The translations under genes and the position numbers were made by a program. From Octopus sinensis (Eukaryota), in the NCBI RefSeq assembly GCF_006345805.1, contig NC_042998.1, forward strand, positions 185,132,001-185,196,000: a stretch of DNA of 64,000 bases. The letters run 5' to 3'. Position 1 is the stretch's first letter; every line of letters begins with the position of its first letter. Below, piece after piece: positions 1-64,000 of the stretch. The notes below the pieces were generated by a model, which saw only the letters and a program-made list of their open reading frames with translations, was not told the origin of the DNA and searched no databases.

Positions 1-474
1 AAAAGCAAGGTTGACCGCGGCTTAATTTGAACTCGGAACGTAAGGACGGACGAAATACCTATTTCTTTACTACCCATAAGGGGCTAAACACAGAAGAGAC
101 GAACAAGGACAGACAAACGGATTAAGTCGATTATATCGACCTCAGTGCATAACTGGTACTTATTTAATCGACCCCGAAAGGATGAAAGGCAAAGTTGACC
201 TCGGCGGAATTTGAACTCAGAACGTAGCGGCAGACGAAATACCTATTTCTTTACCACCCGTAAGGGGCTAAACACAGAAGGGACGAACAAGGACAGACAA
301 ACGGATTAAGTCGATTATATCGACCTCAGTGCGTAACTGGTACTTATTTAATCGACCCCGAAAGGATAAAAGGCAAAGTCGACCTCGGCGGAATTTGAAC
401 TCAGAACGTAGCGGCAGACGAAATACCACTAAGCATTTTTCCCGACGTGCTAACGATTCTGTCAGCTCGCTACC
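1..474 (-). mobile_element. Tandem array of tRNA-derived SINE units (family C) ending in an older, diverged family B body
   Basis: Repeating ~177-184 bp units. The head has A-box-like GAGCTGACAGAA (~460-472) and B-box-like GAGTTCAAATTCC, followed by the central GCCTTTCATCCTTTCGGGGTCGAT..AAGTACCAG block. Junctions AAAGAAATA|GGTATTTCG lie at ~57 and ~243. Confidence 0.85.
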
Positions 475-644
475 CTCCGCATACACGAAACATTAGCTTC
501 TTTTAGACAAGTCACGTGACCAATTTTGAACAAAGAGTTACTAGTATTCGTTGTATTAAAAAGGCAATTGCCTCTGATGTCACTGGAACTCAGAAAGTAA
601 AAAGATGAAACAAAACGTGGCAAGACGGTAAATATTATTTCCTT

Positions 645-800
645 AGGCACAGGTGTAGTTGTATGGTTAATAAGTTCGCCTTGCAGCCATGTGGTTTCAG
701 GTTCAGTACTACTGTGCTGCACCTTGGGCACATGTCTTCTAATAAAGCCTCTTGCGAGTTAATTTGATAGATGGAAACTAAGTGGAAGCCCTTTGTGTAC
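645..800 (+). mobile_element. CORE-type tRNA SINE (family A), 5' part
   Basis: GGTTCAGGTTCAGTACTACTG..ACCTTGGGCACATGTCTTCT matches the family A head seen at 1918 and 20727. Confidence 0.7.
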
Positions 801-964
801 CTATATCATTGAAAGTTTCAACTGTATAAATGTCGTTTTGGGTTTGTATTTAATAGTATTGTATTTCGTTTTAATGTTCGATTCTGTCAATTTGCGTTGA
901 TTGTTGTCGTTATTGTTGTCACAGTTGTTTTTATCGGTGTTGGTTTGTTTATATACTTGTAAAA

Positions 965-1112
965 TAGCGGTTAGGCAAAAAAAGACCGATAGAGCGAATA
1001 TCAGACTTAAAACATTAAGTACTGGGACTTATTTCTTCGACTAAAACACTTCAGTGTAGTGCCCCAGCATGACCACAGTTGAATGATTGAGATGAGTAAA
1101 AGATAAAAGATT
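965..1112 (+). mobile_element. Family A SINE, 3' part
   Basis: TAGCGGTTAGGCAAAA..ACCGATAGA..CCAGCATGACCACAG..GAGTAAAAGATAAAAGA tail. Confidence 0.65.
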
Positions 1113-1917
1113 GGCTACCAAAATATATATACAAGAAACGTTACACACTATTCAACTTTTATACGCAGAATACAGGATATATTCATTGTGTAGAATACCA
1201 TAGTTTGTATTATTTTTACCAACATCCTGTCCTTCGAATGTCTCCTATATTCCAAGCCCAACTAAATCTCAGCGATCAATACATCCCCTGTAATTCAGCT
1301 TGCATGGGATTCTGTAAATAGATCCTGATTCGATGAATGTACTCTTCCTACACACTTTTCTTTGATCAACGTTAGAAATCATTGTTTATTTATCTTTTTT
1401 ACTGGTTTGATCTGGAACAAGTGCTGTGCCCATGGCCTTCGCAGGATCACCAAGACCAGTGACATGGACGCTGTTAATGATAGTTGCAAGTTGATGTCAA
1501 CCGGAAAAAAAAACATGGGCAGAAAGGAAGTTCGAGATAGCTGACGGTCTAAAAAAAACAGACGGACTGTTCTGTCTGATGTGTCAGGGTTAGTAATTGT
1601 TGGGGGAAGTTATTCCGGGTGAGCTGGGGAATGTTTTTCCGGAGATGACCATTCCAACCATGATCACCTCACCTTTATTTCAGACGATTTGTTACAACAA
1701 TATTATCCAATAAGTCCTTGTCGTTTGAAGTGCTAGAGTTCATTCTATTAGGTTGAGCGACTACATAAAGGTACCTTCAGATTGTTTTTGTTTTTGTTTT
1801 TTGGGGGGTTTTTTGCTTTATTGTTGGGGATTATAAGAGAAAGGAGAAAGAGGAGGGGAGTGAAAAGAGGCTGAGGAAGTTATTAAAACTACCAAACACT
1901 ATAGTGGATTATTATAA

Positions 1918-2304
1918 CGTGTGGTAAGTAGCTTGTTAACCAACCACATGGTTCCGGGTTCAGTCCCACTGCGTGGCATCTTGGGCAAGTGTCTTCTGCT
2001 ATAGCCCCGGGCCGACCAATGCCTTGTGAGTGGATTTGGTAGACGGAAACTGAAAGAAGCCTGTCGTATATATGTATATATATATATGTATGTGTGTATC
2101 TGTGTTTGTCCCCCTAGCATTGCTTGACAACCGATGCTGGTGTGTTTACGTCCCCGTCACTTAGCGGTTTGGCAAAAGAAACCGATAGAATAAGTACTGG
2201 GCTTACAAAAGAATAAGTCCCGGGGTCGAGTTGCTCGATTAAAGGCGGTGCTCCAGCATGGCCGCAGCCAAATGACTGAAACAAGTAAAAGAGTAAAAGA
2301 GTAA
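1918..2304 (+). mobile_element. Family A CORE-type SINE with internal (TA)n/(TG)n
   Basis: tRNA-like head GTGGTAAGTAGCTTG..GGTTCAGTCCC, CORE-like CTTGGGCAAGTGTCTT, internal microsatellite, tail GTAAAAGAGTAAAAGA. Confidence 0.9.
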
Positions 2305-3329
2305 TTCCATTTTTATTTTGTCTCCTTCATCTGCCGACAGTTTTCATAAGTTGTTCATGGTGCCGAAACGTTTTAAGCTGATGTGTGACACCCAGCCGTG
2401 TACCCTTCTCCATAACATACCACTGGATACCGTTTGACATGTCTAGTCGTTCGGACATACGTATTTTCTACGTATGCTTGATCAATCTGCACCCAAGCTG
2501 TCAGGCCGATCACCAGCCAGTTTTCTGGCCTGATTCTCCAGCATAATGCATATTACCAGCTATCAGACATCTGTTTCAAGTAGTACATCCCTCGTTCCTT
2601 GCTAACCCGTTTAAGGATCTGCACAGAACAACGGAATGCCTTCGCATCTCAGCTATTCCACATCGCCTGGTACGAGTGTTCGAAACTATGTCAACCAAGG
2701 TGCTCTTCAGAATTTTTTTTAACTGAACCTTTATGTCTTCTCTACCTACCTACTCTTCTTCTCTTGCACTGATACATTGCACTCACCACTTCAGAGTTAT
2801 TTCAATATAACCGTACAAGCCTGTTTTGCGTCATTTGTTTCTCTGTATTTTTTAAAGAATTCTTATCAAATCGGCTGATGAATTTGGTAAAAGAGTCAAA
2901 AATTATCGAGTCATAGTTTCTGATGCTGCTTTTGTTGTTGTTGTTGTTTCACTATCCTTCGTATTTCTGTAGATGCAGTCCCAGCACATGCCTGTACATT
3001 ATCAGCCACAATACTCTGAGGTACCTATGAAGGAGGAGTTGGTGGTAAATGGACCATCTTATCACAAGGTGTTGTGTCTCCTATGTCATGTCATATGATA
3101 TTTCTGCAAAAAAAATTTGTCTTCCCGAGGTAAGCACAAATATCTTTCATCTCTTCATTCAGATTATCTTATTGTGGTATTATCTGCTAATTGTACTCTC
3201 TCAAACCTACCAGTTATGTTGTCTTTCCTAACAACCTCTTCTAGACTTGTTCCTCGTCCATCCTAAATTTTCTTTCGCCGTATCATAGTTAAACCTTGTC
3301 GAATTTACTAATTCCTAATATAAGGTACC

Positions 3330-3895
3330 AAAGGTATGTAATGCAGCAGTGTGCAGTAAATGACAGCAGAATGTGCAAAAGTTTGAAAGACCAACAGAAA
3401 AAAGCGAGGGTATAAGCAAGCACCAGAAAAAGGTTTTAGAGAATAACAAAGAGATCAAATCTTGGAATGTACCAAACCACACAAGCAGCGAGATCAGGAT
3501 ACTCAACAGAATATTATTGTAAAAGATCACCAGAAAATGAAGTGCCTTCTAACTGGAGTATCAATTCCAACAGACGATAATATATTCTTTAAAAAATGAA
3601 GAAATTATCCAAAAATAAATATCGAGAAGTAGTGATGACCTGAATGTAGGTACTGAGAGCAAAAATAGTTGTTATAATAGTAGATGTCTTGCCAATGATC
3701 AAAAAAAAATGCAGAAAAATACATAAGGTAAATCTCGGGACATACAGAAAATATCGCTACAAGATACTACACACATATAGATTACTCTCTATACAAGAGA
3801 AAAAACAAAGCGTAAGCAAAATACTGCACATACTGAAGGTACACGGAGCTACGCTCTCTTGTGCAAAACACGAAATAAAAAAATTAAGACTGCTG
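3330..3895 (+). pseudogene. Degenerate 3' end of an R4/Dong-like non-LTR retrotransposon (restriction-like endonuclease domain)
   Basis: Frameshifted translation gives ..PEKVLENNKEIKSWNVP..NRILL/IIVKDHQKMKCLLTGVSIPTDDNI..(G)ALXMIKK..TAHILK. This is the typical RLE motif order (W..P..T....RPDI.....IDVSIP.D.N...TAHILRK). Confidence 0.7.
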
Positions 3896-3896
3896 A

Positions 3897-4031
3897 ATGA
3901 TGGTGATGATGACGACGACGACGATGATGATGATGACGACGACGACGATGACGATGATGATGATGATGATGATGATGATGACGATTGATGATGATGATGA
4001 TGATGATGACGACGATGACGACGATGACGAC

Positions 4032-4082
<51 letters not shown>

Positions 4083-4154
4083 AATGATGATGATGACGAT
4101 GACGATGATGATGATGACATTGATGATGATGATGATGATGATGACGATGATGAT
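3897..4154 (+). repeat. (GAT/GAC)n trinucleotide tract
   Basis: Direct; source of the poly-D/M/I/S ORFs. Confidence 0.98.
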
Positions 4155-4916
4155 GGAGTTTGCTGAGTTAGAAAAGTTGATAGTCACACAGGCACATTCT
4201 GATTGTTTATTCTGATATTTTCACTAGATAAATATTGGCAAGTTCAGTAATGCTGCAATCTACTTTGTTTTTTGTTTTGTTTTTTGTTTTTTTTTTTGTT
4301 TTTAGTTTTATTTATTTATTTTGTCGATACACCGATAATTGTAGTTGTATGAAGTATTAGATCTTGTTCTGTTACAATTTTCATTGTTTTCATTTATTTA
4401 TTTCACCGCTTACTTTTTTTTTTTTTTTGTTCTGTTTGCCCCTTGTACATTAATACCATTTGCCATTCTGTGATATTTCAGGCGATTTAGCAGTTTGGGA
4501 ATGGAGCAACATCAGGCTGATAGGATTGCCTGATTATTTCTTGATTCTACACTCGTTGACCAATCAACAACATCTTTCAAATTTATTTATCGATACGCCA
4601 CGATGCTTTTCTAAATTCAATCGATAAGCTTTCATCTGAATTACCCTTCGTAAACAGGGTTTGCCCCCAGAGATAAGAATTTACCGAAGCGTCGGTTGGC
4701 ACCCACACAGTGATTAGCATAGTGTGGTGTGATCCAGCCTAGATATAAACAATACGTCAGACCATAAGTTGACTGAGTTAGATGCTAAAAGAATGTTATT
4801 AATGTTGTATAAAACTGATTTCTAGGTCACACTGAATAATATAAGTATAAAATTATTTCAATTTCACTTCTTATAAGATGCGAATTGATATCTGTTAGGA
4901 TACAGAAGATTATATT

Positions 4917-5249
4917 TCGTTTTTGGATTTGGTTTGCAAGATTCTTTATATGAGTTCGTGTGTTGAAGCATATTCTGTTGTGTCTGGGGAGAGTCATTTT
5001 CTTTTTGTGCCTTATAATGTATCACACTCACCGGTAAATTTCCACTTATTTCTTATTTTTATTTTCCTAAAATTTTCGTTGCGTCTTGCGACCTTTTCAA
5101 TAGTCTTGACTCTCAAACTATTGAAAAGGTTGCAAGACGCAACGAAAATTTTAGGAAAATAAAAATAAGAAAAAAGTGGAAATTTTACCGGTGAGTGTGT
5201 TACATTATAAGGCACAAAAAGGAAATGACTCTCCCCAGACACAACAGAA
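4917..5249. mobile_element. Fold-back element (inverted pair of Penelope-type terminal repeats), copy 1
   Basis: Arms ~4973-5105 and ~5116-5249 are near-perfect reverse complements. The left arm has an extra ~55 bp. Flanking duplication GATTATATT / GACTATATT. Confidence 0.8.
5118..5154 (+). ncRNA. Minimal hammerhead-like ribozyme, U3-A8 core variant
   Basis: CTA-TTGAAAA-G-GTTGC[AAGAC]GCAAC-GAAA-A-TTT-TAG: 3-bp stem I, 5-bp stem II, loopless palindromic stem III. A mirror copy lies on the minus strand at 5067-5103. Confidence 0.5.
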
Positions 5250-5789
5250 GACTATATTATACAGTAAAGTTTTCATTGTAAGCTCTAAACATTGAAATGT
5301 GGAAAATTCGTAGTTTTGGCGTTAATAGTTTAGTCTTCTGCTTTGAGTATCAAAATGGATAAGTATTCATCTTTCAAGAGTAAAGAGCAATGCATTTTGA
5401 ATTTTTATTGAAAATACTTTGTAGAGTGATCAATTACATTGTAAAATTCAGGCTTTCTCAAGAACACTAGTAGTATAAGAGAAACGAAGTATCTTCTAAT
5501 ATAAATCGAAACTAGATTGCAGGCTCTTTTTTAATTTTTTTTGCGAGAGCCTTCCAGTTGTATTCACGGAGTTTAATGTTATTTTTGTTTGTTGTCAGTG
5601 AGTAATCTCGCTGTTTACTTTGTTTATTTTAGCATTGTACTGGACTAACATTATTGCTTCCATGATTAATCGTGTTCTTTTTTTCTGGACTGTTTGGTAG
5701 ACGATAGATGTGCTGTTTGCTAATACTTTATTTAGTACCGAGTCATATTGTGCATTTCAATTATTCCTTGTTGTGAGTTCACGGTTAGC

Positions 5790-5956
5790 CAGAGAGATAG
5801 GAGGAGAGAGGAAGAGAGAGAGAGTGGAGAGAGGAAGAGAGAGAGTAGAGAGAGGAAGAGAGAGGGGAGAAAGAGGGGGAGAGAGGAACAGAGAGAGTGG
5901 AGAGAGGAAGAGATAGGGGAGAAAGAGGGGGAGAGAGGAAGAGAGAGGGGAGAGAG
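5790..5956 (+). repeat. (GA)-rich purine tract
   Basis: Direct. Confidence 0.95.
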
Positions 5957-6084
5957 AATCATCCGTGTATGGCTGATATAAGTTGGAGCCCTGAAATTTT
6001 CAATTTTCAATTTTTTCATCGAATTTTTAAATCACATTGGCTATTAGAGAATTCTTCGTTGGCTTACAAATTTTTTTCTAGTAT

Positions 6085-6930
6085 TGGTTTCAAATTTTGG
6101 CACAAGGCCAGCAAGTTTAAGGTGGGATTAAGTTGATTACATCGACCTCAGTACTCAACCGGTACTTATTTTAATGGTACCAAACTGATGGAAGGCAAAG
6201 TTGACCTCGGTAGAATTTGAACTCAGAACGTAAAGACGGACGAAATATCTATTTCTTTACTGCCCACAAGGGGCTACACACAGAGGGGACAAACAAGGAC
6301 AGACAGACGGATTAAGTCGATTATATCGACCCCCAGTGCGTAACTGGTACTTATTTAATCGAACCCGAAAGGATGAAAGGCAAAGACGACCTCGGCGGAA
6401 TTTGAACTCAGAACGTAGCGGCAGACGAAATACCTATTTCTTTACTACCTACAAGGGGATAAACACAGAGAGAACAAACAAGGACAGACAAACGCAAAGA
6501 CGGACGAAATACCTATTTCTTTACTACCCACAAGGGGCTTTTCACAGAAAGGACAAACAAGGACAGACAAACGGATTAAGTCGATTATATCGACCCCAGT
6601 ACGTAACTGGTACTTATTTAATTGACCCCGAAAGGGATGAAAGGCAAAGTCGACCTCGGCGGAATTTGAACTCAGAACGTAGCGGCAGACGAAATACCTA
6701 TTTCTTTACTACCTACAAGGGGATAAACACAGAGAGAACAAACAAGGACAGACAAACGGATTAAGTCGATTATATCGACCGCAGTACGTAACTGGTACTT
6801 ATTTAATCGACCCCGAAAGGGATGAAAGGCAAAGTCGACCTCGGTGGAATTTGAACTCAGAACGTAAAGACGGACGAAATACCGCTAAGCATTTGGCTCG
6901 GTGTACAAATGATTCTGCCAGCTCACCGCT
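6085..6930 (-). mobile_element. Nested/tandem SINE array (family B head and tail enclosing family C units)
   Basis: Four tail junctions at ~6248, 6433, 6513 and 6697. The B-type tail CTTGCTGGCCTTGTGCCAAAATTTG lies at 6085-6125. Confidence 0.85.
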
Positions 6931-7557
6931 TTGTAGTACTTTTGCTAATAAGTACTAAGAAGTTGTTTTAATTTTAGTGATATTGTAGTATATTGTTATT
7001 GTTAGTTTGTGTTTAGGTGTTAAGCATTTTTCGTTTGTTTATGAGATTTTCATAATGCATTCATGTATCCTATAATTTCTATCCATGATTCCAATTGTTT
7101 TATTGACCATAAGGCGAATTCTAACAGTTGTAATCGTGGATATTAATTGTAGAATAGTTAAGAAAAACGGAACAAAACAAAAATATTCAAATGTCTAATA
7201 TTTGAAAGGCCATGCTGCTGATTTCAATATAATGTGGAAGATACTTGAGACATGCAGATTGCACACAAATGAGAAAAATCGTAGCAGGTTATGAATAATT
7301 GAAAATAGATTCAAACTAATAGGCCCTATTAAATCTGCTAACCATTATTATAATACAGCTTATGTTAGTATATCTATATATGAAACCGAAACACTTTCCG
7401 TCCTTCTTCGCGCCGCCTTAACCACCAATTAGATAACTCATATTTTACGCCATATATCACAGCAAGCACTTCCTTAGAACATTTCGACTGAATTAGCAGT
7501 TTCATAGAGTCCAACACTCTGAGTAAGGTTTGTTCATTATTTCATTCAATCATGCAG

Positions 7558-7562
7558 ACATG

Positions 7563-7622
<60 letters not shown>

Positions 7623-8153
7623 CATACATATATACATACATGCATACATACATACATACATACATACATACATACACACATACATGCATGCATACCTACA
7701 CACTCACATACATACATACATACATACATACATACATACATACATACATACATACATACATTCATACATACATACACACACACATACATACATACATACA
7801 TACATACATACATACACATACACACATATATGCATGCATACATTCATGCATGCACACATATATGCATACATGCATACATACAGACATGCATGCATACATG
7901 CATGTATGCAGGCATGCATGGATATATACATATGTACATACGTACATACATACATACATACATACAAGCATGCATACATACACACATACATACGCATACA
8001 TAGAGGCACGCATGCACATATACTTCATACATGCATACGTACATACATGCATGCATACATACACACACACATACATATATACACACACACATACATACAT
8101 ACATACATACATACACACACATACATACATACATACATACATACATACATACA

Positions 8154-8183
<30 letters not shown>
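7558..8183 (+). repeat. (TACA)n compound microsatellite
   Basis: Direct; source of the HTYI/MYVC ORFs. Confidence 0.98.
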
Positions 8184-8185
<2 letters not shown>

Positions 8186-8312
8186 ACGGGTATTCACAGT
8201 TTCCGTCAACCAACGTCACTCACAAGGCAATGATTAGCTATTGTAAAAGATATTTACTCAAGAAGTTTCACCGTGGGACCGAACCCTAAACCATGTAGTT
8301 TCAAAGCAAATA
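8184..8312 (-). mobile_element. Old family A SINE 5' fragment
   Basis: CAGTTTCCGTCAACCAAC..CACTCACAAGGCA..GGGACCGAACC..ACCATGT matches the family A reverse complement. Confidence 0.65.
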
Positions 8313-8440
8313 CGCCTGACAAAAAAAATTTTTTAATAGTAAAAAACAAACATTATAGAGATTGCAGTGTGGAAGGTGTTTATAAGCCATTTAAGAAACA
8401 CACAAAAAACTGTTAGATTCACTTCAACATTTAAATTTAA

Positions 8441-8489
8441 TTTTCAAAATATTTTCGTCGCTTTGAGACCGCGACCTGTTCACTGACAA
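8441..8489 (-). ncRNA. Minimal hammerhead-like ribozyme, G3-C8 core variant
   Basis: Minus strand: TTGTCA-GTGAACA-G-GTCGC[GGTCTCAAA]GCGAC-GAAA-A[TA]T-T-T-TGAAAA. Stem I has 5/6 pairs and stem II is a perfect 5 bp. Confidence 0.55.
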
Positions 8490-9149
8490 AATTCCGTGCT
8501 GCATTACAGAGATTATTTATTGCACCAGCATCATATAGATAAAGTTTGCTTTTATTTTTGCGACGAAGTGAAATAGCAAGGAGGAATCGAAAACTGATCG
8601 CAAATTCGTGTTAAATAGATTTACCAAGTCGTGCACACACACAAACATATACACATATATACATATACACATATATACATATACACATATATACATATAC
8701 ACATATATACATATACACATATATACTCAAACATGCACACATACATACTCATACAAACGTACAAACATATGTACTCGCGCACCCACGATCAATCACGCTC
8801 GTTTATACAGATATTCTACTTCTTGGACACCATGTTGCTAGTTCCTGAGTGTAAAACTGTTTATTTTTCTCTGATCATATACTTTTAACAAAATTAGTTT
8901 CGAACCAACAGTTTGGTTTGCTTTGATCTTTTGTAATCAAGATGACAAATGAACAAGAAGCGAATACTGATTTATTAAAATGCAGACTATCGTATGCAGC
9001 GCATGCAAACATATGAAGCGTGTGAATACCTGCGTGGAGGTTATACATGTTACATGTACGTAAAAGTGTGTGCATATGTATATACATTATGTGTGTAAGT
9101 ATTATATATATGTAGTGTGTGAATAAGCGTATGCTTGTGTGGTGTATGT

Positions 9150-9740
<591 letters not shown>

Positions 9741-10379
9741 GATATGTGCGCGCGGAGAGTTTATATATGGCTCATCCTTTCTTCTACTTCCTGTCCCTTA
9801 CGAATTTTAGTTTTTCCTACTGTTAGCTTAGGACGTCGTTTCCAAAGAGAAAACTCATTCTGTGTGAAGAACACTACGTTAAAAAAAATGTAGGTAAATA
9901 AAGGGGAGGATGAGAAGAGAATGGAAAGAAGGTTAGAGTTGCTGGAGGTGGTGTTGTTTGACTTGATCAGAATGTGAAACAAAACCGGGAAAAGGAAAGG
10001 TAAGAAATGGCGATGTGAAAAGGACTAAAAGAGAAAGGAACAAACACGGGAGAGTAATAGCAGAGAAATTAAACATTGAAGATAATGGGAGATGAGGTGA
10101 TGAGAAGGCAGAAGACAAGCTTAAATTCATGCAAAGAAGTGGAAGAGAATGTGTGCTTGTGTGCGTATGTACGTGTGTGTGCGTGTGTGTGTGCGTGCAT
10201 GTGTGTGTACGTGTAAAGACCAAAAGGATGAGAGAGGGGAAGAGAGAAGGAAGTGGAGAAAGAAAGGGTGGGAGATGCGTGGCTCCTCTGGAATAGCTGC
10301 AGGGAGAGATTGAGAGTAAATCAAACGATAAAGGATGCAGGGTTTAAAGAAGACAGAGATACGACCATGTTGTGGATGT

Positions 10380-10471
10380 AGAAGAAGAAGAAGAAGAAGA
10401 AGAAGAAGAAGAAGAAGAAGAAGAAGAAGAAGAAGAAGAAGAAGAAGAAGAAGAAGAAGAAGAAGAAGAAG

Positions 10472-10500
<29 letters not shown>
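10380..10500 (+). repeat. Perfect (GAA)n tract
   Basis: Direct. Confidence 0.99.
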
Positions 10501-10505
<5 letters not shown>

Positions 10506-11035
10506 GTATGTGGGTGTGATGTGTTTAAAGGTGAAGGGAGTGGGTAAGTTAAGTGAAAAGGAGTAAGAAGGAAAAAAGAGGATAAAGTAATGACGTTAGC
10601 GAAAGATGGTCGTTGTATGTGGGCGCCATTTTGTTTGGTTGTGTGCAAGGAGGCAAGAGCCAGAATCAACACAGAACTGAACATAGTTCCATAGAAATGA
10701 GAGCGCTCTAGTCCAGAGCAAACATTTGGAGAAACATTTCAAATCTTAATATCCTTCGATGGCGTGAAATATTGTTGACGGCAACTTTAGGTGTCATGAG
10801 GAGGTAGGCATACGATGTTTGGTTCTAGAGAGGAAGAGGAAAACGAAAACCATGGAGGTGATGGAGGGAGAGGTGGCAAAATAAAATGGGTTGTTGGAGA
10901 GGGTGGACAGAAAATGGTGGAAGATGAAATAGAGAGATGAAAAGAAAGAAACAAAGAGAGAAAAAGAAAGAATTAAAAATGGTAGCCAAAAAAGGTTAGA
11001 GTTAAAAATGAAAAGAGGGAAAGGAAACAATGCTA

Positions 11036-11190
<155 letters not shown>

Positions 11191-12144
11191 ATGAAAGAGT
11201 TAGAGGAAGAGAGAGAAAGGAGGGGGAAATATACGCAGGAGAAGCAGAGGGAAACAGATAAAAAGGAAGTCCTATAGAGAGAAGTGCAGATAGAGAGTGA
11301 GTGTGAGAGAGAGAAGGAGAGAGAGATAATGAAGGAAAGGCTACATGAACGGATGAATGGAGTGATGAATGGAGAGCCAGATAGATAACCGACCATGTTA
11401 GCTTTGCGAGATAAGAAGTGGAAAATACAATGCTGAAAGTGGCGTAAATATTAAGATAGTTTCGAAGGTGGAAAAGAAAGAATGAACGCGCACAAGGAAA
11501 AGAAAAAGGAAGTGATCGAACAGTAAGACAGAGAGAGAGAGAGAGAGAGAAAGAGAAAGAGACTGGGAAAGCGTGTGTGTGTGTGTGAGAGATATAGCGT
11601 GAAAGAGAGAGAAAGTGAGAGAGAGAGTGAGAGAGCATGTAAGACGAAAAATGAGTAAAAGAGAACGGCGTGAGAGAAAAGTAGGTTGTATTGTTTGTTC
11701 TTTACTCGATCCTAGCTTGGCTGTGTTGAGAATTTGTTTGATTTGAGAAGACACTCTGTTAGATGCTGGCTTGTTCTTTATTTCAACCAATCGGACACTG
11801 TGAATAGCAAACAACTTATTCGTGTGAAGTGCTTTTGGGTGTTGAATATTGAGTGCCTGGCGCACACACACACACACATAACAATCTATCAACATATGTG
11901 TACATATATATATATATATACCAACACGAACGTGCACAAACAGCCACGCTCATGCAGGCAGGCACACAATGATTTATTTGTGGGAGGTGTGTGGCTGTTG
12001 AGTTTGACAGTATTGGCATTTCAAGATTGTTGTACAACAAGGAACTATGTATATGTATGTGATGTGCAATGCTAACGAGGCATTGATAACATCGTCGTAC
12101 TTGCACCGACATACGCGAATCTGCGTGCGTATGTGTGTGTCTTT

Positions 12145-12272
12145 TACTTGTTTCAGTCATTAGATTGTGGCCATGCTGGGGCAACGCCTCGAAGAATTTT
12201 TATAGTCGAATGAATCGACTCCAGTACTTATTTTCTTTCAGCTTGATACTTATGTGCCAAACCGCTAAGTTA
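12145..12272 (-). mobile_element. Family A SINE 3' fragment
   Basis: TTTTACTTGTTTCAGTCATT..GGCCATGCTGG..CAAACCGCTAAGTTA. Confidence 0.75.
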
Positions 12273-12302
12273 TGTGTGTGTGCGCGCGCATGTGTGAATA
12301 TA

Positions 12303-12535
12303 TCTATTATATAAAATCCGTTCTGTCTGTCTGTGTGTGTGTCTTCTAGGATCTCGAGCATCCCCCATCCGATTGCGCTCAAATTTGATATGCAGATACC
12401 AACGGTATCAGGGCGTGTATAAGTCTTGAAAAAACTACAAAAATTTATTCCAGGTGAGAATGCGATCGATAAAGCCGTGGGAACGTGCATTTGTACGCGC
12501 AAGTACATCAGCTGTTGCGATGTACTTACTTGTAC
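12303..12535 (+). mobile_element. Non-autonomous Helitron-like element
   Basis: Starts A|TCTATTATATAAAATCCGTTCTGTCTGTCTG, a typical rolling-circle non-autonomous 5' end. Has a subterminal hairpin AAGTACATC..GATGTACTT, but no clear CTRR end. Confidence 0.5.
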
Positions 12536-12794
12536 TTTAAACTCTTCGGTTGCATATTTGTATGAATAAAATCGTTTTTCTTTGGAATAGAAAAAACATC
12601 TATCTTTATTTCTTCTTTTGCTGGTGTCTCAAATTTAGGTTAAATCAGTGTTTCTCAAAGGGAGGCATATGGGACGGTCGGACAAGTTGTTTTGAGAAAA
12701 TTTGGTTTAAATGTTTGACAACTCAGCACAGTCCAGTTTTGCTCATTTATATATATATGTTGTTTTTTACTTCTCGAGCCCTGCCTGGCTCATA

Positions 12795-13030
12795 AAGGCC
12801 TGTTTCCTGGTTTTATTGACGTATAGGTTCCACAACTGGACGGGACGCCGGTCTGTCGCAGGTGAGCTGCTATATACAGGAGGAAAGAAGTGATAGAAGG
12901 TTGTGGTGAAAGAGTCAACAGAAGTTCGCCATAACCTTCTGCCGGAACCGCGTGGAACTCAGGTGTTTTCCTCATAAACACACGCATCGTCACTAAGCCA
13001 TGTGCCTCCACACACACACACTAGGCCATG
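12795..13030 (-). mobile_element. tRNA-derived SINE family D fragment
   Basis: Shares CTGGACGGGACGCC..GTCGCAGG and GCGTGGAACTCAGGTGTTTT blocks with 42375, 44120 and 50870. Confidence 0.65.
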
Positions 13031-13032
13031 TG

Positions 13033-13098
<66 letters not shown>

Positions 13099-13289
13099 GC
13101 GCGCGCCGTTGGCGATTTCTTTTCCTTCTTTGGACTTTTCCCTTTCTCCTTTCCGACGGAGAGCTATGCTGGGAACGCTCCTTTCACCGAGCGTCAAGCT
13201 AATACGTTTTTTGCACTCGTCCTTGTCTTGTCAATTTTTATTTGTTTATCTGAATTGTTTGTTTATTTGAATTGACTTCTTTTTTCTTT

Positions 13290-13515
13290 TCTTTTACTTG
13301 TTTCAGTCATTTGACTGCGGCCATGCTGGAGTATCGCCTTTACTCGAACAAATCGACCGCAGGACTTATGCTTTGTAAGCCTAGTACTTATTCTATCGGT
13401 TTCTTTTGCCGAACCGCTATTTTACTGGGACGTAAACCCACCAGCATCGGTTGTCAAGCGATGGTGGGGGGACAAATACAGACACACACACACAAACAAA
13501 TATATATATATATAT
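13290..13515 (-). mobile_element. Family A SINE 3' half
   Basis: TTTTACTTGTTTCAGTCATTTGACTGCGGCCATGCTGGAG..CATCGGTTGTCAAGC. Confidence 0.85.
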
Positions 13516-14073
13516 TGGATAATAAAACTTGGTAGCTTACTGGCAAAGCACGGTCTCTGAGATTACAATCGAAGAAATTTGGGGACCAGAAAGTGGGGCT
13601 GAGTCGTTTTGAGGCTGTGGTGGAAGCTGAGAGCAGCCACTTTGGGTAAAATATTATTTCCCATCCATAGTCTTATTGATACTTTTTGACTTTAAAATAC
13701 TTTTCGTTTTGGCTAAGATATTTTGTCCTCTTTTCCTTTTATGCAAACCGTCAAATTTACCCCGAACAACCCTTCACTTGTCTCTGTCTTTTGATTTATG
13801 TGTGTGTGTCTGAGTGTCTGTGTCTGTGTGTGTGTCTGTGTCTGTGCAATCTATGTAATATGTTGATAGCCTGGGTTTATATCTATGCAATCAAACTCCG
13901 AGGAATAATGTTTAAACCTGCGCAAGGACGGACTTATGTATGTTTGCATACGTAGACGATGAGTTGCAAGAATTGATTGAGAGCCAGACTGCACTTTGAG
14001 TTCAAATCCCACCAACGCCCACCTACCCTTCGTCTCTCGGTAATTTGATAAAATAATTACCCATGGTAAGACC

Positions 14074-14515
14074 AGGTTGTGTGGTTAAGAAGCTCGCTTT
14101 TCAACCATGTGATTCCGGGTTCAATCCCACAGCGCGGCAATTTTGGGAAGTGTCTTCTATTATATCCCCGATCAGACCAATTCCTCGTAAGTGTATATGA
14201 TGGATGGAATCTGTGTGAAATCCCATCTTATACACGTGTCTTTGTATTTGTGTTTCTTCCCATACACCTATTTCTTTACTACCCACAAGAGGCCAAACAC
14301 AGAGGGGACACAAACAAGGAAAGACAAACGGATTAAGTCGATTACATCGACCCCAGTGCGTAACTGGTACTTAATTTATTGACTCCGAAAGGATGAAAGG
14401 CAAAGTCGACCTCTGCGGAATTTGAACTCAGAACGTAACGGCAGACCAAAACGGCTACGCATTCCGCCCGGCGTGCTAACGTTTCTGCCAGCTCACCGCC
14501 TTCTTCCCACACACC
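14074..14515. mobile_element. Family A SINE head (+) followed by a full family C SINE (-, 14269-14501) with a 14-bp TSD
   Basis: TSD TCTTCCCATACACC (14255-14268) / TCTTCCCACACACC (14502-14515). Confidence 0.85.
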
Positions 14516-15125
14516 GCTTGACAACTGGGGCCCATTCGTTCGATAAAACCCTCAAAGCGGTGTCCCTGCATAGCTGCAGGTCAATGAATGAAACCAATAA
14601 AAGATAAACGGTGAAATACATCAATCTTGTGTATTAACACTCTTTGGCCTTATGAACTTTTAATTGCGAATTACTCAGGAGATGTAAGTCCATGACCGTT
14701 CTTGCCTACTGAGGAATTCATAATATTGATAGGTTGGTGTTCGAACTCAACAATTATAGGTCAATGTTTGCAGGAAAAAAAATATTGACCTGTGAGAGGG
14801 ATTTCCCCAGTGGTTCAATTCTGTGAAGAATGGATTGGATGAGTGTGTTCCATGCTGAGGAGATATAAATGAAGGTACGACGCAGTATAACTGAAAGAGG
14901 AAATACGGATTCAAACGAATGGGTCTGGGTGGATAAAGTACACACTTATTTATTTTAGAGGAAGAAGTTGGTGAGTGAGATATTACCGCTTTTAAGTTGT
15001 ATGTGTATTTAGCCACTTCACTCTCCCATATAAGGGAATAACAATACCGAATTTAGATGTAAGAAAAACAAGCTACAGCTTAAAGCTCACAATCCGCAGG
15101 ACTCAAAATAATTAAAAAGCATATA

Positions 15126-15524
15126 CGAGTTCTGATCAAATTGTTTCGGGACTGTTGTTATGGTTACGGAGCTGTCGCATATGCGCACTAAGTTATAATG
15201 TTCTTACTTGATTGTGTCGTAGATGATGAAAACGTTTTGAAATCGCTGACAAAATAGTGTGTCTATGGCTATGACGCCGAAACCAAGGCAAAAATCGAAT
15301 CCCACTTGAAAGGTACAATATTTCAAGGCGTAGAGGAAATCTAAGAGAATACGACGCTAAACTAAAAGAGGAGTTCCAGGAATGCTTCCATCAATAGAAA
15401 CGATGCTGGATAGAGCACGTGGCTTCAGAAGAGGACTTCTTCGAAGGAAATTAAATGCCGTATTGATATGTGTAGTTGTTTTCTTTTTATAGTACCAGTT
15501 CCAATACTTTTTGATCTGATCTGG
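15126..15524 (+). mobile_element. Internally deleted mariner transposon
   Basis: TA-flanked imperfect TIRs CGAGTTCTGATCAAA..GGGACTG / CAGTTCC..TTTGATCTGATCTGG. Residual peptides (W)VYGYDAETK, SHLKGTIFQGVEEI and EEFQECFHQ.KRCW..HVASEEDFFEGN. Confidence 0.75.
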
Positions 15525-15838
15525 TATGTTTATAATTTTGAGTTCAAATCCCGCTGAGGTCAACTTCCCCTTTCATCATTTCTGAGTCAATAAAATAAAG
15601 TACTCGATCAAGGTGTCTGATTGGCTGGATTCTTCGTGAATCGGTATTTGTTTTGGCAGTTATTGTATATTGAGTTTTTGGATGGAATGCTCTACCACAA
15701 GGTTTAACATCATCTCCTGGCTCACTAAGTGCCTTTAGGTCAGGGTTTTGTTTTTAAACATATATTAAAAACACGATTATGTTCAAGGTTAATCATTTTC
15801 ATTAAGGATTTTACATATTTCCTAAAACTATTAGTTTC

Positions 15839-16091
15839 TATTTTTGGATTTGGTTTGCAAGATTCTTTATATGAGTTCGTGTGTTGAAGCATATTCTGTT
15901 GTGTCTGGGGAGAGTCATTTTCTTGTTGTGCCTTATAATGTAACACACCGGTAAAATTTCCACTTATTTCTTATTTTTATTTTCCGAAAATTTTAGGAAA
16001 ATAAAAATAAGAAATAAGTGGAAATTTTATCGGTGAGTGTGATACATTATAAAGCACAAAAAGAAAATGGCTCTCCCCAGACACAACAGAA
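15839..16091. mobile_element. Fold-back element, copy 2 (centre deleted)
   Basis: Homologous to 4917-5249; 10-bp flanking duplication TATTAGTTTC (15829-15838, 16092-16101). Confidence 0.8.
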
Positions 16092-16199
16092 TATTAGTTT
16101 CGAGTTTTCCAAAAACTCATTTCCAGAAGTAAAGGCGACTCCAGTAAACAAATGCGTTTCACTCCAATTTATTTGATTCCAGAGCTTTCAAACCCTTGA

Positions 16200-17900
16200 A
16201 GGGGGAAAATACCTTTTCAGTATCGCTAAAATCCAGATTGTTCGCTTTGTACAGGTGATAACAGATATAAGTGTTTTCCCAGACTATTTGTCAGGGGGAA
16301 CTTAATAGATTATGGCAATCTCACTTACAGGAGAACACCAAATGTTGAAGGCTGTAAGACACTATCGATCTGTTACCGTGAAATTGATAACAGATCGATA
16401 ATTCCTCACAGCCTTCGACAATATTTTGCTTTGCAATTCATGAGCAGCAATGAAGTTTTCTGGCGTTTTCTTCTTGTTCTATTCATGAAAATACTCCAGC
16501 TCCGAACAGTATGCTATCCATTCGGAAAGTAACTTGCGGGTTTACTTTACACAGCAACAGCCCGCACAGTAAGTACATCAAAGACACACAACACTTACCG
16601 CATTTTGTGTCAGCATGATCTCTTTGGAAAAATATGTTGTACCATTAAGTTCCGTCCTGCTAATGATAGAATAACGAGCATCAGAGCAGGAGAAAGTAAG
16701 GTGCTCTTTTCAAGATCAACTTGACATAAATTTTAACAGTATTATTAGAAGAAGGTGTACTACACACGCCATTCAGCATGAACGATTCTTTCTGCGACGT
16801 CTTCTCTGTGACACGTTCAAGTTCACTTCATGACCTTCGAAAAGTCAATGGTGATGTTTGTACCACCAGTAGAGAAGTATGATTTATATCTGAATTACTT
16901 AACAATGATGCACAGTGAAATGAAAATAGGGAAAAGATTCTGTGACTCTGCTAAGTCTCACGATTCCTTTCACAAAACTCCTAAAATGTTATGAACCACC
17001 AATTCGCTTCAACTTTGGCTCACGTATCGTGACAACCTTGCCAAAAGATTTCGGGTATCAAACGCAACAGATGTACCCTACTGTGGAAATAGGGCACTCT
17101 GATTAAATCTACAATGTAGCTCCCATTAACGAGCTCAAGAATATAAATGGCCAAGAACTTCAACCTAACTACACTAAAGTCAATAAATAATCTAACAATT
17201 GAAAGAGGCATCATATGATGTAAGCACAATAGCATATGTCAATGACAATAAGCACACACTAATTACTGAAGAGACAGAGGTGTAATCTACTATTTTTACT
17301 TTTGACGGAGATGCAGTAACAAGAAACTGGAATTGGTTTCTGTGAATTTGATGGTGGGGCCCGAAAGTTATTCTTGATCAGTCTGTTGCTTACTGAAATC
17401 CTTCAACCTAAAGAGAAGGCTCTTGCAGTTGTGTCTTCAAGTATAGCATCAAACTCATTTATGGGAATTGTGCATCACCTTTTACTCACAAGCTCATCTT
17501 GGGACTTGGGCACAAATAATGCATTTATTTGCAGCATTTCCAAGAATTAGGGAATCGGAGAAGTACACAAGTGATGTCAAATGATTATCTGGGATAAATT
17601 CACAAGAGCAGGTAAGAAGGCTCTGGGCACCTTGGGCAGATCAGTATAAAACTTGCGTAACAATAGATCTCAAAAAGGAAGCGAAGCAGGGATGTTGTCA
17701 GGTAGATTCTCTAATACTTTGCTGTTGACTATAAAAAAAGCCTAATGAAATTGGAATTTACCTTAAATTGTCTTATCTTTGGATCAAATTTAAACTGTCT
17801 AGTCATTTTCTAAGAGCTTTTAAAAGCTTAAGTCGGAAAATTTTTTTCGACAATAATCGTATTATGGACCCGACTTTTATGTACAAATGGTGAAGACTGC
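16200..17900 (+). pseudogene. Degenerate Helitron Rep-helicase
   Basis: Ordered motifs across frameshifts: KCFPRLF..YGNLTYRR; FMSSNEVFWR..IHE..VYFT; ERFFLRRLL..LRKVNGDVCTT.RE; LFLISLLLTEI..KALAVVSSSIAS; QMIIWDKF..KKAL..LGRS..LRNN (PIF1-type motifs I, Ia, II). Confidence 0.8.
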
Positions 17901-18189
17901 AGACGAAGGTCTTCTCAATTTACAAAATCCTTAATTAACCTGTAAGTGCTCGTGCTAAAGCATGTATAGGTCCACTGCATTGATTGCCAGCTGTTGCAGG
18001 CAATTCTAAGAAAGAGTCACGCCTAAAATCAATAAAAATTGTTGTGAATCAAGAAGTAGTTCGCAATACTGCGAATTAAGAAATTTGTTTGAACCTTAAT
18101 GTCGATCACTCAGCCTTCAATTAAAAACAAAATGGATACCAGATAATGCAGCCGTGAAATTTAGATCAACTGTTACTATAAGTAGACTC

Positions 18190-18353
18190 AAAACAATGGG
18201 CTATATACCTGTTGTAATTTAGTCATCGATAATCTGATGATATTTCGGAATAAAATTCCTTCTTCAGATATTCTTAGATGAAGGAATTTTATTCCGAAAT
18301 ATCATATCAGACTGTGGATGACTAAATTACAACAGGTATATAGTCCATTGTTT
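18190..18353. repeat. Inverted repeat of two head-to-head hammerhead-bearing Penelope-type termini
   Basis: Arms 18190-18262 and 18280-18353 are reverse complements with a ~17-nt spacer. Confidence 0.8.
18234..18273 (-). ncRNA. Minimal hammerhead ribozyme (CUGAAGA core)
   Basis: Minus strand: GAATAT-CTGAAGA-A-GGAAT[TTT]ATTCC-GAAA-T-ATC-ATCAG. Stem I is shortened. The plus-strand mirror at 18274-18307 has an intact ATAT stem I strand but a damaged core (TAGATGA). Confidence 0.6.
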
Positions 18354-18630
18354 GTATTATAGTGCATTGTTGTACCATTCAGAAATTTTTTATTCTTTAC
18401 AAACAACACACAATGCTTCGAGCAAATTACAATATTCTCCTATCTTATAACAATGTATATTTTGGGAATTGCTGCATTCTAGCAGTTCTCAAAAAAAAAA
18501 AAAAAAGCTGAGAGAGAAGATACACTTACAGTAAAAAAAAATAGAAGATATATACATACACACATACATATAAATACATGGTTAAAACTATATTAGCTGA
18601 TCGAAATGGCTATGATATATTATATATATG

Positions 18631-18758
<128 letters not shown>

Positions 18759-18821
18759 ATACATATATATATATGTTTTCCACCTGCCTTCGTCTCTTGT
18801 CTATTTTCATAAAGCTTCCCG

Positions 18822-18855
<34 letters not shown>

Positions 18856-18914
18856 GTTAAACAGGACAGCAAACATTTAGGGAAGGCAAACATCTCAAAT
18901 CGTATATAATATTA

Positions 18915-18936
18915 TCTATACATACAAAACTGAAGT

Positions 18937-18991
<55 letters not shown>

Positions 18992-19427
18992 TGTGTGTGT
19001 GTGTATGTGTGTGTGTGTGTGTGACAGGTTTGGTAGCCTTCAACTAACACTATCTTCTTCGAGACCCTGCGGCGCAAGTTGACCAAAATTGAGAGTATGA
19101 TAGAAGAAGGCTTGCTTTTCATTCCATAGAAGAAAAAATTCAAATCGGACCATGTTAGCACCAAAAATTATTTACATCAAAAAGGTGCTTTTTTTCTATG
19201 AAAATCCCTATTTTTTACGATTTTTTTACTGCTGTGTCGCCATTTTTCGGTGTATTTCAACCAGAAAAATGTTCACTTAAAGAGAATAACAAGCTACATA
19301 ATGGAAAACTTTTACTTTACAAAAAAGATTGAAACTATGTCAAAACTTTGTTAACGCAACATTAAAGTGTGCCATTTTAAGCGCAACTAAAAACACAAAC
19401 TCGAGCAACGCCGGGCTATACTCCTAG
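18915..19427 (+). mobile_element. Non-autonomous Helitron
   Basis: Inserted between A and T, with 5' TC and 3' CTAG. The GC-rich subterminal GAGCAACGCCGGGC lies just upstream of CTAG, and an internal (TG)n sits near the 5' end. Confidence 0.75.
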
Positions 19428-19686
19428 TCATACGAAGACATTCAAAATCTTACAGCAGTTTCTGGAATATCCCCGAGTATGGGCTATTCCGTCACCAGAG
19501 GCAAATAGTGGGTGGAAAATCGGGAAAATGAGAATGGTATATATATCCGCTGCATCGGTCATCTGAAATGGCTCCATAACTACCGTCTCAACTATAACCC
19601 GGGAGCCCTAGTAATCCGTTACAGTACTTACCTAGCGTACCGAATCATTTAGATCACCGGTGAACTAAATCCCCATATTTTGTATG

Positions 19687-19751
<65 letters not shown>

Positions 19752-19797
19752 TATCTATCTATCTATTTGTCTATCTGTCTGTCTGTCTATCTATCTT

Positions 19798-20150
<353 letters not shown>

Positions 20151-20726
20151 TATGTATATATATAAATTCTTTCTGAATGAGATAAAAATCCAAGGCTGTG
20201 AAAGATTTTAGAAGATTTATAAAACCTTCTTTTGATAAATGTTCTAAAATCTTTCACAGCCTTGGATTTTTATCTCATTCAGAAAAAATTTTTATACATA
20301 CACATGCTGATATATGACTTACGATGGACTCCTCATTCGCATAATCACCGAACCTGGAGCTTAACTATAGTCTGTCCATAGCACTTATTCAGCATTACCT
20401 GACACCTTTGGGTCTTATTGACACCATTACCTCTCATAACCTCTCTCTCTCACACACTCTCTTTCTCACACTCTCTATGTACATCTATATATATATATAT
20501 GTACGCGCATATATGTATGTATTTTAGTCCAAGTTATTTTCTTGTTACTCTGAGTTTCGCCTGCGGATACACCGTGTCTGAAAGGTACGTTACTAGTCGT
20601 AGCTACACTGAACACCCAACAAAGTGCAGCAACAAAATGACTCAACCAAATTAAATATATCATAATTCCCTACTATAGTGCAGAATATTTTTTCCGGCAG
20701 TCAAAACTGAATGGGTATAGATAGAT

Positions 20727-20896
20727 AGGAGTGGCTGTGTGGTAAGTAGCTTGCTTACGAACCACATGCTTCTGGGTTCAGTCCCACTGCGTGGCATCTT
20801 GGGCAAGTGTCTTCTACTATAGCCTCGGGCCGACCAAAGCCTTGTGAGTGGATTTGGTAGACGGAAACTGAAAGAAGCCCGTCGTATATATGTATG

Positions 20897-20970
<74 letters not shown>

Positions 20971-21157
20971 GCCCCCCAACATCACTTGGCAACCGATGCT
21001 GGTGTGTTTATGTCCCCGTAACTTAGCGGATCGGCAAAAGAGACCGATAGAATAAGTACTAGGCTTACAAAGAATAAGTCCTGGAGTCGATTTGCTAGAC
21101 TAAAGGCGGTGCTCCAGCATGGCTACAGTCAAATGACTGAAACAAGTAAAAGAATAA
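20727..21157 (+). mobile_element. Full-length family A SINE
   Basis: AGGAGTGGCTGTGTGG (A box) .. GGTTCAGTCCC (B box), CORE-like block, internal (TA)/(TG), tail. Confidence 0.92.
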
Positions 21158-21522
21158 AAAAACGATAGATAGATAGATAGATAGATAGATACATACATAC
21201 ATACATACATACATACATACATACATACATACATACATACATACATACATACATACGTACGTATATAAATAAATACACACACACGCTCACATATAGATAT
21301 ACATATATTGTTTACGTGGTGTTATTTATAGTTTTATCTGATTCGAATTTCACGGTTCCCAAAATGAATGACTGAATGTATACATGTATGTGTGTGTGTG
21401 TGAGTGTCCTTGTTCAGTTTTATTTCAAGTTTTCTTGCCAATAGAGAAAGACCCGGTTTCTAACCTAGATCAAAAACACCTTCATTGGAATTTTAATATC
21501 TACAACCGGGTATGTATGTATG

Positions 21523-21556
<34 letters not shown>

Positions 21557-21659
21557 GAGAGAGAGAGAGAGAGAGAGAGAGTGTGTGTGTGTGTGTGTGT
21601 GTGTGTACGTGTGTATGAAAGAGAGAAAGAGAGAGTGTGTGTGTTTTTGTGAGTGTGTA

Positions 21660-21815
21660 TGTGTGTGTTTCCCCTTTACCATCGCATGACAACCGGCGTT
21701 GGTTTGTTTTCATCTCTTAAACTTAGCGGTTCGGCAAAAGAATCCTACAAGATTTAAAAATAACAGGCTTTAAAAATAACTTGTGGGACCCATTTGTTCG
21801 ACTAAATCGCTCAAG
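21660..21815 (+). mobile_element. Family A SINE 3' fragment
   Basis: GACAACCGGCGTTGG..CTTAGCGGTTCGGCAAAAGA. Confidence 0.65.
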
Positions 21816-22749
21816 GTGTGAACTGACCAGCTATAGTGGAGCTAGAAGTATTTGGGACGCCCTTTTCTGGTTCCTTTCCAATAGCTGACTGAGCAGCGCC
21901 CCCACACTAAATATGGCTGCTAAATAGCAGGGATTCCACCGCAATTGTTCTCATTGCTAAGATCCTTTCTTCAAGCTACATCCCTTGCCGGTCGATTACT
22001 GTGATGGCTAGTTAGTAACTATGTGCTTCCAGTACACACATACACACACACAGAGAAACACACACACATGTATGTATGTATGTATGTATGTATGTTTTTA
22101 TGTGTTTGTACGTGTTTGTGTTTATGAATTCATGGACGAATGTTTACGTGTTTCAATGAGTACGTTTACAACCTGGGCTGGACTGCAATCTGTGCGAAGG
22201 GGCGAAGCCAACCGTGAACCTCCGAGCTAATGTTCTTTCCCAAGATTACTTATAGTCACACAAGCTCTAATACATGTTTGTCATATCCATCTCGTGTGGT
22301 TATTACTAAGGCCTATTTATCACCATAGTCTTAAAGAATGCGTTCGATATAAGAACTGAACTACGATGTACATACAGCGTTGTGTCTTCTGTTGTTATAT
22401 CTGGAGATTTACAAGGAAAGCAGAGAGTTTGATAGGATGATGTCAGTGAGAGATTAAGGAGTTAAGTCCCCTCCCACTATCATCGACATTATCACCACCA
22501 GAAACAGATTCGGTCAGAGCAGAGCAGTTTTACATAGGGGACGGGTCAGAAAGAAAAGGCAGGCTTACACGCAAATAGACAGAGTGAGTGGTGAGTGAGA
22601 GAAAGTGTGAGCAAGAAGGATGAATGATGAACGAGAAAGAGGGGGGAAGGAAATAAGCGGGGCGGAGATTGATGGAAATGTACGTTTATTCGCTAAGCTG
22701 TGTTCTCTGTGAAAGGAGACTGTGAATGTGAGTTCTTTGGTTAAGCCTA

Positions 22750-23008
22750 TAAAGAGATGATACACACGAGCACTCACACAAACACACACACTGACACAAA
22801 CACACACACGCACGCACACACACACGCGCACACAAGTGCGCGCATACGTACACAAACATTCATATGCGCACATACACATAATTACTCAGACACATCTTTC
22901 CTTTATTTTTGTATATACACATACGCACACCAATACACACATGGTGACATAGACACGCACGCGCAGTCTCACGTGCACGTTGTCTCCCATATACAGACAT
23001 ACATGAAT

Positions 23009-23039
<31 letters not shown>

Positions 23040-24043
23040 TAGATTCATACCCATGCACACACGTACATACATACATACATACATACATACATACATACTT
23101 ACATACATGCATATATACATGTGTTTGTGTGTATGGGTGAATATATATTGCGCGTGCGTGTATATATATATAATATATATATATATAATATATATATATA
23201 ATATACACATACACATATATAATACATTCACATATATATATATATATATAATATACAATACAATATAATATATATATATATATAATATATAATATATATA
23301 TATATATATATAATATATTATATTGTATTGTATATTATATATTATATATATATATATGTGTATGTATGCATATAAAGTTATACATATATATATATATAGT
23401 TATACTGATTACATATGTTTATATATATATATATATTGATATTGATATATTCGTATCTATACATATGTATGCATGCACACATATTCGCACACATACATAT
23501 ACTCATTAACTTTTATATGTATATTACTGTACGTATTTATATCTACAGACATCGTATCGCTGCATATGTATATTCATACATACTAAAAGATAAGACATAC
23601 GAACATACTCATGCACTTTTACATGCACATTCACACACTCTTCCGTGCATACATATATGCACATGCACATATAAGTCTAACACACGCGCATACAGTCTTA
23701 AACAGTCGTAAACAGTCATAGACACAAACACGCATTCTTAGGCGCTCAAACAAGGAGGCAGTCTTTATGGATGTACAGTAGGATACCTACATAACTACAT
23801 TAAAGGTTTGCTGGATTAATGAATGGATAGATTGATGCATTTATGGATTGCTGGGGTGGGTGGGGGTAACGGGTGTTTGGGGAGGAGGGTCGTTAGATTG
23901 GTAGGTGGGTGGTTGGGTAGGTGGGTTGGTTAGATTTATCAGAGAAAAGGAGTGATCGATAAAGTTGATTGTCAGAAAGTAAATCGATTCACTGGGAGGT
24001 GGTACATACTTGCTTGCATACATACATACGTACGTGTGTGTGG

Positions 24044-24083
<40 letters not shown>

Positions 24084-24092
24084 TCACACATA

Positions 24093-24182
<90 letters not shown>

Positions 24183-24279
24183 GAACATATCTTCTATAGA
24201 TGTATATTAAATTTTAATGTATAATCATATATGTATGTATGTATGCATGTATGTATGTCTACACACCACACACACACAT

Positions 24280-24311
<32 letters not shown>

Positions 24312-24990
24312 CATACATATATATAGAGAGAGAGACATAAATATATATATACATAATATATATTATGTATATATATTTGTGTATATATATATATATATAA
24401 TATATATATATATATTCGTATACATATACATATATACATACATACATATATACATACGATATATATATATATTATATATATATATATATATGCAGCATGT
24501 CTAAGAATGTATGCGACTGTGTATGTGTATGTGTCTGTGTCTACAATATTATACATACTTGCTTAATAGTCTCTATATGTATGTGTGTGTTTGTGGACAG
24601 ATGTATGTGTGTGGCAGTGTATGTGTTATCTGTTTATATGCACCAGTGTAGATCCGTCATACTTATAGATATTTAGATTTTTTGTGCCCAAATATAGAAA
24701 CACACACACATCTCTATTGTAAATATTTGTCTTTGTGTGCCCATGAGTATGGATGTGTGTTCGTGTGTAGGGAGTGTGGGAGTGTGCATGCGCGCGTGTT
24801 TGTGTATATACCCATAAATATATACATGCAAATATATATATATACATGTATACATTTATATATGTATATGTACACACACATATATATACATATATATATA
24901 CACACGTTTATATGCATACATATATGCGTATACATATATCTATGTACACACACACTTACACATACAACCCCACACACACATAGAGACATG
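22750..24990. repeat. Compound CA/TA/TACA low-complexity region
   Basis: Direct. Confidence 0.9.
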
Positions 24991-25000
24991 TATATATGTG

Positions 25001-25182
25001 CAGGAGTGGCAGTATGGTAAGAAGCTTGCTTTCCAACCACATGATTCTGGGTTCAGTCCCACTGCGTGGCACCTTGAGAAAGTGTCTTCTACTATAACAT
25101 CGGGCGGACCAAAGCCTTGTGAGTGGGTTTGGTAGACGGAAACTGAAAGACGTCTGTCGTATATATACACACACACACACAC

Positions 25183-25214
<32 letters not shown>

Positions 25215-25395
25215 ATCAGCCGAAATTGCAAGGACGATCCGGTTCTTGACTGAGGATAAAATGCTTCGGATGACCCGTCCTTGTTTTTTTGTATCGTCTA
25301 TCTGGATGTTTTGTTTTCTCTTTTTGTATTACCTAGTTAGTTATCCGGATGTTTTACGTTCTTGTCTCATTTTGTATTTATTATATATTATAATA

Positions 25396-25443
<48 letters not shown>

Positions 25444-25692
25444 TATACATAAATGCATATATTTGTGTGTGTGTGTGGTGTCTGTGTGTCTGTCTCCCCC
25501 CTCCCCATTGTCGCTTGACAACTGATGCTGGTATGTTTACATTCCCGTAATATAGCGGTTCAGCAAAAGAGACCGATAAATAAGTTTTAGGCTTACATAG
25601 AATAAGTTCTGGGGTCGATTTGTTCTACCATAGGTGGTGCTCCATCATGGCCGCAGTCAAGTGACTGAAACAAGTAAAAGAATAAAAGAATA
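25001..25692 (+). mobile_element. Family A SINE split by an insertion in its internal microsatellite
   Basis: Head 25001-25165 and tail 25490-25692. The intervening 25215-25385 element is homologous to 59520-59625 (minus). Confidence 0.8.
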
Positions 25693-25695
25693 GAT

Positions 25696-25734
<39 letters not shown>

Positions 25735-25831
25735 GGAGTAAACACATAAATGTGAAACAAGGTGGAAAAAAGAGTACTCAAATACCAGTGGTAGAGTAAT
25801 ATGCTTTATTTTAAGCAGCAGAAAATTCAAC

Positions 25832-25879
25832 AAAATCTCTTACTCTGAGTTTCTCGTTGCCGTTCATCAGACAGTTTTT
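25832..25879 (-). ncRNA. Hammerhead ribozyme in the PLE left arm (stem I mismatch)
   Basis: CTGT-CTGATGA-A-CG[GCAA]CG-A-GAAA-CTCAGAG-TA-AGAG, versus ACAG in the right arm. Confidence 0.7.
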
Positions 25880-26912
25880 GCTAGAATGGAACTGATATAT
25901 CAATTCAATCTATACTCTTACAAATGCTACACCTTTAAAAAGAAATGGACTTGTTTGATTGGCCCTTTAGAAAAAACGGTCAATCTTCGAGCGATAAACA
26001 AAAAGGTCAAAAATATATGTATATATATATAAAAAACTTATAAAAATTATAAAATCCGAGGAAAAAACCTATTGACGTTAATGAAGACAGTGCAAATTAA
26101 TGCATAGAAATTAAACCTGTTATAAATACTGCAATACATATTTATATTAAAATCTACATATATATATCAACATACACAAAAGGATGCGCGTAAACGCCAT
26201 ACATACATATACAGACGTATGAATATAAATCTAAATATACACATAAAAGCATGTGTACATATATTCACGCAAACCGTCTCGCACGCAAGCTAAAATTCAT
26301 CTATGTAGCAATTCTCATATACTGAGCAAGGAGGGGGAACGAAAGAAAGGGAGAGAGAGAAAAAGGAACGAAGGAGGGGTGGGGAAAAAACGAAATAAGA
26401 AAAAAAATATGTATACAAGCAGTGTAACGGTGTTATTGGCATCTATAGTGACCAGTATACATACACAAGTTTGAATGGATACATATACATACCGTCGTGT
26501 ATATGTGTGCTTAAGCACAAACATACTTTCACTTACACATACACAGATACGCATGCTTACAAATACATATGCTTTGCTATACACATACTTATATAAACAT
26601 TCTAATTTTGACAACATTGCTTTTTTTAAAAAAAACATTGCTTTTAAAAAATGGGTGCATTAATAAAAATATATACGAAAGACATATAAAATAAAATATA
26701 ACATCCTATTTTGGGTCATTTATAAATAATCAAGGTAATATAAATAATCAAGGTAATCCTATGCAATACAATAACATGAAAACAAAGTTTGTAGGTTTTT
26801 CCTAATATATATGTAGAAACATAAGACTTTGCTATACGGATTAAGATCCGCAAGGCTTGGAAACAAAAACAAAATCAAAATCCATCGTAGCGCTCAAGAG
26901 TCAAAATCAAAA

Positions 26913-27617
26913 TCAAAAATCAAAAATACAAAATATATACTCTATCCATATGGTATATTTATTCGACAATTTAAATTTAGCCGCGTGCCTACATAAGTTC
27001 ATTAGCTCACTTCTTTGATTCAAAGAATTATTGTCTTTGAATAAGATGTACATTTTTTCTAATAGACAAAGTCTGCACTTGAAATTATTTTTGTAAGCTC
27101 CATGCCTGTATGGTGCCGCCCTGTCCAGAATGCTCCATGTCACGTTGAAAGGTGGGGCTTCCTTTTCTTTTAGTTCCCAGACATATTTTGCTAGGCTGGT
27201 TTTCTTCCTATTCTCTGGGTATTTAAATGAATTTTTATGAGAATAAAATCTTGTTTTAAATGAATTTTCTGAAGCCCCTGTGTATGTCTTGTATTCCGAT
27301 GAGCCTTCCACTTGCACCTTGGCTCTATAAACTACTCCTTTCACTAGACATTTCCCTTCTAACGGACAGGAGCTTTCGTTTTTGCAATTACATTTCTTAA
27401 TGGGCTCGGCACCATGTCTAATCTCAATTAGCTTCCTATTATGTTGGCTAATGTAAGAGGCGAAATTTCTGCAACAAGAATAGCTAACCTTCAGGGTTCT
27501 TCTATTAAATATTCTGTAGAATTTATGACCCTGCTTAAAATGCTTAGAGACTAATCTCAAAAATTCCTTACCTATATTAGTCTTTACGGCCAAATTGAAA
27601 GCCGGGTTGAACCACAA
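26913..27617 (-). pseudogene. PLE linker plus GIY-YIG endonuclease (left arm)
   Basis: WFNPAF..CNCKNESSCPLEGKCL..VVYRAKV..YTGASENSFKTRFYSH..CRLCLLEK. Confidence 0.9.
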
Positions 27618-27925
27618 AACTTTCGTGGTCCTAGTTCTTCGTACAGCATTAAGCTGGTTGAACTGGATCTTCTCAGAGAATCCACTATTCTTTAATGCGC
27701 TATCGTAATAAGGTGCAGCATTATGGAATGCTGCATCGTCCGAAGAAATTGAAGATATTCTTCTACCTACATCGCTGACTAAGTTCCTAAGGATAACTTG
27801 GTGATGGTTCGAATCTTTGCTAATATACGTAAGCCCATCGAATCTTTGCTAACCCGTAAGCCCATCCTTTGAAAGAAAGCTATAAGGTCCTTCCTAAGTC
27901 TATCTGATTCATGGCCGTTTAGATT

Positions 27926-28981
27926 ATGCGTGGCTATAAGGACCTTATAGCTTTCTTTCAAAGGATGGGCTTACGGGTTACGATAGATGCTAACCTGAAT
28001 AGTGTAGATTTTTTAGACGTAAATTTTAATGTAAGATCGGATAGATTTAAACCTTTCCGTAAGCCCAATGAAAAGCTATCGTATATTAGCAAAGATTCGA
28101 ACCATCCACCAGTTATCCTTAGGAACTTAGTCAGCAATGTAGGTAGAAGAATATCTTCAATTTCTTCGGACGAGGCAGCATTCCATAATGCTGCACCTTA
28201 TTACGATAGCGCATTAAAGAATAGTGGATTCTCTGAGAAGATCCAGTTCAACCAGCTTAATGCTGATAATAATGCTGCACGAAGAACTAGGACCAGGAAA
28301 GTTTTGTGGTTCAACCCGGCTTTCAATTTGGCCGTAAAGACTAATATAGGTACGGAATTTTTGAGATTAGTCTCTAAGCATTTTAAGCAGGGTCATAAAT
28401 TCTACAGAATATTTAATAGAAGAACCCTGAAGGTTAGCTATTCTTGTTGCAGAAATTTCGCCTCTTACATTAGCCAACATAATAGGAAGCTAATTGAGAT
28501 TAGACATGGTGCCGAGCCCATTAAGAAATGTAATTACAAAAACGAAAGCTCCTGTCCGTTAGAAGGGAAATGTCTAGTGAAAGGAGTAGTTTATAGAGCC
28601 AAGGTGCAAGTGGAAGGCTCATCGGAATACAAGACATACACAGGGGCTTCAGAAAATTCATTTAAAACAAGATTTTATTCTCATAAAAATTCATTTAAAT
28701 ACCCAGAGAATAGGAAGAAAACCAGCCTAGCAAAATATGTCTGGGAACTAAAAGAAAAGGAAGCCCCACCTTTCAACGTGACATGGAGCATTCTGGACAG
28801 GGCGGCACCATACAGGCATGGAGCTTACAAAAATAATTTCAAGTGCAGACTTTGTCTATTAGAAAAAATGTACATCTTATTCAAAGACAATAATTCTTTG
28901 AATCAAAGAAGTGAGCTAATGAACTTATGTAGGCACGCGGCTAAATTTAAAATGTCGAATATAAATATACCATATGGATAG
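27926..28981 (+). pseudogene. 5'-truncated PLE ORF: RT C-terminus plus GIY-YIG endonuclease (Naiad-like), 351 aa uninterrupted
   Basis: VDFLDVNFN..FKPFRKPNE..YISKDSNHPPVI (PLE RT thumb); VVY..YTG..F..R..H GIY-YIG; flanking Cys clusters. The RT catalytic DD motif is missing. Confidence 0.92.
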
Positions 28982-30086
28982 AGTATATATTTTGTATTTT
29001 TGATTTTTGATTTTGATTTTGACTCTTGAGCGCTACGATGGATTTTGATTTTGTTTTTGTTTCCAAGCTATGCGGATCTTAATCCGTATAGCAAAGTCTT
29101 ATGTTTCTACATATATATTAGGAAAAACCTACAAACTTTGTTTTCATGTTATTGTATTGCATAGGATTACCTTGATTATTTATATTACCTTGATTATTTA
29201 TAAATGACCCAAAATAGGATGTTATATTTTATTTTATATGTCTTTCGTATATATTTTTATTAATGCACCCATTTTTTAAAAGCAATGTTTTTTTAAAAAA
29301 GCAATGTTGTCAAAATTAGAATGTTTATATAAGTATGTGTATAGCAAAGCATATGTATTTGTAAGCATGCGTATCTGTGTATGTGTAAGTGAAAGTATGT
29401 TTGTGCTTAAGCACACATATACACGACGGTATGTGGTCTCTATAGATGCCAATAACACCGTTACACTGCTTGTATACATAATTTTTTTCTTATTTCGTTT
29501 TTTCCCCACCCCTCCTTCGTTCCTTTTTCTTTCTCTCCCTTTCTTTCGTTCCCCCTCCTTGCTCAGTATATGAGAATTGCTACATAGATGAATTTTAGCT
29601 TGCGTGCGGGACGGTTTGCGTGAATATATGTACACATGCTTTTATGTGTATATTTAGATTTATATTCATACGTCTGTATATGTATGTATGGCGTTTACGC
29701 GCATCCTTTTGTGTATGTTGATATATATATGTAGATTTTAATATAAATATGTATTGCAGTATTTATAACAGATTTAATTTCTATGCATTAATTTGCACTG
29801 TCTTCATTACGTCAATAGGTTTTTTCCTCGGATTTTATAATTTTTATAAGTTTTTTATATATATATACATATATTTTTGACCTTTTTGTTTATCGCTCGA
29901 AGATTGACCGTTTTTTCTAAAGGGCCAATCAAACAAGTCCATTTCTTTTTAAAGGTGTAGCGTTTGTAAGAGTATAGATTGAATTGATATATCAGTTCCA
30001 TTCTAGCAAAAACTGTCTGATGAACGGCAACGAGAAACTCAGAGTAACAGATTTTGTTGAATTTTCTGCTGCTTAAAATAAAGTAT
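27935..30086 (+). mobile_element. Penelope-like retroelement, right arm
   Basis: ORF, ~1 kb 3' region and hammerhead; ends in (TA)n. Confidence 0.92.
30008..30055 (+). ncRNA. Hammerhead ribozyme (type I, minimal/dimeric) in the PLE right arm
   Basis: CTGT(30013-16)-CTGATGA-A-CG[GCAA]CG-A-GAAA-CTC-A-GAG-TA^ACAG; predicted cleavage after 30046. Confidence 0.8.
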
Positions 30087-30127
30087 ATATATATATATAT
30101 ATATATATAAATATATATATATATTTA

Positions 30128-30960
30128 CAGGATGCGGTGAATAAACTGTCGTCTAAATTACACAAAAATGAAAATAACACTGACATCACATTTTGAGAGA
30201 TATATTAACCAAAAATACATAAATATATTTTGAAATACTAAATTTATTCAATAAAATCGCCATTTGCTTCAACCACAGCCTCCAGATGACTTCGGAATCT
30301 CCTGCAACTCTTCTGGATGGTCTCCTTGTTTAAGTTGGTAAATGCTGCCATAATCCTTGCCTTCAGTTCATGTTTGTGTCACAAGGAGTTTGGTTTGTCT
30401 CTCGATCAATTACGCCCCACACATAATAATCAATGGGGTTGCAGTCTGGAGAGTTAGGTGGTCAGATGTTAGGGATAGTGTGGTCGCAGAAATTGTCTGA
30501 CAGACGTGACTGGGTTCTCCTTCTTGTGTGGGACAGTGCGGAATCCTGTTGCCAGACATGGGGTCCTCCAGCAGCCACCCTCTTGACCCAGAGTAGTACT
30601 ACCTCCTCCAGGCACTTGATGTAGGCCTCCGTGTTGAGTTTGGGGCTGTGTGGGAAGATGAATGTAGTCATAAAGTTGCCATCACTAGTGATCACTCCAT
30701 ACACCATGATGACTGGGTATTTGATTTTTATCACTCTCGATACGGCCTCAGATTGCACTGTCTTCAGATGGACACCCAAACACTCAGTACTGTATGTCGT
30801 TTCAGAATTTCTGGCAGAGTGAATAGCGTCATGGTGCTGTTTTTTCTCACAGACGATGCCCAACTGACCCTACTATACTGTGTAGTTGACAAAATCAAAA
30901 ACAAACAATGCGTATGTACGAAATTAAAAATATAAAATTGCGGCAATTTACCCATCGCAC

Positions 30961-30964
<4 letters not shown>
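30128..30964 (-). mobile_element. Internally deleted DD37D (maT) Tc1/mariner transposon
   Basis: Imperfect TIRs CAGGGTGCGATGGGTAAATTG / CAGGATGCGGTGAATAAACTG. Peptide WQQD-SALSHT..*PPNSPDCNPI-D has 37 residues between the aspartates. Confidence 0.85.
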
Positions 30965-31006
<42 letters not shown>

Positions 31007-31166
31007 CGTGTGTGTGTTTGTGTGTGTGTAGTTATATTCTGTTAAAAGCGTAGTAGAGTAGAGTATAAAGCTCGTCCAGCTTCAGATTTTACCCGCTGCT
31101 ATCCAGTAGTAGTATTATACGTACTTCCAGATTTGCCTTTGGGCTTCTGTTGTGCGTGAATAGATA

Positions 31167-31367
31167 ACTGAATAAGCTGGAATCAGCAAGAAGGAGTACA
31201 GCTTGACATTTATTTACAGTTATTGCAATTGTTTCTACGCAACGTAGTTCTCCGGGTTTGCAAGCATTTGGTTATGCAAACCGGGAGAACTACGTTGCGT
31301 ACAAACAATTCTAGTGATTGCAAATATATGTGCAACCGTACTCCTTATTGACTCCAACTTATCCAAT
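31167..31367. mobile_element. TA-flanked fold-back MITE
   Basis: Outer TIRs CTGAATAAGCTGGAATCAG / TGACTCCAACTTATCCAA; inner long hairpin TACGCAACGTAGTTCTCCGGGTTTGCA .. TGCAAACCGGGAGAACTACGTTGCGTA. Confidence 0.7.
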
Positions 31368-31464
31368 TATACATATAAGTATATATAGACAAGTTACTCT
31401 TTACTCTGCGGAGTTGGTCCCAGATAAAGATATCGGAGTGTAAGTTCAAATCTTTTGAGCGCTA

Positions 31465-31689
31465 CTAAGTGCTAGCAGAAACGTTAGCACGCTGGGCGAA
31501 ATGCTTAGCAGTATTTAGTCTGTCGTTACGTTCTGAGTTCAAATTCCGCCGAGGTCGACTTTGCCTTTCATTCTTTCGGGGTCGATAAATAAAGTACCAG
31601 TTACGCACTGGGGTCGATGTAATCGACTTAATCCGTTTGTCTGTCCTTGTTTGTCCCCTCTATGTTTAGCCCCCTGTGGACAGTAAAGA
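31465..31689 (+). mobile_element. Family C SINE
   Basis: Full body and tail ending AAAGAAATA. Confidence 0.88.
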
Positions 31690-31734
31690 AATATATATTC
31701 ATAATCTCTGAATCTCATCAGTTGACTATGTGTA

Positions 31735-32247
31735 CCGTAAATCCTCGAATATAATCCGCATCTTTTTCCCAAAATTTAACGGTCAAAATCCCTAGTGCGT
31801 ACTATATACGAGGTTAAAAATGAAAATTATTTTCTAAGCAATGTCTGAGTCTTGATTTGCTGTCCGGCAATGTTTATTCAGAAGCATTTTGTGATGTCGG
31901 GCGCGAAAATACTTTTAGCTAAGCCTGAAAGCAATCAAGTCATAAAATAATCATCCATAACTTGCAGTAAGCAACATTTATTAAACGTTATTACTGTTAT
32001 ATTTTTTATTTTCTGCAAACAAAATGCACAAAAATGCTACATGTTTGCATTATGTTATATGTACAATAATAATAAAAGACGTTACCGTATACATTTTTAC
32101 AAACCAAGGACGTTATATAGAGCTCCCTGACTCAAGTTAAAGAAGGAGTGCATATTATACACAAGGTTTAGGTTTTTCAGAGGTACAGCCCCCTAAAAAT
32201 CCCCTGCATATTATACTCAAGGGCAGACTATACTCGAGGATTTACGG
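31735..32247. mobile_element. MITE with CCGTA TIRs and TA TSD (pogo/Tc2-like)
   Basis: TA|CCGTAAATCCTCGAATATA .. TATACTCGAGGATTTACGG|TA. Confidence 0.85.
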
Positions 32248-32327
32248 TATGTATGCACACACACACACACACATATATATGCATACATGCATACATACGC
32301 ACATATACATATGTATATACATATATG

Positions 32328-32417
<90 letters not shown>

Positions 32418-32717
32418 TATACTAATTGCCAGAAAAGTTTCTTGTACCAAGCGTACCTAGTCGTTTAGATCACCTGTGATATTTTGCATATTCATATATA
32501 AATATATATGTATACATATACATATTTGTTTCTTGTACAATTTTGAACCATATATATAAATATACAGTATGTGTTTCTAGACAGTTTCAACCTACAAAAT
32601 TCCACTCGCAAAATATTGGTCATTCCGCAGAACCATGATGTTGGGAACTAAACTGCTTAACCTCCTCACATACAGACAGGCAGACAGACAGTCATTATAT
32701 TTTCTTTTTCTTTTTTT

Positions 32718-33118
32718 TTTTTTACTTTTTACTTGTTTCAGTCATTTGACTGCGGCCATGCTGGAGCACCGCCTTTAGTCGAGCAAATCGACCCCGGGAC
32801 TTATTCTTTGTAAGCCCAGTACTTATTCTATCGGTCTCTTTTGCCGAACCGCTAATGGACGGGGACGTAAACACACCAGCATCGGTTGTCAAGCAATGCT
32901 AGAGGGACAAACACAGACACACAAACACATACATATATATATATATACATATATACGACAGGCTTCTTTCAGTTTCCGTCTACCAAATCCACTCACAAGG
33001 CTTTGGTCGGCCCGGGGCTATAGCAGAAGACACTTGCCCAAGATGCCACGCAGTGGGACTGAACCCGGAACCATGTGGTTGGTTAGCAAGCTACTTACCA
33101 CACAGCCACTCCTGCGCC
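32718..33118 (-). mobile_element. Full-length family A SINE
   Basis: Reverse complement of the 20727-type element. Confidence 0.92.
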
Positions 33119-33124
33119 TATAAT

Positions 33125-33770
33125 TGCAAAAACTATTCACAATGCTATCCGCAAGAAGGACTGCTCTAGCGGATACATCAAACACATGTCAGAAGCAGCA
33201 TATATATTCAGACTTTTCAAAACCAGAAACAGTGGTGGAATACTCCAATAAATACAGCAATTCGGTGCGCGTACAACAGACCTGATATTGTTCTGTGGGA
33301 CAGGATACAAAGGTTATGTACTGTTGTAGAGGTCAGCTGCCCAGTGGATGAGAATCTACAATTCCGCCGAGGTCGACTTTGCCTTTCATCCTTTCGGGGT
33401 CGATTAAATAAGTACCAGTTACGCACTGGGGTCGATATAATCGACTTAATCCGTTTGTCTATCCTTGTTTGTCCTCTCTGTGTTTAGCCCCTTGTGGGTA
33501 GTAAAGAAATAGGATGAGAATCTACCATCAAAAGTCCATGAAAAACAGAACATTGATGGTGAACTAATGCTGAACTTCCCGCTCTTGTACCCTGACTACA
33601 AATTTTTTGTTATTATGGCACCAATTAGGCTATGTGTCTCACAAAAACTTAAAAATTTGAAGTTTTTCGCAGAAAGAACAAAATAAACTGAAGCCCATTC
33701 TCCAAATCTATTGTTTAGTAGCATAGAGAAGATTTGTAAGACACCCGAAGATTTACTATGAGATTCTTTA
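33125..33770 (+). pseudogene. Restriction-like-endonuclease LINE relic, split by a family C SINE (33360-33511)
   Basis: WWNTPINTAIRCAYNRPDIVLWDRIQRLCTVVEVSCPVDENL; the SINE has the TSD GGATGAGAATCTAC (33346-33359, 33512-33525). Confidence 0.75.
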
Positions 33771-34234
33771 AGTGAATAAAATGCACACAATTGGTTGTGT
33801 GCATCGACAATACAACCAACACGCAAACCCAACAATATATTTACAAACAGAGGGAATTCTCTTAATCCAAAATGCTTTGTTGCTTTGTTTAGCGACCGGG
33901 TTTGAACTCTCTGAAGAAGAACTAAAATAAGACTCAGACAAAAACAAAAAAGACAAGCAAATAAACATAAAACTAACATACATATATACATGCATATATG
34001 CATATATGCATACGTACGTACATACATACATACATACTACGTACGTACATACATATATACATACATACATACGTACGTACGTACGTACGTAGCACGCATA
34101 AGCTGTGAGTGAAAATATTCAGAGTAAACATTATTACTAATATGATTTTTGATTAGATAGAACGTTAAAATAAAATTTGCATATGCATAACGAATTGGAA
34201 ATAATTAGTACGCGCGCGCACGCACACAGACACA

Positions 34235-34290
<56 letters not shown>

Positions 34291-34430
34291 CACACAAATG
34301 TAAGACTAATAGATACGCCCTGTTTGCTCCCTAATATGTATATATATATATATATATATATGAATAGACGGGAGGACATACAAACAGACAGGCAGGCAGG
34401 CAGGGAGACAGACAGACAGACAGATAGATA

Positions 34431-34660
34431 TATTTCTTTACTGCCCACAAGGGGCTAAACATAGAGTGGACAAAGAAGGACAGACAAACGGATTAGGTCG
34501 ATTACATCGACCCCAGTGCGAAACTGGTACTTTATTTTATCGACCCCGAAAGGATGAAAGGCAAAGTCGACCTCGGCGGAATTTGAACTCAGAACGTAAC
34601 GACAGACGAAATACTGCTAAGCATTTCGCCCGGCGCGCTAACGGCTCTGCCAGCTCGTCG
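34431..34660 (-). mobile_element. Family C SINE inserted in a GACA/GATA tract
   Basis: Full head, body and tail. Confidence 0.88.
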
Positions 34661-34683
34661 ACAGACATATAGATCGATAGATG

Positions 34684-34815
<132 letters not shown>

Positions 34816-35289
34816 CAGAAAGAGGGGGCGATGTGAACATGTGTACGGACCACTGGTTACTTAGTAAATCTGCGTTTAATTAGATAGACAGGTTAATGGC
34901 TGAGCGAAGAGACAAATGGTACTTGAGAGAAAGTGACGTCAGCAATTGGAAATTGCATGTTGATGAGAATGTATCAAAATAGTTGTCAAGCGATTTGATG
35001 GGATAAATGCGTGATTAGAGATTAAGCAGCAAGTATTAAGGATTAAGTAGTAGGGATCAGAGATCAGGGGTCAATAATCAATCAACAATTAATGATTGAT
35101 TAACAGATCAACAGAGCAAGATGAGAAAAACATCGAAGAATTGTTTTAATAACGCTTCCTTCGATAAACACAAAGACTTGGAGAGGTTTAAAACCAAAAC
35201 GATTTGCTAAGCTGAGACGTTCATGTTTCTTTTTATATTTATTAATTATTTGTTATTCATTCTGTATTTATTTGTTTTTCATTCTTCTG

Positions 35290-35501
35290 GTGTATTGGCG
35301 ACATGGCGTGAAGACGGTGGTTTCATGGTTAAGGTGTTGGGGGTAGGACTATGAGATCGTGAGTTCGTTATCTGGACCAGGTAGCGCGTTGTCCTTGAGC
35401 AAGGCACTGCATTTTGTGTTCCTCTTGTTAACTCAGCTGAAAATGAGTACCAACCGCCAAATCGTACAGTCCTCTCTCTCTCTCACTCTCTCTCTCTCTC
35501 A

Positions 35502-35534
<33 letters not shown>

Positions 35535-36245
35535 CTCCTCCTCCTTCTCCTCCAGCTTCCACATCCTCTATGTTCCCCTGGGTCAAGTGCGAGTGGACTG
35601 AGAGCGGAAGAGTGGTACTAGCGAAAGCAGTGGTACTAGCTAGCAGGTCATACATGCGAATCACGGCTAACCTTAGTATTTACAAACATAGCTACATAGT
35701 TAAGGAATTCATCTCATAAGTGCATGGTTTTGGGTTCGATCTAACAGCACAATACCTTGTATTGTTTCCTTCTAGCATAGCCTCGGATTTATCAAAACCT
35801 TGTGAGTGAAATTTAATAATCGAAAACTGTAGGAAATCCATCGCAGAGGCTGTTTCTGTCCTCAGAGGACACCCGTCATTTTGAATAATGCCATCATCTG
35901 TCCTTGCTTGTCCTCTCTATGTTTAGCCCCTTGTGGGTAGTAAAAAAAATAGGTATTTCGTCTGCGGTTACGTTGTGAGTTCAAATTCCGCCGAGGTCGA
36001 CTTTGCCTTTCGTCCTTTCGGGGTCGATTAAATATGTACCAGTTACGCACTGGGGTCAATATAATCGACTTAATTCGTGCCTCTGTCCTTGTTTGTCCTC
36101 TCTGTTTTTAGCCCCTTGTGGGTAGTAAAGAAATAGAAATAAAGTGTCTTACTCAAGAACGCAACGCGTCACCGGGGATTGAACTCTCGATCGGGAGCCG
36201 AATACCCTAACCGCTGCCCTAACCACTGGGCCATTGCGCCTCCAC
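35290..36245. mobile_element. Cluster of SINE fragments (families D and A, plus a C dimer at ~35900-36132)
   Basis: Recognisable heads and tails; junction AAATA|GGTATTTCG at ~35952. Confidence 0.7.
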
Positions 36246-36778
36246 TCTTTTGTATCTAAAGTGGACACAAAACGAATGAAGATAGCTAGGCTTGAATCAA
36301 GTGGGATTTGAGCTCAAAACCCAGCGACCCAATAAGCGTAAAATCTATCGAGCTATAGTTAAAGTCCAGTCGTAGATATTATAGCAATATAATAAAGCGT
36401 CTGTAATGTGGATCTTGTACCTATGTTAGTAATAAAGTGGGACTTCTCTCTCTGTTATATTAATTATACTCGGATTAAGGATTTAATAATAAATAAAAAT
36501 AATCTACTTAAAAATTATCAAGGATTGTATTTACGTAATGGCGGAAAATGAAATCGTTTTTAATCCTTTCGGGCAGTTTCTGTGAGAGGTTTTTAGATCC
36601 ATAGAGAAAGGTTGGTTTACAAGGTTGATGTGCAGATGTAAGCGCGAATGTGACGTGCGTATGTGTGTGTGTGTGTATGTGTATACTAATGCCTATCGAG
36701 TTATTCCCCTATATATTCTCTCTCTCTCATTTTCTCTGCATGTGTGTATACACACGCACACAAACACACAAACACATA

Positions 36779-37697
36779 CAGGGTGCGATGGGTAAATTGT
36801 TGCCATTTTATAGTTTTAATTTCGCGCATGCGCATTGTTTGTTTTTGATTTTGTCGACTGCACGGTATAGTAGGGTCAGTTGCACACCGTCGGTGAGAAA
36901 AACAGCACCATGACGCAATTCACTCAGCCAGAAATTTGGAAACAACATGCTGTGCTGCTTGGCATTCGCACCGGAAGTTCCAATACGAACATTTCAGAGT
37001 GTTTGGGTGTCAATCTGAGAACAGTGCAGAGGATTCGAAAAGAATTGGGTGAGTCTAATGTTGATTACGAAGGTACAGCAGCGAGGAAAACTCACTCTGA
37101 TCGTTCTAATAAGAAAAGAACTCCTGAATTTGTTGGTGAGATCCAGGCCATGATTGACAACAACCCCTCCAAGTCAATCAGGTCTATCGCCGTGGAAATG
37201 GGAGTGTCTGAGTTTCTTATCAAGCAGGTAGTGCATGAAGATATTCAGTATTCTTCAAACAAGATGAGAAAGGGCCAATTTTTATCCCAAGCCATCAAGG
37301 ACGAGAGAAAAGACCGCACTACAAAGCTTTTGAACCAACTCAAGCATCTCTTCCAACCGAACATGCTTTGGTGTTTCTCAGATGAGAAAAATTTCTGCCA
37401 GGATCAGATGGTGAACACACAGAACCACCGTTGGCTGAGGGGTCACCAAAACATGCACCGGGAGGGATAAAACACAAACATCCAGGCAACATCATGGTGT
37501 TTGGAGTGAACACTAGTTATAGAGGCATTTTGCCTAAATTCACCAATTTAAACAAGGAGACCACCCAGAAGAGTTGCAAGAGATTCCGAAGTCGTCTGGA
37601 GGCCGTGGTTGAAGTCGATGGTGATTTTATTGAATAAATTTACTCTTTAGTATTTCAAGATATGTTAAAATGAGATTTCAGTGTTATTTTCATTTTT
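36779..37697 (+). mobile_element. DD37D (maT) transposon copy retaining the N-terminus and lacking the catalytic core
   Basis: TA|CAGGGTGCGATGGGTAAATTG TIR. ORF 36880-37470 has HTH-like segments and WCFSDEKNF. The C-terminus RFRSRLEAVVEVDGDFIE is present. Confidence 0.85.
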
Positions 37698-37959
37698 ACG
37701 AAAGAAAGAAAGAAAGAAAGAATGGCAAACCGGACAGGCCATTTTGATAAATTAACTTTTTTTATGTTCATATATATTTCTGATGTCAAAAGAATTTATA
37801 AACTTTCGAGAGAACCAGAAAAAATTATTTATCGAAACAGTGATATCGCAGCAGGAGGTAAAGCTATAGATAGTGGCATGTAAATATTGGGTCGAAAAAC
37901 TCTTTTGGACAGAAACAGTCGAATATTCAACCCAATATTTTACATGCTGTTATTTATTA

Positions 37960-38195
37960 GCTTCAAGGCAACCAGCTGGCAGAATCGTTATCACACTGGA
38001 CGAAATGCTTAGCGACGTTTCGTCCGTCTTTACGTTCTGAGTTCAAATTCAACCGAACTCGACTTTGCCTTTCATCTTTTCGGAGGTAGATAAATTAAGT
38101 ACCAGTGAAACACTGGGGTCGATGTAATCGACTAGTCCCCTCTCCCAAAATTTCAGACCTTATGTCTTTAGTAGAAAGAATTATTTATATCCTCC
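37960..38195 (+). mobile_element. Family B SINE (older tail type)
   Basis: GCTGGCAGAATCGTTA..CGTCCGTCTTTACG..AATCGACTAGTCCCCTC..AGTAGAAAGAATTATT. Confidence 0.85.
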
Positions 38196-38442
38196 TCATC
38201 TGCTTCGAAATCCACTATTTCAAAAATGCATTATTTCATGTTTCTTAAATCAATAGTGAAATTCGAAGAATTGCTTTGGTCTATTGGTAGAAAGCTTGTC
38301 ATGTCTACAGAGTCCCATGGGCAATTTTCAACTTTTTATATCCCAAAGGGATTTCAATCCAATATGACGTATAAGTGTGTGTGCGTGCGTGTATGCATGA
38401 CTGCAGTCAAATGACTGAAACAAGTAAAAAGATATATATATA

Positions 38443-38535
<93 letters not shown>

Positions 38536-38579
38536 ATATATGTACATATGTATGTATACACACACATACGTATATATAT

Positions 38580-38611
<32 letters not shown>

Positions 38612-39171
38612 ATTACGTACGTGTGTACGCATGTCGTATGTATGCATTATGTATGTATGTATGTATGTATGTATGTATATGTATGTATGTATGTATGTAT
38701 GTACTTTCGGTCTCTTCATTATACGGAAATATCACCTTATTGTTATTGTTCCTAGTAAATATTCTAGCCTATTTTTTATTCTATTTCCAAAGAACAAGCG
38801 GTCTAGAACACGAACTGCTGACCATAAACCTACGATATGAATACTTACTCGCTCATAAACATACATGAAATTTCGGTGATATTTGGTGGCGAAGGTGGTA
38901 CTGAAGATATATAAACTGACATTGCGAAATTAGACGTTAGGCGCAGGTGAGAGCAGTGGTCATTAGCGAGACAGCAAATAAACCAAATATTAATTATGGT
39001 ATTCCTAAGTTTCTGTAGAATAATGTCGACAGTGAAATAATTATATAATATGATAGCATATACGGTGGCTGGAGTTTATATATTATTATTATGTGGCCGT
39101 GCGAGTGGAGGCATTAAGTAGTCGTAAAAGCTCGAGTTAGAGGAGGCGAAAGACTGAAATAATAAAATAGG

Positions 39172-39249
<78 letters not shown>

Positions 39250-39424
39250 CGTGTTTGTGTGTTCGTATGTGTATGTAGATATGCGTGTGTTTCGGTGAAA
39301 GCATTTACTTGTCTGCGTCTAGATGACATGCAAATTGCGTTGGTCAAGAGGGAAGGCAAAATGAGTATAAGAGATAAATGCACTAAGAGCATGATAGGGG
39401 AGAATGACTAATGGACAGGCACAC

Positions 39425-40040
<616 letters not shown>

Positions 40041-40623
40041 GAGAACCGGCCGGTCAAACATGTAGACAAATAATAAAGAGAATCGGTGAGAAGATTTAGA
40101 GTGGCTAAAATATATGTACGCTTTCTGTGGATCTTCACAAACGTTACATGCTACTACCGGTGCTTCTAAGATGAAAGAGTTTTGTAGTTTGGGCTTTTAT
40201 AATCTTTTGTTATGCTTGTTTTCTCAACTGATTGCTGCAGTTATGTGGGTTAGACGTGATGGCTGATGCTGAAGCCATCGTCCAGTCGAAATGGACAGAA
40301 TCAAGTGATATCTGCATCTGCAGCAATCTAGAACAAACGGAAGCCGTAATGAGTCTAATGCGACATCAAAGTGAAAACGTGCTAAGTAGGATTGTTGTGC
40401 CATTGTGAAAGGCAATTGGTGTTTATGATGAGGCAGGCATGCAATAGCTGCTTTCTAGTCTCTGTCGCCCTGTCACTGAGAATTGCTTTAAAACTTTGCG
40501 AATATATACGTGTGTATGTATATGTGTATGATGTACGAAGTATGTGTGCGGGTCAACTGCACATAAATATACACACACACACATACATACACACACAAGT
40601 ACACACACATACACACACACACA

Positions 40624-40657
<34 letters not shown>

Positions 40658-41154
40658 ATCTATCCCTCTCTCTCTCTCTCTCCCGCCATCTTATATACGT
40701 TCTTTCTTTAACTCTTTCGCGAGAGAAGACACTGAGTGTTTTCATTGCTTATACCTGTCATACTTATAACTATCTGATCTACAAAAGTCCTTCAACAGCT
40801 TTCTCCATTTTTCACACATATAATCTCTGCCTTTCTCGCAATCATAACAGAAATCGAACTCAAAAATCCACACAGAAATCCAGCGCCTTAATCTCTAGTT
40901 GCAAACCATATACAGAAAGTTTCCATTTTTAAAATTACAGCAACATTAGTTCTTATATGCATAAATTATATATTTGGTCTATTGAAGACATGAGCAACCT
41001 TTTCTGAGAAGCGGGATGAATGAGACATGGATCATCATGAGGTGGGCGGCACTGCAAAAAAGTTTCAAGGTAACTTTTCGCTTGTGTACCATTCAAGAAA
41101 ATCCTCCGGGCCAGTTTGTGGACGTACGCAGCAACATCTCAAAAATATTGCTGT

Positions 41155-41270
41155 TATTGTTGTTGTTGTTGTTGTTGTTGTTCTTCTTCTTCTTCTTCTT
41201 CTTCTTCTTCTTCTTCTTCTTCTTCTTCTTCTTCTTCTTCTTCTTCTTCTTCTTCTTCTTCTTCTTCTCT
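41155..41270 (+). repeat. (GTT)n(CTT)n tract
   Basis: Direct. Confidence 0.98.
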
Positions 41271-42374
41271 CACTTTCTCTCTCCCTCATTCACTCTATCT
41301 CTCTCTTTCTCTCTCTCCATCTATCTATTTTTCTAACTAACGACAACCAGTTCGGCTTCCATAAATTTAGGTTCCCTACTAACCTACGGACCTTTGTCCC
41401 TCGCGAGTTAGTGTGAAATATTCTGTGACAGCAGTGTTGTTGCCCTCGACAACATTAAAGCTTCAAAGCTTTTCTAAGTATGCGAATCTTCTATCGAAAT
41501 TACCCACCTATATGAACTCTGCCCTTTCCCACCTTTTAGATCGATAGCTTCCAATAAGATCACACTATCACAGCATGTTTATGGTGCTCTTTCTCTTCTC
41601 ATTCTATCACTTCTAGGTGTTTTGTACCCCAATCTCTTAATAGACTAGAGACTTACATACCTTTACATCTAAAAACACCCATTCTCACACAACACTACCC
41701 TTCATTCCATCTTGACCGCTCTTAATTATACATCATCCACACGCAACCTAGACACACACACACCGAACTCTTCCTTGAAGAGAAACCTCGAAAGCACCTC
41801 CTTTTGCAGATATGCCAATTTTGTCTTTTATTATAGCAAAAACCGCTATTCTCGTATCAAGAAACATCATCGCATCACACACTACTTAAACACGAGCAGC
41901 ATCCACTCAGATCCCATACGAAAGTTCCAAATGCGAAAGTTCCATAACTATCAGCGAGCATGTTCCATTCTTAATATAAATAGGACTCCATCCCAACGAC
42001 TGGTATTTTTCTTCGGGGCCCAAAGATACTTCTTCTTCTTTTTTCATTCTCTCTTTCTTTCTCTCTCACTCACTCACTCTCTCTCTCTCTCTCTCTCTTT
42101 CCCTCTCGCCATCTATCTATCTCGTTGGAATTTTGTGACATATGCTAAAAACGTAAATACAGTAAAAAAATTATAACGAAACTGAAATCCGTTATAAGGG
42201 TTAAGTTGCCCAAGGAGATGTACGGTGATACTGTGAAAGCGATCTTAATCGACAAAGAAAAATATAGCAAGTTGAAGGAAAAGTGTAATCTTGAACTACC
42301 GGGATTCGAGGTGGAGTTTGATGAACTTCCGCCAGTAGTAGAACAAAGTGAAATAGAGCCATACATAAGGTATT

Positions 42375-42688
42375 TAGTGGAGGCGCAATGGCCCAGTGGT
42401 TAGGGCAGCGGACTCAAGGTTGTAGGATCGCGGTTTCGATTCCCAAACCGGGCGTTGTGAGTGTTTATTGAGCGAAAACACCTAAAAGCTCCACGAGTCT
42501 CCGGCAGGGGGTAGTGGTGATCCCTGCTGTATTCTTTCGCCACAACTTTCTCTCGCTCTTTCTTCTGTTGGCCTGCTCGCTTAGCCAGCGGGGTGGCGTC
42601 ATTTGAAGGCTAAAACAATGCGAAGCGCATTGTGACCAGCGATGTGTAGCAACATCTGATTGCCTGGTCGGTTACGGTGATCACGATG
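42375..42688 (+). mobile_element. Full-length family D tRNA SINE with a 12-bp TSD
   Basis: TGGCCCAGTGGTTAGG (A box), GGTTTCGATTCCC (B box); TSD ACATAAGGTATT at 42363-42374 and 42689-42700. Confidence 0.9.
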
Positions 42689-43069
42689 ACATAAGGTATT
42701 AAAAAAAGAGAGTAAATTGTTGTTTAAAAAAAAAGGGGGAAAGAATAAACAAAATGATGCTAATAGTAAAAAAAAACACCGAAAAAGTAAAAGATTATAA
42801 ACTGAAATTAAGAACGTTCAAATGGTACTGCATGTGAATGAGGTGCATGCAGCCATTTCATCACCATCCATTTCATTATACATTTTTCCATTTTTCATTC
42901 GTTTTATGTTTTTTGTCCCCAGTGTGGTATTATGTCTGTCCTTGTGCTGCCCCCCCCCCACTGTGTCATAGCCTAGGTGCCAAAGAAAACGAATTACAGA
43001 AGATATTTCAACCCCTCAATGGAACACTATATCCACATCTGATATGATGCTGCTGATGTACGCATAAAT

Positions 43070-43460
43070 ATCTTAAACCAGACTCAGAAAAGAGTCACTC
43101 AATTGATTGGTATAAAGTCACTCAAAGACGCACTCCAGTCTCAGATCTGCTGCTTCTGTATCGGGAATGATGATATCGCTACGTACACAAGAATACTACG
43201 ATAATACTTACAAAAACATCAACATGGCTAGTTTGAGGTACACTATAATCATCAATCAACGGTTTTTACTCAGCTGAATTATAAAACTTTCCAACCTACC
43301 GTATACACACTTCTTAGCTCGAATCACCAAATGTCTCATGTCAAATATATTAGCACAAGTATTTTTTCCAAATCCTTCTAATCTATAAGTTGACTCCTTT
43401 GGCAATCCACCCTGCCTTCATTTTACCCTACAGTCATCAATCTATGAAAGTAGATATTGA
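43070..43460 (+). pseudogene. CR1/L2-group LINE RT 3' relic
   Basis: QKRVTQLIG..SL.DALQS.. and S(I)FSKS..NL..(L)P motifs typical of the CR1/L2 RT C-terminus; heavily decayed. Confidence 0.5.
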
Positions 43461-43662
43461 ACATTAGAATGAAAACCCTGAAAGATCATAAGCATTTCAC
43501 ATACAAAAATATCTTTAGATGTACATATCCTTATAAATCGCAAATAAAACAAACCGTGTATGTGTTGTGTGCGTGTTCTTGCGCGTGCGTGTGTGTGTAG
43601 TGTGTGTCACTAACGATTATAAAATATTTTAGTCTTTCCATTAGATCGGAATATGAGTTCAT

Positions 43663-44077
43663 GGATCTTTTCGGTTTGACCGGCAGTTTTTTCTAGCGGT
43701 GTCATATGAAATTGTCACCCATAATTATGACCCTAGTATCGAGCTATTGCATTTCAATCTGTTTTATGGTTAGGGTTAGTGTTAGGGTTGGTTAGGGATA
43801 GGGTGGGGGAAGGGTATTTTTTTTTCTTCAGAAATGTAAATAAACCCAATCTGTTTCTTAAACGAGGACATATTCATATGGCACAGAATGTTTTCACCTC
43901 AATAGACGTCATTGATTGGTTGAAATTGCAGAAATTGAAGAAAAACTATAGAATTTTCTCAATAAAGCCAAGAGAAAAAGATGTTTTATAAACACATTCT
44001 ACCAGTATACGAAGTTTAAAAGTGTTTAGTTACGTGGAAATTATTTTAAAAAACTGCCGGTCAAACCAAAAAGATCC
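43663..44077. mobile_element. MITE with GGATCTTTTCGGTTTGA TIRs, copy 1
   Basis: 8-bp TSD GAGTTCAT; internal TTAGGG-like tract. Confidence 0.9.
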
Positions 44078-44114
44078 GAGTTCATTATTACAGAAAAATC
44101 CATGTTATATCTGA

Positions 44115-44830
<716 letters not shown>

Positions 44831-45639
44831 AAAGTCTGAAATAGTTATATCAGACATACCAATGCGTGAGGTCGACTAACGTCAACAGTACGAAACCTTC
44901 AGGTATGAGGAAATAATAGCTTTACACCGCACCTGTCTAACACAGGTGTGTATTGAACACTTCACGATTTTGCACGGAAACAAACAAAAAAAAACATACG
45001 TGTGCTTCTATGCATGTGCTTGTGTGTATGTGTGTATGTGTGTATGTGTCAGTGTTTTGTCTGCTTTTCTGAAAAGTCTCTTTAACAATATATTCTGTAC
45101 ATTTAACCTGTATCACAGACTTCACACACTACACACCCCAGTTCGCTTCCTCCTCCTCCTTTTACTCCATCCCCCGCCTCCATTTCATCGCCATCATCAT
45201 GACGCCATCTTTATAATTATGAGAATTATTAAGACTATTATTGTACTGTTGATTTCTTTTGTGGTAGTTGTTAAACTTTCAAAACTGTTTTATCAACCAT
45301 GCTGTTAGTGCCCTGATTATTATTAAGTCAGTCCATAGATTAGCGATTGTAGCCATTAACTATAAAGCTATTGTCCGGTTTGAAATTAAATTTGCCCAAA
45401 ATAGGTTTTTCCTATAACTGAACAGATCGCCATATCAACTTTATTATCACCGATATAATTCTTCGCCTTTCCCTCTGCAATTTAATTATACAGCCACATT
45501 AATAAAAATGAGCAGCTCGATATAAAACTATTCTTCACTGCTTCGCTTTCGAATCGATCTCCTTGTCAAGAGATAAAATTAAGAACATAGTAGCATTCAT
45601 TTGGCCAGGTGTTCAAGGCAGTATGTTTTACGAGAGGAA

Positions 45640-46456
45640 AGGCGAAGAGCTGGCAGAATCGTTAGCACACCGGGCCAAATTCTTACCGGTATTTCGTCTG
45701 TCTTGACGTTCTGAGTTCAAATTCCGCCGAGGTCGACTTCGCCTTTCATCCTTTCGGGGTCGATAAATTAAGTACCAGTTACGCACTGGAGTCGTTGTAA
45801 TCGACTTAATCCGTTTATCTGTCCTTGTGTGTCCCCTCTATGTTCAGCCCCTTGTGGGCAATAAAGAAATAAGAAACGTTAGCACGCCGGGCGAAATGGG
45901 TAGCTGTATTTCGTCTGTCTTGACGTTCTGAGTTCAAATTCCGCCGAGGTCGACTTTGCCTTTCATCCTTTCGGGGTCGATAAATTAAGTACCAGTAACG
46001 CACTGAGGTCGATGTAATCGACTTAATCCGTTTGTCTATCCTTGTTTGTCCCCTCTGTGTTTAGACCCTTGTGGGTAGTAAAGAAGTAGGTATTTCGTCT
46101 GCCACTACGTTCTGAGTTCAAATTCCGCCGAGGTCGACTTTACCTTTCATCCTTTCGGAGTCGATTGCATAAGTACCAGTTACGCACTGGGGTCGATATA
46201 ATCGACTTAATCCGTCTGTCTGTCCTTGTTTGTCCGCTCTGTGTTTAGTCCTTTGTGGGTAGTAAAGAAATAGGTATTTCGTCTGCCGCTACGTTCTGAG
46301 TTCAAATTCCGCCGAGGTCGACTTTGCCCTTCATCCTTTCGGGGACGATAAATTAAGTACCATTTACGCACTGGGGTCGATGTAATCGACTTAATACCTA
46401 CGTCTGTCCTTGTTTGTCCCCTCTGTGTTTAGCCCCTCGTGGGCAGTAAAAAAACA
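45640..46456 (+). mobile_element. Four-unit family C SINE array within one 17-bp TSD
   Basis: TSD ATGTTTTACGAGAGGAA at 45623-45639 and 46457-46473. Confidence 0.9.
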
Positions 46457-47585
46457 ATGTTTTACGAGAGGAATAAATGTGAAGTGATGCTCTCTTTTTT
46501 TTTTATTGACGGTAGTAACTAGAAGTGAAACAGATTCAGCCGGAAATCGAAACCGTAACACCAAGTTCAGCACGCCAGCTCTTACTTAGTTGCAAAGTGT
46601 AGAGTTTTGTGGAACATAGAAAATGGGAGGTTATAACATGGGATGTTGCGGATTTACCAGTGTATATTAAGTAAAATAGTAAAACTTAACTTTTACATCT
46701 TGGGTGAAAACTCTGAACATGTTTCTGACTTTTTAAAACCTTCTCGGCAAAGCCTATATCACTGCCGGCAGCCGAAACGTTAGGTATAGGATTTTGTGAG
46801 AAAATATTTCTTTGTGAGTAAATTGTTTCACACAAGCACGCATGCACACACACACACACACACATGCTGCTCAGTGCTATTATCCAAACTATTATACGTA
46901 TCAGAGACAGGGATGTCATATAGCAAACAGGTAAAATAACTGCATGTATTTGTGTTAAAGTATTCAAACACAAATCTTGAATATCAGACAGAGAAACGAA
47001 GTCGGGAACAAACTCATCCTTGGGAAATCCTTGTATAGAGAGATTTACTTCTAGCTAAAAGTTGCCAAGAATTAGGCCCATTATAATTTAATAAAGTACC
47101 AAAAGTGAGCTAGAGTAATCTAATAGCATCAATTTAGACAATTCGAGTAGGTGGTGATGTAGTGATTGATGTGCGCAAAAAATCCTAGATGCATTGAAAT
47201 TTACCATTGAGTAGGGGGAAATAAACAAAAACCTCCTGGAATTTGTTAGAGATCCACAAAGAAAAAGGAAGATAATTTCAAGAAATTAAGAAAGAATTTT
47301 ACAAGAAATTGAATTTTCATAATTAGAGAGGAAATTCTCATGTTCGTTAGCAAACAACATGACGACTACGGGGATGTTTCGATTTTATTAAGCCTCATCA
47401 GCGATCATGGTTATTTTTTTTGTTTTTTTTCACGTCTGTTTCGATCAATAAACAGAGATTTTTGCAAAGAGAAAATATCTAGGAAGTTTATTTTGACTAA
47501 TATAATTTGCAAAATTACCAGAAGTTATCTGAGGGGAAATTACCATGAATTTAAATCATTCAGTTAAGTAGCAATTACCGAATAA

Positions 47586-47589
<4 letters not shown>

Positions 47590-47620
<31 letters not shown>

Positions 47621-47645
47621 TGTATGTACGTACGTACGTACACAC

Positions 47646-47719
<74 letters not shown>

Positions 47720-47725
47720 ACAGAC

Positions 47726-47819
<94 letters not shown>

Positions 47820-47840
47820 ACAGACAGACAAACAGATAGA
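47590..47840 (+). repeat. (TATG)n(GATA)n tract
   Basis: Direct. Confidence 0.97.
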
Positions 47841-48036
47841 TATGTTTCTTTATTAGCCACACAGTGCTGCACAAAGACGGGACAAATTACAATGTAGAGC
47901 TTTTCTTTTGGGGATAAAAAAAGGGGGTTTGGTTTTGATCAAAAGGGATCGTAAAAAGAAAGAAAGGGGAAAGCAAAAAAAAGGGAGGGGAATAAAATAA
48001 AAGGAAAAAGAAAAAAATCGATCAATAGGGATCGTT

Positions 48037-48067
<31 letters not shown>

Positions 48068-48068
48068 T

Positions 48069-48107
<39 letters not shown>

Positions 48108-48435
48108 TAGATACTTTCACTTTCTTGTTTCAGTAATTGAACTGCGGAGCACCCCCTTGAAATATTTAGATGATCAAATCAACCCCAGTATTAATTTTAA
48201 GTTTTCTACTTAAAATCGATCTGCCAAAATCGGCTCGCCAACTTGATTCATAAGGCATTGGTTGGCCTGACAAAAATGAGCTAAGAGCAATAACTCAAAG
48301 TGAGCAGTGCCGTGTATTTGAACAGCATAGATAAATACAAGTATAACAAACACTATACAAGGCCATAAATATGTTCTTCTCTTCTGGTATTAGTCTAAGT
48401 ACTTTGGTTATTGGAGATATGATTGAACAGTTGTC

Positions 48436-48475
48436 GTGCTGATGACGCCTATAAAGACAGAAACACGTACCCATT
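48436..48475 (+). ncRNA. Degenerate hammerhead-like motif
   Basis: CTGATGA-C-GCCT[ATAA]AGAC-A-GAAA-C[AC]GTA-CCCAT; stems I and II are imperfect. Confidence 0.35.
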
Positions 48476-48824
48476 AAGTCTGTCCTTTTTCTTTAATGAT
48501 GTCAAGTTTGGAGAATTTTAAAAAATTCATACTTGAGATTTGGTACTCATGAAACGTTCTGTAGAGGCGGAGATAATTTTAATAAATCAAGAATTTGTGT
48601 TGTGTGGTATTTGTTATACCTGTATTTGTAGATAGACAGACAGGCTGACAGACAGGGAGAGAGTCTAAGTGAATAAGTGAAAGCAATCTGAAACGTTCAG
48701 GTTCTTAGTTCAACTCCTGCTGAAGCTGAATAAGGCTTTCATCTCCATGAGGTAAACAGCATAACTGTCCTCTAAGAGAGATAGAGAGAAAGCAAGAGAG
48801 AGAGAGACACACACAGAGAAAGAA

Positions 48825-48924
<100 letters not shown>

Positions 48925-49412
48925 GCTGAATTGCTTTTTCTAGCATTCTTGATAAGATTGATAAGAATGCTAGAGATGTGTAAACGCTGCCTTGTCTGAG
49001 TCAAACAACATTTTCACCGGAAAGTTCCGCTTTGCAATTCCAAGACAATGTTACTTGTGAATCGTTATGGAACGTGAATTCAATATGTCTCTGAACTTTT
49101 CCGCCATGCATAAATTAGTTCTGCTGTAGAATATGAGAATTTATGTCTTTCTGTCTCTGCAAGTTTATGGTATTGATTCTGTGTCTACCTCCTGTTCTAT
49201 AGGAGGAGGAGGAGGAGGAGGAGGAGGAGGAGAAGAAGGAGGAGGAGGAGGAGGAAAAAAGATTGTGAATTGGATGCAGGTTTGTATGGTGCTGGCATTC
49301 TTCGTTGTCCTTCGTATATTTTTACATCTATTCTTAAGTATTCTTGCTGTAATTCTTTATATATGTGTATTTCTATTATATATGTATTCAAACGTTTATA
49401 CACACACATAGT

Positions 49413-49462
<50 letters not shown>

Positions 49463-49973
49463 ATATAAAATAAAATTCTTGTTGGATTGAACGACAAATT
49501 ATTGTTTATACTTTTAAGCAAAGTTAAACATGATAATACATGTGTGAAGTATAAAAATTCAATGGATTCGAACTCACATTTTCTCAGCTGACGTTATATA
49601 CGTGTATGTGTGTAAAAGAACACATCCATATCTTTGTATCTCCGACATAATATGAGTGTGGATGAAATATTCATATTAATTTTGTATACATGACCTCCTT
49701 CTCACAGTCTCATTTACCCCACCTCTGTCTCATACACACACACAAACATTACATATATATGTATATATATATATATGATTTTCAGTTCAATTCTTTGACA
49801 AAAGAATCAATGTCGCAACTTCTCTCTTTGGTTAAAATGTAAGAGTTTCGGTCTACCTGCCCGTGAAACAAAAACAAATTATCAAAATGTACACTTCTGC
49901 GTTAATATATGAGCCTATATGTCTATATGCGTTTATGTATATACATATACATAGTTAAATGGGTATGTGAATA

Positions 49974-50013
<40 letters not shown>

Positions 50014-50869
50014 GTGTGTGTGTGTGTGTATGTGTGTGTGTGTGTTGTGTGTGTTGTGTTGTCTGCTGACCTAGACATGATTTGCACTTTGAGAAACCGT
50101 TCTATGCACAATTCCTTTTCAGTTGACGTGCATTTAAGCGCGAAAGAATTGTGCCTGTATATTCAGCATATATTTGAAATATATTGGATTCTTACATGCT
50201 TATACATATTGCATGATTTAAATATGAGCATATGTGAGTGAGCAATCGCACACACACATTATATATACTTGAGTGTGTGTGCGTGCGTGCGGGTGCAAAT
50301 ATAAGCACAAACACAAAAATATGACAAGGAAATACACACAAATAAATATATGCGTATATGGGAGGTGTGATAAAACATATGTAAGTATTTGTATGAATCT
50401 AAATTCATCATTTCTTAAATCGGCTCGGGGCTACAGATTCACAAAGACAGTTTATTGTCGATTATCATTGACGCAGTACATGTCTGGTATTCCTTTTATC
50501 GACTGCGTGGCAAGAAGATGAATCATTTCTGCAGGCATTTAAACACAAATCGTGAAATGTAACGGCAAAAATAACTGTTACAAGATATATTTGTAAAGGC
50601 TCTCTTTCATTTTTGCCAGCCCAGTATTTTCATGAGTCTCTGCGAATTGAATCAGTGTCCTAGTTTCAATTCCTGGTTTTTGATCGACTTCACGTTTGTT
50701 GTTGAGGCCAATTGTTATGACTTCAATATCATCACAGTTTGTTATGACTTCAATATTATCATAGTCTTGGGTTTTATATGTTGTTCAAACGTATTCGTAA
50801 TTCGGACACATTATTCGAAAATATGTACTCTTGAAAATGCTCTTCAAACATGAATGCATTTCTAATATC

Positions 50870-51620
50870 TATTTATTTATTTATGCGCCCTTTTCAAGCC
50901 TAGCCAGGCTCATGGGCCCGGTTTCCTGGTTTTTGTGGCGTATGTGTTCCCCCCAGCTGGACGGGATGCCAGTCCATCGCAGCGTTAGTCAAGAAACAGG
51001 AAGAGAGAGTGAGAGAAAGTTGGTTGCGAAAGAGAACAACAGGGATCACCACCCCAACCCTCTGTCGGAGCCTCGTGGAGCTTTAGGTGTTTTCGCTCAA
51101 TAAACACGCACAACGCCGGGTTTGGGAATCGAAACCGTGATCTTCCGACCGCGAGTCAGCTGCCCTAACCACTGGGCCATTGCGCCTCCTCGTTTCTAAT
51201 ATAAATGAATTTTAAATATTTTAGTCATATACCGATCGGTTTTTAAGTGGAGGCGCGTGGCTTAATGGTTAGGGTGTTGGGCTAATGATGTAGATAATCC
51301 CGAGTTAAATAGACTCATAGGGTCAGTTTCCATAACGTGTATACTCCCCACCTGGACGGGATGCCAGTCCGTCGAAGAATTCCTCATTTTTACCAATTGA
51401 GTGAATTGGAGCAACATGAACTGAAGTAAGATTGTGGTTTCGATTCCTGGACCGGGTGGCGCGTTGCGTTCTTGACCAAAGCTCGTTGCTCGAATTCACT
51501 CGACTGGCAAAAATGAGTAATCCTGCGATGAGCCGGCGTCATGTCCAGGCAGGGAATATACACGTGATGGAAACTGGGGAGCCAGCCTTGTGAGCCTATG
51601 TGACTTGGGAAGGATCTTTA
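50870..51620. mobile_element. Two family D-type SINEs (- 50870-51190; + 51247-51620)
   Basis: Heads GGAGGCGC..GGC..AGTGGTTAGGG and the shared CTGGACGGGATGCCAGTCC block. Confidence 0.75.
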
Positions 51621-51814
51621 TCTACATATACATTACTCTGTGCAAATCAAAATGTTACTTACCCTCCTTCAACTACCAGTTACAGTATAACTGAGTAGTT
51701 AAAGAATTCGGTTCGATCTTACTACTTCTGTAAATGTGTGAGGATGTTTTTAAAAAAATTATTTATTTATTTATTTATTTATTGCATATGTAAATGGTTA
51801 AGAAACTTGCATTG

Positions 51815-51953
51815 CAACCACATAGTTTAGAGTTCGGTCCCTCTTTTCGGCACTTTGGGCAAGTGTCTTCTGATAGCCCCAGTACGACCAATGCCTTGTG
51901 AGTCACTTTAATAGATGGAAACTGTGTGTGTAAGCCTGTTGTACATGTGTGTG

Positions 51954-51988
<35 letters not shown>

Positions 51989-52033
51989 GTGTTGTGTGTT
52001 GTGTGTGTGTGTGTGTGTGTGTTTGTGTGTGTG

Positions 52034-52091
<58 letters not shown>

Positions 52092-52270
52092 TTGTGTGTC
52101 TTCCGCCACTGCTTGTCTACCGGTATTGGTACTTATGGTTCGACAAAAGGGACTGAATATGTACCAGGCATTAAAAATGAAAAACAAGTACTGCAGTTGA
52201 TATATTTAACTAAAACTCTTCAAAACGGTGCCTTGGTATGGCCGTAGTCCGATGACTGAAACAAGTAACA
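51815..52270 (+). mobile_element. Old family A SINE with expanded (TG)n
   Basis: Head, CORE-like block and tail ACTGAAACAAGTAA. Confidence 0.75.
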
Positions 52271-54011
52271 TACACATACACACATTCATGTATGTATGTA
52301 TGTATGTATGTATGTATGTATGTATGTATGTATGTATGTATGTATGTATGTATGTATGCATCCATCCTCGGGTTCACCCATACCTTTTTACTGAAATAGA
52401 GTAGACAGAACCAGTACAGAAGCCCATCGATGTATTTGTAACTGAAAAGTTACGGATTTTCACAGAGTTTGTCAAACTGACTCTAAGAATTACGCTGTCT
52501 GTAATAGGCTCAATCATTTATGCGTTAATTTGGTCCCAGGTTATGCAGTTGTTCGAACAATGAACCCACACCGCATTTCGATTTGGGGTAGCAAAGTTTA
52601 ATCAAGCTCTTCAAACAGAGCTCCACATATTTAGATATTTCATGGAACTGTATTTCAATTCAATTCAATTCTGCGGTCTTAAGTTATAAGCTTATCACAA
52701 CGTTCATTTTAACACCCACCATCAGCTTTCTATGTGTCTTAAACACAGTTCACACCGAATCGTAGCAATTCGGATCAGACCCGTACTTCCTTCCCTTCTC
52801 ACATATGTTTCTAGCTGACAAAGAGCTGTACATGCTCAGGGATGAGCGTTGACTGTGATGGACATTACCTCACACCACTTATCGTATTCTGGAAGATAAA
52901 ATACAGTATTTACGCCATTGATAACTGAATTAAAATCTGGTCTGGGGAGAATTAACAAAAATTACTGACAAAAACCCATTATACAATAAATAATAATGAG
53001 TTCATATACCAACATAGTGGCCGTATATGATTGTTTGTTTTTTTTTCTTGCTGTTTTTAAACTAATGGGATGTAGATGCAACTGATGTTCAACTTGAACT
53101 TTGGTTTTGAGAAAACGTGGACAGGGAAAGAATTTCAGGAGGATGCAATTCTAATGTAGGAGGGAAATTGAGCAAAATGTTTATTGTCATGTTTAGGATG
53201 AGAGCAGAGACTATGCCTCTTGCTAATTCAGAGGAAAAGCCAATGCAGAAAAAGACGAAAAGGAAACAGTATATGTAGGCCATGCACGCACGCACACGCA
53301 CACATCATACACTTTCTTTAAGTATATGACGCTTGTGCGTAATAAAAGCGCCGTCATAGATATGAGCTGTATTTCTATATGGGTCTTATTTGATGAGCAG
53401 CTGATCTGGGTAGAAATATCTTCTGGTCAAGAAAAAATGTCATTTCAGCAATTGTATACATCAGAAATTGTAAAGTCCAGTATATGTAGTAACTTTGAAT
53501 GTCTTATCTTTATAAATGTATTTCCTTCTTGTGTGGAACGATTATTTTGTTTTATCACTGAAGGAGATTAGGTTTCAAGTTCCTCACTGTAGGATATTTT
53601 CGAGGTCCCTCTTCACAAAACAGCGCGAGTCTAGAAAGATGCCTTCATGTTTAACAATATTGACTATATCGAATGCCAATTCTAATAGAAATTTAAAATT
53701 ACTTCTTTCTGCATCAAAAATCCATAGATTTATAGCTGGGATGTATAATCGACTGACTTAACTTTCGATACTTGATTGGTACTTTTCTTTTATCCAGCTC
53801 AGAGGAATGAAAAGTCAACTTTGGTGGGTTTTGATGGGAACATAAAAGTACGAAAATAAATAAGGGTTTAATCCAACGCTCTACTTGTACTTACTGTACT
53901 TCATCCTTAGAATAAAAATAACACTGATTTCTTACGTGGAGGTAAAGCTACACATTAATAAAAGAGAAACATATTTAGATACCCTAAACTCCCATTATAA
54001 TATAGCTATAG

Positions 54012-54430
54012 GGATCTTTTCGGTTTGAACGGCAGTTTTTTTCTAGTGGTGTCATATGAAATTGTCACCCATAATTATGACTCTAGTATCGATCTATTGC
54101 ATTTCAATCTGTTTTAGAGTTAGGGTTAGTTTGGGTTAGGGGAACGGTATCTTTTTTTCTTCAGAAATGTAAATAAACCCAATCTGTTTCTTAAACGAGG
54201 AAATATTCATACGGCACAGAATGTTTTCCCCTCAATAGACGTCACTGATTGGTTGAAATTGCAGAAATTGAAGAAGAAAAACAACAAATATCTTACAAAC
54301 TATAGAATTTTCTCAATAAAGCCAAGAGAAAAAGATGTTTTATAAACACATTCTACCAGTATACGAAGTTTAAAATTTTTTAGTTACCTAGAAATTATAT
54401 TAAAAACTGCCGTTCAAACCGAAAAGATCC
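54012..54430. mobile_element. MITE with GGATC TIRs, copy 2
   Basis: 9-bp TSD TAGCTATAG. Confidence 0.9.
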
Positions 54431-54789
54431 TAGCTATAGCTGTTTTTTTTTTTTTTTACTGGCTGCAAGGGAAAGCAGTCGGCAGTAGCAAGATTTGATC
54501 TCAGAACGTAAAACAATGAAAACCGAATGCTACAAAATATTTTGTCTGGTGCTCTGTAATTTCGAAAATAATCGCTGTCCTTAAATGAAATTGGTAATAA
54601 TAATAAGCATATTTCAAAAATGTTCTTTGCACAAAAGTTATGCTTCAGACATGTTATTCAAGCATAAATACATTTCAGATTTGTTCATTTCTGTGTTTTT
54701 CTTTTCTTTTCTTTTTTTTCTTTTTTGTTTACAAGTACAAACGTGTTTCAAACACATATATATTTCAATCACGTATGATTGTTGAAAAC

Positions 54790-54820
54790 AAATATATATA
54801 TATATATATTATATATATAT

Positions 54821-54863
<43 letters not shown>

Positions 54864-55139
54864 TAATATGAATATATATAATATATATAGAATATATATA
54901 TAATATACATATATATAATATATACATATATATATAATATAAATATATATAATATACAATATATATAATATAAATATATATAATAAATATATATAATATA
55001 TACAATATATATATAATATAAATATATATAATATATATATATATAATATATACAATAATATATAATATAAATATATATAATATAAATATATAATATATAC
55101 AATATATATTAATATAAATATATATAATATATACAATAT

Positions 55140-55175
<36 letters not shown>
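54790..55175. repeat. Nearly pure A/T low-complexity minisatellite
   Basis: Direct. Confidence 0.95.
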
Positions 55176-55177
<2 letters not shown>

Positions 55178-56624
55178 CACAAAGATATTCTTCGTACATT
55201 CTTTAAACATAGTCAGATTTTTCAAAGATGCTTTTTGCAGTAAAGAACAAACCTTCAAAAGACAACAAATATTTTTTTTATATAAAAGATATAAAAATAA
55301 AAGGAAGAAAAAAAAACAAAACACCCGTGAGAAAATTGTTCGATTCAATGTATTTGGCAAATCATAAATTTAAATAGAATAAAATAGAATGAAACAGAAG
55401 AAGAAGAAAAAAACAGAAAGAAATTTAATGAAATTTAACAGATATAAAACATTCAGCGTGCGTATGTGCATTCAGAGAGCTATGAATCACGGTAGTGAAA
55501 GGATAAGGCTTTTGCACATTGCTTACCCATTGTGCATCACCACAGTTGGTTTGGCAACGATTCCAATGGTTGCAGTTCAAGTAATATATCGACGCTACTG
55601 CTGACCTGGCTTGTCAATCATCGGATCAATAGATGAGAAAAGCAGAGAATAGCACAGTTTTTCCTGTAGCCAGAGCGATTTCCTATCAGAAGCAAGCCGC
55701 CAGAACCGGATATAAACGATGGCCTTTTCAGAGACCTCCTATAGAAAATGGTCTACTAAATATTGTGTCCCGTTTTCTATGGAAGCAAAACCAAAGCAAT
55801 ATCGAAACGACTGCAATGTTCGCCGATCATTCTATACACACAGTAGCACTCGCATGAACAGACTAAATGAAAATAAAGCGAGCTACAAATAATACACACT
55901 ACAGATCTATATAACGTTAGAAAAGTTGAAGCGGTGGTGTATAAAAAAAAAAGTGTTTACCAATTCAAGAGTGGGAGGCGAGAGAGAGAGAGAGAAAGAG
56001 GGAGATACAGAAAGAGGGAGAGAAAGGGAAGTTGTTGGATGATAGTGGAGTAGAGAAAGGAAATCAGAAGAGAATTGAAGAGGAGGAGTGGGAAGAGAAA
56101 AAAGAAAGCGAATGAAATATTTTCATTCACACGCGAATAGCTTTTATTCAGATATCTTTATTTCGCATAGGTGAAAATAATGATGATAATAATGATGATG
56201 ATCCTCATTCATCTCTCTCTTTATCCTCATCATCATAATCATCATCATCATCACCAATATCAACATCACTATCACAATCAACAGTGTTATTATTATCGTT
56301 ACCTAGTTGGAGGTGTTATTATCATTTTTACTTGAAGTGTTTGGTTACTCTACGCTTTGAGTTCAAATCTTTCCAAAGTGTATATATACTTCGTAGGAAA
56401 GTTTGTAGACTACATTTTTACCTCCAAGTTATATGACCTTTTTCCTCAGTTGCAAATCATTATTATCAGACAGTAAAAGTAATTACTTTAATCATTTACC
56501 TTTTCTCTACTAATTAAATAACTTCTCATTAATTCTGAATAAACAATGGTCTTAACAATAGTATTCAGGTACAAAATTTGTATATAACTTGGCAATAGTT
56601 GCACCAATATTTTGTGGGTGTACT

Positions 56625-57095
56625 AAGGCGGCAATCTGACAAAAACTTTAACTTGCCAGGTAAATTGCTTAGCGGCATTTCGTCTGTCCTTACCTTCTAA
56701 GTTCAAATTCTGCCGAGGTCGACTTTGCCTTTCATACCATGGGAGTCGATTAAATAAGTACCAGTTGATCACTTATATAGATATAATCGACTTATCTCTT
56801 CCCTCGAAATTGATATCCTTATGCCAGAAAGCGGTTAGCTAGCAGAAACGTTAGCACGCAGGGCGAAATGCGTAGACGTATTTCGTCTGCCGTTACGTTC
56901 CGAGTCCAAATTCCGCCGAGGTCGACTTTGCCTCTCATCCTTTCGGGGTCGATAAATAAAGTACCAGTTACGCACTGGGGTCGATGTAATCGACTTAATC
57001 CGTTTGTCTGTCCTTGTTTGTCCCCTCTGTGTTTAGCCCCTTGTGGGTAGTAAAGAAGTAGAAATTGATATCCTTGTGCCAAAATTTGAAGCCAA
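56625..57095 (+). mobile_element. Family B SINE with a family C SINE (56827-57060) inserted in its tail
   Basis: ~21-bp TSD GAAATTGATATCCTT(A/G)TGCCA at 56806-56826 and 57061-57081. Confidence 0.88.
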
Positions 57096-57831
57096 TATTT
57101 TGTGTATGTACAGGTTATGCTCAGCAATTTAATTTGTGTGACATATACTTACAGGGCAAGTGTTTGAAGCTGATATGTTAATCCTAATTGAGAGTTACAA
57201 AGGGCCATTATTACAATTAGAATTATTTAGACTTTCATTAACAACCCACTATTCCAATATTTTTAGCCATATGTTTAATTTACATCGTCATTATTATCAT
57301 CGACACCACCAAACATGAATATCATATAAAATGTGATATTCAAATTCGGTGGTACAAATAAATTTTACATAAAAAGATTTTATTTGCCCGGTCGTTAAGA
57401 ATGATGAGAGGTTTGTTGTTTCAGTAAAGAGAAACTGAGGAGGGAATATGGTATGAACTCTTGAAGGGGCACTGACTTGGTACATCGAACCATTACGTGG
57501 CGTATGCGCAAATTTAAAACTCGTATTTGTGCCTCCACTATCGCATTCATATTCCGTTGCATGTACCAGACTACTGCCGTTGCTCTTCTTCCGACACCAT
57601 GCTTCCACGCTATTGCTCATCCCCTTACATAACTACACTGGATAATCTCGACCGATACGGTATGTTACACGCAGCATAGTAAGTACGCCATTTTCTAAAC
57701 GCGTTCACGACATTACCACTGCGTTGATGTTCAATTGCAGGGAATTATTGATTAGCCGGTTGGACCACATCTTTGGACCCCAATGTCCAAAAGGGCATGA
57801 AATCACTGACAAAAATAAATATTTCAATCTT

Positions 57832-58272
57832 GGATCTTTTCGGTTTGAACGGCAGTTTTTTCTAGCGGTGTCATATGAAATTGTCACCCATAAGTATGAC
57901 CTTAGTATCGATCTATTGCATTTCAATCTATTTTAGGGTTAGGGTTATAGTTAGGGTTGGTTAGGGTTAGGGGTGGGGGGAAGGGTATCTTTTTTTCTTC
58001 AGAAATGTAAATAAACCCAATCTGTTTCTTAAACGAGGGACATATTCTTACGGCACAGAATGTTTTCACCTCAATAGACGTCATTGATTGGTTGAAATTG
58101 CAGAAATTGAAGAAAAAAACAACAACAAATATCTTACAAACTATAGAATTTTCTCAATAAAGCCAAGAGAAAAAGATGTTTTATTAACACATTCTACCAG
58201 TATACGAAGTTTAAAAGTGTTTAGTTACGTGGAAATTATTTTAAAAAACTGCCGTTCAAACCGAAAACATCC
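57832..58272. mobile_element. MITE with GGATC TIRs, copy 3
   Basis: 8-bp TSD TCAATCTT; internal (TTAGGG)n-like tract. Confidence 0.9.
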
Positions 58273-58649
58273 TCAATCTTTATTATTAGGAAATTATCAA
58301 AGGAAAATGAATGAGAAGACTAATTTTTGGATATGCATTAAACTTGTAGATTTTCAGCTTCGTACTTTGTCTTGCAACAGCTAGAGCATATATCAGAGAA
58401 ATACGCAATGAGTAATTGTTGATACGAACGCATGGAGCAGTTTGAAAATAATATGAGTCTAACTCATATTGATAAAACTTTTACCAGGAAACGCGTTGAA
58501 TGTTCATTGCTTTCGGAATTAAAAATTCTTGAGGCCCAATTAAGTGTCTCTTAATAGCTTTAGTTTTCCTTCAATATTTTTTTCAAATTCCTTATTTTTC
58601 TCTTTCTCTCTTCCCCCTCTCCTTTATCACAGTCGCAATCTCTCTTTTT

Positions 58650-58707
<58 letters not shown>

Positions 58708-59482
58708 CTCCTTCTCTCCGGATAACAGGCGCTGGTTTCAGTCCTTATTGTGAAAGCAAGATGTTAAAGGCCTTTGAGGTTTCGGCAGACGTGATGATGG
58801 TGACGACAACGACTACGCTGTTGATGATGATGTTGATGATGATGGTGCATTTACTGACAGAGTGTATTAAATAAGCTAAAAAGAACTGAAACGTGGTTCT
58901 AGTCGTGTTTGTTTCTGCTTCGTACAGCAAGCTCTATTGACCCACTGACACTGAGTATGTGCTTATTAACGTTTAAACGGCGAACACCGTCAACTGATGT
59001 TTCAGAATTTTATATGAATACTGCCAGTATGAAACGAAATTGAATATTTTACGGCACTTTCGATAGTGGGATTGCAAATTTTATTGTGCGAGAGACTAAC
59101 AATTATTATAATTTTTGTTCTTATTTAAAGTGAAAATAGGTAAAAAAAAAACAATTATCCTTAAGAAAAAGAAATATTTTAATTTTTTTGTATTTTGTCC
59201 GTTTGATATGCATTCATGCAAACCTTTACTCACCGCTTAAGAATTAAATGTACGTATGTGAACTTACTCACATATGTACATACACACGTTGTCTCAGTTC
59301 CTTACTTATTCTGTTCTATTTTATACTTTCTGCCAACGAATGTACTGATATGCAAATAAGTAAAACCGGTGTCTGCAACTGTGTGTACAGTGTTATATAT
59401 ACATATATAGAGAGAGGGAGAGAGAGAAAGAGACCAAAGTGTACGTACACCGCTATATATATATATAATATATATATATAAT

Positions 59483-59518
<36 letters not shown>

Positions 59519-59614
59519 CATAATAGAAAATGGGACAAGAACGTAAAACATCCGGACAGTTAGGTGATACAAAAATGAGACAACAAAACATCAATGACCC
59601 GTCCTTGTTTTCTT

Positions 59615-60395
59615 TGTAAAGGCAAAGTCGACCTCGGCGGAATTTGAACTCAGAGGGTAAAGACAGATGAAATACCTATTTCTTTACTACCCACAAGGGA
59701 GACAAACACAGAGGAGACAAACAAGGACAGACAGACGGATTAAGCCGATTATATCGACCCCAGTGTGTAACTGGTACTTAATTTATCGACCCCGAAAGGA
59801 TGAAAGGCAAAATCGACCTTGGCGGAATTTGAACTCAGAACGTAACGGCAGACGAAATACCGGTAAGAATTTGGCCCGGCGTGCTAACGTTTCTGCCAGC
59901 TCGCCACCTTATGGCAGACGAAATACCTATTTCTTTACTACCCACAAGGGGCTAAGCACAGAGAGGACAAAAAAGGACAGACAAACGGATTAAGCCGATT
60001 ATATCGACACCAGTGCGTAACTGGTACTTAATTTATCGACCCCGAAAGGATGAAAGGCAAAGTCGACCTCGGCGGAATATGAACTCAGAACGTAACGGCA
60101 GACGAAATACCTATTTCTTTACTACCCACAAGGGACTAAACACAGAGAGGACAAAAAAGGACAGACAAACGGATTAAGTCGATTATATCGACCCCAGTTC
60201 GTAACTGGTACTTAATTTATCGACCCCGAAACGATGAAAGGCAAAGTCGACCTCGGCGGAATTTTAACTCTGAACGTAACGGCAGACGAAATAAGGCAAC
60301 GTATTTCGCCCGGCGTGCTAATGTTTCTGCCAGACGGACGAAATACCACCAAGCAATTTCCTCGGCGTGCTAACGATTCGGCCAGCTCGCTGCCT
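59615..60395 (-). mobile_element. Family B SINE with three nested family C units
   Basis: B head at 60332-60395, B body at 59615-59676; orphan 15-16-nt target duplicates. Confidence 0.88.
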
Positions 60396-60889
60396 TTGTA
60401 GGGTGCATAATATAAGAAAATAATTCAATATCGCGTTCAGTAAACTGAAGGTGGAAATACAGTAAAACGTTTTTCTTTTTGTTTTGTTTTTTTTTTCTTT
60501 TAAGGACAAATAAACTATAAAGAAACAAGCTTTGCAAATCCACTCTGGATAAATCTGGCGAATTTGATGACGTGTTTCATTTGAAGAAATGGAAAATGAT
60601 TGGCTGTTGACCTTTGTCACTGCTAATAACATTTGCGGTGGGTGTGGGTTGACGCTTGTCGCTAGTTAACAAGATTAATTCTAATCCTCCATTATATGCA
60701 AAAAGACGACCAGCGGTGAGCCATAGAACGTTTCGCTGATCTCTTTCTAATAATCTTCGATCTTAACGCCTCTTCAACTATCACTTTCAATTACCACAAT
60801 CACGACCGCTGTCACCATTACCGTCGGCGAATTCATATTCTCACCAAAGTACGCATTTATCTCATTCTCTCATTTCTCTCCTTCTCTCC

Positions 60890-60897
60890 CCGTATAC

Positions 60898-60953
<56 letters not shown>

Positions 60954-61074
60954 GTATATGTATATATATATATGTATATGTATATGTATGTGTGTGAGTG
61001 TATGTATGTGTGTATGTATGTATGTATGTGTGTATGTATGTATGTGTGTATGTATATATATGTATGTGTGTATG

Positions 61075-61106
<32 letters not shown>

Positions 61107-61165
61107 GTATGTATCAATGTGTGTATATATATGTGTGTATGTATGTATGTATCAATGTGTGTATA

Positions 61166-61198
<33 letters not shown>

Positions 61199-61516
61199 AT
61201 GTATATGTATGTATATATATGTGTGTATATATATATACATGCATGCACATGCTCTGCATGCATGCTTTCTTTTTCTCTATCTATCTCTCTTTCAAATACG
61301 CGCGCACGCAAGTGCACCATGCGCAGCTTACAGTTCACCTGACCATTTTAGTTTCCTTGAGGAAATCTTCCATTTCACCCCTAAATTCATTTTGCTTTGT
61401 TTTATATAAAAAGAAATGTTTCCTGTATTTAATTTTTTTTCTCATCATTATTATTATTTCTTCTCTTCCATTTTTACCTTTTAAGTTTTTTGGGCTCGTC
61501 TTCCTTCTACTTCTTC

Positions 61517-61585
<69 letters not shown>

Positions 61586-61601
61586 GTTGTTGTTGTTGTT
61601 G

Positions 61602-61632
<31 letters not shown>

Positions 61633-61735
61633 ATTTTCCCTCTTCTTCCTCTTCTTCTTGATCCCTTTCTTCGTCATCATCTCCTTCATCATCATCATCA
61701 TAGTCATCATCGTCATCATCATCATCGTCATCACC

Positions 61736-61766
<31 letters not shown>

Positions 61767-62010
61767 CTACCATCATCACTACCATCATTATCTTCATCTT
61801 TTGTCTGCTGCCGCAGCTGCTGCTACTCTTAATGTTTCTTTTGTTTTGCTTCTTTTTCATGTGGAATTTATTCAAATGCACCCAATTTTCAGAGTTTCAT
61901 CTCTCTCCCTCCCTCCCCCTCTCTCCCTCTCTCCCTCTCTCTTTCATTCACTCTCTTTCTCTCTCTCCATCTATCTATCTCTCTCTCACTCACTCTCCCT
62001 CCTCGTCTTA
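60890..62010 (+). repeat. Compound microsatellite block (TA, TATG, CTT, TAT, GTT, CAT, CT)
   Basis: Direct. Confidence 0.95.
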
Positions 62011-62794
62011 TTCACTTTCTAGTACCTTCCTATATATCACTATCTCCCCTTCTGTTCTCTTTCCTCAAATCACCCAAAATGTTTCTCCTTTATTCTTATA
62101 GCTTCTCTCTCCTCTCTCCCTCTCTCCATCTTCCTCTCTCCATCTTCTTCTCTCCCTCCTTTCCTCTCCCCCCCTCTCTCTCTTTCTCTTTTTTTCTCTC
62201 TCTCGAGCTTGCGCACGCACATCTTCCCTTTGGAGAAAGAGCCTCCTGTGTCAATGCGATGCGGTTCTTTCGTTTGTCGTCATGAGAACATTTTCCGCGC
62301 TAACATCGCGCTGCCGTACTCCGCCTCCGCCTCCACCGTTCATCACAAGATTCTGTTATTAAATTGCTTCTGACACAGATGCTGTCTGCTTGTGGTGACA
62401 TCTGCCGGCTGTTGACTAGTGACAAGGGCGGTGAATTACGTGTTGACATCACATCCGTACCGCGACCGTCAGCTTGACGCGTATTGCTTGATCGACATTC
62501 GTGTTTTTATTTATATTTTATTTTATTTTTATTTTAAATTCGATGTGAAAAAAGAAAAACAAAAACTACACATAAACAACATAAACAAATACTTAAAATA
62601 TAAACAAAAACAACAAAAATGCAGAGAAAATATATAAAATTAAACGGAAAGGAAAAGTAAAACAATGTTTCCTGGATGGCAAGTTTTGTGCAGGGTCGAT
62701 GCTTAACGATGAGGAGGGTGCGTGAAATCGGGCATGAAAAGGGGCTGTTAGGGTTGACGGTGGAATAAAATCGCGAAAAGCATACGTACAACAT

Positions 62795-62941
62795 TCACCT
62801 TAACACACACACACACACACACACACATACACACGCACACACACACACGCACGCAAAAACTGCACGCACGCACACACACACATATACACACACACTTGCA
62901 AAATTGCACACATGCATACGCACTCTTGATACATTCTCCAT

Positions 62942-62990
<49 letters not shown>

Positions 62991-63419
62991 ATAAAATTGC
63001 ACGCACACACACAGACACATACTTGCAAAATTGTGCACATGCATACACTAGCTTGACACATTCTACTTTTCACGCATACACACACACACACATATACACA
63101 CATACTTGCAAAATTGTACACATCCATACGCACTCTTGATACATTCTCCAGAACACGCATACACACATATACACACACGCAAAATTGCACGCAAGCAAAC
63201 ACACGCAAAACTGCACGCACACACACAGACACATACTTGCAAAATTGTGCACATGCATATCCACGCTTGACACATTCTCCTTTTCACGCATACACACACA
63301 TATACACTCACACATATACACACACACTTGCAAAATTGCACACATGCATACGCACTCTTGATACATTCTCTATAACATGTATACACACACACACACACAC
63401 ACACACATACGCAAAATTG

Positions 63420-63456
<37 letters not shown>

Positions 63457-63845
63457 ATACTTGCAAAATTGTGCACATGCATATCCGCGTTTGACACAGT
63501 CTCCTTAACACGCATACACATACACACATTTACACATATACACACACACTTTCAAAATTGCACACATGCATACACACTCTTGATACATTCTCCATAACAC
63601 GCATACACACATACACACACACGCACAAAATTGCACGCACACACACACACACTCTCTTGCAAGATTGCTCAGATGCACACCCGCGCTTAACACATTCTCC
63701 TCATCATGCATACACACACACATACACATACTCACACATATACGCACACGCTTGCAAAATTGCACACATACATACGCACTCTTGATACATTCTCCATAAC
63801 ACGCATACATACATACACACACACACACAAAACTGCACGCACACG

Positions 63846-63882
<37 letters not shown>

Positions 63883-64000
63883 TTATACGCACTCTTGATA
63901 CATTCTCCATAACACGCATACACACATACACACACACGCTTGCAAAATTGCGCACATCCATACACTTCCTGACATATTCTCCTTAATACGCACACACGCA
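62795..64000 (+). repeat. Complex satellite with alternating conserved blocks and CA spacers
   Basis: Recurring CTTGCAAAATTG..CATGCATA..TTGA(T/C)ACATTCTCC..ACGCA blocks; period ~200-225 bp; runs off the window end. Confidence 0.9.

What the first reader, a model, noticed from the sequence alone, without database searches (positions are those of the whole stretch)
59615..60395. Candidate self-targeting SINE: insertion hotspot inside its own tRNA-derived head
Seen: 12 of the 20 family C tails I counted are followed by GGTATTTCGTC (at ~57, 243, 6248, 6433, 6513, 6697, 35952, 46089, 46273, 59675, 59927, 60111). That sequence is the 3' arm of the head hairpin CGAAATGC-TTAGC-GGTATTTCG. Here an old B copy is split, with GGTATTTCGTCCGTCT (60332-60347) and GGTATTTCATCTGTCT (59661-59676) flanking the C units. 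A second orphan GGTATTTCGTCTGCC (59913-59927) sits directly 5' of a complete head. These orphan 15-16-mers match the 14-21-bp TSD size of ordinary insertions. Inference: the partner endonuclease preferentially cuts a site carried by the SINE itself (and its relatives), building Pol III-driven arrays in a self-made safe harbour. Caveat: some junctions are copies made by local duplication.
Basis: partly seen in the sequence, partly recalled or inferred. Interest (0 to 1): 0.8.

Follow-up and report, generated by a model that had tools for sequence, protein, structure and literature searches.

The report
SINE insertion hotspot inside its own head
An abundant short retrotransposon (SINE) in what looks like an octopus genome carries, in a hairpin near its 5' end, a site where new copies of the same family land, which, together with local duplication, builds head-to-tail arrays; this is a variant of the self-insertion hotspot already known for human Alu.

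Summary
Of 20 family-C tails (…GTAAAGAAATA), 12 are followed directly by GGTATTTCGTC (two with one mismatch). This motif is nt 52-62 of the element and the 3' arm of a 12-bp hairpin in the head.

At 59618-60397 (minus strand) an older copy is split exactly at nt 51|52. A 16-nt duplication flanks the split, 14/16 identical, and both differences are CpG transitions. A 15-nt orphan of the same site precedes a full-length unit.

The self-targeting reading is partly supported:
- Every array junction keeps the complete RNA 3' end. This points to reverse transcription, not random duplication.
- Three clean insertions outside SINEs share the head site's context, AGY|.
- The first heads of all four arrays whose 5' end is present are of an older type than the heads of invaders and singletons.

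At most 9 of the 12 junctions are independent, and strictly provable independent events number only 2-3. Arrays 1 and 2 grew by local duplication. Array 45k contains a tail|nt-19 junction, and array 35k lacks a resident head. Both fit RT template jumping or re-copied multimers better.

Headless units lack the A box, so "Pol III-driven arrays" and "safe harbour" are unsupported. tRNA models do not recognise the head. A genome-wide tally was not possible because no octopus genome could be reached.

The parts
60332..60397 (-). 5' part (nt 1-67) of an older resident SINE copy (O5). It ends in the 5' copy of the target-site duplication, GGTATTTCGTCCGTCT (60332-60347).
   Evidence: The head is of the old type (GAATCG) and differs from the C consensus at 10/49 positions.
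60112..60331 (-). Family-C unit C1, 5'-truncated (nt 14-236). It is joined non-homologously to nt 67 of the resident copy.
   Evidence: nhmmer model positions 12-233. Its own nt 52 site is degenerate (CTTATTTCG).
59928..60111 (-). Headless family-C unit u2 (nt 52-236). It starts with GGTATTTCGTCTGCC directly after the tail of C1.
59913..59927 (-). Orphan 15-nt copy of the target site, GGTATTTCGTCTGCC. It lies between the tail of u2 and a 2-nt filler (AT, 59911-59912) that precedes a full-length head.
59677..59910 (-). Full-length family-C unit C3 (nt 1-236), with a young-type head (GAAACG).
59618..59676 (-). 3' remainder (nt 52-110) of the resident copy (O3). It starts with the 3' copy of the duplication, GGTATTTCATCTGTCT (59661-59676), and is cut off after ...GCCTTT.
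   Evidence: It matches the 5' copy at 14/16 positions, and both differences are CpG transitions.
1..474 (-). Array 1: old-type head plus unit, a headless unit, then a B-like remainder that runs off the window. Units 1 and 2 are local duplicates of each other.
   Evidence: The two units differ at 6 positions and share 5 private characters.
6125..6932 (-). Array 2: old-type head with a B-type site, C units, and a B-type remainder that continues into a B-type tail (to about 6080). It contains a 264-bp local duplication (6227-6758).
35897..36135 (+). Array 35k: a tail-module fragment (about nt 176-236) followed by a headless unit. There is no resident head and no clear target-site duplication.
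45623..46472 (+). Array 45k: four units (nt 3-236, 19-236, 52-236, 52-234). The whole array is flanked by a 16-17-nt duplication, ATGTTTTACGAGAGGA(A). The units come from different subfamilies.
   Evidence: Units differ pairwise at 15-24 positions.
14269..14502 (-). Singleton family-C copy. Its target was AGC|GGTGTGTGGGAAG, duplicated at 12/13 identity.
33360..33511 (+). 5'-truncated singleton (nt 84-236). Its target was AGT|GGATGAGAATCTAC, duplicated at 14/14 identity.
56828..57060 (+). Full-length singleton inserted into the tail of a B-type copy (56624-56794), with a duplication of about 21 nt, GAAATTGATATCCTTRTGCCA.

Best explanation
Family C is a roughly 236-bp SINE. It has a head with box-A/B-like motifs, a widely conserved central domain and a roughly 60-nt tail ending ...GTAAAGAAATA. 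The head carries a preferred target for the endonuclease of its (unidentified) partner LINE, in the context TTAGC|GGTATTTCG, which lies exactly at the loop / 3'-arm boundary of a head hairpin. Shown: the bottom strand was nicked at nt 51|52 of a resident copy, reverse transcription started from the complete RNA 3' end, and a second nick about 15-16 nt downstream (up to about 21 if array 2 is read the same way) duplicated the site. Inferred: the 5' end of the new copy is then joined in one of two ways. It can be joined non-homologously, which leaves an orphan site plus a truncated or full new head, as for C1 and C3 here. More often, the duplicated site on the resident top strand anneals to its complement in the new cDNA. 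That join discards the invader's head and produces a precise 184-bp headless unit (nt 52-236) behind an intact resident head. Shown: arrays then also grow by ordinary local duplication.
For: (1) Clean hallmarks of target-primed insertion at 59618-60397: a resident copy split at 51|52; a 16-nt duplication at 14/16 identity with both differences CpG transitions; a non-homologous 67|14 junction; and a 15-nt orphan plus AT filler before a full head. (2) Every array junction keeps the tail to its last base, the same end as in singletons followed by target-site duplications. A random duplication breakpoint would not do this. In bivalve SINE arrays attributed to recombination the tails are truncated. 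(3) Of 5 insertions outside SINE heads with readable duplications, 3 have AGY at -3..-1 (P about 1e-4), and 2 have AGY|GG as in the head (P about 1e-5). The motif was defined after seeing the data. (4) The first heads of all four arrays whose 5' end is present are of the older GAATCG type. All 7 heads of invaders and singletons are not (Fisher P = 0.003). (5) Three of five arrays end in an older or B-like remainder that starts with the site. In array 2 that remainder has a private branch of about 11.8%, against 5-7% for the adjacent C units. (6) The units of array 45k come from different subfamilies and differ at 15-24 positions, so they are not local duplicates. (7) All four head-bearing singletons have lost GG at nt 52-53 and are uninvaded. 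(8) Two independent hits at the same base and orientation of a 236-bp element have P about 0.002.
Against: The sample is one 64-kb window, and no other octopus sequence could be reached. The homology-assisted join is inferred, not shown. Site copies inside arrays are C-type at nt 63-66 even where the resident copy is B-type, so an added assumption of mismatch trimming or repair is needed. Array 45k has a tail|nt-19 junction with no site copy, and one duplication flanks the whole array. Array 35k has no resident head upstream. A subfamily marker (GCCGCTACG) is enriched in headless units, 4/6 against 1/10, P = 0.036, which hints at array-borne source genes. The window holds 130 AGYGG sites, so the short motif alone cannot explain the preference for heads. 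There is no 5'-to-3' age gradient, though the test has no power. The orphan before C3 could also come from a nick inside the preceding tail.
Confidence: 0.45

Rival explanations
1. RT template jumping. SINE RNAs whose 5' end lies at nt 52 (cut in the hairpin loop, or a strong RT stop there) are copied to that end. The LINE reverse transcriptase then jumps end-to-end onto the 3' end of another SINE RNA. One integration event therefore lays down [full unit][52-236]n.
For: Array 45k is four units from different subfamilies inside a single 16-17-nt duplication, and it includes a blunt tail|nt-19 junction that insertion into a resident site cannot make. Array 35k is [tail fragment][52-236] flanked by non-SINE DNA. 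All junctions keep the complete 3' end, and the full unit is always the 5'-most one, as this model predicts.
Against: It cannot explain the resident copy split at 51|52 with a 16-nt duplication and a 67|14 junction, nor the 15-nt orphan before C3. It does not predict that first heads are of the older type (P = 0.003), nor the B-like remainders at the 3' ends of arrays. An RT pause at a 12-bp hairpin would be expected at the 3' base of the stem (about nt 63), not at the loop boundary. None of the 5-6 solitary copies starts at nt 52.
Confidence: 0.2
2. Multimeric or composite master. The tail|52 junction arose once or a few times. Arrays are then retro-copies of multi-unit Pol III read-through transcripts, some mobilised through a B-type tail, and are further changed by 5' truncation and unequal exchange.
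For: The subfamily marker GCCGCTACG, with GATTAAAT and GATATAAT, is almost confined to array units. Arrays 1 and 2 have the same layout: old head, two C units, B-like remainder. There is no T4 terminator inside arrays 2 and 45k, so read-through is possible. Array 35k looks like a 5'-truncated dimer copy.
Against: The 59k locus shows insertion at 51|52 with its own duplication and non-homologous junctions, independent of any master. Units within arrays 1 and 2 are closer to each other than to the unit at the same position in the other array. Units u3 and u4 of array 45k belong to different subfamilies. Between arrays 1 and 2, the heads and B-like remainders look more diverged (about 18% over the 59-nt remainder) than the C units (6.5-9%), though this is not significant.
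Confidence: 0.2
3. Purely local tandem duplication, by unequal crossing-over or replication slippage, of a 184-bp segment with no role for retrotransposition in making the junction. This is the origin proposed for SINE-derived tandem arrays in bivalves and squamates.
For: Local duplication is demonstrated here. A 264-bp duplication lies at 6227-6758 (94% identity), with a microhomology junction TCCGTCTTT/TCCGTTTGT. Units 1 and 2 of array 1 differ at only 6 positions and share 5 private characters. Units of array 2 and its B-like remainder share the private GTACT.
Against: It does not explain why the same junction (last base of the tail | nt 52) recurs in five separate arrays. Nor does it explain why the junction coincides with the natural RNA 3' end, why the units of array 45k come from different subfamilies, or the duplications and orphan at 59k. 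No homology between the tail and nt 45-52 would yield this junction; GAAAT-mediated exchange would retain the loop.
Confidence: 0.08

Closest known systems
Alu self-insertion hotspot (Levy, Schwartz & Ast 2010, PMC2836564)
   Same: A SINE carries one prominent position where copies of its own family insert in sense orientation. The position is explained by a match to the partner LINE endonuclease site and by the spacing of the two nicks. About 19,000 Alu-in-Alu events were reported.
   Different: The Alu hotspot lies at the A-rich linker and works through poly(A)/poly(T) priming, with little or no duplication. Here the site is a non-A-rich hairpin boundary in the head (AGC|GGTATTTCG) with 15-16-nt duplications, and the usual product is a precise headless tandem unit rather than a nested full element.
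Tandem-like SINE arrays in bivalves, TSD1-(SINE)n-TSD1 (PMC11481361), and SINE-derived satellites in squamates (PMC10702118)
   Same: Head-to-tail arrays in which the first unit has a complete head and later units lack part of it. A whole array can be flanked by one duplication, as array 45k is here.
   Different: In the bivalve arrays the first and middle units also have truncated tails, as expected from an internal duplication. The proposed cause there is unequal homologous recombination. Here every unit keeps the complete tail, and at least one locus shows insertion hallmarks at the junction site.
Sequence-specific non-LTR retrotransposons and their SINEs (R2 in rDNA, Dong/R4 and Tx1 clades, snRNA/tRNA-gene-targeting lineages). 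Named from general knowledge, not tested here.
   Same: The endonuclease recognises a defined sequence, so insertions pile up at one nucleotide. Dong-R4 and L1-Tx1 are among the recently active LINE clades reported for Octopus vulgaris.
   Different: Family C also inserts at many unrelated sites (5 of 5 solitary copies), so specificity is a preference (AGY|R...), not strict. The partner LINE and its endonuclease type are unknown, and none lies in the window.
SINE superfamilies with a highly conserved central domain (Deu/Nin type; PMC4824008)
   Same: Modular build of head, conserved central domain and exchangeable LINE-derived tail. Families B and C share the head and core up to about nt 172 and differ in the tail. 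Nt 87-136 recur in more than 120 metagenome contigs.
   Different: Assignment of this core to the Deu/Nin domain rests on memory of the published consensus, not on an alignment made here.

Membership tests
SINE (non-autonomous non-LTR retrotransposon) | Short, many dispersed copies, defined 3' end, variable 5' truncation, flanking target-site duplications | tested here: met
   About 20 copies or units in 64 kb. The common 3' end is GTAAAGAAATA. 5' ends lie at nt 1, 10, 13, 14, 19 and 84. Duplications of 13-21 nt are seen at 14269-14502, 33360-33511, 45639-46454 and 56828-57060.
tRNA-derived SINE | Head recognisable as a tRNA (cloverleaf or tRNA model) | tested here: not met
   ARAGORN found 0 genes in the window. 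No Rfam family matched 59500-60500 at E<=10. The predicted fold of the head is one long hairpin inside a stem, not a cloverleaf.
tRNA-derived SINE | Internal type-2 Pol III promoter (A and B boxes at the right spacing) | tested here: inconclusive
   Box-B-like GAGTTCAAATTCC (nt about 75-87) and box-A-like TGGCAGAAACG (nt about 13-23) were read by eye. No promoter model was run and there are no transcription data.
Stringent LINE-SINE pair | SINE tail homologous to the 3' end of a partner LINE | not testable with these tools
   The window has no LINE ORF and no non-SINE copy of the tail. A 45-nt tail-like fragment at 47844-47887 is unassigned.
SINE self-insertion hotspot (as for Alu) | Independent insertions of the same family at one nucleotide of the resident copy, same orientation, with insertion hallmarks | tested here: met
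   One clean event has a 16-nt duplication and a non-homologous 5' junction, and a second has a 15-nt orphan plus filler, both at 59618-60397. Three further arrays sit at the same base in older hosts. The number of truly independent events is 2-3 as a minimum and at most 9.
SINE self-insertion hotspot (as for Alu) | Hotspot explained by the endonuclease target motif also used outside the SINE | tested here: inconclusive
   AGY| is present in 3/5 outside targets and AGY|GG in 2/5 (P about 1e-4 and 1e-5, motif defined post hoc). The window holds 130 AGYGG sites, so the motif alone is insufficient.
Recombination-born SINE tandem array (bivalve TSD1-(SINE)n-TSD1 type) | Repeat junction at an internal point of the tail, so that first and middle units have truncated tails; units highly similar | tested here: not met
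   All junctions keep the full tail. The units of arrays 45k and 59k are about as diverged as unrelated copies. Local duplication exists only as a secondary process.
Deu/Nin-domain SINE superfamily | Central domain homologous to the published Deu/Nin consensus and shared across phyla | tested here: inconclusive
   Nt 87-136 match more than 120 JGI metagenome contigs of unknown hosts. The published consensus was not available for alignment. tRNA-Deu SINEs are annotated in O. vulgaris.

The most novel reading that the evidence does not exclude
The head hairpin acts as a landing pad for the partner LINE. Because the target is homologous to the incoming cDNA, integration is completed by annealing. 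Each hit then adds one exact 184-bp headless unit and leaves the promoter-bearing head intact. This would be a retrotransposition-driven, self-reinforcing route from dispersed SINE to tandem repeat, and a mechanism for the SINE tandem arrays seen in molluscs and elsewhere.
Probability: 0.3. Interest if true: 0.6.

Novelty: new variant of a known kind. Interest (0 to 1): 0.45.

Why it matters
SINE-derived tandem arrays are reported in bivalves, potato and squamates and are usually attributed to unequal recombination, without a demonstrated origin for the first junction. A SINE that carries its partner endonuclease's preferred site inside its own head would supply that missing first step, if target-cDNA homology turns each hit into an exact repeat unit. 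It would also show that self-insertion hotspots, so far documented at scale only for Alu, occur in invertebrate SINEs at a non-A-rich, structured site. SINEs make up about 8-12% of octopus genomes, so this would also bear on repeat annotation, on the use of SINE insertions as phylogenetic characters (recurrent hits at one site break the no-homoplasy assumption), and on identifying the partner LINE's target specificity.

Tried and rejected
(1) Outside sequence.
- The tail pattern was scanned against metagenome contigs and genome contigs and gave 0 hits.
- A second scan with the core 20-mer found more than 120 metagenome contigs, but they share only nt 87-136. The 2 bacterial-genome hits from the same 20-mer were not examined. 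None of this helps with the head site.
- A window ORF (27926-28981) and an antisense SINE reading frame were used as handles to reach octopus contigs. The ORF has only homologs at 44% identity or less and no exact record. The SINE frame found one 543-bp contig holding a related monomer.
- A genome-wide tally was therefore impossible.

(2) tRNA identity of the head. ARAGORN and Rfam were both negative.

(3) Partner LINE in the window. No RT or endonuclease ORF was found.

(4) Age gradient along arrays, and head-versus-body divergence of first units as a test for chimeric origin. There was no signal and no power.

(5) Simple unequal crossover as the source of u2 at 59k. It would duplicate the orphan plus head, which is not seen.

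(6) Exchange between the GAAATA of the tail and the GAAAT of the 5' hairpin arm. It would retain the loop, which is not seen.

(7) Priming by annealing of the RNA 3' end at the site. The nicked bottom strand ends ...GAAATACC, which is not complementary to ...GAAAUA.

(8) The orphan at 6495-6513 as an insertion footprint. It was rejected because the fragment after it is identical, with its private characters, to the 3' part of unit 1. It is part of a 264-bp duplication.

(9) A duplication flanking the whole of array 2. None was found.

Full report
**What is there**

The window is AT-rich, microsatellite-rich eukaryotic DNA. No prokaryote-type tRNA genes were found. The consensus from ten copies has three parts:
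- a head with box-A/B-like motifs (nt 1-95);
- a central domain (nt about 87-172);
- a roughly 60-nt tail ending ...GGGTAGTAAAGAAATA.

An older family, B, shares the head and core up to about nt 172 but has a different tail...CCTTGTGCCAAAATTTGAAACCAATA. I take the host to be an octopus. This rests on my memory of octopus SINEs and on published SINE-rich octopus genomes; no tool here could confirm the species. Nt 87-136 of the element recur in more than 120 metagenome contigs of unknown hosts. The core is therefore one of the highly conserved SINE central domains, probably the Deu/Nin type (PMC4824008), although I made no alignment to check this.

**Checking the observation**

- GGTATTTCGTC is nt 52-62 of the element. 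It occurs 21 times with up to 1 mismatch, against 0.78 expected.
- There are 20 family-C tails.
- In the consensus head the motif is the 3' arm of a 12-bp hairpin, GGGCGAAAUGCU-UAGC-GGUAUUUCGUCU (-14.1 kcal/mol, z = -4.1). A subfamily variant folds no better than shuffles, so the hairpin is not maintained by compensatory change.
- The head is not recognised as a tRNA by ARAGORN or by any Rfam model.

**Anatomy of the flagged locus (minus strand)**

| Coordinates | Content |
|---|---|
| 60397-60332 | nt 1-67 of an older resident copy, ending GGTATTTCGTCCGTCT |
| 60331-60112 | unit C1, nt 14-236 |
| 60111-59928 | unit u2, nt 52-236 |
| 59927-59913 | orphan GGTATTTCGTCTGCC |
| 59912-59911 | filler AT |
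| 59910-59677 | unit C3, full length |
| 59676-59618 | resident remainder, nt 52-110, starting GGTATTTCATCTGTCT |

The two resident site copies match at 14/16 positions, and both differences are CpG transitions. The base before the 5' copy (T) differs from the last tail base (A), so the first nick was exactly at 51|52. The 67|14 junction is non-homologous. These are textbook hallmarks of target-primed reverse transcription (TPRT).

The orphan before C3 fits a second event at a site copy. Because that copy was already preceded by a tail, the nick could equally have been inside the tail, so this event is less clean.

**The other arrays**

Five arrays exist: 1-474, 6125-6932, 35897-36135, 45639-46454 and the 59k locus. 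All have the layout [head-bearing unit][nt 52-236]n with a 184-bp period. Simple nesting of full elements would leave as many orphan half-heads as headless units, and this is not seen.

Every junction keeps the tail to its last base, the same end that precedes the target-site duplications of solitary copies. That end is the natural RNA 3' end. The junction was therefore made by reverse transcription, not by a random duplication breakpoint. In bivalve arrays attributed to recombination the tails are truncated.

**How many junctions are independent**

- Array 2 contains a 264-bp local duplication. Its supposed orphan and 60-nt fragment are identical, private characters included, to the end of unit 1.
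- Units 1 and 2 of array 1 differ at 6 positions and share 5 private characters.
- These reduce 12 junctions to at most 9.
- The units of array 45k differ at 15-24 positions and carry different subfamily markers, so they are not local copies.
- The 59k units differ at 11, 12 and 17 positions.

**Evidence for a preferred endonuclease site**

Five insertions outside SINE heads have readable duplications. Their targets were:
- AGC|GGTGTGTGGGAAG
- AGT|GGATGAGAATCTAC
- AGT|ATGTTTTACGAGAGGA
- CTC|GAAATTG...
- TCG|ATCTAT...

The head site is TTAGC|GGTATTTCG, with AGT|GG in array 1 and GGT|GG in the 59k resident copy. AGY at -3..-1 in 3 of 5 has P about 1e-4, and AGY|GG in 2 of 5 has P about 1e-5. The motif was defined after seeing the data.

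The window holds 130 AGYGG sites, so heads are hit far more often per site than the short motif predicts. Possible added causes are a longer recognition sequence, DNA structure at the hairpin, easier completion through homology, or better survival of insertions inside repeats.

**Resident versus invader**

- The first heads of the four arrays whose 5' end is present carry the B-like GAATCG. The seven heads of invaders (C1, C3, 45k unit 2) and solitary copies do not (P = 0.003).
- Three arrays end in an older or B-like remainder that begins with the site.
- In array 2 that remainder has a private branch of about 11.8%, against 5-7% for the neighbouring C units.
- All four head-bearing solitary copies have lost GG at nt 52-53 and are uninvaded.

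This fits old residents invaded by younger copies.

**Mechanism proposed**

Shown: a nick at 51|52, priming on the full RNA 3' end, and a second nick about 15-16 nt downstream (up to about 21 if array 2 is read the same way).

Inferred: when the resident top-strand end (nt 52-66) anneals to its complement in the new cDNA, second-strand synthesis starts there. The invader's head is lost, and the product is [resident head + new body][site + resident body], which is an exact headless unit. Site copies in arrays are C-type at nt 63-66 even in B-type hosts. This needs trimming of the mismatched primer end or mismatch repair, which is a further assumption.

**What does not fit**

- Array 45k is flanked as a whole by one 16-17-nt duplication and contains a blunt tail|nt-19 junction.
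- Array 35k is [tail fragment][52-236] without a resident head.

Both are better explained by RT template jumping or by 5'-truncated copies of multi-unit transcripts. Arrays 2 and 45k have no T4 run inside, so Pol III read-through is possible. A marker (GCCGCTACG) is enriched in headless units (P = 0.036), which hints at array-borne sources. These rivals cannot explain the 59k hallmarks, but they may account for part of the junction count.

Headless units lack the box-A region. Units C1 and u2 at 59k carry T6 runs. The arrays are therefore not sets of Pol III units; at most one promoter reads through. "Safe harbour" was not tested.

**Comparison with what is known**

A single prominent self-insertion hotspot is documented for Alu, with about 19,000 events. 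It is explained by suboptimal L1 endonuclease sites spaced 15-16 nt apart around the A-linker (PMC2836564). SINE tandem arrays are known in bivalves and squamates and are attributed to unequal recombination.

The present case combines the two. It is a hotspot at a non-A-rich hairpin boundary in the head, and its usual product is an exact tandem unit. I rate it a new variant of a known kind.

**Limits**

All of this rests on 64 kb. Attempts to reach more copies failed. The decisive genome-wide tests are listed under next steps.

Noticed in passing
window 45861-45880: In array 45k the tail of unit 1 is joined bluntly to nt 19 of unit 2 (…AAAGAAATA|AGAAACGTTAGC), with no copy of the target site. 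This looks like an RT template jump or end joining, not an insertion at the head site.
   Followed up: partly
window 6227-6758: A 264-bp local duplication lies inside array 2. Its junction is at the microhomology TCCGTCTTT / TCCGTTTGT and mimics an orphan target site followed by a truncated insertion.
   Followed up: yes
loci L002-L121 (JGI metagenome contigs): Nt 87-136 of the SINE (…GAGGTCGACTTTGCCTTTCATCCTTTCGGGGTCGATAAATTAAGTACCAG) match more than 120 metagenome contigs from unknown hosts. This is a deeply conserved SINE central domain, probably the Deu/Nin type.
   Followed up: partly
L001 172-400 (ENA metagenome contig, 543 bp): A related full-length monomer with a shorter head loop (GGGCGAAATA-GTG-GTGTTTCGCC) and the tail …GGGTAATAACGAAATA. 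A different SINE-like sequence lies upstream. It is presumably host DNA of another cephalopod.
   Followed up: partly
window 26721-29202: Inverted repeats TATAAATAATCAAGGTAA (26721-26757 and 29166-29202) flank a 351-aa ORF (27926-28981). Its only homologs, at 44% identity or less, are unnamed proteins from metagenome assemblies, many carrying PF26215. It is a likely DNA transposon.
   Followed up: partly
window 36880-37470: A 196-aa ORF with an HTH_23 homeodomain-like domain (E = 8.5e-6). It is probably a remnant of a Tc1/mariner-type transposase.
   Followed up: no
window 57933-57972: An interstitial run of about 7 TTAGGG telomere-type repeats.
   Followed up: no
window 47844-47887 (minus strand): A 45-nt fragment resembling the family-C tail (…GGCTAATAAAGAAACATA) abuts a (TCTA)n microsatellite. 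The solitary copy at 34431-34657 also sits in a (TCTG/TCTA)n tract. The fragment could be a stub of a related SINE or of the partner LINE 3' end.
   Followed up: no
window 62800-63650: A satellite-like array with a roughly 222-bp period (sub-periods 83-133 bp), built of (AC)n blocks and a repeated CTTGCAAAATTGCACACATGCATAC motif.
   Followed up: no
window 56624-57100: A family-C copy is inserted into the tail of a B-type copy with an unusually long duplication of about 21 nt. This is a nested insertion that does not use the head site, even though that B head still reads AGC|GGCATTTCG.
   Followed up: partly
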